A stretch of 63,993 bases of DNA, filler included, from Basidioascus undulatus (taxonomy: Eukaryota), in the NCBI GenBank assembly GCA_000826855.1. It is 6 parts of 6 records of this genome, joined end to end, with 100 filler letters (N's around TTAATTAATTAA, not from the genome) between each part and the next. Parts side by side here need not be neighbours in the genome. Positions count along the whole stretch, not along the records: positions 10,837 to 21,565 come from JTLS01001094.1; 5 more parts are not named here. The stretch is one strand, 5' to 3'. The notes below the pieces were generated by a model. That model was not told the DNA's origin. It saw only the letters and a list, made by a program, of their open reading frames with translations, and made no database searches. Below, piece by piece: positions 1 to 63,993 of the stretch. The first letter of the stretch is position 1. Each line of letters starts with the position of its first letter. The translations under genes were made by a program, and so were the position numbers.

Positions 1-280
1 AGCACAGCGCACGGCTCCTCTCTCCCTCCCTTCCCCGTCCCCCGCGGCTAGCACCGCGCTCGCCATCCCCGCGCGGGCCTCTAGGCGGCTGCGGCTGCTG
101 CGATTTCTCAGCGCCGGCGTCCCGTCGACCGCGCCTGTTGCGATTGCGTCCTCCTCCTCCACGAGAAGAGGAGGTCGCGTTGCCGTTGTTGTTGGAATTG
201 GCAGCGTTCACGCCATCGTGTATCGCTGCGCGCGGTGCTCGTGGTGGATCTGGCGCGTCTGGTGGCGGGTCGTTGGGCAT
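1..280 (-). CDS. N-terminus of an unidentified protein with an Arg/Gly-rich low-complexity start; runs off the window edge
   Basis: Open frame from ATG at 280 (MPNDPPPDAPDPPRAPRAAIHDG...SSSRGGGGRNRNRRGRR...RGGRGR), divergent from the PRTase gene. Confidence 0.5.
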   Translation of the reverse strand, partial: MPNDPPPDAPDPPRAPRAAIHDGVNAANSNNNGNATSSSRGGGGRNRNRRGRRDAGAEKSQQPQPPRGPRGDGERGASRGGRGREGERSRALC

Positions 281-631
281 TCGAGGATCCGTGTGCTTGT
301 GAGTCTTCGAAAAATCTATCGTCGTTATTATATAGGTGAAAGGTTAAGAGGCGAACGAGTCACCGGTTGCGGTATCTGGGCAAGCTGCGATTCAGGCTGC
401 CGAGCTTTCTCGACCTCTTCTGCCTTCCGCCTTCCACCCGCCCGTCCCCCCGGCGTCCGCCCGCCCGTCCGTCCTTCCCCTCTCCTCTTGGCAACCCTTT
501 ACTATGGAATAGGTAGACCACGGCGAGTAGCGTGGCTTCTCGCCCTGGTTCTCCACAAAATCTCTGTTCGCGTGCTTGCACTTGCATCCTCCACCTCATC
601 GCACCCTTCATCTCGAAATAAGCTTTTAAAA

Positions 632-2326
632 ATGGCCGAGCCGTACAAGCTGCGCGTTACCTGTGCGTATCTTCCTCCTTTGCCTTCGAGAAGACTGCGA
701 AGCTCACGCTGGAGGAACGCAGACAACGATGTGCATCAGGTCCGGTGCTTCCTCATCAGCTCCCTGCCACAAACACGGGCAGCTGCTGAGATGGAGGAGG
801 GATGTGTGTGCAGATGATCGGAAAGACCGCACAGAAGATCCGGGAGGAGTTCAACCCGGACATCATGGTCGCAATCGGAGGCGGGTGAGCGAGCGAGGCG
901 TCTTCCTTTCCCTTCGCCATCTCTCCCTCATCTCACACAAACACCCTCGTCATCTCTTTCTACCACCCCAATAAACAGCGGCTTCTTCCCCGCCCGTGTC
1001 CTCGTACGCCCCCCTCACGCCTTGCCTTCCCGCCCCGAACCGGGCCCTGAACCTGTTCGACCCGCAGCGCACTTTCCTCAAGACCCCCGGGCACAAGAAC
1101 AGTACCTCACCTCTTGTCTTCGAGCTCGGTTCAGCCATGAAACCCTCTGACGTTTCTGTGATGCAAAAGTCCCCATCCAGGCGATCGGTCTGTCCCTGTA
1201 TGAGGAGCTGCCGGAAACGACTGTCGAGCAGGTGCGTCTTCTCTTTCCGATCCTCCATCTTCTCCCCTTCACCCCGCTTCCTCTCCCCCTCCCACCTACC
1301 TCTCACTATCCCTTTTACCCCCACCCACTTTCTCTCTCCCGGACTCTTCTTCGCTCCCCCTTCCTCTCCCTCCTCGATCTCACCCACCCACTCAAAACCC
1401 CCATCCCTTCCTCACCCCACCCAGATCGGCCAAGAAGTCATACGCACCCAATGGCTCGACTTTTCCACCCTGGGCGAGAAGTCGCTCATCGGCAAGCGCG
1501 TGCTGATCGTTGACGAGGTGGACGACACGCGGTTCGGCCTCCTCATCCCCCTCCTTTCCCCTCCTGCCCGACTCACGCTCCTCGCCCCTACAGGAAAACC
1601 CTCAGGTACCCCTTCTTCCCTTCTCCTTCCCTCCATCCCTTCCTCGTTCTCTCTCTTCCCCTTCTCCCGCCCTCTTTTCCTCCCCTCTCCGCTCCCCGTC
1701 CTTCCCTCTCGCTCTCCGACCTCAGCTCTGACAATCCGCTCGGAAACACAACAGCTACGCAGTCCGCGAACTCCAAAAAGACGTAGCGGCGCAGGCTGAG
1801 CACGCGCCGGCTGGCACGCCACCTACCGAGTTCGCGATCTTTGTAGGTGCGTCTTCTCTTTCCTCCTTAACCTTACCCTTCGCCTTCGCCTTCGCCTTCG
1901 CCTTCGCCTTCTCCGTCTCTCCCCCCCGGACTGATAAAGTGCGGGTTGGGGCGTGAAACTAGTGCACAATAAGCTCAAGCCCAAGCTCGGCGAGATCCCG
2001 TCCAACGTGGCGTACTACCCGGGCGACGAGATCGAGGATGTGTGGGTGGACTACCCTTGTGCGCCATTCGTCTTTGCTCTTCCACTCCATCTCCTATCCA
2101 CCCAACCGCATTCTTTCTGCGGGACGCGGGCACTGACTCATTGGGCGTGGGCAGGGGAACAAACGTGCGCTTCTGTTATTTTTTGGTTCGGAGAAACACA
2201 GCAGGAGCGATGAGGCTAATGAACGAAACTGAATGCTCGATTTACAGGGACATCGTCGAGCACACCCGCCGCGCAGAGGAGGACCGGCAGAAGGCCGCGG
2301 AGGTCACGCACTCGCAGTCCTCCTAA
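632..2326 (+). CDS. HPT1: Fungal hypoxanthine/xanthine-guanine phosphoribosyltransferase (HPT1/XPT1 family), about 12 exons
   Basis: Spliced product MAEPYKLRVTYNDVHQMIGKTAQKIREEFNPDIMVAIGGGGFFPARVLRTFLK...IPIQAIGLSLYE...KRVLIVDEVDDTRKTLSYAV...VHNKLKPKLG...WVDYPWEQTDIVEH; PRPP-binding motif VLIVDEVDDTR; GT-AG introns. Confidence 0.92.
1878..1910 (+). repeat. (CTTCGC)n microsatellite in a PRTase intron
   Basis: About five tandem CTTCGC units. Confidence 0.85.
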
Positions 2327-2803
2327 ACCCTTTCCCCCTGGCCTTTCCGTACGCCCCCGTCCCCCCCCCCACCCTCTCCTCATGCGCTCACCTCTCCCCC
2401 ACTCACAGCGTAGATATTCTTCGCCTCTCTTCTCTCTTCCTTCTCGCTTCTCGCATTCGCGTCTCCTTTCATACAGTACAAATCCCCCTTTTCCATGATG
2501 TCTTCTTGTTTGTGGGGTTTCTTATACATTGGGGGAGGGGAATGGGGATGTGGTGCATCATATAGACGAGCTGCGCTCAGCGAACTGTCACTGGATTGAT
2601 GTGTGTATTCAGGGTTATGAACTGCATTTCCACACTTTTGCGGAAAATTTGACGCGATGAGTGTGTGATTTTGCGGCGGCAGGCGCCAATCAACGAGCCA
2701 AAGGTCGGGACGACGACGGGACTGCCAGACATAAACCTATTCCTCAAGAAAACACTAGTGCATTCACGACAATGTGTGGACTTGGCATGATCCAGCTAAG
2801 CCA

Positions 2804-4280
2804 CTAACACCCAGCCAACCGGCAGTTGGGGAAGTGGGCTTTGATCGCATCCACGAGACGTTGCAGTACGCCGTCGGTGCTGTATGGGTTGCTGGGGTCG
2901 ATAGCGCCTTGGTTTGAGCAGGGTCTTCCAGCTTCCGGTTCGGTGTCAGGTCAGTGCTTTCACCCCTGAACAACAAATAAAAACAACGCACCTCCATGGA
3001 CGGCCCGGTTTCCCAGCGCCATAGCTCCAGAAAGCACCTCCAGCGGCGGCAACGTGCCAAAGCGCTTGCTGCAAGCGACCGTGAGACTGCCACACTCAAG
3101 GGCAAGGCATCAGGGCGAAGGACGTTGAGCTGGTTTACTGTACAAGCCACTCTGACGCACCGGATCTGGCTGTCAGACAGCCCGCTTTGCGGCCGGGCTG
3201 CCCTCCACTCCCCCGCGAACCAGGGCAAGTGCGAGCTGGCGACCTTCTCTGCGAGGTTGAGCATGTCGGTGTTGAAAGTTTCGTCGCTTACGTCCGCATC
3301 TCGATACTCCCAGTAGCTGGTATAAGTACTCAATAAGTCTGAGTGGCCCAAAGCGACAAGGAAGTAATGTAACGAGGACGGTGTGGACGTCGAGCACCAC
3401 ATTCTCGCTATTTGTGAACTTGTCCTTCCAGCCACTGGCACCGAGCCAGCCGTGGGAGACGATGAGAGTGACGTTGGCGGCGGCGACGATCGAATCTGTC
3501 ATATCCGGTTCAACCACCTGCGCCTAAAATTCAAGTACGGCGGAAGCTCTCACATGCGGTTTCAGCGACTGCACAGATCTTTCGAACCATGAGTACCATT
3601 GGAGCAGCCACGATGCCGCCCTCGACTCACAGTCATACATCACAGTCCTGTGCTCGGTTCCACTGAAGAATTCCACCTTTTAGATTTTCATAGGATATGG
3701 TAATTTTTCAGTCATGGACGTAGGGGTTCATCTCGTTTCCTGCTTCGATCCCGGCGACGCACTTTTGCACGTCGGCCGGGAGCTCCTTGACGAAGTCTGC
3801 AACTGCTTGGACCGTCGCAATCGTCCTATCATAGAACTCCTCAGAATTGGTGAAGAATCCCTGGACGTGGTCGCCGTGTCCACTGGATGTGTCACAGCGT
3901 GCGGTTAGCTTGTTAAACTGGTCCGGCGGAAACAGGTCAAAAAGAACGCAGGACGGACGAGTTTGCTTGCTGAAAAAAAAGAAGCTATGGGGTCAAGTAC
4001 GTCACCTATGTTGACCAGCTATTTCTTACTCCATTTTGGCTACCAGGCTGGAGGCGAGAGAAGGTTTTCTGAGAAGCGGGTGAGGGAAGTGGACGTGCTC
4101 ACGAGGCCGTGGATGTCTAGAATGACATGAATTCGGTGATCTGCGTTTCACTATACATCAGTGTCCTGTTGCATGGTTGGGACCGTGGCGTCCTGTGAGT
4201 CGAGCGGCTACCGGGGCGGCCAAGGTCGCGACAGCCATTAGCGAAAGAGGGAAGAGAACTATGGTGAAGTTTGAAACCAT
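2804..4280 (-). pseudogene. GH5 exo-beta-1,3-glucanase-like gene, apparently pseudogenised (premature stop and internal deletion)
   Basis: Signal-peptide-like start MVSNFTIVLFPLSLMAVATLAAP; KK*LVNIG; NSG; acid/base motif GIEAGNEMNP; VVLDVH; nucleophile motif WFAGEW. The segment normally between VNIG and NSG is absent. Confidence 0.72.
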
Positions 4281-5397
4281 CGGAGCCTGCCGGTCGTTGC
4301 GGCCGCGTGACATGTACAGCTGAGGGGGAGAGAGCGAAAGACAGGTCGGCGCGACGAGGCACGAACAGGCTGAGAGAGTGTGAACCGGGATTGAGGAGAC
4401 TGGTTGTACTGACGGGTCAAGATACAAACGATAGGAAGTTCTGCAGGGGCAACGGGGTGTAGCTTCTCCGCCGTTTGGGCGCAAAGAAGAGAGGGAGTAC
4501 GGGCACCGTACGTGTTCCTGTGCCAGGAGGGACGTGCAACGTTCCACACACATACACACATATAATGGTTCACATTGTGCTTGGGAGAAGAGCAGGTTCA
4601 ATGACACTTCCCCGGCAACTGCAATACAACTGCAACGGCTGCTCCCCAAGTCCTGATTGACGGCCTCCGATGGCCGGCCAGCCAGTAACGCTCTATTCAC
4701 GTCCTGTATCTCCAAAGTCGTGCATCCTTCCTTGGGAATTCATTGATTCAAGAGGGATATCTGCGGCGCAGTCCGTGCCACCGAAAGCGCGGCCAACACA
4801 CCAACCCCGACCGGTCGTCGTACGGAGCTGCAGCTTGGACCTGAACGCCACACCAGATTATTCCCGTTTAAAGCCCTCTGTACCAAAATAGTTCTCGAAT
4901 ACTACTGGAATCTCACATCGTGCATTCATTCAATGCCGCAACGGCTGTGTGGAGCTGTTACCGAAAGCCATGTTGTCTTGACTGGCATTCCTCTTGCAAG
5001 TGTTGTCGCCGCTGTTAACGTTTCCTGTAGCAAACATCATTCGACCACTTTGCATAACCATTATTGTAGAATGTAAATCTCGGTCAAAATTTTTGGTCCG
5101 GGTGCCTGTGGCGTCCCACTCCGGAGACACTCCCGTTCGATTCCCCGTAGGTTCCTCCCGTCGACTGACGTTGTGGCAGGCGACAAATGAACTGCTGTCT
5201 AAAATTTTTGGATACCTAAGGCATCCAAATGCTTCAGAGCTCAGCGTAAAGTGGTATGGTTCTCTCGAGACCAGCAGTACGTTTGCGAGCAACTCGCGGA
5301 ATGAGGATTAGAATTGGGAGTGGTCTACATGTAAACCATGTTAAGGGTATACTGCGTGCGATACAGAAACAGAAAAGAAATGAAAGATGGACGTCGT

Positions 5398-7652
5398 TTA
5401 CGCGTGTGAACTGCTGTGATACCCAATCTCCGATTTGCCCGTCGGAGGCAGAGCCTTGCAAGGTGGAGCAGCAGACGGCGGTGCAGGAGCTGGAGCAGGG
5501 CCGCCGGGTGGGTACAGCATGTAGAAGAGGAGTATGGATGTCTGCAAAGCGGGCAGGGTGGGCATTGTGCGTCAGCCGGAGGGGCGCCCGCTTTTGCGCA
5601 GGAAGGTGTGGACGGGAGGGCATCATGGTTGTGTTTGGGTCTGGCGCATGAACCAGCAGACACTCACGCAGGCTGAGACGATGCCGAGGCAGATGAAGTA
5701 CCCCGCCACGTCCGCGTAGATGCCTGTTCACATGTACGTGAGCGGAAGCGGGCGAGACGGGAAGAGACACTAGGCAAGCCAACGCACCGAATGCGGGTGC
5801 GCCAGGCATGGCTGCGCGAATGCTGGGCATCGAGAACAGCGCCGAGACGGCGATGACGAACGTGTCGGATGTGAGGCGGCGGCGGAACACAGCGGCGAGG
5901 AGAGTGGCGTTGAGAATTAGAAGCGTCAGCGACCCTGCGGAGGAGCAGGTGTTAGGTAAATTGCACAACAAGCATGGGAAAGCGTGGGCGGAGGCCGGAT
6001 GACGAACAGTTCGTTAGGAAGATGACTGTTGAGAAAGCGCGGATAGGCGTCGAGCGTTTGATCTGTCCCATCCCCAAGGTCAGCACGGTGCGCAAAAAAT
6101 GCAACGCAAGGACAGCGCACTGTGATCCTGAGCGTCTGCCGCACGTCCGTATTGAGAGTAGGGTAGCTATCCAGCCCCTCACCACCGTGAGCGAATAAGT
6201 CGGCGATGAGAAAAACAAGAAGAACGCACTCGACACTTGAGACATCCCAGTTGGGATAACTGCCGACAATCTGGAGGAATGCGAAGGGGATGAAATTGCC
6301 GTGTCCGCGGGTTGTGTCGTTGGTGTCCGGGTTCCCTATCCGGCTCATCGCTGGTTAATGCACAGAACTTTCAGACACGAAACGGGACAATACGCACAGG
6401 CGAGGAAGATCGAGAACGCATGGTACCTGTACTCGGCCCCCCCGCTTCATCAATAACAACACCTCCACGAACCGCGAAGAACACTGCGCACTCGTCAAAG
6501 GGGAATGCGCGCTGGTCCGCCGTCCAGTCGTCCCTCGACTCGACGCAGTGGAACGGACTGACAGTTTCGAACTGCGGGGCGTAGGTCAGGTGGCTGGGCG
6601 TCAGTTAACAGAGCACCATCACCATCATCAGCGCTTGCGCATGGGGGGAGAGAGAAAATGTGTTCCACGCACAGCTGCCCCGTTCTCGGATCCTCCGACC
6701 AGATCATGTCCTTCTCGCCATACCACCCCGCCCGGGCCTCCTCGACGTGAGCACGGAAGTCGTCGTCGTCGAACCGTCCGATGGTAGCGTTCCTGTTCCA
6801 CCCCATCCCCCTCCTAGTTCAGCCACCGAAAGGTTTTTATAAACAAATATAGCGTCGGCACTCACTCGTTCACAAATACCGCGACGTTCTTCTTGAGCCC
6901 CCCGCAGCGCTTCTGGCCCTCGACGAAGTCGTCCGTGTACTCCTTCCCGCACCCGACGAAGGTCCACCGCACACTGTCCGTCCCAATTCAACCTCAGCAC
7001 CTTTCTTTCCTCGCTCGCTCCCAGCCCACACGCACCTGATTGACTTGGACTCGCTATTAACGTCCACGACCGAACCCCAGAGCCCAACGCCCGCGCGCCC
7101 CAGGGACCCGGCGTCCGCACTCGGGTGCGAGCGCATCCCCGCGCGGTAGCTGAGCACGGCGCCGACGATAGAGCCGACGAGAGCGACGGCGAGGAACGTG
7201 ACGAGGACGGGGACAAAGTAGGGTCGGTCCCGGAGGGGGACGCTGCTCGGGTCTCCTCCACTGCTTCTACCGGGCTTGCCGGGCTTGGTGCCGCTCCCGA
7301 TCGCGGTGCGGGAGTGGTTGCTGCGCTCCGGATCGCCGAAGAAGTACGGGCGCCAGTGCCGGTGGTGCGTCTCCTGCTGCTCCTGCTTCTCGTAGCGCTC
7401 GTCCTTGCCGATGAGCGAGCGCCCGTCGTCGAAATAAGCCGAGTACGGTCGCGAGTAGGACGAGGCGGGGAGGATGAAGTCGTCGTATGGCGAGGGGTCA
7501 TGCGAATGCTGCGAAGAGTCGACGGCGGGCGGCGACGGCAACGGCGCGGGTTCGAAGTTGTCCACGTAGGGGGAGCGCTCGCCGTCGCCTACGAGCGTGG
7601 GCGTGCTGCTCACGCTGTGCGGGGAGCGCAGGGGGATGTAGGGCGACGACAT
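5398..7652 (-). CDS. DUF4436-like multi-pass membrane protein, multi-exon
   Basis: N-terminal TM (FVPVLVTFLAVALVGSIVGAVL), then IKRSTPIRAFSTVIFLTN and C-terminal ALFSMPSIRAAMPGAPAFG...DVAGYFICLGIVSA, resembling the DUF4436 LFAxPxxRxxxPGAPxxG signature; last exon ends at TAA (5398-5400). Confidence 0.65.
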
Positions 7653-8016
7653 GCCGGGGTGGTGAGCCGGTATACCGATGAGTCCGAGGCGAGCGAGCGA
7701 GTGAGTGAGCACGCGAGGTGAAAGGATGGGAGTGAGCCAAGATCCGCGAGTGAGCAGAAATAGCCGCCGTTCGGTCCAGCTGCAGCGCAAACATCTCTAG
7801 CACGAGGGTGAACGGGCGGTCAGCGTGGCGAGGAGCGAAGCGTGTCTCAGGGGCAGGTCAGTCCGTTCCACCCCGCACAAAGAGAGCCACAACAGCGCCC
7901 GGCCCACGAAGCACTCAGTCGGAAGCCCAAGGTCAATTGGCATGCGCGGGTAATAATCGAGCGAAGAGTAATCAAGCGAAAAGAAGTACAAGCGAACTCG
8001 GCGCCGTCGCGCTCAT

Positions 8017-10736
8017 TCAGGCGGGACGCATCCTACGGAGCGGAGGTAAACGACACGTTCTCTGTAGCAGTCGACGAGGAAGCGACACTCACGGACTCAG
8101 CCACTTCTCAGCCTTCTCGAAAGCCGCTGCGAGCTTCGGTTCGATCGCCTTGTCCGCGCTGAGCGTACGGACAGCCACCAGCGCCTGGGAATCGTCGCTC
8201 GTTATCAGTGGCCGATCTCAAAAATAGCAGCCGAGAGGCGAGAGGCGGGGAAGATGGGATGAAGAAGGAAGGACGGGCGAGAGGCGAGGCAAGGAGATAG
8301 GATGCAGAACGCAGGAGGCGAAAGATGTGGGATGTGGGCGATCGACTCACCGCGTCCCAGAACCTGAATCCCCGCATCAGATCCGCGTGCGTGTCCTTGA
8401 CGCTCGTAAAGTGGTCGCTGAGCGTCTCCTGCGCGTCGCGCTTGGCCTCGAGCACGCTCTCCTTGTCTTTGTCCGCCTCCGTCACCGTGCCCTCCGCGAA
8501 CGTGACGAGCGCGTCGAGGTAGACCTGCGAACATCCCACCCGTCGGCCCACTCAGCAAGCGTGTTCGGTCAGCGGAAGGATGCCAGGGAAGGACAGACAG
8601 ACCTTGAAGAAGATCCCGAACCCCGAGTTCACATCGTTCTGGAACGGCAAGCTCAACGCGATATCAAGGTAGTCCTCGCGCAGACGCTTCGCGTCGCCAC
8701 GGAGGAGCATGCTCGCGGCGGCGGCCTCCGCGAGCGTGCGCACGGAGCGCGCCATGCCCTTCACGAATGAGTTGAAGACGAGGAGCTCGCGCGAGAGCGG
8801 GCCGGACCATTGCTCGGACTGCCCGGCGCGCGGCGGGGAGGGGGATGAGAATGTGAGGGGCTGAAGGATGGGGGATGGGGGAGACGGACCTTGAACACGA
8901 GGGGAACGACGCTGAGCGTCCGGATGATCAGGAGCATGCTCCGCTTCTCGTCCTCTGTTCCCTCGCACACACCACCATCCATCCGTCCATCCATCAGCTT
9001 TCTCCTTCTCTTCTCCCTCTTCGTACGGGCGGGGCACTCACCCGTCCCAAAGCTCGGCCCGCCACTGTAGGCCTTTCCGCCAAACAGGTCCGCATGGAGG
9101 ACCTTGGCGCGGAGGAGCTCGATAAAGATATACAGCGGCTCCTGGAACTTGTCGTTCAGCCTGCTGACGGCGAGCGCGTTGTGCATCGCGCGCGCGTAGG
9201 GCGTGTGCGTGTGCTGCTGCGTGAGGAATCTGTGCGGGGGTCGAGCTCGCCGATCAGTAACTCGGTTTGGTACGGATAAGAGGAAAGCGGGGAAGCGGGG
9301 AAGTCGGAGAGGAGAGGAGACGGGCGGAAGACACGACGCACCCCCGCAGCTCGAGAACCCTCCAAACCGTATTCGCGACAATCTCGTCCTTTTTCTGTAG
9401 CGGGGGGACATCGGGGGAGCGGGGCGTGCGCGTCCGCGCTGCGAGCTTGTCCGACGTCGTCGCTCCGAGGCAGAGCGCAAAATCGATGGTCGATGACTGA
9501 TCCCCACCCGTGCATCAGCTTCCGAATAAAACATGATTAACGAGGGGGCGGTGGAGCGGAGAGATGGTACTGAGGGAGGGAGAGAGGATGGGGATGGGGT
9601 GGAGAAGGAGAACGCACGTTCTGTCTCCGCAGCTCCTCCTCGATCACGGGCGCGTGAACGTTCCAACCCTCGACGGCGCGCTTGACGAGCTCGACCGTCG
9701 CGGGCGCGTTGTGCGCGATCTGCTGCGCGTGCGGGTGGAAGTAGTAGTATGCGTAGACGGGGCGAGATTTCCTGGTATGCAGACCGTAAGCTTTCAGGCC
9801 CCGACAGAGAACGGCACGTGAGCAACCGCGCTCACCAGAACGCGTTCAAGCTCTGCGCAAACAGCGCAACCGCCACATTCCTCGGCGCATTCACGCCCTC
9901 CGTCAGCCCCTCCTTCACAAAAGTCCTATACTCGTTGCTCTCCCCCCCATCAAGCGGTGGGACCTCCTGCACCCCCCCCTGGGCGAGCGCGTTGAGCGCC
10001 CAGGGGCCAACGAGCCCGCGGCAGAGGTGGAAGTACACCTCGTCGGGGAGGCGCGGGCTGAAGACCTCGGCGAGGTCGGAGGGGATGTCGGCTGCGGAGA
10101 GGGCGGGGGCCGGTGGAGGGGGAGGGAGCGCCAGGGGGAGGGGCAGCACGCGGCCTTCTTCGGCGGCGAGAATAAGCGAGAAGCGGAGCAAAGTGGAAGC
10201 GCGCTGGTACGCCTCGGCGTAGTTGGTCGACTCCAGGAGGGGGTGCGGCCGGAAGGATTGGAGGGCGTTCCAGCCGGTTCGGAAGCTGTGGGGGGAGAGG
10301 GGGTTGAGCGTCGGGGGGAAGGGAGGAGGGGGAAAGGAGGTGGAAAGACGCACTGCCGAACAGTCTCGACAACCTGCTTGAACTCAAAGTCCTGACTGGC
10401 GGGGGGGAACGTGCCGCAGCAGTCGATGCCAGCAAGGAGCGCGACGTCGACGAACTGGTCATCGCCGAGCTTGATGTCGGCCAGGAGCGGGCGCTTCGCG
10501 ACCCAGGTGAACGTCCCGGCGCGGAGGTCAAGGGAGGTGATGAGCTTGTCGGTCTGGGGGTACAGCAGCTGCTCCGTCGGGCCGTACACGGCGTGGATGT
10601 ACGACTTAGGGTGGTTCGCGAGGTAGACGAGTTGGGGCCACGACACGTAGGGGGCGACGATGAACTCGACGTGGCGCTGCCTGAACAGCTTATGCACGAG
10701 CCTGAGCAAGTCGGGCGGCCAAACAGCAGGCTTGTC
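8017..10736 (-). CDS. MKT1: MKT1-family XPG/PIN-like post-transcriptional regulator; 5' part cut by contig end
   Basis: VEFIVAPYVSWPQLVYL..HPKSYIHAVYGPTE (XPG-I-like), FSPRLPDEVYFHLCRGL, EVPPLDGGESNEYR, WSGPLSRELLVFNSFVK, LSLPFQNDVNSGFGI, DLMRGFRFWDA. Confidence 0.88.
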
Positions 10737-10836
10737 NNNNNNNNNNNNNNNNNNNNNNNNNNNNNNNNNNNNNNNNNNNNTTAATTAATTAANNNNNNNN
10801 NNNNNNNNNNNNNNNNNNNNNNNNNNNNNNNNNNNN
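10737..10836. other. Artificial contig linker N44-TTAATTAATTAA-N44
   Basis: Exactly 100 bp with a six-frame stop 12-mer; identical to the other four linkers. Confidence 0.98.
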
Positions 10837-11044
10837 CACCAACCCACCTCGCCCTCCCCCATCGACCCCTGGGCAGCATTACGCCCCGCGCGCAGCTCAG
10901 GGGCAAGCACGCTCCCTACGCCTGCGCGCCACTCGGCGAGCTGGTCCGCGATCATGCGCTCAATGGGCAGCGCCGCGAACGCGGGCGGGAGGGCGAAATC
11001 CGTGCAGAGCGAGTGGGCGAGCATGCGCGGGGTGATGTGCGGTT
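10837..11044 (-). CDS. SNF5/SFH1-like repeat fragment (single recognisable exon, runs into contig end)
   Basis: EPHITPRMLAHSLCTDFALPPAFAALPIERMIADQL resembles the SNF5 repeat ITPExFAxxLCxDLxLPxxFxxxIxxxIxxQ; preceded by acceptor AGACAG. Confidence 0.5.
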
Positions 11045-12467
11045 CTGTCTCCGTGACCAATGAGCAGAAGTGCAGAAGGCCGGTGTGCAACTTCGACCTT
11101 TGCATGCTGCATGTTCTGCCCAACAGCCAACAGCAGGCAGGCTCAATTCCATGTCTCGCGTGGAAGTGAGGTGTCAGTAGCTGGGTTCGGTCTGGGGCGG
11201 TGAGGGGGGGATGTCTGCTGCGTATCTTTCCTTCGCAGAGTCCGATAGCTACCGGGACTGGACATGACATGCAGAAATGGGCGCTTCTTATCTACTTGTG
11301 CACGTTGGAAGATTTCTTCACTCTGGCGAGAAGGACAGTCCAGCAGTAGGAGTACGTTTCTTTCCCAAGAGTGAGATCTTCACGCAACGTAAGCCTCCCT
11401 CTTCGCATGCTGTCCATCCATCTCACATGCCTCTTTGGCCTTCAAAACCCCAATGCTGAAGGCTCGACTCTAGAGAAATAACACAAAGCATTACTTACCG
11501 CCCATCAGTGCGAGTGGTGCTGCGTTTGCAAGGCGCTATATGTATACCGATGTAGCGCAGCGAACATCCGACATGCCTGAACGGCGTTCTATACCTTCAC
11601 GTTCTGGCTGCGACCACCTAACCAAGTCAAGGCAGCTTCTCGTAGGTCGGCGTGTTGTCCTTCGATTATCGGCAGTCGGTCATCTCTAGACGCAGGACAA
11701 CGGTTGAGGACGTCGAGCGGCGGTGTCGTGTCCGCCCTCCCGTGTTTCTTGTGCGCACTCTGGGTCTTTAGCCTGAATGGGTCAATGAGCAGTTCCAACA
11801 AACGGGGAAGGTTAGTATTGACAAAGTCTGAATGGGGCTAGAATGTTTCAGGTGGTCCGCGCTTTCAGGTCGGCTGCGGAGCTTGTTACCTTTCCATGTC
11901 GAGAGCACGCACCGTCCACACTTCTGTATTCAAGGCAGTTCCGGTACGCCTCCAAGTTTCACCCGAAAGATGTGGCCCGGCGTTTGCCACCAGGCACGCT
12001 GCTACAGGGCCTGCAAGATCGTCAGTCATGCAGGTCGCAGCAGCGGCTCAGATTCAGCCCTTCTTTCCACATCTGACGGGTCACGTCCCTGTTATACGGG
12101 AGAGGTTTTGGTACAGGTATAGCATTTATAACAGCATTATGTTCCGCAGCTCAGCAAGGGATCTCCGCATGCAAGCGAAGCGGTATACGAGCAGCCTTCT
12201 TGTGAGCGCTACCACCCTGTCTTCACAGCTAGCGAATGTCCATAAAGCGACTGAACTGGATGTACGAGAGGATTTCATTTACTTTATTGCCCTTTGGAGG
12301 AAACGGATTTGACAGGCCTTTGAGAATGCCTAGATTGGCGTCGCCTCCCGGTGGGTTCAGACCCAGTTGCAGAGCCGCCTGCATGCCTGCTGAGGCTGGG
12401 CCCGTCGGGCAGTGACCGTCAACGCCTTACCTGCTCTCCCACTTACCGCTCTCTGTTAATCATTCTA

Positions 12468-14045
12468 ATGCCTGGATTTGATCGTAAGCTATCTCAACAT
12501 GTGTCAAACTCTCACGCCGGAGCTTCAAAACGATATCGTGGCACATCTGCCCTTTCGTTCACAGATCTCGCTCTCGCTCGTCTGCCAGCCTCTCCGCGCG
12601 CTCGTTGCGCCTGCTCTCTTTTTCTCTCTTCACTTCGACTGGACTCGCAATGGAGAAGTGCCCACTTGCCTCTCTAACCTTTGCCTAAGCGCTATGCGGG
12701 AGAGCGCGCTCCGGGAGCTACGTGTCAAGTGTTGGCGGTCGGTCTCGAACAACGGCAGGCGGCTCAGGAAGAACCGAGATGATGAGCTGACTCATTTCAC
12801 TCTTTGCCTTTACGAGAACGCCCAGCTAAGCTACCTGGCATATTCCAGCTTGCTCGCTCTCCGTCAATGGCCGGACGTCAAGCTCTGCACGTTACACGTA
12901 GAAGACTACGTGTCGGCGCTAGTCGAGGTGCTGAGAGCCCATCAGCCGCTTCTCGAGGAGCTTACGGTTCTGTAAGTAGTATGCTTTCCTCCGTGCAATC
13001 ATCGTCTGCTGAAGCTTTCGGTGCACAGTACAATGCCTTGCGGATGGCGCTCCCTCGCTTCGCTGCCTTTCTTGCGCGTCCTGTACATCGACGACTACTT
13101 TCACAACCCTCCTCCGCGTCTTCCAAAGCCCTACACACCGAACCTCCTGTCCGGTCGGACGTCTCCCTTTCCCTCCCTGCCGCCAACTTCCCACCCGCTG
13201 CGCACCTCCGCCCCGGACTGTCATCCCGGTCCTTCCTGCGCTCGCTCTCGATCAACCAACACATCATCTCATCAGACCTCGACACTTCCATTCCTCACCT
13301 CCTCTTTTCCCACGTTCCGAGGGCTCTAACTCTCACATCGCTCGCGCTCGTCTTGCCTTAACCATCGGCGATTTCGAAGCTGAGCACCTCGCCTCTCTCC
13401 TGGACGCGCACGCCGACGCGTTCCCCTCTCTCGAGCGCTTCAGCATGATCGAAGACTCGCCCGATGAGCAATTGTTCACGTGGTCGGTTCTCGAGGCGTA
13501 CCGGCCGGAGGAACACATCGTCGTGTTTCGCGTCGACCCCTTGGCTGACGTGCTGCGGCGGTTTCTGGGCGGCCAGCGGCTCTGCGATCCCTCACGCTGC
13601 CCCTCAACTCGTTTCTAATGAGCGGGGTGATGCTCGAGGATGCTCGAGAAACGAACACCAGTGCCGTTGACCTTGGTCTTGACGTAGGGGATCTAAGGGG
13701 TGGACGACCTGCATCGCAGAAATCTCCTCGAGTCGACTTCGTTCGCTTAGCATGGTTGCATGCAGAGTTCTAAAAGACGACGAAGTGCCAATGCTTTGTT
13801 TGGGACGCGTTTCCTCTTCGTTGCCTAATGTTTCTTCCGACAGTCCCCACCCATTAAACCATCCAACCTCGCGCCCCTCTCGTACCAACCTCCGCCGTCT
13901 CTCTCTCAGCTTCTGGTCCTATCCTGGAGAGCCCCCCGCCCCCGTTCCACCAGACGAATACCGCGCGGTTCTACCGCAGTTGGAGCGTTTGACGGTCAAC
14001 GAGCGGATGTGGGCGTGGACTCGGGGTTCCGGGAAGTCAGGGTAG
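12468..14045 (+). pseudogene. F-box/LRR-like protein, probably degenerate
   Basis: F-box-like LTPELQNDIVAHLPFRSQISLSLVCQPLRALV followed by LRR-like pieces (LRELRV, LEELTV, LRVLYI, LRSLSI, LRRLSL, LERLTV) in changing frames. Confidence 0.55.
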
Positions 14046-14062
14046 CTCGGTAGAGCCGTAGG

Positions 14063-14115
14063 AGCACGGATGGATGCTTCGTCACCGCAGCACGGCATGG
14101 ATGCTTCGTCACCGC
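14063..14115 (+). repeat. Near-perfect 26-27 bp tandem duplication
   Basis: GCACGGATGGATGCTTCGTCACCGCA followed by GCACGGCATGGATGCTTCGTCACCGCA. Confidence 0.85.
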
Positions 14116-14515
14116 AGGACGGCAGAGCGCAAGAGTGCACTTCGTATGGCGAAATATGAGGCTACGGTGGACAGAGGGAGCAGCTGGGCGCTCAGCACAG
14201 CATGCAGTGATCCTTGACTCGGCCAAGCATCACACCCGTTTATCGTTAAAAGGGACTGTGTTCCTAAGCATTGCATAAACATTCTGCTATGCCGTCAAAG
14301 AAAGGCAGTCTAGATTCTCAAGTCACTAAATGGTCTAACTTTCTTGTTCCACCAAGTTTGCTCTTCTGTGCTCTGCCGCTTGCTGGAAATGAAACCCGCC
14401 TCTTTCTACATATATAGGCTCTATAATAAAATCAGTCCAGTGAGTATTTCCACCAAAAAGAAGGCAAAGGCGCTAAATAGCGTCAAGTCTAAATTGGACA
14501 GGTTCAAAAGGTAAG

Positions 14516-14598
14516 CTCTCTGGCCGGGAATTGAACCCGGGTCGCCCGCGTCACTGTTGAATGACAAGCGGATATACTAGCCACTATACTACCAAAGA
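14516..14598 (-). tRNA. tRNA-Asp(GTC) with an 11-nt canonical intron
   Basis: Reverse strand TCTTTGG-TA-GTATAGTGGCTAGTAT-A-TCCGC-TTGTCA[ttcaacagtga]C-GCGGG-CGAC-CCGGG-TTCAATT-CCCGG-CCAGAGA-G; stems pair and A/B boxes are present. Confidence 0.95.
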
Positions 14599-14813
14599 GT
14601 TGAAAGTGATAACCATTTATATGGTTCCAAAAGCACCGATAAGTCGCACGGAATTAACATGACTCAGGATGCTATCGTTTCCTTCTACTCATCTGTGTAG
14701 CCTCGCACGCATCGCATTTCGCAACCCGGACACTCCCCTTCCTATCCTCACGTACTTCGCATCGCATAGTTACCAAAACTTAGCACTCCACGGTCGCACA
14801 CCACACCGTGCGG

Positions 14814-16248
14814 ATGGCCGCTCCCGAGGTGATGAGGGCTTCCATACGGGCCAGTCACGAGCTGCTGGATGCTATGGAATCATTCACTCCCTACTTCGCG
14901 CTTAGCGACTACCCGAAGAGGTGGGCCACTTACCTCCTCGCGTGGTACAGGGCAGTGCCGGTCAAGGCTATCATCGCAGAGTCCGTACGGGAGGGATATC
15001 TACCCCGTGATGGCAGCTCCATTCTCGTACTCAGAAGGGAAGCTCCCGCGAGGCTCCACCACCACCCCCAGTGTCCAGGCCATCAGTAATGACTTGTATC
15101 ACCACACAGGCCTTGCCAGGGAGGTGGGTACGGCGGCTTTCAGGGACTCCTTCCGACTCGTGGACGCAGGCGTCATCCTGGTGAAGAGAGTGTATGCTAC
15201 CCACACAACACACCCGAGTCTTTTTCATGGAGGCAAGCATGCAGGTAGAGGCTTTGTGTCAACTGCTCCACGCCTCCTCCAACTTCGATGGGGCTCCTGT
15301 GAAACTCATATGCATGGGGGCTGCCGCAAAACGGATGGCTGCCTCTCTCAAGAGTTCGTTCAGGTCCCCCACGATCTACGCCGCGCCCCACCCCGGGTAC
15401 ATCGCGCGTAAGTTCGAGGATCTCAACAGCCAGCAGGCTGTTCCCGACACCGAGAGATTCTCTAGTGCTCTCCGTGAGGCCATTTGCAGCATCACAATCG
15501 ACTCTGCCGCCCCCGGATCTATGTCACGTTCTTCAGCAGCTGACGAGGTCCGTAAGCGCACCACTCTTGACATAGCCAACAGTTGCAGTGCCGCACTCAC
15601 CGACGCTGCCCTGAGTGGTGATCACCTTGAAGTTCACCTCAAGAGACTAGTCATCGCTGCCGAGGGTTCAGGGAACCCCGAGCTGGCGGCTACCGCGAAG
15701 GGGCTTGTCGAGGCGATGAACGGGTGGAAGAGGGACATCCTTACCACTGCGAAGCGCATCCAGTACGCCGACTACTCCGTGGCTTCGTCCGCTGCGTCTA
15801 CGATAGGCGCCCGCCCGGGTCCCAACATCAGCCACGTCCAGGCTGCTGCTCCCACTGGTAGTATGTACTCAGGCGGTGCCCCTCAGAGCAGCCGCGGCAG
15901 CCGGCCCCAGTCAAGTCGCGTACCATGTCCCTTCCTCCTGAGGATCAGTCTACCACACCTTAGACTCTTACGAAGAGGTCTACTGCTACGTCCCTGACCA
16001 GGACGCCTGCCTCGCCGCCGCGCCCGCAGCCGGCTAAGAGGGGTGGTCTTGGGTTCTCGATCTCGCCATTCGGAGCCGGTGCCGCGCCGCCTGCCAGGGC
16101 CTCTGCCTCCCCTAAGCCCGAGCGCATCGAGATAGAGGAGTCCGACATGCCCAGCCTTAAGGTGCTGAGGGACGCCATCGAGGAGATCGCTACCATGCAT
16201 CAGGGAGACCCTGCTTATGCGGAGCGGGCGGCGCGGGCGGGGCTGTAG
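14814..16248 (+). pseudogene. Intronless, frameshifted, divergent uracil-DNA glycosylase (UNG-fold)-like gene with a long C-terminal extension; candidate endogenous viral/extrachromosomal element
   Basis: Joining frames gives, in UNG order, GRDIYP, AAPFSY, TPSVQAISNDL, AGVILV, KLICMG and IYAAPHPGY; three apparent frameshifts and one in-frame TAG; no evident introns over about 1.4 kb. Confidence 0.6.
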
Positions 16249-16845
16249 TGGGGTTTTGGGGAGGGTATGCAGCAGGGTTAGGGTATAGCGAATAGGGAGG
16301 GGTAACATGCCAGCGGTGTTTAGACACAACAGCGGGTGAACTACATGGTGATACAGAGGATTAGGGATGCTACTGACCGCAGTGGACTCGTACTTACTTC
16401 TTGGTGCCGCCACCGTTTGAGGCCTACCCTAAGCCAGACCTCTTCTCAACGATGTGGATGCAAGCTCCCTCATTTTCTGATACTTAGGTTTGCGGAAAAG
16501 ACCCATATTCTTTCGTTCTTTCTCTACTGCAATGCACACGTTGACCCAGCAGCGCCTCTTGTCTGACTCAAATGGCTTGAATACGCGTAATGCCGGTATG
16601 CCACCGAAGGAGATCAAACCCAGCCCGCCACAATCGAGGCCTTTCTGTAATACGCTGTTTCGACAGTGTGTTTTGGTCTTCTGATACTACGAGGACGGTG
16701 CCTGGGCTCAATCCTGTTCAGCATTGGTTTCCTGACACCGTCACTCGACTGAAATGCACACACGCCATTCACCCGGGCAACGGGATTTCACACCACAGCG
16801 AGCAAAGAGTTTTGGGCAGCATTCCACAAGGGAACATCAATGCCT

Positions 16846-18899
16846 TCAACACGCCTTGGAGGGGTCGTCCCACCCCCGTGAAACACCAGTGCCGACGAGC
16901 TCGAGGTCCGAGGCGTCCGCGTCCGAAGGGACGTAGGCAAATTTCCTGTCCCAGTACCCGTTGCGCTCCCCCTCACCATCCAAGTCGAAGTCGACTTCTT
17001 GCTGCTTGACGATCGTGATCTGACCCGGTGGCAGACGACTCGTGGACACGGCCCCGAGTGCAACGCTCACTGCGCGGCTGCGGGTGGTCGAGCGGTCGAG
17101 GCTGGGGAGCGAAGCGTAAGAAGGTGAGGTGAGCTCGTGCAAGCATGAATGGAACGATACCCGTTGTCGAGGCCGTAGCACCGCAGGTCAACCATCGCGC
17201 GGCAAGAGAGGATTACGCTGAAAGTGAATTGGGGAACCTACGAGGGCGGCCGTCAGAGGTCCGAAATAGTACTGACGCGGTTTTTAGGGCATACCATAGT
17301 AACGAGCTTGTAAATACGTTTGAGTGAGCTGGTGCAGACGAGGCTTTACAGGTTCAGGAACCGGTACACTCACATTCATCTGGCGGGTAGTCACGGTGCC
17401 GCCACGTCAGCCCGTGCATAGGAGGTCAAAATAAAAACCAGAGACGAACAAGTGAGTTTAAGTTAAGTATTTCGAAAACGAGCGTGAGGATGTTGAGCAA
17501 TAGGACGACGAGGAAGTATCCCTGCGAGGAGCACGATTTCAGTTTGTGTCGCAGTGCGGGTCAGCCCAGTCTCCCTTACCATCCCATCCCGAATGAGTAG
17601 TGCTTGCACCCCGGAGAAGTGTGACGACCGCCCAGTCCGCCCATAAATTAGACGGTACATGGTCACGACGGTGACAAACGCATCGTAAAAGACGGCTACG
17701 TCGGACCGAACTCAGTACTGCTTCAGGCGCTCTGCAGATGGTTGACATCGCTCACTGTAGGCCACAGCAGCTGCGGCGTCGAGTTGGAGTCAGCACTTCT
17801 GTAGAATCGGGCCATGGGTACTCCGCACATAGCTCGAGTGTACGTACCAAGCGTTGCGGACCAGTTGATTGTGGTAATACTGCACATCTGCTGGGACGGT
17901 ACCCAGACGGCCGTAGGAAGGGAGATATCTGGCGCAAGTAGAACACGTAAGAAGAGCCGGGAGTGGGCGCCCTCCAGTGACCGCCCAACGTACTCCAAGC
18001 CCACTGGCGCATGCGAAGTCAGCGCGCGCCCAGATGTGCACCAGTGCCACCCATTGTTTGTCTTAACTCACCAGCGCGAGCTGTCCCAGAAGAAGCACGA
18101 AGAGGAGAGCGACGACTACGGCGTTCCCTTTCCAGAGCGCAAGAGCTCTACGAAGGACACTCAATCCGAGCCCATTCTCGCACGTAAGAAACAACGCGTA
18201 CCGCAGCGTGAAGATGCCGCTCGAGCAGGACGACATGATCATCGCGCCGACGACTACGGTCTGGGCGTCTCGGGGGGAAGTCTCAGGAGCTGCCAGTTCG
18301 GGAACCTGAACGGAAGGTACGCACGATGAGCGCGCCTTGGGAAGCGGAGCTGAAAGTTCAGCCGCGCGGCGGAGAAGTTGGACACCGGTGCTCACCTTGG
18401 CAGTCGATCTCGCTCTGGCAACGCGCCGATGTCAGCATGACGAGCACGTCGATGTCGATATCCATACATGAGGACTAACCCTGGATTTGAGCATCGCTGC
18501 CCAAGACGTCTTGTCAGTCCCCCAGACTGCGGTAGCAGCGAAACGACGCAAGAACCCACCGAGTAAAGCGATCAAGGCCATCATGAGCGCCGCTCTGTTC
18601 AGGTAGTAGATAGCAAGCGGCCATTGCAGTTGGACTTTGCCCCTAATCAGACGCATCTCGAACTTGGTCGTGCAGAGGATATCCCAGACGCAGATGCCCT
18701 GCGTGTGCCAGTTCGCAATGTCAGCCCCTCATACTGTCAGGGACAGCAATGCAAGGCGGAAACGTACAGCACAAGCTGCTACAATTCCGTAGAGGGCATC
18801 TGCTTATTCAAGTCAGCATGCGCTGTAGAAGTCTTCCGAAACGATACGGTAGGCACCTTTGTCCTTCAATAGCTGCTCGGGGCTGTGCCAATCTGTCAT
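16846..18899 (-). CDS. Basidiomycete DUF6533-like multi-TM membrane protein, multi-exon, integrity uncertain
   Basis: MTDWHSPEQLLKDK start; WDILCTTKFEMRLIRGKVQLQWPLAIYYLNR; SSGIFTLR|ALALWKGNAVVVALL; LLIRDG; hydrophilic C-terminal tail. Confidence 0.6.
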
Positions 18900-18959
18900 G
18901 CTGTCCCGATTAGGCTGCGTCCCAACGCTTGATTTCTGTAAAGAGAGTGTGGGGGACCG

Positions 18960-21250
18960 TGAACAAGAGTAGTCAATGAGTTGAAGGAAGAAGCGAAGTC
19001 GACAGCAGTCGCTCACAGTGCATTTTCACGGTCACGTTCAGGAGCTCGAAGACCGACACTGGTTGAAGCTGGTCACGAGGACGTGTGGAGGGTTTGGAGG
19101 CATCCCAGTCCGTGGGAAGCTTTAGCGGCATACCAAGCCCTCGAGCTGCTGAGCGACTTTCCATTATTAAAAGAAGCTTATCAGGACTGCCGTGTCTCCT
19201 TAAGGCGCTCACTACCGGCTATGACCGAAGACAAGACCGGCTGCTGGAATCTCCTGACATTGCTGCAGCTGGTGCATACAGATGGAAATTGTGGCAGTGG
19301 GCTGCAGCCGTACTGGTTCATGGCTGCGTCCTTTCACATGTCAATGAGCGCACAACTGGATGCTTCTGGCTTCGACGGGTGCAGCTGACCTAAGCCCGAG
19401 CGTTAGCCTTTGTGAGGAACCAAGAGGAACCGGCGATGATGGTGGCTGCAGGCGATCATCGTTGCCGGCTCCCTTCTTCGATTAATGAGGACACGGGCCC
19501 GTCTCGATTAATGAGGACACGGGCCCGTCTCGGTAACGATTCGATGAGATCAGCATTGTGGAGAATGTAGAGGATAGCCGAGAGCGGGGAGAGGAGCCTT
19601 GCGGCACTCCCACCGGCGCAGGGATGTCCCCGAGAGAATCCCGGTGAATCGGATGGCTGTTTTGCGATTAGCAAGGAACGAAGCAGAATTCGTAGTATTG
19701 GGAGAGGGAGGTTGCCTTTTTAATGTTCTCCAGCAGTTTCATGGAAGACAAGTGTTGAAGGCGCCCTCGGTGTCAAGGGCAAGCCCTCCAAATCCTCGTT
19801 GAAGGGAGCTGGGTAGTGACCTGCTGTCATCGCACTGAGAAGAGAAGGACCGCGAAGGTGTTTCCATCCGCTTATGGACGATTCGGGCCGTGAGGCCATC
19901 CCGTCCTGTCGCCTTGTTGTGCGCCATGAACATTACTGCTTCATCCAGTCCATGGAGCCGGGTTCCAGGGAAGACATGGATGATGAGTAGTTATCGAGCG
20001 GGTTCAGTGTTCACGGGTGGGTGATGATCATCGACTACGAAATTCGCCCGGAAGACCTCCGCCTGTTCCTCCAGGGTTACCACGTATGTCCCGTCGGGAC
20101 GCTCGATGGGAGGAAAGATGGTGCTAGACGAGCTTTTATTAATAATGTACTGGGGTGAAGTAAAAGCGAAGGAGGTGAGGATGGATGGGTAAGTGGTCTG
20201 AATTATGCTCATCGCCAGGGGATCACCAAAAATTTGACGAGTAGGTCTGTAGCTGCATTGTCAGCAAATACGAGGTCCAAGTCATTTCAGTGCCATGAGG
20301 ATGTATGTCTGGACTCGGCTCGGTGAGGCGAGCTCGAGCCCGTGAGAAGCCGCTGTGAAGAGAAGGTCCTCCGATCCATCGTCGTTGAGGCAGAACCCGC
20401 GGGGTTCCGAAAGTCGTTGTGGTTGGTGAATTCACCCATGACGGACATGGTCCACCGTCCCCTCGAGGAAACGAAACAGTATCAAACAGTGAGCGAAAGG
20501 GCGCAAGGGAAGAGAAAGAATCGGGAAGGGGGGGGGGTTGTTATACACGTTGATCAGCGAAGCTACGCGGTCGTCAACGGTGATTTGATTAAGATTATGC
20601 AGATATCTTGGGATGGCGATTGACGTAGGTGGATGTTGGACGGGGATATACGTTTGTTGATGTGAATTGCCGTTCGAAAGCGGTTGGGAGGGTCTGCGTC
20701 AGGTTGTAAGAGAGGAAGGAACGTGTACCAATGTGCGTGAGGTAGTGTATCAAGCGAGTCTTAAATTAGCACTGGTTCCTGTAAAAAGTGCGTCGAACAT
20801 GGATGTAGAAGAGTCATTAAATAGGGACTGTTGGTCGATCGGTGAGTGTCGGACGTTATACGGTTGAGACGTTGAGAGCAACTTCAGGACAGAGAATAAG
20901 ATTCCCTCGGCCCAGCGCCGCACTCCTTGCGCATTGCGATGCCTCCTTCCAGTTGGGGAAGGACTTTGAGGGGGCGCGGTGGTCACCGCCGCAGAGTGTA
21001 AAGGATGGGCCTGACTGGGAATTGAACCTTGGAGGACCTCTCCCAGACATGCGACCGCATGGGCTTCGCGCGCCGAAGGGAAAATCGTACGACTAGACAT
21101 CAGGCTGATGACCGAGCGATAGTATTCTAAATAAGCGAGCAGGGTTGAGTTTGCTGTGAGCGAGTTGCAACAACGACCGGCGGCGCGAGCTCGCGGAAAA
21201 GAAGAGGTGGTCGCCGCTATAGTCAAGCCAGTAAAAATTCAAGGACAGCA
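18960..21250 (-). mobile_element. Degenerate Tad1-like LINE (non-LTR retrotransposon) relic; boundaries approximate
   Basis: In order on the minus strand: gag-knuckle-like LCGGDHRAPSK, APE endonuclease start QPYNVRHS...FDALFxQEP, RT pieces NKATGRDGL, LALDTEGAFN and LSPLSAILYILHNADL; many stops and frameshifts. Confidence 0.75.
19478..19532 (+). repeat. Perfect 26-bp tandem duplication inside the LINE relic
   Basis: TCGATTAATGAGGACACGGGCCCGTC x2 plus TCG. Confidence 0.9.
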
Positions 21251-21565
21251 TGAATGTATGGTTAGACTTGCATAACATAACTTGCTGGTTTCTTGCGCAT
21301 AAAAGACATATTAGCAGCCCGTAAACCACGTGCAAAGTATTCGTCCGCAAGCAAGGCTGACGCCCTCAAATGCAGATGCCGCGTTCCGCCTACCTGCGTC
21401 CGACCAAAAGACGGATAGGCGGTATGCGATGGATCGCTGGCGGGTGCTTAGGCGAACCCAGAGTTACATGAGCTTCAGACAACTGTAATACATCAGCTTC
21501 AGCAGCATCTCTATTGCATTAGCTTAGGGCATCTATGTCACATCGTTTCAGCGTCTGCATGAGCT

Positions 21566-21665
21566 NNNNNNNNNNNNNNNNNNNNNNNNNNNNNNNNNNN
21601 NNNNNNNNNTTAATTAATTAANNNNNNNNNNNNNNNNNNNNNNNNNNNNNNNNNNNNNNNNNNNN
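21566..21665. other. Artificial contig linker
   Basis: N44-TTAATTAATTAA-N44. Confidence 0.98.
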
Positions 21666-22033
21666 CCCTCCCTTTTCCCATGCCTCTTCTCCTTTCTCCC
21701 CTCTCCGACTTTCCCCATCCCCTGCCCTCCCTCCTCTCCTCGCACCTCTTCCACCCCCGCCCAGCCTCCTCACTCCCCCCATCGATCCGCACAAACTACG
21801 CACTCTCCACCAAGCCCGACGCGCCCTTCCCGCTTCTCTCGCTCGGCGAACACTCAACCCTCGGGACGCCGGCGTGGTTCCTCCACCCGTGCGAGACGGC
21901 CGCGGCGCTGGCAGAGATTGGTGGGGCGGCGGGGGCGGAGGACATGGGAGGGGAAGGGCCACGTGGAGAGGGGAGAAGGTACTTGGAAGCGTGGTTGATG
22001 CTCGTTGGGAGCGTGTTGGATCTGCGTTGTTAG
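21666..22033 (+). CDS. ATG10: Autophagy E2-like enzyme Atg10, C-terminal part only
   Basis: FPLLSLGEHSTLGTPAWFLHPCET (catalytic HPC) and C-terminal RYLEAWLMLVGSVL. Confidence 0.8.
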
Positions 22034-23818
22034 GGCGAGCTGAACAGGCGTTTATTCAACGCCGCAGCGCTGTTGCCTGTCTTCAGTCCTTGAAATCCCT
22101 ACAAGATCATTGGGCTGAGGATCTACGGAGAAAAAGATCTCTTACACTCCCTCCGATGTGGAGCAAGGCTCTCTGATGAACTGCCGTGATGGGTGCAACC
22201 AAGTGGGCAGAGGCAGTGCGCCAACCGCAGGAACGTGACCATCAGTACGCTCCCGATTCCTACTTCAAGTGAAGCTACATAAAGGTACCTTTTTAAAAAT
22301 TGGGCTCAGTCGTCGCAGTCTCCTTTCTGAGAGCATTCGGGGCTTGAGAACTGGGGGAGTTGAGCACTGGCAGCTGACCGCTGGGTCGCACTCCCGCACG
22401 TGCTCTCCCACCGCCCACCACCTTGGAATGGCCACTAGAGGTTCTGATTTGGATAGCTATGTATCTCTTCTCACCAGTATGATCGAACAGCAGATCGCTT
22501 TCTGTTTGCGGAAACGCGAGCGTGCGAGGGGGACATGGGGGAGGAGGGACGGCACCGAGCTGGGGTGTACCATACGAAATCACAAGTAAGCCTGAAACCC
22601 TAGTAGCAAGTCTGTGAAAAGGCTAATGGGTTGAGGGGACAGGTGCGATGACAGGGTGGCAATGATGGGAGAAAAAGATGCGAACCCACCTTCACTGGGT
22701 GCTGATACGATTTCTGCCACTCTAGTGAAAACCAATGAATAGGATCATAAACACGGAAAGAACATACAAAGTAAGTTCAGGACGTGCAGTGTGCGTGTAT
22801 TACAGTTACTACCGCGTTCTGTCACAGGCACAAAGCGAGAACTTGCGGTTGCCTGCTTCATCCGAGCGACCGCCTTCTATCGAAGTTCATTACTGCCTCA
22901 GCTGGTTCAGGTACTACATTTTGTAGTTTCTGGAAAGGCCCGGGCTAGTCTGAAACACAGCAAAGCGTCCCACGGAACTCGGTAGACCGTAGAGGTCGTC
23001 GACATGAATGCGTGCCGTGACAATGGACTCGTCCCCTTGGTGTCGTGTGGGAATAACAAGGCTCTTGGATTATATAAAGATGCTTAGTTTTCCTCACGAA
23101 ATCCTCCCTGAGGCGTTGCCCCGGCCGGGAGGGCGGTTAAGGAGAGCAGTGGACACGGCGTCCAGATGTCACGGTGTGCGCAACTTAGCTCGACCATCAT
23201 ACCGGGTATCACATGCCCCTTTCCTCGAAAGAGTCAGCTTCCATGAGGACTTCATGAGCAGCCGCTGTGTTCCATCATCCTCGACTAATGAAGCCGCCCG
23301 GCAGTCGCTCCACTCAACGAGCGCCACTCACCAGAAGCCTTCGCAACCTTTCCGACGGACACAAGACACAGATAGAGACCATTATGAGTACAGGCCTTGA
23401 TAGCGGCGATGGAAGAACCGGTGGAAAAACCACCTTAGTCGGGGCCTGGGGTGTACAGTTATGGAGCGGGCATATCGACTACGAGCAATGCTTTAAGATA
23501 TGTTAATCTGAAAGAAAGATGTACAGCGCAATCGGGAGGACATTGGCTGGTTAGTTGAGAAAGTGAACACTGCATTGGGACGCGGAGAAGAGGCTCGGCC
23601 CCGAAATCTGATAAGCGGCAAATCGTTCACGCCGGGGAGATTTCAAGACTCCTAATAAATTGTACAGTAAGCGATATCGGCCCTAACCGGCACGACTATG
23701 ACTTCACGCCCTCCACTCTTCAAGCTCCCCTCGCTTTGCCGACGCCTTCCTTCTCACCTCCATCATCACCAACACTCCATATCGCATTTCTCATCGCCAC
23801 ATCCACATCTACATCCAA

Positions 23819-24800
23819 ATGTTCGCTACCGCCGTCAAGAACACCTTCCGCGCTGCGGCGCCCATTGCCCGCTCTGCTGCCCGCCCGCGCGTCACGGCTG
23901 CCGTCGCTGGCCCGTCTATGCGCCGCGGCTACCACGAGCGTGTCATCGACGTGCGTTACCCAAACCATTTGGCGATGAAGGAGCTTGTTGCTTATTATGT
24001 TGATCCTAACAGCACTATGAGAACCCGCGCAACGTGAGTTGGCGGTTTGCGGCGGGGGCGCTGAGAGTGCGCAGGGGCTGACGTCTTCGGTGGGTGGGAT
24101 CAGGTCGGCACTCTGAATAAGAACGACTTTGATGTTGGGACTGGTCTTGTTGGTGCTCCTGCGTGCGGTGATGGTGCGTCCTAGCCATTCCATGCGATAT
24201 CCTTCTCGGCGAATGCTGAACATTCGCCCTTCGCCACCAGTCATGAAGCTGCAGATCCGCGTCGACGAGAACGTGCGTTTACGCCCCAGACCTCTCACAC
24301 CACCCCGCCCTCGTTTAACGCTCTCCCTCCGTATACAGGGCATCATCTCCGATGTCAAGTTCAAGACATTCGGCTGCGGCTCCGCGATCGCTTCCTCTTC
24401 GTACATGACCGAGCGCGTCAAGGGCATGACGCTCGAGCAGGCCGGCACGATCAAGAACACCGAGATCGCCCGCGACCTGTGCTTGCCGCCCGTCAAGCTC
24501 CACTGCTCCAGTTCGTCCTTCCTCTCAGTCGTTATGTGGTGTTGCGGATGTTGTGGACGGCGGTGCTGATGGTATGCGGTCGTCGGCAGTGCTCGCTGAG
24601 GACGCGATTAAGTCTGCCATCCGCGACTACCAGGCGAAGGCAAACAAGCGGGGCGGCAACTTTGCGGGCGCTATCGACGTACGTCTTCCACCTCTCTTGA
24701 CGCGGCTCCTCATCCGCTCACCGGGCATCGTCTTCTACAGGTTGCGCAGAGCCTCTCGACTGGCGAGACCGTCGCCACCCCCCGCCCCGGCGCCGCCTAA
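23819..24800 (+). CDS. ISU1: Mitochondrial Fe-S cluster scaffold IscU/Isu1
   Basis: Presequence, YHERVIDHYENPRNVG, GLVGAPACGDVMKLQI, KFKTFGCGSAIASSS, LCLPPVKLHCSMLAEDAI; six GT-AG introns. Confidence 0.97.
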
Positions 24801-25486
24801 GCGCGATTTCCTCCCCTTCCCTCTCCCTCACACCACCTCCGCATATACCACCATGCTGGTCTTTTGTTTCTGCTTCTTCTGCAATCTTATGCACCTGTAA
24901 CGACCTACCCTTTTTGAACGCTACCTTGGCGCCGGGTGGTGGCTCGTGGCTGTCCGTGTATCCGTGTAGGGAGTACACGACGTCGCCCGGGCTGTCACAC
25001 ATGTGAATTCAATTGATGATGACTATCTGACTATCCCGGTCGCGTGTACGTTGGGATGATCTTGGGCTTGGTCCCGACGATTCACGCACGACGGCGATGT
25101 ATGATACGCGTCCCCGAGCGCCCTGGCGTGCGTGAAGCCTCATTTGACGCCGCGGTCATTCGCCGCGAAGACTTTACCATGCCCCGCGACATCCCTGGCT
25201 CAACGTGCACCATTGACAGGTGGGAACAATTGGGCACAGAGTGGTCTCAAGCGCTTTGAAGCGCGACGGCGCGTGTCGCGCCGCTACTAGACTCTGAACG
25301 TGGCTCTTGGGCGAATCTCCGGCTCAACCTACCCACAGACCAAAAGATGATGTGAGGGTGAATGCGGGCTAATCCAAGCTGATCTCTTGCTCATCTTGCA
25401 CACACAGCAGACCATAGAGTGTAAGGTGAAGTTGAATGCTAGTGGTACAGCAGTAATACAAGATGCGAGTACAGAAGAAACCCTAA

Positions 25487-26159
25487 TCAAAGCTCCTGAG
25501 AAGCGCCGCCCTTTGCGGACTTCTTGCTCTTAGCAGGAAGTAGTTCGCTATGAATGTTCTGTGGTCCCAAGCGAAGGGGCGGGTCAGAACGGCATGTTGA
25601 TGAGGAACGCGGTGAAGAGGGGACGGGGGAAGGGAGAGGGTTTATGCGTGTGTGAAGGGGAAATTGGTGCACGCACGGGAATGACACCACCCTGGGAGAT
25701 GGTAACGTGGCCGAGGAGCTTGTTGAGCTCGTCGTCGTTGCGGATGGCGAGCTGGAGGTGACGGGGAATGATACGCGACTTCTTGTTGTCGCGCGCCGCG
25801 TTGCCCGCGAGCTCGAGGATCTCGGCAGCGAGGTACTCTAATAAATGTCCAACCAATCAATTGGTAAGAACCCAATACCCAGAAACAGCCGAGGAAGGGA
25901 GAGGAAGACGCACCAAGGACGGCAGCGAGGTAGACGGGCGCACCAGCACCGATGCGCTGCGCGTAGTTGCCACGCTTCAGGTGGCGGTGGATACGGCCGA
26001 CGGGGAACTGGAGACTGTGGGTATAGGAAAATGAACGTGAGTGGCGATTCGAAGCGTGAAGAAGACGCCTTGTGCTCACCCAGCCTTCGCAGAGCGCGAA
26101 GAGCCCTTGATCGCGTCGCCAGCGGCGGCCTTACCCCCAGACTTGCCTTTGCCAGACAT
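25487..26159 (-). CDS. HTA1: Histone H2A (intron-containing, C-terminal SQEL phosphorylation motif)
   Basis: [11 protein letters not shown]...[18 protein letters not shown]...[51 protein letters not shown]...GASQEL. Confidence 0.97.
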
Positions 26160-26513
26160 CGTTGATAGTGTTGTGTGGTGGGTGGGGGAGTGGGAGAGGA
26201 GTGGGTGTATGCCTTGAAGTGCGAGTGCAAAATGCGGATGATGAGGAGAGAGGACTGAGGGAGCGCGACTTGCCGTATTTGTATCCCCGCGAGCTGATGC
26301 AAAAGGACGACGTAGCGCGCGACGTAGACACTCTGTGATGATTTCGTGTACAGGTGTACATTAATTCGGACGCGAGCCGGTGATGAAATAAGGACGAGCC
26401 TCGCGCCTCTCGTCCTTGTCCTCCCACCATCTCGCACTTCTCTTCTGCAACGCATACACCCGCTTTTAACAACACTTTCACCACTTCCACACCTAACACT
26501 CCCATCCTCTAAT
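26160..26513. promoter_or_regulatory. Bidirectional H2A/H2B promoter region
   Basis: 354-bp head-to-head spacer with several CGCG cores and a repeated CGCGAGC..TGATGMAA(T)AAGGACGA motif. Confidence 0.7.
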
Positions 26514-27167
<654 letters not shown>

Positions 27168-27769
27168 GCGGTGAACGCGGCATATTGTATCGGTTACTCC
27201 TGTATTACTATTAGCTGTACAACAGACATTTCGCATCTGCACCATTGCGACTGGGCTGCGAGTGCTTTGAGGCGGAATGGGCAAAGCGTGCGCGTTGTAG
27301 GTTTCGGGGTGCGCGTCTCAAAAGAGTTGTAGCACTGCAGTACCGCTGGGCTCTCTTTGAATGTGAAATAAAGCAACATGCGTGCTGCGTTGCATCAAGT
27401 ACAATGTCGAGTGATAGAACGAATGCAGGTCTGCAACCTTATTGAACCGCACTGTCTGTAGAGAGAGCAAGCGGCGGTGTAGACTATGCAGTGCCGACGC
27501 AGCGCAGTCGTCCGTTTCTTCAACAGTAACTTTACGTAACTTGTCTTGATGGCTGGTGTTTAGCATAGGGGATCCATTTTTTAACATATCTGAGAAGAGG
27601 AACGTTCAGTACGTAGGCAATTACGGCTGGTGTGGTCGGCAAGAAGCAATCGTCGCGCACTGCATCGCGTGCTCGCGTGTCTGAACTGTCAGACCGCACC
27701 CGGGGTGATCTCAAGAACGACTCCTCAACCTGCCGCGAGTTCATCTTGTCTCTTGAACTGCTCCCAGAA

Positions 27770-28639
27770 ATGCTTCACTGCCCTTCAGAACTATCGTGCC
27801 GTCCATCAACGACGCTCCGACCTCCCGCGCGTTCGAGCTTCGGAGGAGCAGTCCGACAAGATCCTGAAGAAGGCTGCCAAGCAAGACCAGCTGGTGGTTG
27901 TCGGCTTCCATGCGCTGGTATGTCCACAATTGCCCTTCTTTGAGTGGTCCGTGGTGTCGGTAGACTCATGTGCGGAACGGAAGGGTGTGTAGTGGTGCCC
28001 GTACTGCAGGGCCATCAACCCGATCTAGCTAAAGCTCTCGACGGAGGTATCTATCTCTGTAGGATTTATACTTTATTTACTTTCTGAACACCCTTCACTC
28101 AATTGGATCTTCAGTAGCCCCATTCCATCTTCCTCCGGGTGGGCGTGGACGGGCAGCACGACCTTGCCGCGCGCTAAAAGGTTTCGGGCCTGCCGACTTT
28201 CGTCTTCTCCAAGAAGGAGGAGGAGGTTGAGCGTGTCAGGGGCGTCAAGCCGAAGGACCTCAGGGAGGCGGTGGCGAAACACTCTGATCCTCCCCGGGAC
28301 GGGGATGACGATGAGCACGAAGACGAGAAGCTGAGCGGCACGGTGTACGTCTCCCACTTTCAAAGATCGTGACAGATGTGAACGCTGAGTTTCCTTTTTA
28401 TGGAGTTGCCTTCACTCGCCCATAGCACCTTCGCTGCTCCTCTCGCCTCTCCTCCCAGCATTTCGGAGAAGGAGCTCGAGGCTTTCGGGAATGGCGCTCA
28501 GCTGCCGCTGCCCGTCGCCGCGTCCGGCTCGATGAGGACGGCTGAAAAGCTGCGCAAGAAGTGGTACAAGCGGATCGGAATCATTGCTCTGACTGGAGTA
28601 GGATTCTTGGCCTTGGATGTGGTAGCACGGAAGCTGTAG
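27770..28639 (+). pseudogene. Thioredoxin-fold (WCPYC) gene with a predicted C-terminal membrane anchor and two in-frame stops; 5' start uncertain
   Basis: LVVVGFHAL|WCPYCRAINPI*...IFLRVGVDGQHDLAAR*KVSGLPTFVF...VERVRG; intron 28345-28425 joins in frame to ...KKWYKRIGIIALTGVGFLALDVVARKL. Confidence 0.72.
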
Positions 28640-29231
28640 CAGACGGACCACGGCGCTAGGCATAGAGTTGAGATCTGGAGGCGCGGCATCCATGATATTC
28701 ACAAGTGTTCCTCTTTCATCAAGGAGCAGAAATTGTGTGACTAGGTCAAAATATTATCCAGGTCAAACCGGCGCACTGGGGAGGTCACCTATTGTCCGAG
28801 CCAAGAGCGACATAGGACGTCTCAGGCCAAGATCGGTAACGGACTGATCGAAGTTCAGGCGAACAAATATCTTTCTTGTGTCTTTTATCATATCTCATAG
28901 AAATGCGCGTAGCTGCCAGACGCGGCTGATAACTGAATAACCTGCATCGACTAAACACGACGTTTTGCTGCGTACGCTGCAGTGTCACCGGTGACCCGCG
29001 CTGCTCACACACGCACCGCAATGTTCTGATTAATAAACAAATAAAGCCCCCGGATCATCGGTATCGGAAGTCAGTCTTGGCCATGGGCGCTCGTCCCTTG
29101 CGTAAGGTTGCGGAAACGCCGCTGTGCAATTTTGCGCGGTCAGCCGCGGCGGGCTGTCTTCCTTCCCCCACCATCGCCGTCCACAAGCCATTCCCGTCGC
29201 TTTTTTCAACACAATACAGCAAATCAAACCA

Positions 29232-30796
29232 GTCCTCTCTCACTCTCATGACCTGCCGTCCGAGACGCTGATCGACATCTTTGATCACCTCCCCACCGCT
29301 GCGCTCCCCACCGCGGCCCTGGTCTGCCGACGCATTTATCCGATCGCCACAAGCGCCATGTACCGCTCCGTCCACCTTAGATTCAATCACTAAAGCATCT
29401 CCTTCTCCCTCCCAGGCGCTCGTGACAATGTCGCGATGCATCCTCAATCACGCTGTTCGCGCGCACGCTCCGCGAGCAGCCTCGTCTCGCCGCGGACTTG
29501 GACGCGTTGAACTTCGACCTCAACGGCGGAGCCTGGAGCGCTGCCGTCCTTGGGGCGTCAGTCCTGGAGATTCGAGCCGTCTCGGGAACTTTGAGCAAGC
29601 TGTCCCTGTCGCTTTGGTTCAACGACGGCGAGAACTCCGACTTGGGAGGTCGTGCAGTACCTTTCGGACGTTCTCGGCGCTATCGCGGCATGCTTGCAGC
29701 TTACTTCAGTAGAGCTGGAATTCGGAAACACGCATGAAGAGATTGATGATATTTCTATACTCTCCGGGGGCTCATGTTACCCCAGCCGATGACATCGAGT
29801 GTCGCTGTGCCCAGTTTTTGCAGCAGGTCAAGATCGAAGGCTCTCTTCTCTTGAGCTCGCCGACCGCTCTGCCGCATTTGACGAGGCGCCTATTTATAGG
29901 CGCCACCACTATGCGCTCGATTGAATTGGTATGTCCGGGGGGGCGTGGCGCAGCTCGTCTTCCCCAAAGCTCCTTCTTGGGTCCAGCATTGCCCCTGATC
30001 TGCAGTCGCTCACGCTTGGCTTGAGTTTGACGCGAGCCTCATGTCTTTCCTCACTCGACATGAGCGCATTACCCGGATTTCTTTGATCTCCTTGATATCG
30101 CCCAGACGAGCACGTTGGGCCCACTGCGCGGGGACGCGCTGCCTCAGCTTCGGTCGCTCGAGTCCTTCCCCGAAGCAGCGCTCCGCATCATGTCCGTCCC
30201 ATCGGCCCGGAAGCTGCTCGAGCTGGTTTTGCACTTCAAGGACACGGAGCACTCTTCCGCCAGACCAGTGCGGAATTTCTCATGCTCATACCCAGCCGGA
30301 AGACACTCACCCACGTTGTTTTTCTCGGTGCCGTTTGCAAGACGGCCGAGGCCGTCGACCTGCTCTGCGAGTTCTGCCAAGCGCTTCCAAACTTGAGGAG
30401 CATCGCCGCCCCTCGGGCACGCGTACCAGAGCACGAAGCTTCTGTGAATTTTTATATTGGAGTTTTCCGTTGGTTATGCATGGCCTAACTGCTTTATTTC
30501 AACGTGCACTGCAGTGCATCGCGAAAGCCCTCGGCACCCTCCCACATCTTGAGAAGCTGGGCCTGGCGTTCATGGGCAAAGACGACCGCCACATCGCCGA
30601 GATGGTTGAGCTCTGCCCCAAGCTCCCGCTGGTCACTGCGAACGGCCTGCACCACTACATCGTTCGGCGCAACAAGAGCGGAAGTGTGCTTTCTCTGGAG
30701 CTCGACTCTCCCCGCGCGAGCCACGACGCGATGGACCTTGTAGAGGGGACGGTTTCCGCATCGTTATGTGGGCTCTATCCTCTTTATATGATATAA
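29232..30796 (+). pseudogene. F-box/LRR-like protein, disrupted
   Basis: DLPSETLIDIFDHLPTAALPTAALVCRRIYPIATSAMYRSVHL followed by a stop; downstream LRR-like fragments (LPQLRSL, LPNLRSI, LPHLEKLGL) in different frames. Confidence 0.65.
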
Positions 30797-31642
30797 AGAG
30801 CGAACATGAAAGCGCTTTGTGTATAAGCTACCCGCAATGTCCAGCGGCTTCTGATGCAGCGAGTGCAATAGAGGAGTAGAGTCAGGATATTAAGCCACAT
30901 CCCATGAAGGAAAAACAATCCAACCAATTTAGAATCTAATGGCCTTCTCGACATCTGCGTCGAAAGGGCAAGAGGACACCGCAGAGGCAGCCGACAGTCA
31001 GCTACATGAAGCTGCCCTATCCTCTCGATCGCGTCTAACTGGGAAAAACCTTCGTCCTCTCAAGGCCGCTGGGTTTCCTCCCGTTCCTTCTTTCCCATTC
31101 TAAAGATAGATTTGGTATCCTTTTGCCCCTGATGCGCTTCAATGTCCAGCATAGGTCCATAAGCGTGTGCAGCCGAGACTTGCAAGGTTCCACAGAATAC
31201 CGGCCAACCTTCGCGTCAAATGGAGTTCTCGCAAAACAATTATGAAAAAAAGGCTCTGGTAGGTCCATGCCAAGAACAGCATCCAGGCCTGGAGCCTCCT
31301 TGAGTTTGTGTTACGACACCTTTGTAGAAGCTGGGTCGTTCCACGGTCCCCACTGTCTTCCCTCCACAGGAGGCGTTTATACTCGGGGCAGAAGCCCTTA
31401 AACGTGGCCGCGTACATACTTTCCCCCAGGCAGTCTCTAACGAACCAAATTCCCCAGGGCCGATCCAATACGTTCACCGGTCTTTGCAACCTGCGCGGGC
31501 ACCCCGCTAACCTCAAACCCGATCGACAACCAAACAACAGGTGTACCCGATCGACGTACAACACACAAGAAGAAATGACATGCAACATCCCGGCCCTAGA
31601 TATAGAAACCAAAAGACGAAAACGCAAGAACCCCCTCTCTTA

Positions 31643-32394
31643 TCACGCGTACTCCCACTCCTCTCGCACCCCCCGCGCGCGCAGCAGCAGATCCCTCCCC
31701 TCGCTGAAGCGATGCGCGAATGCGGGCGGAGACGCCGGTGCGTGCCGATAGCTGTCCATCTCCTCCTCACCGACGTCCAGCGCTTCGTTGTCGTCATCGT
31801 CGTCGTTGTATGCGGGCGAGAGTCGGAACAGTGAGAGCACCGCGGTGGGGGCGGGGTACCGCGCGTGTGGCGGAGGGGTGGGGTAGTCGTCGCGTTCGAG
31901 TTCGTGAGGCGGAAGAGCGACGAGGTAGGCGTCCGCGGGCGGGGGCGAAGAGGGCGCGCGTTCGGCGTCCGCTGGAAGAGCGGGGAGGAATACGTCCTCG
32001 TCTCCGTCTTCTTCGTCGTCTTGGTCTTTAACGACATATTCGTGCGAGAAGGGGGTGTCTGCATCTGCGTCGGGCGCAGCTGGTGCAGTTGGGAAGTAGA
32101 GGAACTGCGGTGCGTCGGGGAGGGGGACGGAGAATGTGCGTGCGTTCTCCGCGGGGAACTCGGCGTCCCCGACAATCGCGCCCAGGTCGTTGGGCGCAGG
32201 GGGAGCTTCGGGCAGGGTGAGGGGGAAGGAGAAGGCACGCACGTCGTGTACGGGAGGGAAGGCGTCGTCGGGGTCGGGGTCCTGGACAATTTCATCGACG
32301 CCGTCCATAGGCGCGCAACCGTCCGCCGCCGCCGCGTGTGCGTCGGCCCAGCCATCCTCGACGTCCATTCCGCCATCAGGCTCGTCCGCCCAGA
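31643..32394 (-). CDS. C-terminal part of an unidentified acidic, Pro-rich protein (5' cut by contig end)
   Basis: Open frame of about 250 codons with strong G/C third-position usage, ending ...GVREEWEYA*. Confidence 0.6.
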
Positions 32395-32494
32395 NNNNNN
32401 NNNNNNNNNNNNNNNNNNNNNNNNNNNNNNNNNNNNNNTTAATTAATTAANNNNNNNNNNNNNNNNNNNNNNNNNNNNNNNNNNNNNNNNNNNN
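32395..32494. other. Artificial contig linker
   Basis: N44-TTAATTAATTAA-N44. Confidence 0.98.
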
Positions 32495-32602
32495 GCCCTC
32501 CGCCCTCCGTTGACGCTCCGCCCGCACTGCCCTTCCCCGATCCTTCGGGCATCACTCTCTACCCCTACGATCTTTTCCCTTTTACCCCGACCACCTCCAC
32601 CA

Positions 32603-33555
32603 GGCCAGCGCGAGTTCGTCAACATGCTGCCCCTAGTCTGCAACGACGCGGTCGCGATCCTGTTCATGTTTGACCTCTCGCGCAAGAGCACGCTCAACTC
32701 GATCAAGGAGTGGTACCGCCAGGCGAGGGGGTTCAACAAGGTGCGTCGAAATCCCGCAGAATGCTCTCCTTCCCTGTCCCTGCCTTCGCTCCGCTTCCCT
32801 TCCGTTTTCCCCTCCGCTCCCCTTCGCCTTCGTTTCTTCCTCTCGCCTTCCCTCCGTCACCTTGCCCCCAGCTCCCCTTCCCCTCCTACCGCTCCTTCTT
32901 CCCGTCCCCTCCGCGTCCTCTTCAGATTTCCTTTCCTCCTGTCTACTCCTGTTCCTCTGCTCCCGTTCCTCTGCTCCGCCTCCTCATTTCCTCCGCTTGG
33001 ATCTGGTAGAAACTGACTTGCACCACTATGGCGTGGTGAACGAATAGACCGCAATCCCCTTCCTGATCGGGACAAAGTTTGATGTGTTTTCGGGGATGCC
33101 GCGGGAGGACCAGGAGGAGATTACGAAGCAGGTGCGGTTTTCTCCCTTCCTTCTCCATTCCTCATTCCTCCTTCCTCCCCGCTTCCTCCTCACCCTGCCT
33201 CCGTCTTCTTGGTGCTGGTGGTCCATGTGGTGGCTGACGTGATGGGGGGGCACTTGTGCACGTGTGGGGTGTGGTGCGGCATTCAGGCCAAACGCTTCTC
33301 ACGAGCGATGCACGCGCCGTTGATCTTTTGCTCGACGTCACACTCGATCAACGTACAGAAGATCTTCAAGATCGTCTTGTCGTGCGTTTTTCTCTCTTCA
33401 CTTTCCGCCTTCTTCGCCCGCCCTCCCTTCCAACCCGCGGAATTCGACTCATTCTTTTGATCGTCAACAGAAAAGCGTTCGACCTCAAGTGCACGATACC
33501 GGAGATCACCCAAGTCGGCGAGCCGCTGCTCCTCTACCTGGGCGACTCGTCCTGA
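32603..33555 (+). CDS. SPG1: Septation/mitotic-exit small GTPase Spg1/Tem1, 3' exons
   Basis: GQREFVNMLPLVCNDAVAILFMFDLSRKSTLNSIKEWYRQARGFNK|TAIPFLIGTKFD...APLIFCSTSHSINVQKIFKIVLS|KAFDLKCTIPEITQVGEPLLLY. Confidence 0.95.
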
Positions 33556-34281
33556 GCCTGTGCCCCCACCTCCCCACCTCCCCCTCTTCCACCCTCATCT
33601 GCACGTCTCCTTTCGGTCCCTCATTGCACACCTCGCATCGGTCTTTCGCTCTTTGAACATTCCGGCTCTGCCTGCCCTATCCCCCAGCTTCGCTTCGCCT
33701 TATCACCTTCCCCGTCCCCGTTGCCTCCCGGCACCACACACTTTCCCTTCGTTCTCCAGCAAGTATCACATGCACTATCCCCGCCGTTCGTTACACCCTT
33801 CCATTCGACACGCTTTCTCACAGAAGTCGCATTGCTCATTCTTCTCGCTCTTCGTCCTGACTTCTTTCGGCGTTTAGTTACTTCATTACTTGCTTACTTT
33901 GTTTGTTCGCCACCCACACGCTCAACATACCCCCCGCGCACATATTCCCAATTGAGATGTACAATTGCGTGCTGCGTGCGTGTGCGAGAAGATGACTGTG
34001 CGTGGGCTCCTATTTCAACATGGAAGAGCTGTAGTGATCACTGCCTGAAGCTGAATTGTAATGCGGATCAAATCATTTCCAAAAAGACGCAAAGCATTCC
34101 GCGGACCAGGTTGTGCGGCATAGACTAGCGCAGTAGTTTTTTGGACGTCTGGAGGGTTTGGAAAATTTGGAACGCGAGGCGTACGCGACCGAGTCAATGG
34201 CTCGGCGTGTTGTGCCCGCCGCTATTCGCTTCCGGCCACCACCACCATCGCCCAAAGACATAAATCAAGCTCACTTCCAGT

Positions 34282-35000
34282 ATGCGTCACATCCTCGACT
34301 ATCCGAACGAGATCCTCTCCCAAATTCTCTTTGAGGCCTACTTCGCCAACGATTCCGCGCCCGCTACCGGAACCTCGCCGTCCTCCCGCTCTTCCTCTGC
34401 AAGCGTCTCACGCCCCTTGCACTCGATCATCTCGAGCGCAGCGTGTAACTCACCAGCTCTTCTCAGTGCCCTCGTTCCTCGCTTATCTTCGGCAGAACAA
34501 GGGTGCGGGGGGACGGGTATCGAAGCTCACCATAATCGCTTTGTTTGATGACGCTATTGTAGTGGAGATCCTCCGCTCATGCTCTCGGGTGATCACACTC
34601 AAGCTCTGGTTTCTGGGGATGTATCCCCCCTTCAACGACGGGCCGCTCTTTGAAGCCTTGAGACTCCTCCAGCCCCAGTCAGTTTCGCTGTTTTCCAATT
34701 TCAAGGGTAGGCTGGCCGGTGCAGGCACGGACGAGGTTGTTCTGGATCTGCTCGACTCCGGTCCCAGCGCAGACTGCGCTGCCTGTCCCTCGGGGGAGAC
34801 TTCAGTTCCGACGCGCTGGAATGGGCTTCCCTCCCTGTCTCTGTGCTGCGTCTCCATCCTATGACCTTTTGCGGACCTGCGTTCAGCCTGATGAGCAACC
34901 GGCACATCAACAGGCTCGAGATGGTGCCGGGGAGGACGTACAATCATGCAAGGACTTACGGCTACAACTGTATGCCTTAGAACGCGAGAGACGCGCTGCT
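34282..35000 (+). pseudogene. F-box-like protein remnant
   Basis: MRHILDYPNEILSQILFEAY start; the coding signal shifts frame near 34380-34400 and breaks again near 34860. Confidence 0.45.
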
Positions 35001-35814
35001 CAGGAGGGTAGACGTGCTGGACTTGATTCCGGACTGGAACAGGCTTTGAGGCACGGAGGCGGCGGGAGTCGGACGAGCGTCGCATCATGCACAATCAAGC
35101 CTGCGTCTCGGCGTGCGTCAGTGCAGCCAGCTTGCAGGTTATCGGTGTTGCTGTACCTGCTCGAACATGACAGAGATGCTGTCTACGGTATTCCTGGGCT
35201 GGTTCCTAAAGGTTGAGTAGGAAGGACAGGTTCACAGGGTCTGCAATACGCGAAAATCGGAGCAGGCCTGCAAAATCAAACAGGCACATTGTTGGATCTC
35301 ATCAGTTTGCCACCATTGTTAAGGTCTTATCCGCATCTCCATCCGAATAAGCTGAGCCAATGTTATATGGCAATTGGACACGTAAATATTGTCAACCAAT
35401 AACTTGAAGACTTGGCGTCTCTTGTTATATCGCCTTGCACTGCCATGCTACTTTATGCTATGCACTCGAGAACACCCAGCACGTACTGGAACGTGTGAGG
35501 CTTTTATCTAGGAACCGCTTTGTCTCCTTGGAGGACCCGGTACCGCTTGAGCCATCACAGCGTATCTGAGAGGTTTGTACGGGTGCCGAAGTGCAAGCGC
35601 AGCGGTGGCTTTGTGTAGAAGAGCCGCTCACTGTCCAACTTCAATCGAGTGTGTTGTCGCATTTGAAGGCGGTGATTACCCCCCAGGCACTTACGCTCAG
35701 CCCACAGCAAGGCGGGTTTGCTGCTTTTACAGTAAATGTCAACTTGGAGAGCGGTTTGGCGTCGTCGCAGTGTAGCTTTCAAGACCCAACGGCCATCAGA
35801 TGGTCAGGGCAGCG

Positions 35815-36876
35815 TTAGTAGGCAGTTACGACGTTCTTCAGCCATTCGCCCAGCGCAAGTATCATAGGTTCGGAAACCTGTGACCGGCAGCTCAGCGTTA
35901 GCCACCAGCGTTCTCGGCAGGTTGGAAACTGCTTCGGACTAGAACTCACCCAATGCCTAAGCCCCTCATACGTCTTCAACGTCAAGCAAGCCTCCCCTGG
36001 TCCTGCCTGTTTTCCATCTTCGAGGGAGGTGAGCTCGAATTGGTTGAACAAGAAGTCGCGCGCTCTCTGTCCGTCGGCAAGAGGAATGGTGGTGTCGGCT
36101 GTGCCTTGCGCCAGAAAGAAGGGGGTCTGCCCAATCATTACCATCAGGTGGAGTATATAGTTGGTTACAGAAAGGAAGAGTTTGAATCTTAGGCGTCGCG
36201 CGGGAGGACCATTCCTGCCTGAAACGGATGAGACCAACAGCGTACCAACAGACAACAGCATTCTCGTACCTCGTCCTCCTTCCGTGTGGACTCCGCAAGC
36301 CACCCACAAATGTTTACTACCCCTCCGAGAAGCTGGTTCTTTGGCATTGTCAGGGCGGGGTGGTACCCGAGGGCTGAGCACTGGCTGATCCCGCCGAGCA
36401 CGACGCGCTCGAACGGGATGCCCGTTGTGCGAGCCTCGGAGGCGATGAGGTCCTGCAGCGTCTTGGCGGACGCAGTGAAACTCTCAGGGTCCTCCTGGTC
36501 TGACCATAACAAGAAGGAGCATCAGCTTACTTGCTTTAGACGTTTCTGAAGGGAGTACAGACATCGCGCGCCGGACATGTTGTACCACGACCACATGCGT
36601 ACGGACCCCTGCGCAGAGCCTGTTTGAAGACGTCAATAACCCTGCACATCTTGAAAACCGTGTGCGCATCGGCTCACCGCCCTTGACCGTCAGGTTGCGC
36701 TCCGGGGCTTGCGACAGCACCCAGCGGACGTGAGGCAGCCGGTCGCCAAGCAAGTTTACAAGCTCATACTGCCACGTTCCCGCTCGGTCGCCGAGGCCAT
36801 GCAAGAAGACGACGGTTGCGGTGTAGGTGCCGAGGGCTGGAATGACAAGGGCTTCGAAACGCTCTGGGTCTGACAT
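35815..36876 (-). CDS. Acyl-protein thioesterase 1 / phospholipase-carboxylesterase family alpha/beta hydrolase
   Basis: ATVVFLHGLGD, LPHVRWV, GIPFERVVLGGISQ (nucleophile elbow), LGGVVNICGWL, FLAQGTADTTIP, YEGLRH. Confidence 0.85.
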
Positions 36877-39800
36877 ATGTACTTGATTACGTTGTGGTGG
36901 TAGAGGCAAGACGTCTGGAGTTCACTGTCAAAGACTGTATCATCACGATGGCGATGCACGATGTGGCTGTGCTCGATGTCCATTTTCTGGAATACCTTTG
37001 AAGCACCGCCACGTTCAACAAACCAAAGATCACCATGGCTTTTACGCTTTTCCTCTGCAGTTATAGAACAGTGCTAGGAGCATTACAGTATCACAAAGTC
37101 GCGGACCAGCGAAAGGTACCGCAAGGTGCGGGGATCGAAATTGGAGACACAGGGTCTGCGGATAAGCATCACCATGGACTGGCTCGTGGTCGGCTTCTCC
37201 GTTCCCAGAGCTTCGATGTCCTTCTTAAGGCACAGCGCTTCCGAACGGGGGGGCGACTCGACCCTTTCGATATGATCTGGACGCCCTGCCTAGCCGCTAT
37301 AGGGTCCGGTCTCGTTGCTGGAGGGGGTGTGGAGGGGACGCACAGCAACGGGCTCCATCAAAACTATTGACATCTCGGAGCGTCGCGGTTCGACATGATC
37401 AAATGTGTTGATTGGGGTATGCTTGAGGTACAGTGAGAGTCGTTGCAAGGCGTCGTCGTCGAGGTCAATCGAACGGGGAGCAAAGGTATACTACGCTTAT
37501 AAACGATTGAAACACAGAGACGTCCTAATAAGCTCCTTCAGTCAATGTTGAGGGATCTGCATACGAAAAGGCAAGTCGGTGATGCTTGATTCTGTCGGCT
37601 GTGCCGGGCGACTGATCACAGCGCTGTATTCTTTTTCCGTCGCCTTAGATCCGTGAAAATCTCTGCCTTAATTTAACTAGTCAAAAGTCTAGCGCTCAAG
37701 GCTGAACGATCGCGTGCCGAATGCCAGCTACGCAGATGCTGACATCTCCCTTCATGATGCACGTCTCTTCAGCCACGTTCAACCCAGGTTTTTATGAATA
37801 CTTTCCCCTAGGGAAGTTTCGTCGGTCTTCTACCGGCTGCATAATTCTGGTCCCTGGACAAACAACCTGGTCTGCGGTGATGCTCGGTAACCATATGAAG
37901 CCAGGTCGCAGCGAATGCCAGGACGTGATCGGACGTTAAACCCACAAAAAAAATTGTTTCCACGAAAGCTTACCTTTATGAGGAGTTCAGGTGCCACATA
38001 GTTCCACACTGAACATTCCTGGACATTCCTGGCTAGACGGGCTTGGGTGACATAGCTGGCGTGTATCCGGGAAAAAGCGGGCGGCTGAAGCTGTTCTGAT
38101 CTCGAGTAGGACTTCACACCGTGCTCTTTGGATAATCTCATTTCGTTCTAAATTGTAGGTCCAAAAAGTTTCATTGTGCAGTGTGGACACTCCGTACGGA
38201 CAAGGCCCAGAATGCGCAGTCGCTGCCTGGATGCCACGCGTAGTAGTTCGCCCCCAATGGACTTCAACCAACCTTCAACACCACCAGCACGCTATTTTCC
38301 ATCCTCACCTCGCCCATGTCTGCATCGGGCATAGATCTAGCTCACCGGAACTCGATCAGAGAGTTCAGGCAGCTGAGCGCCTCATCATCTCGCAGCCGAG
38401 CAAAGCAGTCGCCCAGCTGCGGCAAGCGTATTCGCCAGGCAACATAGATGACCTGCCGTTCTTCGACGCTTTGGATTTGTGCTGTCAGGACCCGGAGACC
38501 TGGGTGATTGTTTGCGTGGATGTGCTTCTGTGTGGCAAAGAACTCCCTCTCGGTTCGCTGACTGCTCGTAAACCAGGCCCTTCTACGCGAGGCAGGCGTC
38601 GCTGCCGCGCTCGTCGAATGCTACGTCGCCATGTCACCCTTGACTATCCGAGCCCTGGCGCATGATACCTTCTCAAATATCCAATAAAACACAAAAAGTC
38701 TAACTTATGCAGTATTCACCCTGTATCATAGCTGAAACCGCGTCCGTGCTTCGCGGACATGAGCTGTATCGTTAATGGCGTCAACACGTGTACTCGCTGT
38801 GTTTCGGAAGGCTTACCCAGAGATAATCGAAATTGTGCGTCACATCCTCCTCCAATGCTCCCTTTACTTCCCAAATCCGCTCAACGTGCGACGTGCTAAC
38901 GGAAACAACACGACCAGTTCTGACGGTACCGCGACTGCCTAGCGCGCAAGGGCGAGAACTTCCACCAGGTGCGGCAAGTGACCGGGATGTCTCTGTTCAA
39001 CTACGAGCAGCACGGTGACGACGTCTTTCGGAGGTACAGCCGCGACGGTTTGAGTGTCTACTTGCTTCTGGCCCGCCTGCGCTGACCTCCTGTCCGACGT
39101 GGCTCCTGCGCAAAACCATGATCGCGCACCCACACACGCTTCCTCTTCGCACTCTTCTCTGGATGCGGTCCCCTCCATCGAGCCAAGCTTCCGATACGAG
39201 CGCGGTGACGCTTAACAACCTCGTTTTCGCCGCGACCGACGAGCAGTTCTCGTCGTCCAGATCTTCCTCTCGTCCCTCGAACTCTCACTCTCGTCATCTC
39301 TGGAGCGACCTTACTTCGTCGTCGACCGAGCGCCTCGCCTCGCAGATCAGGCTTGTCGTCGCCCTCATCACCCTCGACCATCGCGATCCGCAGGGTAGCT
39401 TTAGATTCGTGTCCAACGTTCTCCGTCCGGCTTCCGCAAATTTGAAAACACTGGGTCCCAGTGTATTCTACCTTCCCTGTGCTTAAAAAACAAAAGAACA
39501 TGTCTTGCAGCGAGCTCTGGCAATAGCACTTCTCAGAGAGTGGCTCCCTCTCGGCGTTCTCGGTTAGCCTGCTGACGCCTCCTCCAAAGGACTGAAAGAT
39601 CCAATCTGATGGTCATGTTACCCTCTGTGGACCAACCGGCTAGCAGAGTTTTTTGGCGCTAGGCACCCAAGACGTTTGCGCAGTCTGGACGAAATCCAGG
39701 CAGAAACTCGCATGCAGGCTGACTTCCGGAAGGCCCGCGGGAGGCACTTTTGTGAAACTCGTACCTCCATACCGGCAGCAACTCTGATAGCTTTGTTCTT

Positions 39801-40158
39801 ATAGCTCTATCTGTATCAGCTGAAGATACACTGACCGCCGAGGTGGGCAGCCTCAGTGCCCGCGGCGTTTTTGTGATTCAAGTCCAGCCTCTGAAGAACT
39901 GCAACTCGGACCGCACACTTGAGACCAATACCCATACTGAATCCATATGAGTTTTTAGCCTGCCTGAGTATCTATACGCAATATGTAAACGATCTCGGAC
40001 TGCACAACTCATAGGGCAGCCCTTTTGTCTCCTCCGAGCAGCGCACAGGCCGGCCCGGGAAGCCGCCGCGCTCGACCTCAGCTCATACCACATGGCCGCC
40101 CGCTGTCTTCCTTCGCACCGCACACCCACCCACTCTTCCCTCACTTTCCTAAATTCCA

Positions 40159-41742
40159 ATGACACAAACGCAGTGCGCCTTTTCCCAAAAACCTCCTCAT
40201 CAACAGCGGCGGATATTGACTGAGAGTGTGGTCGTGCGCAGGCGCGAGCACTACCTCGTCGTCGGGGGCGAGGGCTTCCTCGGGCACCACATTGTGCATG
40301 CGCTCGTCGCGCGCGGCGACAGCGTCGCGGTGCTCGACCTACAACAGCGCCACTTTGACGAGAAGCGCGTTGATTTTTACTCGGCGGACCTGACGAAGGA
40401 GGACGAGGTCGCGGCGGCGCTGGAGAAGGTGCGTCGTCGGGGCACCGTGGGGCCCTCGCTCTGGGTGTGTTAGGCTGATGAAAGGCACGGATGGGTGGGA
40501 CGGGGAACAGAGCAAGCCGACGACGATCATCCACACCGCCTCCCCCGTGCACGGCCTCGGCGCAGCGATCTACCACGCGGTGAACGTCGAGGGAACGCGG
40601 CACCTGCTGGCCGCGGCGCCGCGCGCGGGCGTGCGCAAGTTCGTGTTTACTTCGTCGGCGGGGACGGTGTACGACGGGAGCAACTTGATAGACGTCGACG
40701 AGCGATGCCCGTACCCCGAGGTGCCGATGGACGCGTACAACGAGACTAAGGCCAAGGCGGAGGAGCTCGTGCTCGAGGCGAACGGGAAGGAGGGCATGCT
40801 CACTTGCGCGATTCGGCCGGCGGGGATCTTTGGGTGCGTTTCGCCTTCCGGTTTGGTTGTTGGGCTGGTTTGAGGGACGAGAAAGAGGAGGAGGCTGATG
40901 TGGAGGGGGTTGACGGGAACAGGCCAGGGGACCGCCAGGTTCTGGCCGGCCTGCTCAAGGTCGTCGAGAACAACCAGACCAAGTTCCAGATCGGGGACAA
41001 CACGAACCTCTTCGACTGGACGTACGTGGAGAACGTCGTGCACGCGCACCTCCTTGCTGCCGACCGTCTAGCGTCCCCACCCGTCGCGCTCGCATCGATC
41101 CAGGACCCCCTGCCGCCCGCGACCCTCTCCGTCCCGTCCTCGCGCATCCCCACCTCCTCGGCGCGCCCGCTCGGTCCCCTCCCCACGCGCTCCGCCTCCG
41201 CCTCCGAGGAGAAAGCCGCCCTCGCCTACGCCACGCCCGTCGTCCCAGCGAACGACCCGCGCCCCGTGCTGCGGACGAAGTTCGATGCCTTCACGGACAT
41301 CCTAGCGTCGGAGGAGACGGACCTGGACGCCCTGCGCGTTGCCGGGCAGGCCTTCTTCGTCACCAACGGCGAGCCGATGTACTTCTGGGACTTCCCGCGC
41401 GCGGTGTGGGCTGCCGTCGGGCACGTCCCCAAAGGCCGCATCACCCTCCCCGCGGGCGTCGGGCTCGCGCTCGCTGCGGCCGCGGAGGCCTGGGCCTGGC
41501 TCACCGGCCGCGAGGCGGGCTTCACCCGGTACCGCGTCAAATATTCCAGCGCCAGCAGGTGGTACAACATCGAGAAGGCACGGAGGGTGCTCGGGTACGA
41601 GCCGCAGGTGGGCGTTGAAGAGGGCATCAGGCGGACGGTTGAGGTCGGTCGTTCTTCTTTCACCCTCTGTACGGACTGTCGCTCACTGCGGGCGTATCGT
41701 CTTTTGCAGTGGTACCAAGCCCAGCAGCGCAGCAAGGCGTAG
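40159..41742 (+). CDS. ERG26: Sterol-4-alpha-carboxylate 3-dehydrogenase (3-beta-HSD, NSDHL orthologue)
   Basis: YLVVGGEGFLG, IIHTASP, VNVEGT, VFTSSAG, YNETKAKAE (YxxxK), AIRPAGIFGPGDRQ, FDWTYVENVVHAHLLAA, VAGQAFFVTNGEP, YNIEKARRVLGYEP. Confidence 0.93.
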
Positions 41743-42386
41743 TCTCTCCAAGTTCCTAGCCGCTCTTACTGGACTTTCTTCGCATCTTGCCTGCCCTATT
41801 GCGTTCCCGTCTCCTTCGCTCCACTTTTCGGATCGTCTCAATACCCTGTCAGACTCTAGTAGCTTTTCTTACTTTAAAACACATAAAAGTCCAATGCGCC
41901 GAATCGCAATGTGTGGGACCAGGCCAAGAGAGCGAGACAGTTAAGGTCCGCCTCCGCGAGACTACACCCATTCGGCTCACCGTCATCCTTCCGCCCCCGC
42001 GCGCGTGCGCCTGCCCTGCCCTCGATCCCGCATCGACCCGACAAGTCCGACCATTTTGCTTGAGTTCTGACTTGCAGGGGTCCCGTTACTGCCGCACCCG
42101 CGGGCGCGCGAGGACACCGCCTGCACCGAGAACGGACCTACAAATGCGCGTGGGAGCGTTTCCACCCCATCCGCCCACCGCTCGCCTCCGCCTGCCCCAC
42201 CTGCTCTCTCCTCACCCGGTCATTGCCGTTGCCGTTTCTTGAACCCCAATCCCCAGCTCAAGAGGGAGCGTTTATTTGTTTCTTTCCTTCTTCCGCACAC
42301 CTTCCATCCACACTCGGGCTGCGTACTTCGGACTCCAGCAGCTGCTCGACGCTGTCCCTTCTCCTCCCACACTACTTCATTCCATC

Positions 42387-43218
42387 ATGTCCGCCCCAGC
42401 GCCCACAGTTCCTGTGCCAGTCAAGAAGCCGTACCCGAAATACGTGCGTGCTCACACCTACTAGAGTTGGCAGGGCGAGGGACTGATAGGCGGGGAGGGG
42501 AACACGCAGCTGGGAGGGCTGGCTGCGACGTTCGCAGCGAGCATTACACATCCGCTTGACCTGACCAAGTGCGTCATCTTTCATTTTTCTCTTGTCTAGA
42601 TTGCGGAAACCTGAATCAGAATGTCTCGGTGGCCGCAGGGTGTACGTTGAAGTGCCAGCGGGCGGTTTCGAAGGGTTGTGCATTGATTGACCCTCGCTCG
42701 ACTGCTTGTTTGGCCGAGCAGCCGCCTCCAGACGGGCCACGAGAAGAGCATGCTCCGGGCTATGAAGAACACCCTCAACGTTCGCGGTACGTCTTTCCAC
42801 TTAGCCTCTATCCGCTACAGTGCAGGGCGAGGTTACTGACGCCGTGAGGCCACGCTTTCACTCCGCTGCATGCCGCCAGGTGTGCGCGGCCTGTTCGATG
42901 GTCCGTCTTCGCATTCCCTTCTTGCTTGGACGGAGGGAGGTCTGAATGGGTGGAATTGCGTATCGTGCAGGCTTGACGGGCACATGGCTCCGCCAGATGA
43001 GCTACTCGCTCTGCCGCTTTGCAGCGTACGACCAGGCGAAATCGATGCTGCATACGGGTCAGTCTCTTTTTCTCGTCATCATTGCCTCCTGGCGGAACTT
43101 CCTAATGCTGAAATATGCTGTTCCCTGGCGGGCGCACAGGTTCAGGCCCCATGCCCGCGCACAAGCTCGTCGCTTCGGGATCCATAGCCGGCGCGGGTAC
43201 GTCGTCCGTCCCCCTTCC
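42387..43218 (+). CDS. DIC1: Mitochondrial dicarboxylate carrier, 5' exons (3' cut by contig end)
   Basis: GGLAATFAASITHPLDLTKVRLQ (carrier signature), GVRGLFDGLTGTWLRQMSYSLCRFAAYD. Confidence 0.88.
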
Positions 43219-43318
43219 NNNNNNNNNNNNNNNNNNNNNNNNNNNNNNNNNNNNNNNNNNNNTTAATTAATTAANNNNNNNNNNNNNNNNNNNNNNNNNN
43301 NNNNNNNNNNNNNNNNNN
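43219..43318. other. Artificial contig linker
   Basis: N44-TTAATTAATTAA-N44. Confidence 0.98.
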
Positions 43319-44072
43319 GCCTGTAGAGAAAACTGAGGGGTTGGGGGAGAGAGGGGAGGGACATAGAAGAGGAGAGCGCGTACAGGATCTTCGGGAGCGG
43401 GAGCGTCGGGATCCTCTGCGTCACCGTTTACGTCTCCGGGAGGTTTGGCGCCCAGCTCCCCATCCACCTCCATAGCTTCCTCATCCTTCGCCGCGGGCGG
43501 CGGCGCCTCCGCCTCAGTCTCGGCAGGCGGGGGTTGGGGCATCGTGCCCGTCCGCTGGTGTGTCCGTCGCGCGACGACGGCGGGGATGGAGAGCGGGAGT
43601 GCGTCGGATGCGCGGCCGATGCGGAGGTTGCGGGAGCCGGGGTGGATCACTATTGTGCGTGCTGCTGGGGAGGCGTCCTGCTCGCTCCGAATCAGTCGTG
43701 CGTGGGTCACGGAGATATTGCAGGGGGGAGAGAAAAGAAAGACGGACTTGCAGAGTGGTGCTCCCCCCGCCGGCCTCTTCGCTCCCTTCCACCCGCGGCC
43801 GCTTCCCCTCTATCCGCGCGTGGAGAGCGTCCTGCGCCGCGCGTCGGCCAGACCAGGTGTTGTTCTCGTCTTTGAGGTAGCGGGAGGATGTGTTTTTGGT
43901 GTTCAAGCTGGAGGCCCCCCCCCCACTTCAGATTCCCGTGCTCCCAGACAGTTAAGTATAGGGAGGAGAGGAAGACGGACATGGAGTAGAGCGCGGTGAA
44001 TGACTGGCGCTGGGTGTTGCGCTGCGTGAGGCGCGACGACCCCGCGAGGGACGACTCGCGGATGGACGACAT
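43319..44072 (-). CDS. ARP8: Actin-related protein 8 (INO80 complex), N-terminal exons
   Basis: NTKNTSSRYLKDEN (cf. Arp8 NQKNYYTDYLK) and TIVIHPGSRNLRIGRASDALPLSIPAVVARR. Confidence 0.8.
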
Positions 44073-45429
44073 CGCGGGCTAATCGGAGGGGAGAAGTGTG
44101 GGTGGTGTGGAACGTATAGAGCAATCAATCAAGGTGCGCCGATGCAGGGGCTGAAGGGCGCGATGCGGCGGCGCGTGTGGTCGTAGGACAGGCGTGTGCG
44201 CCCGCGGACGGGAGGGAAGGGTATCGGCGCAGGTGCGTGCGTGCGTGGGTCGGGGGTCGTTAATGAACGTGGTGCGTGTGTGATGGGCCCGAGAGGGAAT
44301 AAACAACGGTGAGCGCGCGGGCAGGGATGAGGAGGATGGGGAGAACCAGGAGGAGGAGCGGGCGCGTGAGAGAGGGTGAGGGCGGGGAACAAGCGCGACG
44401 GGACGGTTGCCAGTGGGTCGTCGCTCGACACTTTGCATTGTCGGGGGCCGTGCACGCTGCTATAGTGCAATTACTCCCCTCGGTACCAGTGGAACTATGC
44501 TAGGATTTTATACCCATCATCGACAGTGTATCCCTGAATACACTCCCGAAAACAGCAACTCAACCGTTGAGGACTGAGCAGTTGCGCCAGCGCCGGGCAG
44601 TCACACGCTCAACGTGGTCGCTGCCAGCTCGCTGACCCCCGTCTTTGGTATCCTCTTCAACGGTTCCATTTGCTTCACTCCCACATTACAAAAACTGCAC
44701 AAGTCTAGACCATTTTCTCCCGTATCGGGTCCTTAATCATCAGCACAAACTGAGGTTTGAGCTGTCGGTTGACGTCTCATCTCACGTTCTCTTTCAGCTG
44801 TCGCGTTTCAATGTTTCAGGGGGAGCGTGGGAAACTGCTCGAACAGCTCAACGCAAACGCAAGACGTTGGCAGAAGCAGTCAGTTGCACAAAGTACTCTT
44901 TTGAGAATGTTACCATCCGAAGAAAATAGAAGGCCTTTGGGGGAGAAGTAGTAATAGAGGAGCACCGGAAGTTGACCTTCCGGAAACATCGCGACACAGG
45001 TGATTCTTCTAGACCCCCGCCCTCTTTGAACATGCCTATTCACACACGGCACCACCGTTGTCCGGTTGCCCATTTCGAACGCGAGGCACCCTCTAGCCGG
45101 CAGCCCTCCCAGCTCTGCAGTTGGTTGGAGGGGGCACTTGGAGCTCGCCGAGATCAGGCGGTATCCATACACGCAGGGTGTGAGCAACTGCCAAAGAATG
45201 GAGAAGCGTCCGGCCGTGGACCATGTAATTCTCCATAAACGTCTAAAGTAACATAGTTGGAAATCCAGTGAACGTCGCTTAACTTGAACCACAGCTGATC
45301 CTCCGAAGCAGGGAGCAAGGCAACATTGAGAAGCCGCGTGGGCCTGGTCCGGATACTGCGATTATCCTGCACTTATTTTCCCAAGTCCTTCCAACACCTC
45401 ACAGGTATCTGCTTCCGGTATTCAACCAA

Positions 45430-47946
45430 CTGTGACATCTCACCCAGCAGGACGCAGGCGGCAGGCTGCAGTCCGTTTCGCTCTGCAGTCTTTATATTGC
45501 CCCAGTCTACACCTAAAACTCCCTACCGTCCTCGTCGTCTCCTGGCTTCTCCTCCGCCGTGTCGTCGAGAAAAGAACCACGTGCACCCCGCCGAACGCAA
45601 CCACCTCCGGTTCAGCGTGACCAGATGACCACGCTGCTTCCCCCTCCGCGCCGACCCCTCTCTGCAAGGTGGGTGTCGCGCTCGAGGATAGCGCTTCGTC
45701 GGTTGGGCACACGACGGGTGGTCGGGGTGCGGGTATGGAGGTGGGAGGTTTCGATGAGGACGAACAGGTGAGTCTGTCCTTCGTATGAACTGTCCTTCCC
45801 ATGGGGGTGGTGACTGGGAGAGGAAGGCCGCTTACGCTTGCTGTTTTCGCAGGCTCCATTTAGCCACTTTCGTAGTCTTCTTCCTGTATCTCTCATGCCT
45901 CACTGCGGTGAGTCCCAAGGTGATCTTGCAGTTGAGCACGACAGTAACTCGAGTAGCGGTAGGTCTACAATTACCCGAAAGCACAGCCGAACAGGGCTCA
46001 TCCTCCGGCTGCACCGCTACGCTACATGTGAGTCGGTTACCCACTCCAGGTTGCAAGTCGTCTTCATGACCTGGGTTCTACGGCTGCTTTACAGCTCGAC
46101 TTGAACAGGCGTGATGGCGTACGCTGGGCTGCCGCTCACCTTCCTTCTGGTGGGGCGCAACAATCTGATTAGCGCTCTCACTGGGATCGGTTACAAGGTC
46201 AGTGGAACGTATCTTGCGCTTGCTAAATGTGCTCAAAGTTTTTACGGCCTTGACAGGAGCTCAATTTCCTACACCGCTGGATTGGCCGCGCTGTTTGGCT
46301 CGTCATGTGGTTCGTCGTGTTTTGACCTTGAATCCTGACCTGCCATTAACGGCTTGACTGGATTGACAGGATACATGGTAACACTGGTTGGTAACAGCCT
46401 GAAATCGTCTAGCTGACGATTTGTACAGTGCTCGGCTGGACGGCGTACATGATCGTCGTGCCTATGTCCGTCTCGATCCTGGTCGAACAGCGAGAAGGAG
46501 GATCGCTTATTCATCCCCACTGCAGGAAATTTCCGGGTATCTTCAAGCCCGATTATTATATTTCGCATTTCCTCCGGGCCTGGTGGTGGTGGGGAATCGC
46601 GGCTTGCTTTGCCATGTCCTGGCTGGTGTGAGCGTTCAAGCCGCGTGTTGCGCTGTAGCGACCGTAGACTGACACGACTGTAACAGTTTCCCGGCGGCGC
46701 GATACTGGCGGAGCAATAACTACGAGGTTGTTTTATCTACCTTCTTTCACAGTGTGTATCATTGAAGTTTTGGCTAAACTGACATGTCCATTTCCAGTTC
46801 TTCCTTTCGACGCACATTCTCTCTTCGTCCTGCTGCTCGTAGGCGGGTACTACCACTGGTGAGCCCTTCTTCCTCTTCATTATTTCGAAGACCCGCTGAC
46901 GTGTTACAGGCCCGAACGTGGGGCCTGGTTCGTTGCCTGCTTCATCATCTACCTCGGTGATCGCCTCCTCCGTCTCGTCTATCTCGGCATCCGTTTCATC
47001 CGGGCACCCTTCCTCCACGCCGAGCTCGAGACCATACCAGGATCGGCCCTCCAAGTCCGCATCCCGGGATACCCGGAAGCTTGGCCAACAGGCTCCCACT
47101 TCTACCTCTGCTTCCCTGCTCTCGGCGTGCTAGAATGGTAACGTCCTCTCCTGAAACCGACTGCGTACCTGGGTGACGTTGTCCTTTTTTCACCAGGCAC
47201 CCCTTCTCCATCGCCTCTCATCCATCTTCACGGTACCCTACGTTCCTCATCAAGCCCATGGACGGCCTCACCGCGGGCCTGTTCGACTTCGCGCAGCAGC
47301 AGCCGAAGCGCGAGGGCCTTCGGGTTTCTGGTCGAGGGGCCTTACCACGCCGCAGCTGAGGCGGACTGGTCGGACTGCGAGACGCTCATGCTAATCGCAG
47401 GCGGTACCGGCGTTGCAGCGACTCTGCCAGTGCTGCAAGACGCTCTGCAGGCCCTGGCTCGGAACGATAATGCGACCGGGCGGCTCCGACGAGTGGCTTT
47501 CATGTGGTGTGTTCGTGAACCGGGTAGGGCTTCTCCAAGGAATGTTCAGCTGCTTTGTTGACTGACATTACCGTACGCAGAACAACTAGAGTGGCTTTCG
47601 CACGTCTATGAGCTCCGCGACGAGCTCGCACAAGTCCTGCGGCTCCGTCCACTTCCATCTCTACGTTTCCTCGGCGTCGCACCCAGCGTGTTCGTCTCCA
47701 GCATTCCTCCCAAAGACTCTGTCAGCCTCAGCGTCGGACGGCCCGACATACGCGCCCTCGTCAGAGAGTACACGGAGGAGTCGAAGAAAGGGCTTGCCGG
47801 CAGTATCTATGGAACAGCGCTCCGGCACAGATGTTCATGCATTCAGGCAGCTGCAGCGTGCTCGACATTCTCGGCAACAAGCTCTGGGTGCTCGAGTTTC
47901 ATACGTTCAGACTGCTACCTCACGGACAGGCTCGAGCTATCGGTAG
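45430..47946 (+). pseudogene. Ferric/cupric reductase (FRE/NOX family), apparently frame-disrupted at both ends
   Basis: GRNNLISALTGIGYKELNFLHRWIGR, FFLSTHIL, FYLCFP..WHPFSIAS (FAD), VEGPY, LIAGGTGVAATLP (NADPH), WCVRE, GRPDI; frame breaks near 45600 and 47800 not explained by clear introns. Confidence 0.7.
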
Positions 47947-48049
47947 GCGCGTCAGTGTGTCAGGTATCGTAGGGGGAACAGGGATTGTAGTGCTCACGTC
48001 TCCAAAACGGTCGTAACATTCAGTCCATCCTGAGTGCTGACAGTCAACC

Positions 48050-49720
48050 AGACGAGTCTCCGTTGATGACGCAAATTGAAACCTACAAACAAAATTTCAT
48101 GGGCCCATCCCTCCCCAATCCTGATGGGCGAAGGCCCCCCGAATGAGGGACTTCATGTAAGGCAAGCCCGAGCGAGGCGGCTCCGCAAAGAACGGCGACT
48201 CGAAAACCTCCGCGTTGAAGTGTATCGTAACATCCTCAAAACGTCGTTTCGAAACAGCATTTTGAGAGCCTTTCCGGCGGAGTTGCGCGCGAAGAAAGCG
48301 ACACAGAGCGGCGAGAAGTCGATGATGGCCTTGGGCGACGACCACGAGCCGTAGAGGATCGCTTGCTCCTGTGAGAGGATCGCTTGCTCCTGTGAGAGGC
48401 TCAGCGCGTCCGTTCCGAGCAGCTCGCGAAAGCAGCGCGTCCGATCGCCCGCCCACTCGTCCCACCTCACGGTCCCGCCGCGTCCCTTATCCGCGAGCAA
48501 GACAGAGAGCGGTACCGCGCACGAAACCGACTCCTCGACGTACGACTCATCTTCGAATAGAATTCTAAGACAGACGATACCTTTGAGGGCGTCGATGGGC
48601 GAAGAGGGAGAAGGGAGAGGCCCGTGGGCGAGCTTGAACCATGAGCACGTGTGGGCGGTAGATACGGCGGGAAGCCTGAGGGTGGTCGCTGTATACGTGT
48701 TCGGATCTTCGCTCGAGAACGAGAGCAGCGCGAGAAAAGGCGCCCGGCCTGGCTCGCGTGAGAGCGGCCTCGAAGAGAGGAGCACGGCGTCTCGAGAGAT
48801 GAAAGCGAATGACGTGAACTCGGTGAGCTCTACATCGGGACCACGAGGACATTCAAAGACCTGCTCAAGCGTCGACGTTAGTGAATGTTAATTCGACAAC
48901 GCAAAAGGCCACGACGTACGAGAACGGGGTCCATCGTCTGCCAACGTCACAGAATGAAGCGCGCTTGATTGTCAGCCAACGTGCCCAAGAGCTCATCGGC
49001 GACCTGGAGCTGCTGGTGCGCATAGGAAATGCTCGCTCCCATCGGCCATGTCCTCGATCCTTCGAGAAGCGGGTACGGTTTTTGTGCGAGCGGATGCGGG
49101 GCGCCAGAGGAGAGAGAGGATGTAAAGGCGTGTCTCGCTGCTCAACCTGATTCTCAGTGATCGAAGATGCACTTTGAACACAAGCAGACGTACCCGTGGT
49201 ATTCGAGGTCAAGCAGAAGGAGCACGTCCTGCGACGGATCCGCCTCCATATCGGAGACAACAAAACCGACCTCTCGATCCCAGCCCGCGGGCAGCATGCG
49301 CTCGTTCTCCTCCATGTAGGTCTCGCCGGCGGATAGATCGTACATCTCATCCGCGTATCCTTGCAGAGCACGTATTTCGAGTCGCGAAGGATACGGAACG
49401 CGACCTCGTTGCCCATGTCGTCGGCGCCCAAGTCTTCGGCGCCTGCGAGGCACGTGCGCTAAAAAAAGCGAGACGTCACGAACAATACGAAGAGTTGCAT
49501 GAGAGTGCCTGTTCCGACCTCGGTATCGGGCCGCAAGAAGAAAGATGTATCTGAGAGACCCGTTCGACAGGGCTCGAAAGAAAGAGGCGATATAGACAGC
49601 GGCAGGTCATCGGAGCAGGAGAGAATCGAGGGAACGTTAAGCTCCGTGAGAATCGAAATGAGGAGCTCGTCCGAACATCGAAGAGCTTGCGAGGGCTCAT
49701 ATGAGAGAACAAGTGGTTGT
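48050..49720 (-). pseudogene. F-box protein of basidiomycete type, disrupted
   Basis: LRCSDELLISILTELNVPSILSCS (F-box-like), DPSQDVLLLL, VRWDEW; stops, frameshifts and an internal 21-bp duplication. Confidence 0.6.
48353..48399 (+). repeat. Perfect 21-bp tandem duplication
   Basis: AGAGGATCGCTTGCTCCTGTG x2 plus AGAGG. Confidence 0.9.
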
Positions 49721-50077
49721 AGAAAGCTGTTTGAGGAGACCACGATGGTTTGGAGATAAGATGAGGAGTTGGACATGCGGGAGTAGGTACCTCTCCGTTC
49801 GGGACTGTGAAATCACATCAGCCGATAACAGGGAATGCTCAGTGTCACTCTTTACTGTCCTTTTCTGTCTTTTCTTCTACGCGATTTCCACATTTGTGTT
49901 TCCAAACCTGAGATACTTGCGGATACCAAGAGAGTCTGGATCAAACAGGGTCCACAACGGCGTCGAGAAGTGGAACGACCAGTTGGCGTCTTGACATCCG
50001 CACATCGACCTTCTCTGTTTTGCTTCGCCTGACAAACGAAGTGCGACCAAGCAAAATACAAGACAAGAACCCCTTCC

Positions 50078-51228
50078 CTAGATATGCTTCAGGGCGTAAA
50101 CATGATAGGCGCCTGCGTAAGGGCTGCTCAGGATGCCTGTCTTCATTGACTGAGGAAGCAGAGCGTACCAACAAACTCGTTCAAGTCGTACTTCTTCAAG
50201 TGCGCAGACACACCTCCGCGTGCCCGTTCTGGAGTTTTTCCGACATCCTCCTCGTTGCCCCTGTTGCAGCACGCCAACTTGGAGCTCTGCTCCGTGCTCC
50301 TCCAGATGTTCAAGTCGGCGCCTGTTGGCAAAATCGAGATATCTGCGAAACGTCATGTCAGAACATATCGTCTTTGGACTGAGCACCTGGCGGCAAAGAT
50401 ACCTTCGAATCCAGCTTTGCGCAGCATCTCCTCCATGAAGCGAACTTCCACTGTCCCAGCTACACAGCCGATCCAGCTCGCAGCGTCCTGCCGCACGTCT
50501 TCGGGCACGTCGCCCTTGGCCAGGATGTCGCTTATAGCGACACGTCCCCCGGGCTTCAGGACACGGTGCATCTCGTTCACCACCTTCTGCTTTTCCTCTG
50601 ACAGAACGAGGTTGAGGACGCAGTTCGAGATGATGCAGTCGACCGAGCCGTCGGCGAGCGGGAGCTCGGCAATGGACGCGAGGTGAAACTCCGCGTTTTG
50701 AAGCCCACGCTTCGCTGCGTTGCGCCGAGCGAGGTCGACCATCTCCTACACGACAAGTGCAATGTATAAGTTATATTTTGCTGTCGTCTGGCGCATGGAC
50801 GCACGCACCTCTGTCATGTCTACCCCGATCGCCTTTCCAGTCGGTCCGACCTTCTCGGCCGCGAGGAAGATGTCGAGTCCTCCGCCGCTGCCCAAATCGA
50901 CAACGACCTCGCCCTGGTCAAAAACAAAACAGAATGTTAGAAGGTCTAGTAAGGTAGCCATCCAGAGAAAGTGAAGCACCGCTCGGAGTTTCGCCGTCGC
51001 GGTGGGGTTCCCGCAGCCGAGGCCGAGATTGCTCCCTTCGATCAGGTCTTCCGCAGCGTAGCCGAAAGACTGCGCGATACGAGAGAATGCAGAGGAGTCC
51101 GAGCTCGAAAGGGCGCTGGACGCGGCAGCGGCAGCACCGTATCGCTCCCGAACCAGTGCCTGCACGCCAGTCGGAGGCGGAACCGCGCAGCTCGCTCCGC
51201 AACACAGTTTACCAGCGCAGGTAGCCAT
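50078..51228 (-). CDS. arsM: Arsenite S-adenosylmethionine methyltransferase (ArsM/AS3MT family)
   Basis: [75 protein letters not shown]; four GT-AG introns. Confidence 0.9.
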
Positions 51229-51634
51229 TTTCGTGATTGATATACTCGATTAGGGGAGTAATGAATTGGAGGTTCGTGAGAAAAATGCGGAATGAGGTAC
51301 AGTGCTGGGTGATGGTCGGTGTGAACGGGCTGCTTCATTCAGTGCCACCTAAATACTGACCTTTTCACACTTGGGGCGCGTGACCACGGAATATCGGGCT
51401 TCGTCAGCACTTTCATAATCGGGAACAAGTTCTCCCACAGCGACGCCGCTCAAATGACTTTCGAGGCACGCAAGCTTCAGTAAAGTAAGCGATCGAATAT
51501 CAGACCCCCTCCCCTACTTGGGGGGGCTTGCCCCTCTCTGACTTGCCGCTGCGAACAAGCGCAATGAACCCAGTATGCATCAGAAGAGCAGGCACCCCAG
51601 CGCGTACGAAATGCAGCAAATAAATGCGCTAAAA

Positions 51635-54033
51635 TCATGATCTCCAGTATTGAGCGATACTGCGACCGAGCGAAAGTCGTCGATGTCAGAGACGGAGATT
51701 CAACGAGAGTAAAGGTGAATCACGCACTCGTGTATCCGGTCGAACACCGCGCTGAGATACGAAGTCTCGTTCAAGAGCGTCTCGAACGCCTTAATCGCCT
51801 CCTCCTCGCTCAAGTCCAACCTGAACTTCTCCTGGACCTGCACGTGCGAAGCCTCTTCTCAGCTCAACGCTTACAAACCTACCTCCGCCCGCCGCTGCTG
51901 TTCAGACGCACCTTCATGACGGCCTTGTCCGGCTCGAGCTTGATGTCAGGGATGTCCGCCTCGGACATGAGCGCAACGAGGTTGAGGATGAGGTTCGCGT
52001 TCTTGCGCAGACTCGTGAAGGCCGTGTAACACAGGCTCTTGAAGCGGTTGTAATGCGGCGACCCCGGCCCACCCATCGCGTCGACCATCTCCTTGCAGAC
52101 CTTTACGGGGGGAGGGAACGGCTTGGGGTCGCGGCCGAGGATGTAGCCGAAGTCGACTGTGGGAGAGGTCGAGTAAGGTGAGCCGAAGTGAGTGTGTCTC
52201 GCAAAAGCAAAGCGACGAACCGTGGAAGAAGTGGCCTGCAGGAATCGACTAAGTGAGCTAATAGCGCTGAGGGTCGCGACGTTCTTGAACGCACCGTCTG
52301 GAGAAAGCAACAGGTTGTCCAGATGGCGATCGCCCACACCAAGCAGGTAGGTCACAACGCAGTAGCCGGCTGAGAGTCGACGGAAAGCTCAGCGTGTCCG
52401 TGGTGCAGTTACGGGACTGAACAAAGTAGACGCCGCACGCACCGCAACTCCTCACGAACGTATCCAGTACGCTCGGTTCAACGCCAAAGGTCACGGGGCT
52501 GTCCTCGTTCGGATAGCTCGCGCGCATGTACGCGAGCAAGCTCCCGTGCTCGCTCACGATAGCCGCGAGGGTCTTACTCGGCACGAACTGGACCATTCCG
52601 GCAGAGGCGTCGGTCGCGAGGACGCGGTAGGGCATGAGGCGGAGGTCGAGGTTCTCCTTCCTGAGCAGGCGGTCCATGAGCGTGAAGAGCTGTATGACGA
52701 GCTGGTCCTGGCGGAGGTCGTCGCCGTTCTTGAAGATGAGCGGGTAGTGCCCGCTCTCGCCCCGGTCGCCCTCGGTACGGAAGTAGAGCAGGAGCGGGTA
52801 GAGGTTCGATTTGAAGACGGACGAGCGCTCGGCGTCGATGCCCGTGATCGTGACGCGCGCGTCGAGCGGGAGCGGCATCGGCGCGAAGGACGAGAGGCAG
52901 TTCTTCGAGTCCGAGATGAACCCGCGCAGCTTCTCGATCTTCTTTGGCCGCGCGTCCTTCGACGCACGCAGCTCCTTTGCGCGCTTGTTGAGAGTCTCGA
53001 CGAGCTCCGCTTGCCGGCGGAGGACATCCCGACGCTCGGCGCCGTTTTCGCTCTGTCGAGAACAGTCAAATGAGCTTGCGAGGCAACAACGAGAAGATCT
53101 CCAAGCGCACCTCCATCAACCGCTGCATGAACTTGTGCGCCACCTTGGCGAACATCCGCCCCACGACGCGGTCGCCGCACTCGACCATGAGGTACCAGTA
53201 GAAGCTGTTGCCGAGCACGGGATTGCGCACCGCGCGTGAGATGAGGAGGTCCGCGAGGCCCGAGTCGTTGTGCGCCGGCGAAGGCGGAGCGCGTGACGAG
53301 CGCGCCGGCGCGACGGGCTCGAACTTGAGCGCTTGGACGAGTTGGAGCAGGTAGAGGATGAGCTCCTGCACGTCCCGCGCGAAGTGAGCACACTGCCTCG
53401 CTGGAGAACAAAGAAGGACTGGACTCACCTCGTCGTCCGCCCTACCCAGCAGTCGCACGGCATACGCTCGCACGCGGCCGTCGGGAAAGCCCGGTCCGAG
53501 CAGCTCAAGCGCATCGTCGACCTCGGGGTCGGTCCAGATAGGGAGAAGGATCTCGGTGGCCTGCTTGACCTCTGCAGGGTCCGTCCACTCGACGCTCTTG
53601 AGAAACTTGGTGAGCGCGCGCTTGTCGCGCGTGAGGTAGAACCGGAACTTCCAGACGAGGTCCTTCTCGGCTGGCGTGAGGGGTTGTGTTGGCGGGTAGG
53701 AGACAATGGCCTGCGAACCCGGCGTGAGCAGCTAGATTTCGGGTGAGAAAGCAGGTGGAGGAACTCACGTTCAGCTCGTCCCGCAGCTTCGCGTTCGGCT
53801 TCAGCTCTCTATCGAGCGGGCCCGAGCGATGGCTCCGCACGAGGCGGCGATGCTTCGCCTCGACCGGGTTCTCGCGCGGCATGTCCGGGTCGACGATCGT
53901 GAACGCGAAAGCCTCGGAGGAGGGGACGGTGTTGGAGACGGTGCTTGGAGATGGCATAGAGATGGGCACGCTTACGGGAAAGGGCGATGAGGGGGTATGG
54001 GATGGACGTGAGTCGCGAGAGAGCGGTGCGGGA
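51635..54033 (-). CDS. VPS34: Class III phosphatidylinositol 3-kinase, 3' portion
   Basis: [89 protein letters not shown]-terminal AQYWRS*. Confidence 0.97.
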
Positions 54034-54133
54034 NNNNNNNNNNNNNNNNNNNNNNNNNNNNNNNNNNNNNNNNNNNNTTAATTAATTAANNNNNNNNNNN
54101 NNNNNNNNNNNNNNNNNNNNNNNNNNNNNNNNN
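54034..54133. other. Artificial contig linker
   Basis: N44-TTAATTAATTAA-N44. Confidence 0.98.
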
Positions 54134-57100
54134 CATGTCCACCAAGACTGGTGCGTGCGCTCTCCCTCCCACCCTCAGCTTCCCCTCTTCCACCTCTCCC
54201 CTCTCCTCCGCCACCACCTCCAACGGCACCCTGCCCACCCTCCACGGCGCCGACACCCTCTCCTCATCTTCCGCCACCCTCTCCGAGAACTTCTCCCGCC
54301 TCCTCGCGCGCGTCGCGGCAGATACGTTCGAGGGCCAGATCGTCACGTCCTCCCTCGTCGTCTGCTTCGTCGCCGCGTTCCTCCTGCGCGAGTGGGCGCT
54401 GCAGCAGGGCCAGCCCGAAGGGGAGGCTGTCGCCGCAGCAGATGTGGACGCACTCGCCCCTGCTCCTCCCGCACCGGGACCGGGACTGGAACCCGCACCC
54501 GCACCCGCCGCCCGACTCATAGCGAACCTGCCTGCCCCTGCGCCCCTCGCCGAGCCCGAGCAGCAGCAACCCCACCCGCCGGCCGCACCACCACCAGCGG
54601 ACGACCTCCCGCTCGACCTCGTGTCCCTCCGCGCGCGCCGCCTCGCCGCGCTTGAGCGGTACCACGAGTCGGCCTCAGGCGAGCTGGAGCCCGAGCCGTC
54701 CGCCAAGCGGGGCATCTCCGGCTCGCCGCCCTCTCACCAGCGCGCGAGCTTCGCGGCGTCCACCCCGCCGCAGGACTTCGCGTTCACGTTCAAAGTTGAC
54801 CTGCCACCTACCCCGCCTACAGGGGCGGCAGCGCTGCCTGCCTCCAGCCCGGGCGACGAACCCCCCGCGGGGGGAGAGCGCGCTTTCTCGTTCAACGTCG
54901 GCCACATGTCCACGTCAGCGCCGCCTGCCCCTACCCTGCGCTTCTCACCCCCCGCAAAGGACTTTGCGTTCTCGTTCAAAGTCGACCACTCTACCACGCC
55001 GGCGCCCGCCGCGAGCCCGCACACGCCCCTCATCTTCCTCCCCCCGCCAAGGGACGCCGGCGAAGGCAGCAGCACCGGCGTGGGGACGTCGGGCTGGCAG
55101 CCTGGAACGCCCTTGCCGAACGCGCACGCGGATGGCTCGCCGACGGGCCAGCGGAAATTAGAGCTGATGAGGGGCGCGGACCCGCAGAGCGTACGGGAGG
55201 AGTTGGACGCTGCGGAGAGGAGATGGGAGGGGAAGGGGAAGGGGAAGGAGCCGGATGGTGCAGACGAGGCTGGCACTGAGGAGGTTCCCGGGGGTTACCC
55301 TCTGGCGACACCCTCGCTGTCCGGCCTCGGCGGACATGAGGAGGCGCCCTCGTCGAGCGGGCGCCCACTCCAACCGCCGCCGCCCGCGCCCGGACCGGAC
55401 GATGCTCCCCCGCCGCCCGCACCCGCACCCACGCCGATACCACCCGCGGCGGACCTCCCGCAGCCGCCGCCGCTGCCGGCTGCGGAGGAGATGCCGGCTC
55501 TGGAGCCGGTGGGCGGCGGAGGCGGAGGGGAGAACGCGGAGGGGGACGGGGAGCTGGTAGAGGAGGAGGCGGAGGACTTTGGGGGGATGGAGGATGAGCT
55601 GGAGGGGATTCTGGAAGGTGCGTCCTGAAAGGACGTTGGGGCTGAGCAGGGAAGGGTTGGGCGCTGAGAGATTGTGCGGCGGGTAGCGATCGGCATGAGG
55701 GGCCCGCTGTTGATGCTGCTGCAGAACGTGAGTCTTGTCCTGTGGTTAGGATGGAGAGAGTGGGAGGGGGGTATAGGGGTGCTGATTGATGTTGGGATTC
55801 CAGTGCGCACTCATGGTCCTCCTCCTGTTTCTCCTCATCGGCTGCTTCGTCTTCCTGCCATTTGTGGTCGGAAAGGTGCGCCAACATCTCACTGCGGTCT
55901 TTACCGATCTTGCATTGACGCCCTGCTTGCCTTGAAGACATTCGCGCAAATGCACCCACTCGTATGTCATTTCTTCCCGGATCATCTGAATTCTCTAGCT
56001 GATTCGGCCATCTCCGCAGGACGCCCTCCTCCTTCCCGTCCGCCTCGTCCGCATCTTCACCGACCCGATCCTCGACCTCGTCTCGCTCCTCACGACCGAG
56101 TTCCTCCTCCCTCGCCTCACCGCGTACTTCGCGCGCTTCCGTCCGCTCTCGTTGCCACCGGTCGAGGAGGTGCTGGATACCCGGGGAGTGCTGAGCGTCT
56201 GGGCACTGAAGACGCTGCAGCGCGGGGAGCAGTGGTTCGCTTCCCGAGCAGCGGCGCTGGACCGCCGGGTCATCGAAGACGACTCGGCCCTCGCGCGGGC
56301 ATCGCTCGCCGTCCAGCGCTACATCGTCCGTCTCCACCTGTCGGCGATAACCTACCTCTCCAAACCCTTACTCCCTGTCTCCCCGCCCACCGCGGCTGCC
56401 CCTCCATCCTGTTTCGAACCCCTCCTCCGACACCTCAACACCCTCTACGTCCACCTCGAGCCGCACCTGCTCGCGCTCGCCGCGCGCGTACACGCGACCG
56501 ACCACCTCGCCGCGCTCGGCCGCACCGTCCGCCTGTCGTCCTACCAGCTGAAGGACGCCTACGTCTGGGCGCGCGAGCGTTGGTGGGCACTCGCAACGGG
56601 CGACGGGCCCGCCGAGCGCACCCTAGCCGTCGTCCTCGGCTACTCGATCGTCACCGCGCTCGCGGCGGTCTACCTCCATTTCTCGAGCTCGATGCAGAAC
56701 CTTACGGGCGTCGTTCGCGAGTGGATGAGGCAGCAGGTCATCCTCGTCAAGGTCAGGCCGCGCCCTTCACACAGCACAGCACAGTTCAGTGACAGGCGCG
56801 CAGTACTGACGCGAGAGGTAACACGGACGCAGATCTTCATGTTCTTCGTGAGCGAGCTCGTCGCGTTCCCCCTCATGTGCGGCATCCTCCTCGACCTCTG
56901 CAGCCTGCCGCTCTTCCCCAACGCGAACGTCTACACACGCCTGGCGTTCGCCATGACCTGGCCCTTAACCACGTTCTTCACCCGGTGGCTGATGGGCACG
57001 CTGCGTGCGTCCCGCTTCCCTTCGAACAATCAGTCCCATGGGTGCTCCCTACTGACCTGTCGGCTCCTTCCCCAGTCCTCTTCGTCGTTTCCATTATCGT

Positions 57101-59163
57101 CTCCGGCATCCGCCACATGCTGCGCAAAGGCGTCCTGTGGTTCATCCGGTCCATTCTCCCTCCACACCTTGAGCATCCCCTGCGTCCAGAAGCTGATCCG
57201 CCATGCCTTCTCAGGAACCCTGACGACCCGAACTTCGCGCCCCTGCGGGACGTCCTCGACCGGCCGGCGATGGTGCACATCCGCAAGATGGCCCTCAGCG
57301 GCGTCGTCTACGGCGCGTTCATCGTCCTCACCATCGGTCTCGGCGTCTTCGGCCTGCGTTACCTCTGCACGGGCGTCTTCCCGCTGCGGTGGAAGCTACG
57401 GTGCGTCGTTCTGATCTGATCCTGTGCAACTGCGCTTGTGGCTGGCTTGGCTGACGTCGCGTCGCGAGCAGCGAACCGCTCTCGGAAGTTCCGGTCGATC
57501 TTGTTGCTCTGCACTTTGTCTTGCCTTGGACCGTCCAGAAGATGCGACCTCGGCACCGCCTGAAGCAGTTGTACGCCTTGTCTCTCTTACGACGTTTCCA
57601 AACTGACACAGTTTGATGATCTTGCAGCTTTACGCACTGGTGGAAGCTCACCTCCGCGCAGCTGCGCCTGTCCTCCTTCATGTTCGGCGGGCGCTTCCCG
57701 CGCGAGGAGGGCACGCACGTGCGCAAGACGTGGGCTGCCAAGCTGCTGTTCAAGCGCGCGCCGACGTTCGGCCAGCAGTGCGCGAGCGCGAGCGCGAGCC
57801 GCAACGTTGAGTTCCGCCCCGACGGCGAGTGGCTCCGCGTGCCCGCGAGCGACAACGTCGCGTTCGAGCGCGCAAGGCCGATGAAGATGCTCGTCCGCGT
57901 CAACGAGAACGGCCAGCCCCTCACGGAGGAGGGCCGAAAGGCGATCGCGGCTCAGATACGCGAGGCGGAGCGCAGCGGGCGGAATGCGGCTGAGGAGTGC
58001 GCCTTTCTTTGCATGCTCGCTGCACGGTTTGTCGTTGAACGTCTTGCTCCGCAGTTTCTGCGTCGTCTACATCCCGCCTAACTTCAATAAGCGGGTGGGT
58101 GTGCCGTCTCATCAGTGTCGGTGGGCGTTCTAGCTGACCGCACACGACCTGCAGCTCTTCCTCTTGTTCTTCCACCTCTGGGTCACTACAGTTGCCGGCT
58201 CGATCCTCCTCATTGTTCCGCCGCTCATGGTGGGACGACACTACCTCGACCTCTACTTCGGCAAGCCCGTCCACGACGTCTACGCATGGACGGCAGGCTT
58301 CTACATGCTGCTCGTGGCCGGCGTCGTCGGCCACGAACTCGGCCGGCGCGTAGTGTTCCGCGACCCGCCGCGCCTCGCCGACGTCGCCTGGCTCGCCAAG
58401 CTCGCGTACTTCGCCCTCGCGCTCGGGGTCGTCCTCCCGACCTTGTTCGGCCTCCTCTTCCAGCTCACGTTCGTCCTCCCCACGCGCATCATCATCGAGG
58501 GCCCGTCCGCTGTGGCTCGCGCGCCTGCACGGCTCTATTTGGTGGAGAGTTGGGCGATCGGCCTGTTCGCTGGCCAGGTTGCCCTGCGCGTGAGCGAGTG
58601 CGCCGGCGGCTGGGTGTCGACGGGCATTGCTCAGGTGAGCGAGGGATTCCAGCTTTGTTCATGTGGTAATCTCTTATATTTTCTGCGTGTTCGGTAGATA
58701 AAGCAGAACGGCGTCGCGAACCCTGATGCAAAGCAAGCGTCGCGCGATGTCATCCTCCCCCTGACCGCCTACCTCCTCGCCGCGCTCGTCTTTCCCGCCC
58801 TGTTCGGCCAGGCGTTCGCGCACGCGAACTTCCGCCTGTTTGCTGCGGTCGGATTAGAGCAGCCCCTATCGATGTCTGACTTCTGTAAGTCGCATTCTTG
58901 TTCTTCGTTTCCCCCAGAGCATACGACTGACGTCGCCATCAGGCGTGCTAGCGTATCCCTGGGCTGTCGCAGTGTTTGTGGCGTACAAGCTCACGCCGCA
59001 TTTGGACGCAGTCGTGCGCTCATGGAGTACACACGTACGGGACGAGGTGCTTTCTTCTGCTTCAACTCTCCCTCCCGACTTGGCGGCGCAATGCTGATGC
59101 GCTGTGTACCGTTCCCAGGAGTTCCTTGTCGAGCGTCAGCTTCAGAACGCTGTGCTGGAGTAG
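54134..59163 (+). CDS. DOA10: ERAD E3 ubiquitin ligase Doa10/SSM4/MARCH6 (RING-containing 5' end is off-contig)
   Basis: DTFEGQIVTSSLVVCFVAAFLLREW, LEGILEAIGMRGPL, ELVAFPLMCGILLD, RKGVLWFIRNPDDPNF, LRLSSFMFG, RVPASDN, VYIP, VRDEEFLVERQLQN. Confidence 0.9.
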
Positions 59164-59970
59164 AGCTTTTGACGTTTGCGCATCGCATCTTTGGCCATAT
59201 ACCTGCTTGTTCCCTCTGTCGACCTGTCGTACGCCCATACGCATCTGTACTTCTTTGCCTCGCACATGCATTCCGCATCGACGCCGTGCTTCAGCTGCAT
59301 GTCGGCAAGCTCCCTTTCCCCTTAGCCTCTTTCTGCCAGCAGAGGTGTGAGCATTGCAACCATTGACATTCGAATATTCGAAGCGCAGTGCAGTACATAC
59401 AGGCCTGACACCCCTCGACAGCGCGGTGCAATGATGCTGCGAGCGGCGAGCCCACGTGGCCTTCTGATCTCGTGGACAATTCCACCAGATGCACTCAGTC
59501 ACAGACCACCAACCACTCATTTCATCCTTTGGCATGAAATACACTGAAGTACTCTCAGAGGCGTAGATTCTGTGGCATGTGAGAAGGTTCCGCGGGCTTC
59601 GCCGCACCGCGAGGCCGGTCCGCCTTGTCCGGCTGCTGCATTTCTCGTCGCCCTCTTGGTCTTGGGATGAAGTTCGATGGAGGATTGTGCACTTGTTGAA
59701 TGAGCGATGGTTACCTGAGTATATGGTGTGGATGAAAAAATGTGAACATGATTGTCGGATGATCGACGCCGGTCAACGCGGCGTTGATGGGGCACCTCGG
59801 GGGCACCAAGAAAACTCGAGGGGCACCGCACGATGTCGACGGAGGAAGATGGACCCACCTGACCTGTTCGTTCCTTGACTTCCAGGGTTTTCTTCATCTG
59901 CACCATCATCACGAATAGCGCTGCCATCTCAACGCCTACTCGTCGACGCCCCCAAGCGCGCAGGACCGAG

Positions 59971-62900
59971 ATGGACTCGTTCAGGATCATCATCGAAAAC
60001 CCAGGCGACCGAGCCTACGGCTCAAGTAAAAAGGCTCGCCTCGTCACAGGCACGCACAGCTTTATTTTCTTTCACGCCTTTCAATGAGCTTACACATGGG
60101 GATCCATCAGCGTGTAACTATTGGTATGCTCACTATGCTTACTCGCTTTGGACTTGACTGCGAGCGGCAGCTTACGTCTTCGGTGGACGTCGTTCAGTCG
60201 AGCGAAGAAGATGCGTTGCAGCAACGAATCTCATCCCTGCGAGACATGCAAAGCCGCCAACGGTGCGTATCATCCGCCGGATTTGATTGAAGTTACTGAC
60301 CCGCTTGATCTCACAGTACCATGTGTCTATCGCTCCACTGCCAAACCCGCAAGCCAGTCAACATCGACCGAGCCAGCAGGGCAGCAGCCACCTTCAGGTG
60401 TCTCCCAACTTATGCCCAAGCCTCGGCGCACTTTTGAATCGTCGACTACGCAACAAGTGATGTTCCCCCTTGTGCCGTTTTTCTTTCCGCTCACGATGTT
60501 TGTTCTCAGGTGAATCGCAAACGACCGCTCGACCCCCCACCCGAACGACCATCTCCGCCGAAGCCGATCTCTCCCTTTCGCCTGACCGCATCTCTTGCCG
60601 CGGCTGCGCGCCGCTTATCGAACGACGTTCAGGTATCCAATCTTCGCCGAGTGACCATCCCGTTCTTTCGCTACTTCGGTGCGCGCAAATGCGTCCCCCT
60701 GCTGAGAATAAAGCCAAGCTGACAGGATGTGGTCATGCGGAGTGCGTAGGCCCGACGGCCAATACCCCCGGTTACCGTCGCGTCCAGGTGAAGACTATCA
60801 CCCAAGATGGTAGCTCAACAACCAGCGGCAGTACGCCTACTTCTTCGGCCTCGCCAACAGCGTCTATCCCCGCAGACGCCCCTGTGGATGCGTCCCGACC
60901 TTCGTCGAATGCGCTCGCTCTCCACATCGTGGGAGAAGTCTCTGGCAGAGCCGCCCCTCTCTCTACACATCTCTTTGGAGAATCAGACACTCATCCGGAA
61001 TCCTCGCCATTACTAGCCGAGGGTGGCGAGGTCTTGGAGGCTGACCAACGCGTCCTGTTCGACCCCGAGAGGCCGCGCTATCCACATCACCAGTATCGTA
61101 CGCCGCTCGCTCACCGTTTCCGCATCTTTCGGAACCCAGCTGACTGGGTGGCCTGATGGTAGTGCCTCACCTCGTTCGCCTTTTCTTCGAGCACATGGCC
61201 TCTCATTTCCCCTTCCTCGACGAAGAGACGACGCTACGGGACGCCGAAGAGGGTCAGCTCCCTGCCATGCTTGCAAACGCAATTTGCGGCTGTTCAGCCC
61301 GGTAAGCAAGTGGCCAGAGCTGAGTGGTGAATGCTGGCTGCTCAATTCTTGCACGTGATGGCCAGGTTCTCTGACCGCGAGTCTCTGGTAAGAGACCCGC
61401 GTATATCGCAAGGGGAGCCTTTCACCGACATGGCGAAGGCGAGTATCCTTAGCTCTGCGTCCACCGATGACACTGGGTTGATAATAAGGGTAGCCTTTTC
61501 AGCTTCTCATCGTCAACCTGCTGTCGTGGCCATCGCTTGAAGTCGTGCAGGCTCTGATCTTGATTTCATACGCTGAGTGCGACGCAAAACCCTGCCATCC
61601 CTTGTCTTCCGGACTCACTGTCGTCGTTCAGATTTGGCTCCGGACGAGACTCTGGCTTGTGGATGTGGAGCCGAGTACGTCCTCCCTACGCACCCCATGC
61701 GTGCCGAGCCTGAGACCGCCTACATTACCCCTAGATGAGCGTGTCCATGTATGTTTCTGCGCTTATCCCCTAGATCAAACCCGAGCACTTACTCATGCTC
61801 CCATTTAGGGCGATGGACATCGGCTTGCACCGCGTACGATATCCTGTTCGGCTCTTGCTCGAGGTCAATGACCTCGACTGATCCTTCTTTCGCAGGAATC
61901 AACCATTCGCATGTCTGGAACTTCAGAGGAGCAAGAGCGGGTCCGGCAGGTGTGGTGGTCAGCTTTCATGATAGATCGGTAAGACCGCCAAAAATTTACT
62001 ACGATGCTCTCAGCTGATCCTCGAGGAACAGTATCAACTCTTGGGGGACGGTGCGTTGTTTTCACTGGGGAGCGCTCGTTCATGCTCAGTCGTTGTCTTC
62101 CAGGGTCGCCCGGTGGTCATCAACGACGCTGCGTTCGATGTCCAACTCCCTGCTACCGAGCTTCCGAGCACACCGGCGTATTCGCATCAGCTGCTGAATG
62201 CCCCCCAAATATCGGTCGACGATCGGTCCTTCATCTTCGCTTTTAACTGCCGCCTCATCATGCTTCGTACGAGCTCTTGTCTCTATCTCGCTCCGGGACC
62301 CGCTGAATACTGCCCTTCCCACATGCAGGAGGGCAGATATCCGAACTCATCAACAACGAAAGCTTTCAGAAGCCTGACAACTTCAGCTTCTTGCAAGCAC
62401 GCCTAGCGTGAGTTCTAGAGAACTGCTTTTCACAGACCGTTAATTGACCTGTGTTTCATCGTACAATTCCCAGAGCTTTGCAGGACGAGATGACGAGGTT
62501 CTACAAGGCAAGTACCCGAAGACTCTTCTTCGTGAGACATGCAGCTGATGCACGTCCCTTCCAGTCCCTGCCACCCTCCTTGCACTTTAATGTCCAAGTG
62601 AGTTATATAAATCTGCTCCAAGCCCCCATGCTTCGGACGGTGCTCAACTGGAGTTACAGAATTTCCGTGCTGCGGCACATGCGAACTCGTCGCCGTCATT
62701 CCTGCTTCTCCATCTCATGTCAGTCATCTTCCCCAGTGGGCTCCGGCCATGGATTTCTGATTACTGTCCCCTATGCAGGTTCCACTCCGTAATCACGCTC
62801 TTGCATCGGCCCGGCCTCCTCCAAACATTCACGCCGACGCTCTTACTGCCCTTCGAAAACAGCATCGAGCTGTCCCGCTCCGTACACCTGCGTTAGTGTT

Positions 62901-63949
62901 TCAGGTCTGTCGCCTTACTGACTGGCTGGCTTTAGAGCGCCTCAACAATCGTTCACATGCTGGGCCTCGCGGATGCCTTTGACCCAAAGTCGTTCTTGGG
63001 TAAGCCATTCCCGGCTCGCGAGGCGTCGCAGTTACTGACATGAGGGGTTTAGCAAACCCTTTCGCGGATCTCCCTATTCTCACGGTGAGTAGATCAAAGT
63101 CTCCTACATACGGAACGGTAGCTGATTGGTATCTTGTCACAGGCCGCCCGCGCATTCCTCAGCGAGCGCGACACGCTCGCAGACACGCCGACGCGCGCTT
63201 ACAACCGTTCGGTCATGGAGGCTAGCTTGAGTACCTGCCGCGACATTTTGCAGAAGACCTCGAAGGTCTGGGGCGGCGTGGGCAACGTTTCTCGGCTGCT
63301 CGCGCAACAAGAACGCGGCGTACTCGATCTCGATCCTGGAGAGGGCGACATCGGCGACACGCAGTGCGTCTGTTCAGTTTCTGACGGCAAGGTTTACTGC
63401 ACGGCCTGCTAACGGATGTTTGCGGTTAGCGTCGACCATGTCCGGGACGTAGAAGTGAGCTACTTGCCCCTTCAAGCCCCCATCGACCACAATATCTTTT
63501 CTTGCCTCCCATTCCTTCAGCTCATCACGCAATGGGCCCGCAAAGCCGTCAGCTCCCGCCGCCCGTCTCTCGCCCGCCACCCTAATTCGTCCACACCTGC
63601 TTCGACATCCGCCGCCGCATCCAACATTCCCATGACCACCTCACCGGGCTCGGCGACCTTCCTCCAAGGGCTCACGAACAGCCCAGACGCCGTAGCGTTT
63701 ACGGGACTCCTCGACACAGCCCTGAACGACCGCGTCCTGCTGCAGAGCATCGAGGCAGACCTCGCGAGCGCGGGCGTGTTCGGCGCGTCGTCCGAGCTGA
63801 CCCTCGACGACATCCTCTCGGTGCCGACTACGGGATCGGCGTTCAGCGCGCTCCTGGGCAACTGGGGAAACGCCGCGACGAACGCGGAGCCGCAGGCTGG
63901 GCCTGCGTCGAGCAACGCCGGTGGTTCTAACGTTCGGCTTTCTTTCTGA
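59971..63949 (+). CDS. Zn(II)2Cys6 transcription factor with a Fungal_trans middle-homology domain; highly fragmented by introns; 3' end may extend past the window
   Basis: Spliced ACNYCRAKKMRCSNESHPCETCKAANVPC; PFFRYFGPTA motif; LEVVQALILISYAEFGSGRDSGLWMWSRMSVSMAMDIGLHR; WWSAFMIDR..SWGTGRPV. Confidence 0.88.
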
Positions 63950-63993
63950 GCGTCGACCTGTATCCGGGCCTCATCTTACGACACTTTCACAAC

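Follow-up and report, generated by a model that had tools for sequence, protein, structure and literature searches.

The broken reading frame and its features

The locus described here lies on the plus strand of Basidioascus undulatus DNA, at positions 14814–16248 of the window (the whole stretch of 63,993 nucleotides that was analysed), and holds what was formerly a single reading frame of about 470 codons. The frame is recovered from four stop-to-stop open reading frames (ORFs), 14784–15089 in frame 0 with an ATG at 14814, 14836–15411 in frame 1, 15185–15997 in frame 2 and 15964–16248 again in frame 1, and the third-position GC content shifts from frame 0 to 1 to 2 and back to 1 along the same interval, as expected of once-coding sequence with frameshifts. 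A profile of five intact homologues matched the window frames in order, and a tblastn search with one of these homologues (P0001) aligned its residues 137–380 to the window with an E value of 7e-24. The junctions between profile matches in successive frames were gapless, which identifies the breaks as frameshifts far beyond chance and rules out introns in their place. The coordinates of the individual pieces, together with those of the flanking features, are given in Table 1.

Table 1. Features at and beside the uracil-DNA glycosylase (UDG)-like locus, in window coordinates
Feature	Position	Strand	Content or basis
tRNA gene, neighbour outside the element	14516..14598	-	Rfam RF00005, 47.7 bits; missed by ARAGORN
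Leader upstream of the ATG, belonging to the repeated unit	14636..14813	+	Depth, loose ends
ORF piece 1, frame 0	14814..14973	+	N-terminal helices to first strand, ...YLLAWYRAVPVKAII; profile 38-61, E 2.6e-4
ORF piece 2, frame 1	14974..15185	+	Motif A remnant (..PY), AAPFSY, TPSVQAISNDL, GVILV; profile 63-150, E 1.3e-14
Short stretch between two indels	15186..15221	+	Variant indels, sequence read by hand
ORF piece 3, frame 2	15222..15900	+	KLICMG and APHPGY, helical region, start of Ser/Pro-rich region; profile 147-381, E 6.8e-24
ORF piece 4, frame 1	15901..16248	+	Ser/Pro/Ala-rich tail; premature in-frame TAG 15961-15963, TAG stop 16246-16248
G-rich 3' stretch at repeat depth	16249..16324	+	Depth; loose end 'before 16251'; holds GGGTTAGGGTA (16275-16285)

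These results bear out most of the gene structure given in a preliminary description of this DNA, in which three overlapping ORFs and a tail had been joined into one frame of about 470 codons without introns, broken by frameshifts and one in-frame TAG and followed by a helical and then Ser/Pro-rich extension. The premature TAG and the extension are both real, and comparison with other natural copies of the gene refined the breaks to indels after 14973, after 15185 (paired with one at 15221) and after 15900. Pfam searches with the four ORF pieces gave 0 matches, and a word-indexed protein search with a 270-aa piece of the window gave none.

Both ends of the window copy are cut short relative to the other copies. 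Depth climbs from single-copy to repeat level at ~14631 and single-copy sequence resumes at ~16325. Loose ends 'before 14636' were found in two contigs in each of two sequencing runs (X1 and X2); at this position the window copy is no longer repeat-like, while the other copies run on with different sequence, and a 30-nt upstream flank that they have in common is missing from the window. Substitutions in the leader showed no codon periodicity. On the 3' side, the window copy departs from the other copies from ~16215 (loose end 'behind 16215'). By eye this loose end resembled the C-terminal domain of the family described below, a candidate that was dropped for lack of statistical support, and the window tail at 15964–16245 gave no significant match to that domain (score -1.4). 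The 3' end of the window copy lacks a poly(A) tail, and searches around the copy revealed neither terminal repeats nor target-site duplications.

A small family of intact homologues

A phmmer search against 1.84 billion representatives returned five matches, four of them real (P0001, P0003, P0004 and P0005, with E values from 6e-8 to 9e-4) and the fifth an ankyrin-repeat artefact; P0006 was added to the family after this search, giving five intact homologues. These proteins are 580–792 aa long, align with the window frames without gaps at the breaks, and have a common layout consisting of a UDG-like N-terminal domain of ~240 aa, a long helical hairpin, a disordered Ser/Pro/Thr-rich region and a small C-terminal helical domain, the appended non-UDG part amounting to 300–400 aa. 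In P0003 a domain of the NADAR N-glycosidase type (E 2.4e-47) is fused to the UDG-like domain, a fusion that hints at a base-processing role of the family. P0001 and P0004 are each represented by one sequence, on single contigs of 17 kb and 27 kb, and P0006 by one sequence on a 3.2-kb contig, an occurrence more in keeping with a viral or host gene than with a transposon at high copy number in the sources concerned.

No relatives of the family were found in the GTDB genomes (0 loci), in phage and plasmid records or in three scans of IMG/VR. The UDG-like family has no Pfam match, the UDG model PF03167 hitting none of nine rows at E values up to 10. When the family alignment was used as query in a word-indexed search, P0004 itself was the only sequence returned, low-complexity words having crowded the candidates.

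A divergent uracil-DNA glycosylase fold

With a model of the N-terminal domain of the homologue P0006, both Foldseek and VIA-align placed UNGs on top. A full-length model of P0004 was poor (pLDDT 53), gave no significant match in Foldseek and was seen by VIA-align as a helical hairpin only; the UDG-like domain was therefore folded alone, using residues 1–246 of P0006, with the window pieces entering as alignment rows and not as the broken window protein. The resulting model, based on a 9-row alignment, had a pLDDT of 73 and a pTM of 0.73, and contained four strands (residues 59–62, 131–134, 171–178 and 198–205) in UDG order. Foldseek matches listed from the PDB were all UNG, the best being 3tr7 (E 4.9e-4, probability 1.0). 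In a VIA-align comparison with 48,161 chains the Deinococcus radiodurans UNG came first (Z 8.0, rmsd 4.3, 165 residues aligned) and the UDG superfamily filled 11 of the top 12 rows; in a second look the best 50 rows were all UNG, with Z scores of 7.0–8.6. These fold scores are modest, with TM values of 0.4–0.5 and Z of about 8. UDG-family clusters also came up in the ESM Atlas (0.85), a result we treat as a lead only.

At the profile level, hhalign aligned the family with ten bacterial UNGs over 147 columns (90.9% probability, E 1.2e-6), an alignment that keeps the six motifs in register; against the E. coli UNG alone the probability was 3% (E 0.014). Sequence searches of the PDB gave no match for the N-domain profile at E values up to 10, and for the full-length profile one unrelated match (E 2.8) and no UDG chain. 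Identity to the bacterial UNGs was 19%, which places the domain far beyond the divergence of any canonical UNG and agrees with the earlier statement that the motif equivalents are far more divergent than a fungal UNG1; these bacterial UNGs are themselves 37–56% identical to the E. coli enzyme and, in the set compared here, invariant in GQDPY and HPSP. The N-terminal domain is predicted from these models and alignments to be a very divergent version of the family-1-type UDG fold, and the family as a whole appears to be an undescribed and very divergent UNG relative.

Remodelled catalytic motifs

In UNG, the Asp of GQDPY is the water-activating residue, the His of HPSP is catalytic and the Phe of GLAFS provides stacking. 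ORF piece 2 is the core of the UDG-like domain and the KLICMG and APHPGY motifs of ORF piece 3 form its second half. Among the six motif equivalents proposed earlier for the window, AAPFSY, TPSVQAISNDL, AGVILV, KLICMG and APHPGY were upheld, whereas GRDIYP as the counterpart of GQDPY was not: GRDIYP sits just behind a Q-S-P-Y motif that is the true counterpart, and the D it contains is therefore not the catalytic one. The Q-S-P-Y motif is split in the window by the first frameshift (14973), and the Asp position is occupied by Ser in four of the five intact homologues and by Asn in the fifth (P0001). The His of HPSP is present in four of the five and in the window (APHPGY), P0001 having Asn in its place, and the Asn of GVLLxN is found in all five and has been lost in the window through the indel at 15185. 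In other copies of the gene, which have one additional base behind 15185 and two fewer at 15221, the stretch 15186–15221 is read in frame 0 and supplies this Asn. Most members retain the Tyr of GQDPY and the Leu of HPSPLS, and the position of the GLAFS stacking Phe is Met in the family. Because the catalytic Asp is missing, and in P0001 the His as well, uracil excision by the family as an enzymatic activity is doubtful.

Copy number and selection

Other copies of the gene were identified in Logan contigs of the two public runs, for which k-mer depths provide rough copy numbers only. In run X2, where single-copy contigs have a depth of ~18, a 626-nt variant contig over 14702–15322 had a depth of 527 and a 361-nt variant contig over 15760–16119 a depth of 356, both of them ~12% diverged from the window, which places the repeat at ~20–29x single-copy depth. 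In run X1 up to four variant contigs were found, each at roughly single-copy depth and two of them within 8.6-kb contigs. The identical window relic was present in both runs. The variants differ from the window copy by five extra bases behind 14973, +1 behind 15185, -2 at 15221 and +1 behind 15900, indels that coincide exactly with the frame changes of the window copy. Codon position 3 accounted for 22 of the 24 listed in-ORF substitutions (p 4e-9; drawn from 40 of 141 differences), a third-position bias that shows apparent purifying selection on the copies.

The UDG-like gene is, as judged from these contigs, present in several to dozens of copies in B. undulatus, and the window gene, which the preliminary description had taken for a lone captured gene, is instead one decayed member of a multi-copy family. 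A family of this kind, with a copy number that is unlike between the two runs, points to a selfish or repeated element within the genome. Multiple dispersed copies, varying in number from X1 to X2, are a feature shared with transposable elements; mobility in this sense is read from copy number and its variation, no full-length element having been observed. Truncated relics occupy interstitial sites both in the window and in a second locus (L001).

Neighbourhood of the relic

Seventy-seven flanking ORFs of at least 62 aa in the segment 10837–21565 contained no viral, transposase, reverse transcriptase, integrase or polymerase domain, and the sole match at E values up to 0.001 was an F-box domain. 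The same scan of this 10.7-kb segment gave no capsid, packaging ATPase or polymerase neighbours. Of the 12 ORFs inside the element, the Pfam scans covered the four element-frame ORFs and a long antisense ORF (15883–16428), none of which had a match; the other seven are overlapping off-frame or antisense ORFs. The remaining window segments held ordinary host genes only (MKT1, 3-beta-HSD, PI3/PI4 kinase and MARCHF6-like) and no second copy of the UDG-like gene. Host Pfam domains were split into fragments over adjacent ORFs.

The element abuts a tRNA-Asp gene in the window, with an anticodon loop of GUC, an insertion of ~11–13 nt (intron) and 38 nt between its end and the repeat boundary. This tRNA gene is multi-copy in both runs and the flanks of its other copies are unlike. 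Insertion targeted to tRNA genes was rejected on these flanks, on the unlike upstream sequences of the other element copies and on the lack of a tRNA at L001. The tRNA was the one Rfam match at E values up to 1 over 13800–17200. The window contained no telomere array (0 matches to two TTAGGG units, allowing up to one mismatch), and the telomere-like GGGTTAGGGTA in the 3' repeat part is G-rich on the sense strand.

Origin of the relic

We consider it probable, with a fair margin for error, that window positions 14636–16324 hold the dead and truncated remains of a gene that is multi-copy and intronless and belongs to a selfish or repeated element as yet unclassified. With its frame lost four times, one premature stop, no C-terminal domain and its 5' side cut, the window copy would be functionless now. 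The protein encoded by intact copies may act on uracil in the DNA of the element itself, or there on some related base that is damaged or modified, and could shield the element against deamination or uracil-based mutagenesis; alternatively, it might act as a DNA-binding replication accessory, like poxvirus D4. A fuller version of this history is put forward tentatively, as a possibility we rate below even chances: an undescribed fungal selfish element or endogenous DNA-virus lineage, with a remodelled UNG-type glycosylase as its signature (Asp replaced by Ser, and one NADAR fusion), which would serve either in counter-defence, protecting element DNA from deamination, uracilation or base modification, or as a replication factor of the D4 kind; the window would then hold a fossil of it, and one strain would have undergone a recent burst to ~20–29 copies.

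It appears rather unlikely that the locus is an endogenous viral element, that is, a decayed fragment of a large DNA virus, Polinton-like element or giant-virus relative integrated repeatedly. The intronless gene in an intron-rich host speaks for this, as do the occurrence of P0001 and P0004 as one copy each on contigs of 17 and 27 kb and, in BFVD, the matches of the model to the UDGs of an entomopoxvirus (E 1e-3) and of herpesvirus, Marseillevirus and Pithovirus. At rank 18 BFVD lists a 723-aa 'NADAR domain protein' from a Marseillevirus-like bin that, by its name and structural match, may join NADAR and UDG-like domains as P0003 does. However, the BFVD matches are generic to the UDG fold and score no better than cellular UNGs, three scans of IMG/VR gave no sequence relative, no viral hallmark domain was found in the 10.7-kb segment, and the X1 variants lie at chromosomal depth within 8.6-kb contigs. 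A viral ancestry of the UDG-like gene, as suggested previously, is kept as a possibility, against which stand the lack of matches in IMG/VR, in phage and plasmid records and in prokaryote genomes, and the lack of a viral or mobile-element domain in the 77 flanking ORFs.

A pseudogene of a host multi-copy family without mobility of its own, for example a subtelomeric one homogenised by recombination, seems improbable. The ~20–29 copies in one run are comparable in order of magnitude to the chromosome ends expected in fungi of this kind (our own estimate), the 3' repeat part holds the telomere-like motif and the substitutions are those of purifying selection, but the window lacks a telomere array, the truncated relics in the window and in L001 are interstitial, and the two runs, both of which contain the identical relic, are several-fold apart in copy number.

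A processed retrocopy or decayed duplicate of the host UNG1 is close to refuted already. It would account for the UDG fold and the missing introns, but identity is 19% to UNGs that are 37–56% identical to the E. coli enzyme, the invariant Asp is absent, the nearest relatives form a separate family with a 300–400-aa extension foreign to UNGs, and the 3' end has no poly(A) tail. The high divergence of the UDG domain, its own architecture and the intronless state make a recent UNG1 retrocopy in particular very unlikely, as the preliminary description had also concluded. Chance open frames without a real gene, a concern given the many long ORFs on both strands of this GC-rich DNA, are refuted by the collinear profile matches (E down to 6.8e-24), the tracking of frame switches by third-position GC and the third-codon-position substitution bias.

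UNG is among the most conserved of DNA-repair enzymes. The family described here, in which the UNG scaffold and base-pocket residues have been kept, the catalytic Asp lost and a long extension gained, and which has multiplied in a fungal genome, would constitute a new branch of the UDG superfamily. It could also be the signature of a fungal selfish element, or endogenous virus, of a class not recognised so far. Should the protein guard element DNA against deamination or uracil-based attack, it would form a DNA-level parallel to retroelement dUTPases and open a route to genome defence in basidiomycetes. The window locus by itself is a fossil only.

Comparison with known systems

Literature searches found neither a transposon class with a UDG-like ORF nor a fungal element described as carrying a gene of this kind. 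Telomere-attached Penelope-like elements of the Coprina/Athena type carry 3' reverse-complement telomeric repeats, a hammerhead ribozyme and a reverse transcriptase (PMC8557442). A telomeric retroelement of the Coprina type was not supported here: the sole Rfam match over 13800–17200 is the tRNA, no reverse transcriptase was found in the flanking ORFs, and the G-rich strand of the telomere-like motif is the sense strand. Fungal LTR retrotransposons with a dUTPase between PR and RT have been described (PMC6431247). Such dUTPases resemble the window gene in placing an anti-uracil function on a selfish element, whereas fold and reaction are unlike, and RT, PR and IN were not found beside the window gene.

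Viral UDGs (poxvirus D4 and the herpesvirus UL2/UL114 type) offer a UDG fold on a selfish replicon, as proposed here, and vaccinia D4 matched the family model with a Z score of 6.3. D4 and the herpesvirus UDGs retain the catalytic Asp. The window gene further differs from them in having no sequence relative in viral collections and no polymerase or partner gene nearby. Poxvirus D4 combines its enzymatic activity with a function as processivity factor (PMC10253040).

Compared with family-1 UNG (PF03167 clan), the family is alike in fold and strand order and has the six motifs in the same order and register; it differs in its ~19% identity, in the Asp to Ser/Asn and GLAFS Phe to Met replacements and in the 300–400 aa appended, and, unlike family-1 UNG, it is multi-copy in a fungal genome. 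UDG families 2 and 3 (MUG/TDG and SMUG1) have Asn at the motif-A position. The non-Asp residue at motif A is common to these enzymes and the family, with Asn as in P0001, and both MUG/TDG and SMUG1 were among the structural matches (Z 5.2–5.8), whereas the register of the motifs, together with the best matches by fold and by profile, favours family 1.

A frameshifted gene with intact homologues

Third-position GC along 14760-16200 shifts from frame 0 to frame 1, then to frame 2 and back to frame 1, and four stop-to-stop ORFs were found where the preliminary description had placed them. A phmmer search of 1.84 billion cluster representatives, using the 270-aa piece from frame 2 as query, matched five proteins. 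Four of them are genuine relatives, namely P0001 (641 aa, E 6.4e-8), P0003 (792 aa), P0004 (613 aa) and P0005 (613 aa). The remaining match, an ankyrin-repeat protein aligned via a 31-residue repeat, was rejected as spurious, and P0006 (580 aa, 52% identical to P0001) was added separately. In the reverse direction, tblastn of the homologues against the window found the relic as the sole matching locus (P0001, E 7e-24). A profile HMM built from the five intact proteins matched the window in frame 0 (profile positions 38-61, E 2.6e-4), frame 1 (63-150, E 1.3e-14) and frame 2 (147-381, E 6.8e-24). As no residues are missing at the junctions, the breaks are frameshifts, and introns were ruled out as their cause. 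These collinear matches in three frames, far beyond chance, bear out the earlier reading of a single gene broken by frameshifts. The tail of the window copy has no match to the C-terminal domain of the family in the profile comparison, and this copy lacks that domain.

A divergent uracil-DNA glycosylase fold

Neither the relic pieces nor the homologues matched Pfam, NCBIfam or PHROGs, save for a NADAR domain (Pfam/NCBIfam) at residues 14-184 of P0003, an N-glycosidase-type domain fused to the UDG-like domain. Against PDB sequences, an N-domain profile gave no match at E up to 10 and a full-length profile gave no UDG and one unrelated match (E 2.8). The full-length model of P0004, with a long helical hairpin (~249-327), a disordered region (~330-510) and a confidently predicted small C-terminal helical domain, was poor (pLDDT 53), and fold searches with it were uninformative. 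The N-terminal domain alone, modelled from P0006 residues 1-246 with a nine-row alignment including the window pieces, gave four strands with a pLDDT of 73 and a pTM of 0.73. Foldseek with this model returned only uracil-DNA glycosylases among the PDB matches listed, the best being Coxiella UNG (E 4.9e-4, probability 1.0, TM 0.43-0.48). Independently of Foldseek, VIA-align over 48,161 representative chains placed D. radiodurans UNG at the top (Z 8.0; 165 residues aligned with an rmsd of 4.3), followed by Mimivirus UNG, a putative archaeal UDG, vaccinia D4, MUG, SMUG1, family-4/5 UDGs and TDG, with members of the UDG superfamily filling 11 of the 12 top rows; in a second look the best 50 rows were all family-1 UNGs (Z 7.0-8.6). 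For this predicted structure the fold scores are modest, yet the enrichment for the UDG family is complete.

Profile-profile comparison was made by hhalign with 10 bacterial UNGs (E. coli K-12 ung and nine PLSDB matches; a tenth, with an in-frame stop, was left out). It aligned 147 columns (90.9% probability, E 1.2e-6) with all UNG motifs in register: GQDPYH with AQSPYP of the new family, GLAFSV with AAAMSY, PPS with PPT, GVLLLN with GMLLIN, LWG with ALG, and HPSPLS with HPASLS. The identity of 19% to bacterial UNGs supports the earlier view that the gene is not a UNG1 retrocopy, and the UDG fold proposed there was likewise recovered, UNGs being matched by both Foldseek and hhalign with the homologue domain. 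Five of the six motif equivalents originally named were correct; the remaining one, GRDIYP, closely follows the actual counterpart of motif A, which in the window copy is split by the first frameshift. Motif-residue roles follow the general UNG literature. The family differs from UNG in that the motif-A Asp, taken to be water-activating, is replaced (Ser in four and Asn in one of the five intact members), while the motif-A Tyr and the GVLLLN Asn are common to both and kept in all five; the motif-B His is kept in every intact member but P0001. Sequence and model together indicate that the N-terminal domain is genuinely a UDG of the family-1 type, though an extremely diverged one whose active site has been remodelled. 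As a defining catalytic residue is absent, we file it as UDG-fold and UNG-like rather than as UNG.

Copy number and selection

Contigs from two public DNA sequencing runs containing the stretch, X1 and X2, were aligned over 14400-16700, with depths taken as rough k-mer depths of Logan contigs. The window copy is present without any difference in both runs and thus represents a fixed relic. In X2, where single-copy contigs have a depth of ~18, a 626-nt contig over 14702-15322 reached 527 (64 substitutions, 11 gap positions) and a 361-nt contig over 15760-16119 reached 356, such variant contigs having ~20-29x single-copy depth and ~12% divergence. X1 holds up to four variant contigs per position, each at roughly single-copy depth; two are embedded in 8.6-kb contigs, which argues that these copies are chromosomal. 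Repeat-level depth spans ~14631 to ~16324, and contigs of other copies part from the window sequence at three places (before 14636, behind 16215, before 16251), so the window copy is truncated or internally deleted. A second, shorter relic lies on L001, a metagenome contig, at 9941-10360 (+), matching profile positions 22-133 (E 2.9e-11) and comprising ~110 N-terminal residues with GQSPY intact. This contig looks fungal and carries an intron-split kinase-like gene near the relic; no tRNA was found near the relic there.

When the indels of the variant copies (see table) are applied by hand, frame 0 continues through the Q-S-P-Y motif, the Asn of GVILVN is restored and frame 2 runs on into frame 1. 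At precisely the frame breaks of the window copy, the other copies look intact, in a comparison resting on 40 listed differences of 141, with the TAG at 15961-15963 outside that list. Third codon positions account for 22 of the 24 listed ORF substitutions (p 4e-9). No codon-position bias is seen among the 16 listed substitutions that lie upstream of the ATG, and X2 has 97 transitions against 19 transversions. The third-position bias indicates purifying selection on the encoded protein during the divergence of the copies.

Nature of the element

The locus is the relic of a repeated element that was probably mobile. A multi-copy intronless gene under selection, a several-fold difference in copy number between X1 and X2, and shortened relics at unrelated sites are more in keeping with a selfish element that proliferates than with one captured gene. 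A search for terminal repeats around the window copy was negative, and none of the 77 flanking ORFs matched a domain of a transposase, RT, integrase, polymerase or capsid protein.

A viral origin of the gene family is possible. Viral UDGs match the N-domain model in BFVD; another entry among the matches, A0A481YV43, is a 723-aa 'NADAR domain protein' from a Marseillevirus-like metagenomic bin that may combine NADAR with a UDG-like domain as P0003 does, and the intact P0001 and P0004 each occur once, on contigs 17 and 27 kb long. Against this, scans of IMG/VR and of phage, plasmid and prokaryote collections found no relative. The capture of a viral or plasmid gene, as first proposed, is unproven, and the relic of a repeated, probably mobile element is the reading that takes its place. 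A Coprina-type telomeric retroelement, as described in PMC8557442, is not supported: the only Rfam match at E up to 1 in 13800-17200 is the tRNA, no RT was found in the 77 flanking ORFs, and the window has 0 matches to two TTAGGG units with up to 1 mismatch.

Putative function

The window copy is dead, and the locus in the window itself is a fossil. For intact copies, the preserved pocket residues, together with the fusion of one member to NADAR, suggest that the protein may handle uracil in DNA or an altered base related to it. Catalysis by intact copies is uncertain, given the loss of the catalytic Asp and, in P0001, also of the His. The protein might shield element DNA from deamination or uracilation, a role that would resemble that of the dUTPase domains noted for fungal LTR retrotransposons in PMC6431247, or it might act as a D4-like DNA-binding accessory in replication, by analogy with the processivity role of poxvirus D4 described in PMC10253040. 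A full-text literature search returned no account of fungal transposons or endogenous viruses with a UDG-like ORF. Within the known UDG superfamily, the family forms a new branch with a distinct architecture.

Genomic setting

The window consists of six segments of ~10.7 kb joined by N44-TTAATTAATTAA-N44 linkers, so apparent features spanning a linker are artefacts and the true context of any finding is at most ~10.7 kb. For the relic this is segment 10837-21565 alone, where an F-box ORF, a weak DUF6533 match and a tRNA gene are all that can be recognised nearby. F-box ORFs are common among mushroom-forming fungi. The genes of the other five segments are ordinary eukaryotic ones, split by introns (MKT1, 3-beta-HSD, PI3/PI4-kinase, MARCHF6-like), and no second relic copy was found there.

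Features of the window around the relic
Feature	Position	Strand	Remarks
Linkers	10737-10836, 21566-21665, 32395-32494, 43219-43318, 54034-54133		artificial joins
F-box ORF	12469-12972		domain match
F-box-containing host gene	12469-13618	+	apparently intron-split; upstream of tRNA gene
Tandem duplication	14070-14123		27 nt x 2, 96% identity; flank, outside element
tRNA gene	14516-14598	-	anticodon loop GUC (Asp), short intron; Rfam 47.7 bits
Variant-copy indel	behind 14973		+5 bases vs window
Variant-copy indel	behind 15185		+1 base vs window
Variant-copy indel	at 15221		-2 bases vs window
Variant-copy indel	behind 15900		+1 base vs window
Antisense ORF	15883-16428	-	181 aa; overlaps 3' half of relic; no Pfam match
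G-rich 3' part of repeat unit	16252-16300		
Telomere-like GGGTTAGGGTA	16275-16285	sense	within G-rich part
DUF6533	18432-18728		weak match
Tandem duplication	19478-19529		26 nt x 2, exact; flank, outside element

The tRNA gene, missed by ARAGORN under bacterial settings, is multi-copy in both sequencing runs. Its adjacency to the relic looks incidental, since the flanks differ at other copies of the tRNA gene and at other copies of the element. The antisense ORF most likely exists only because the coding strand is GC-rich.
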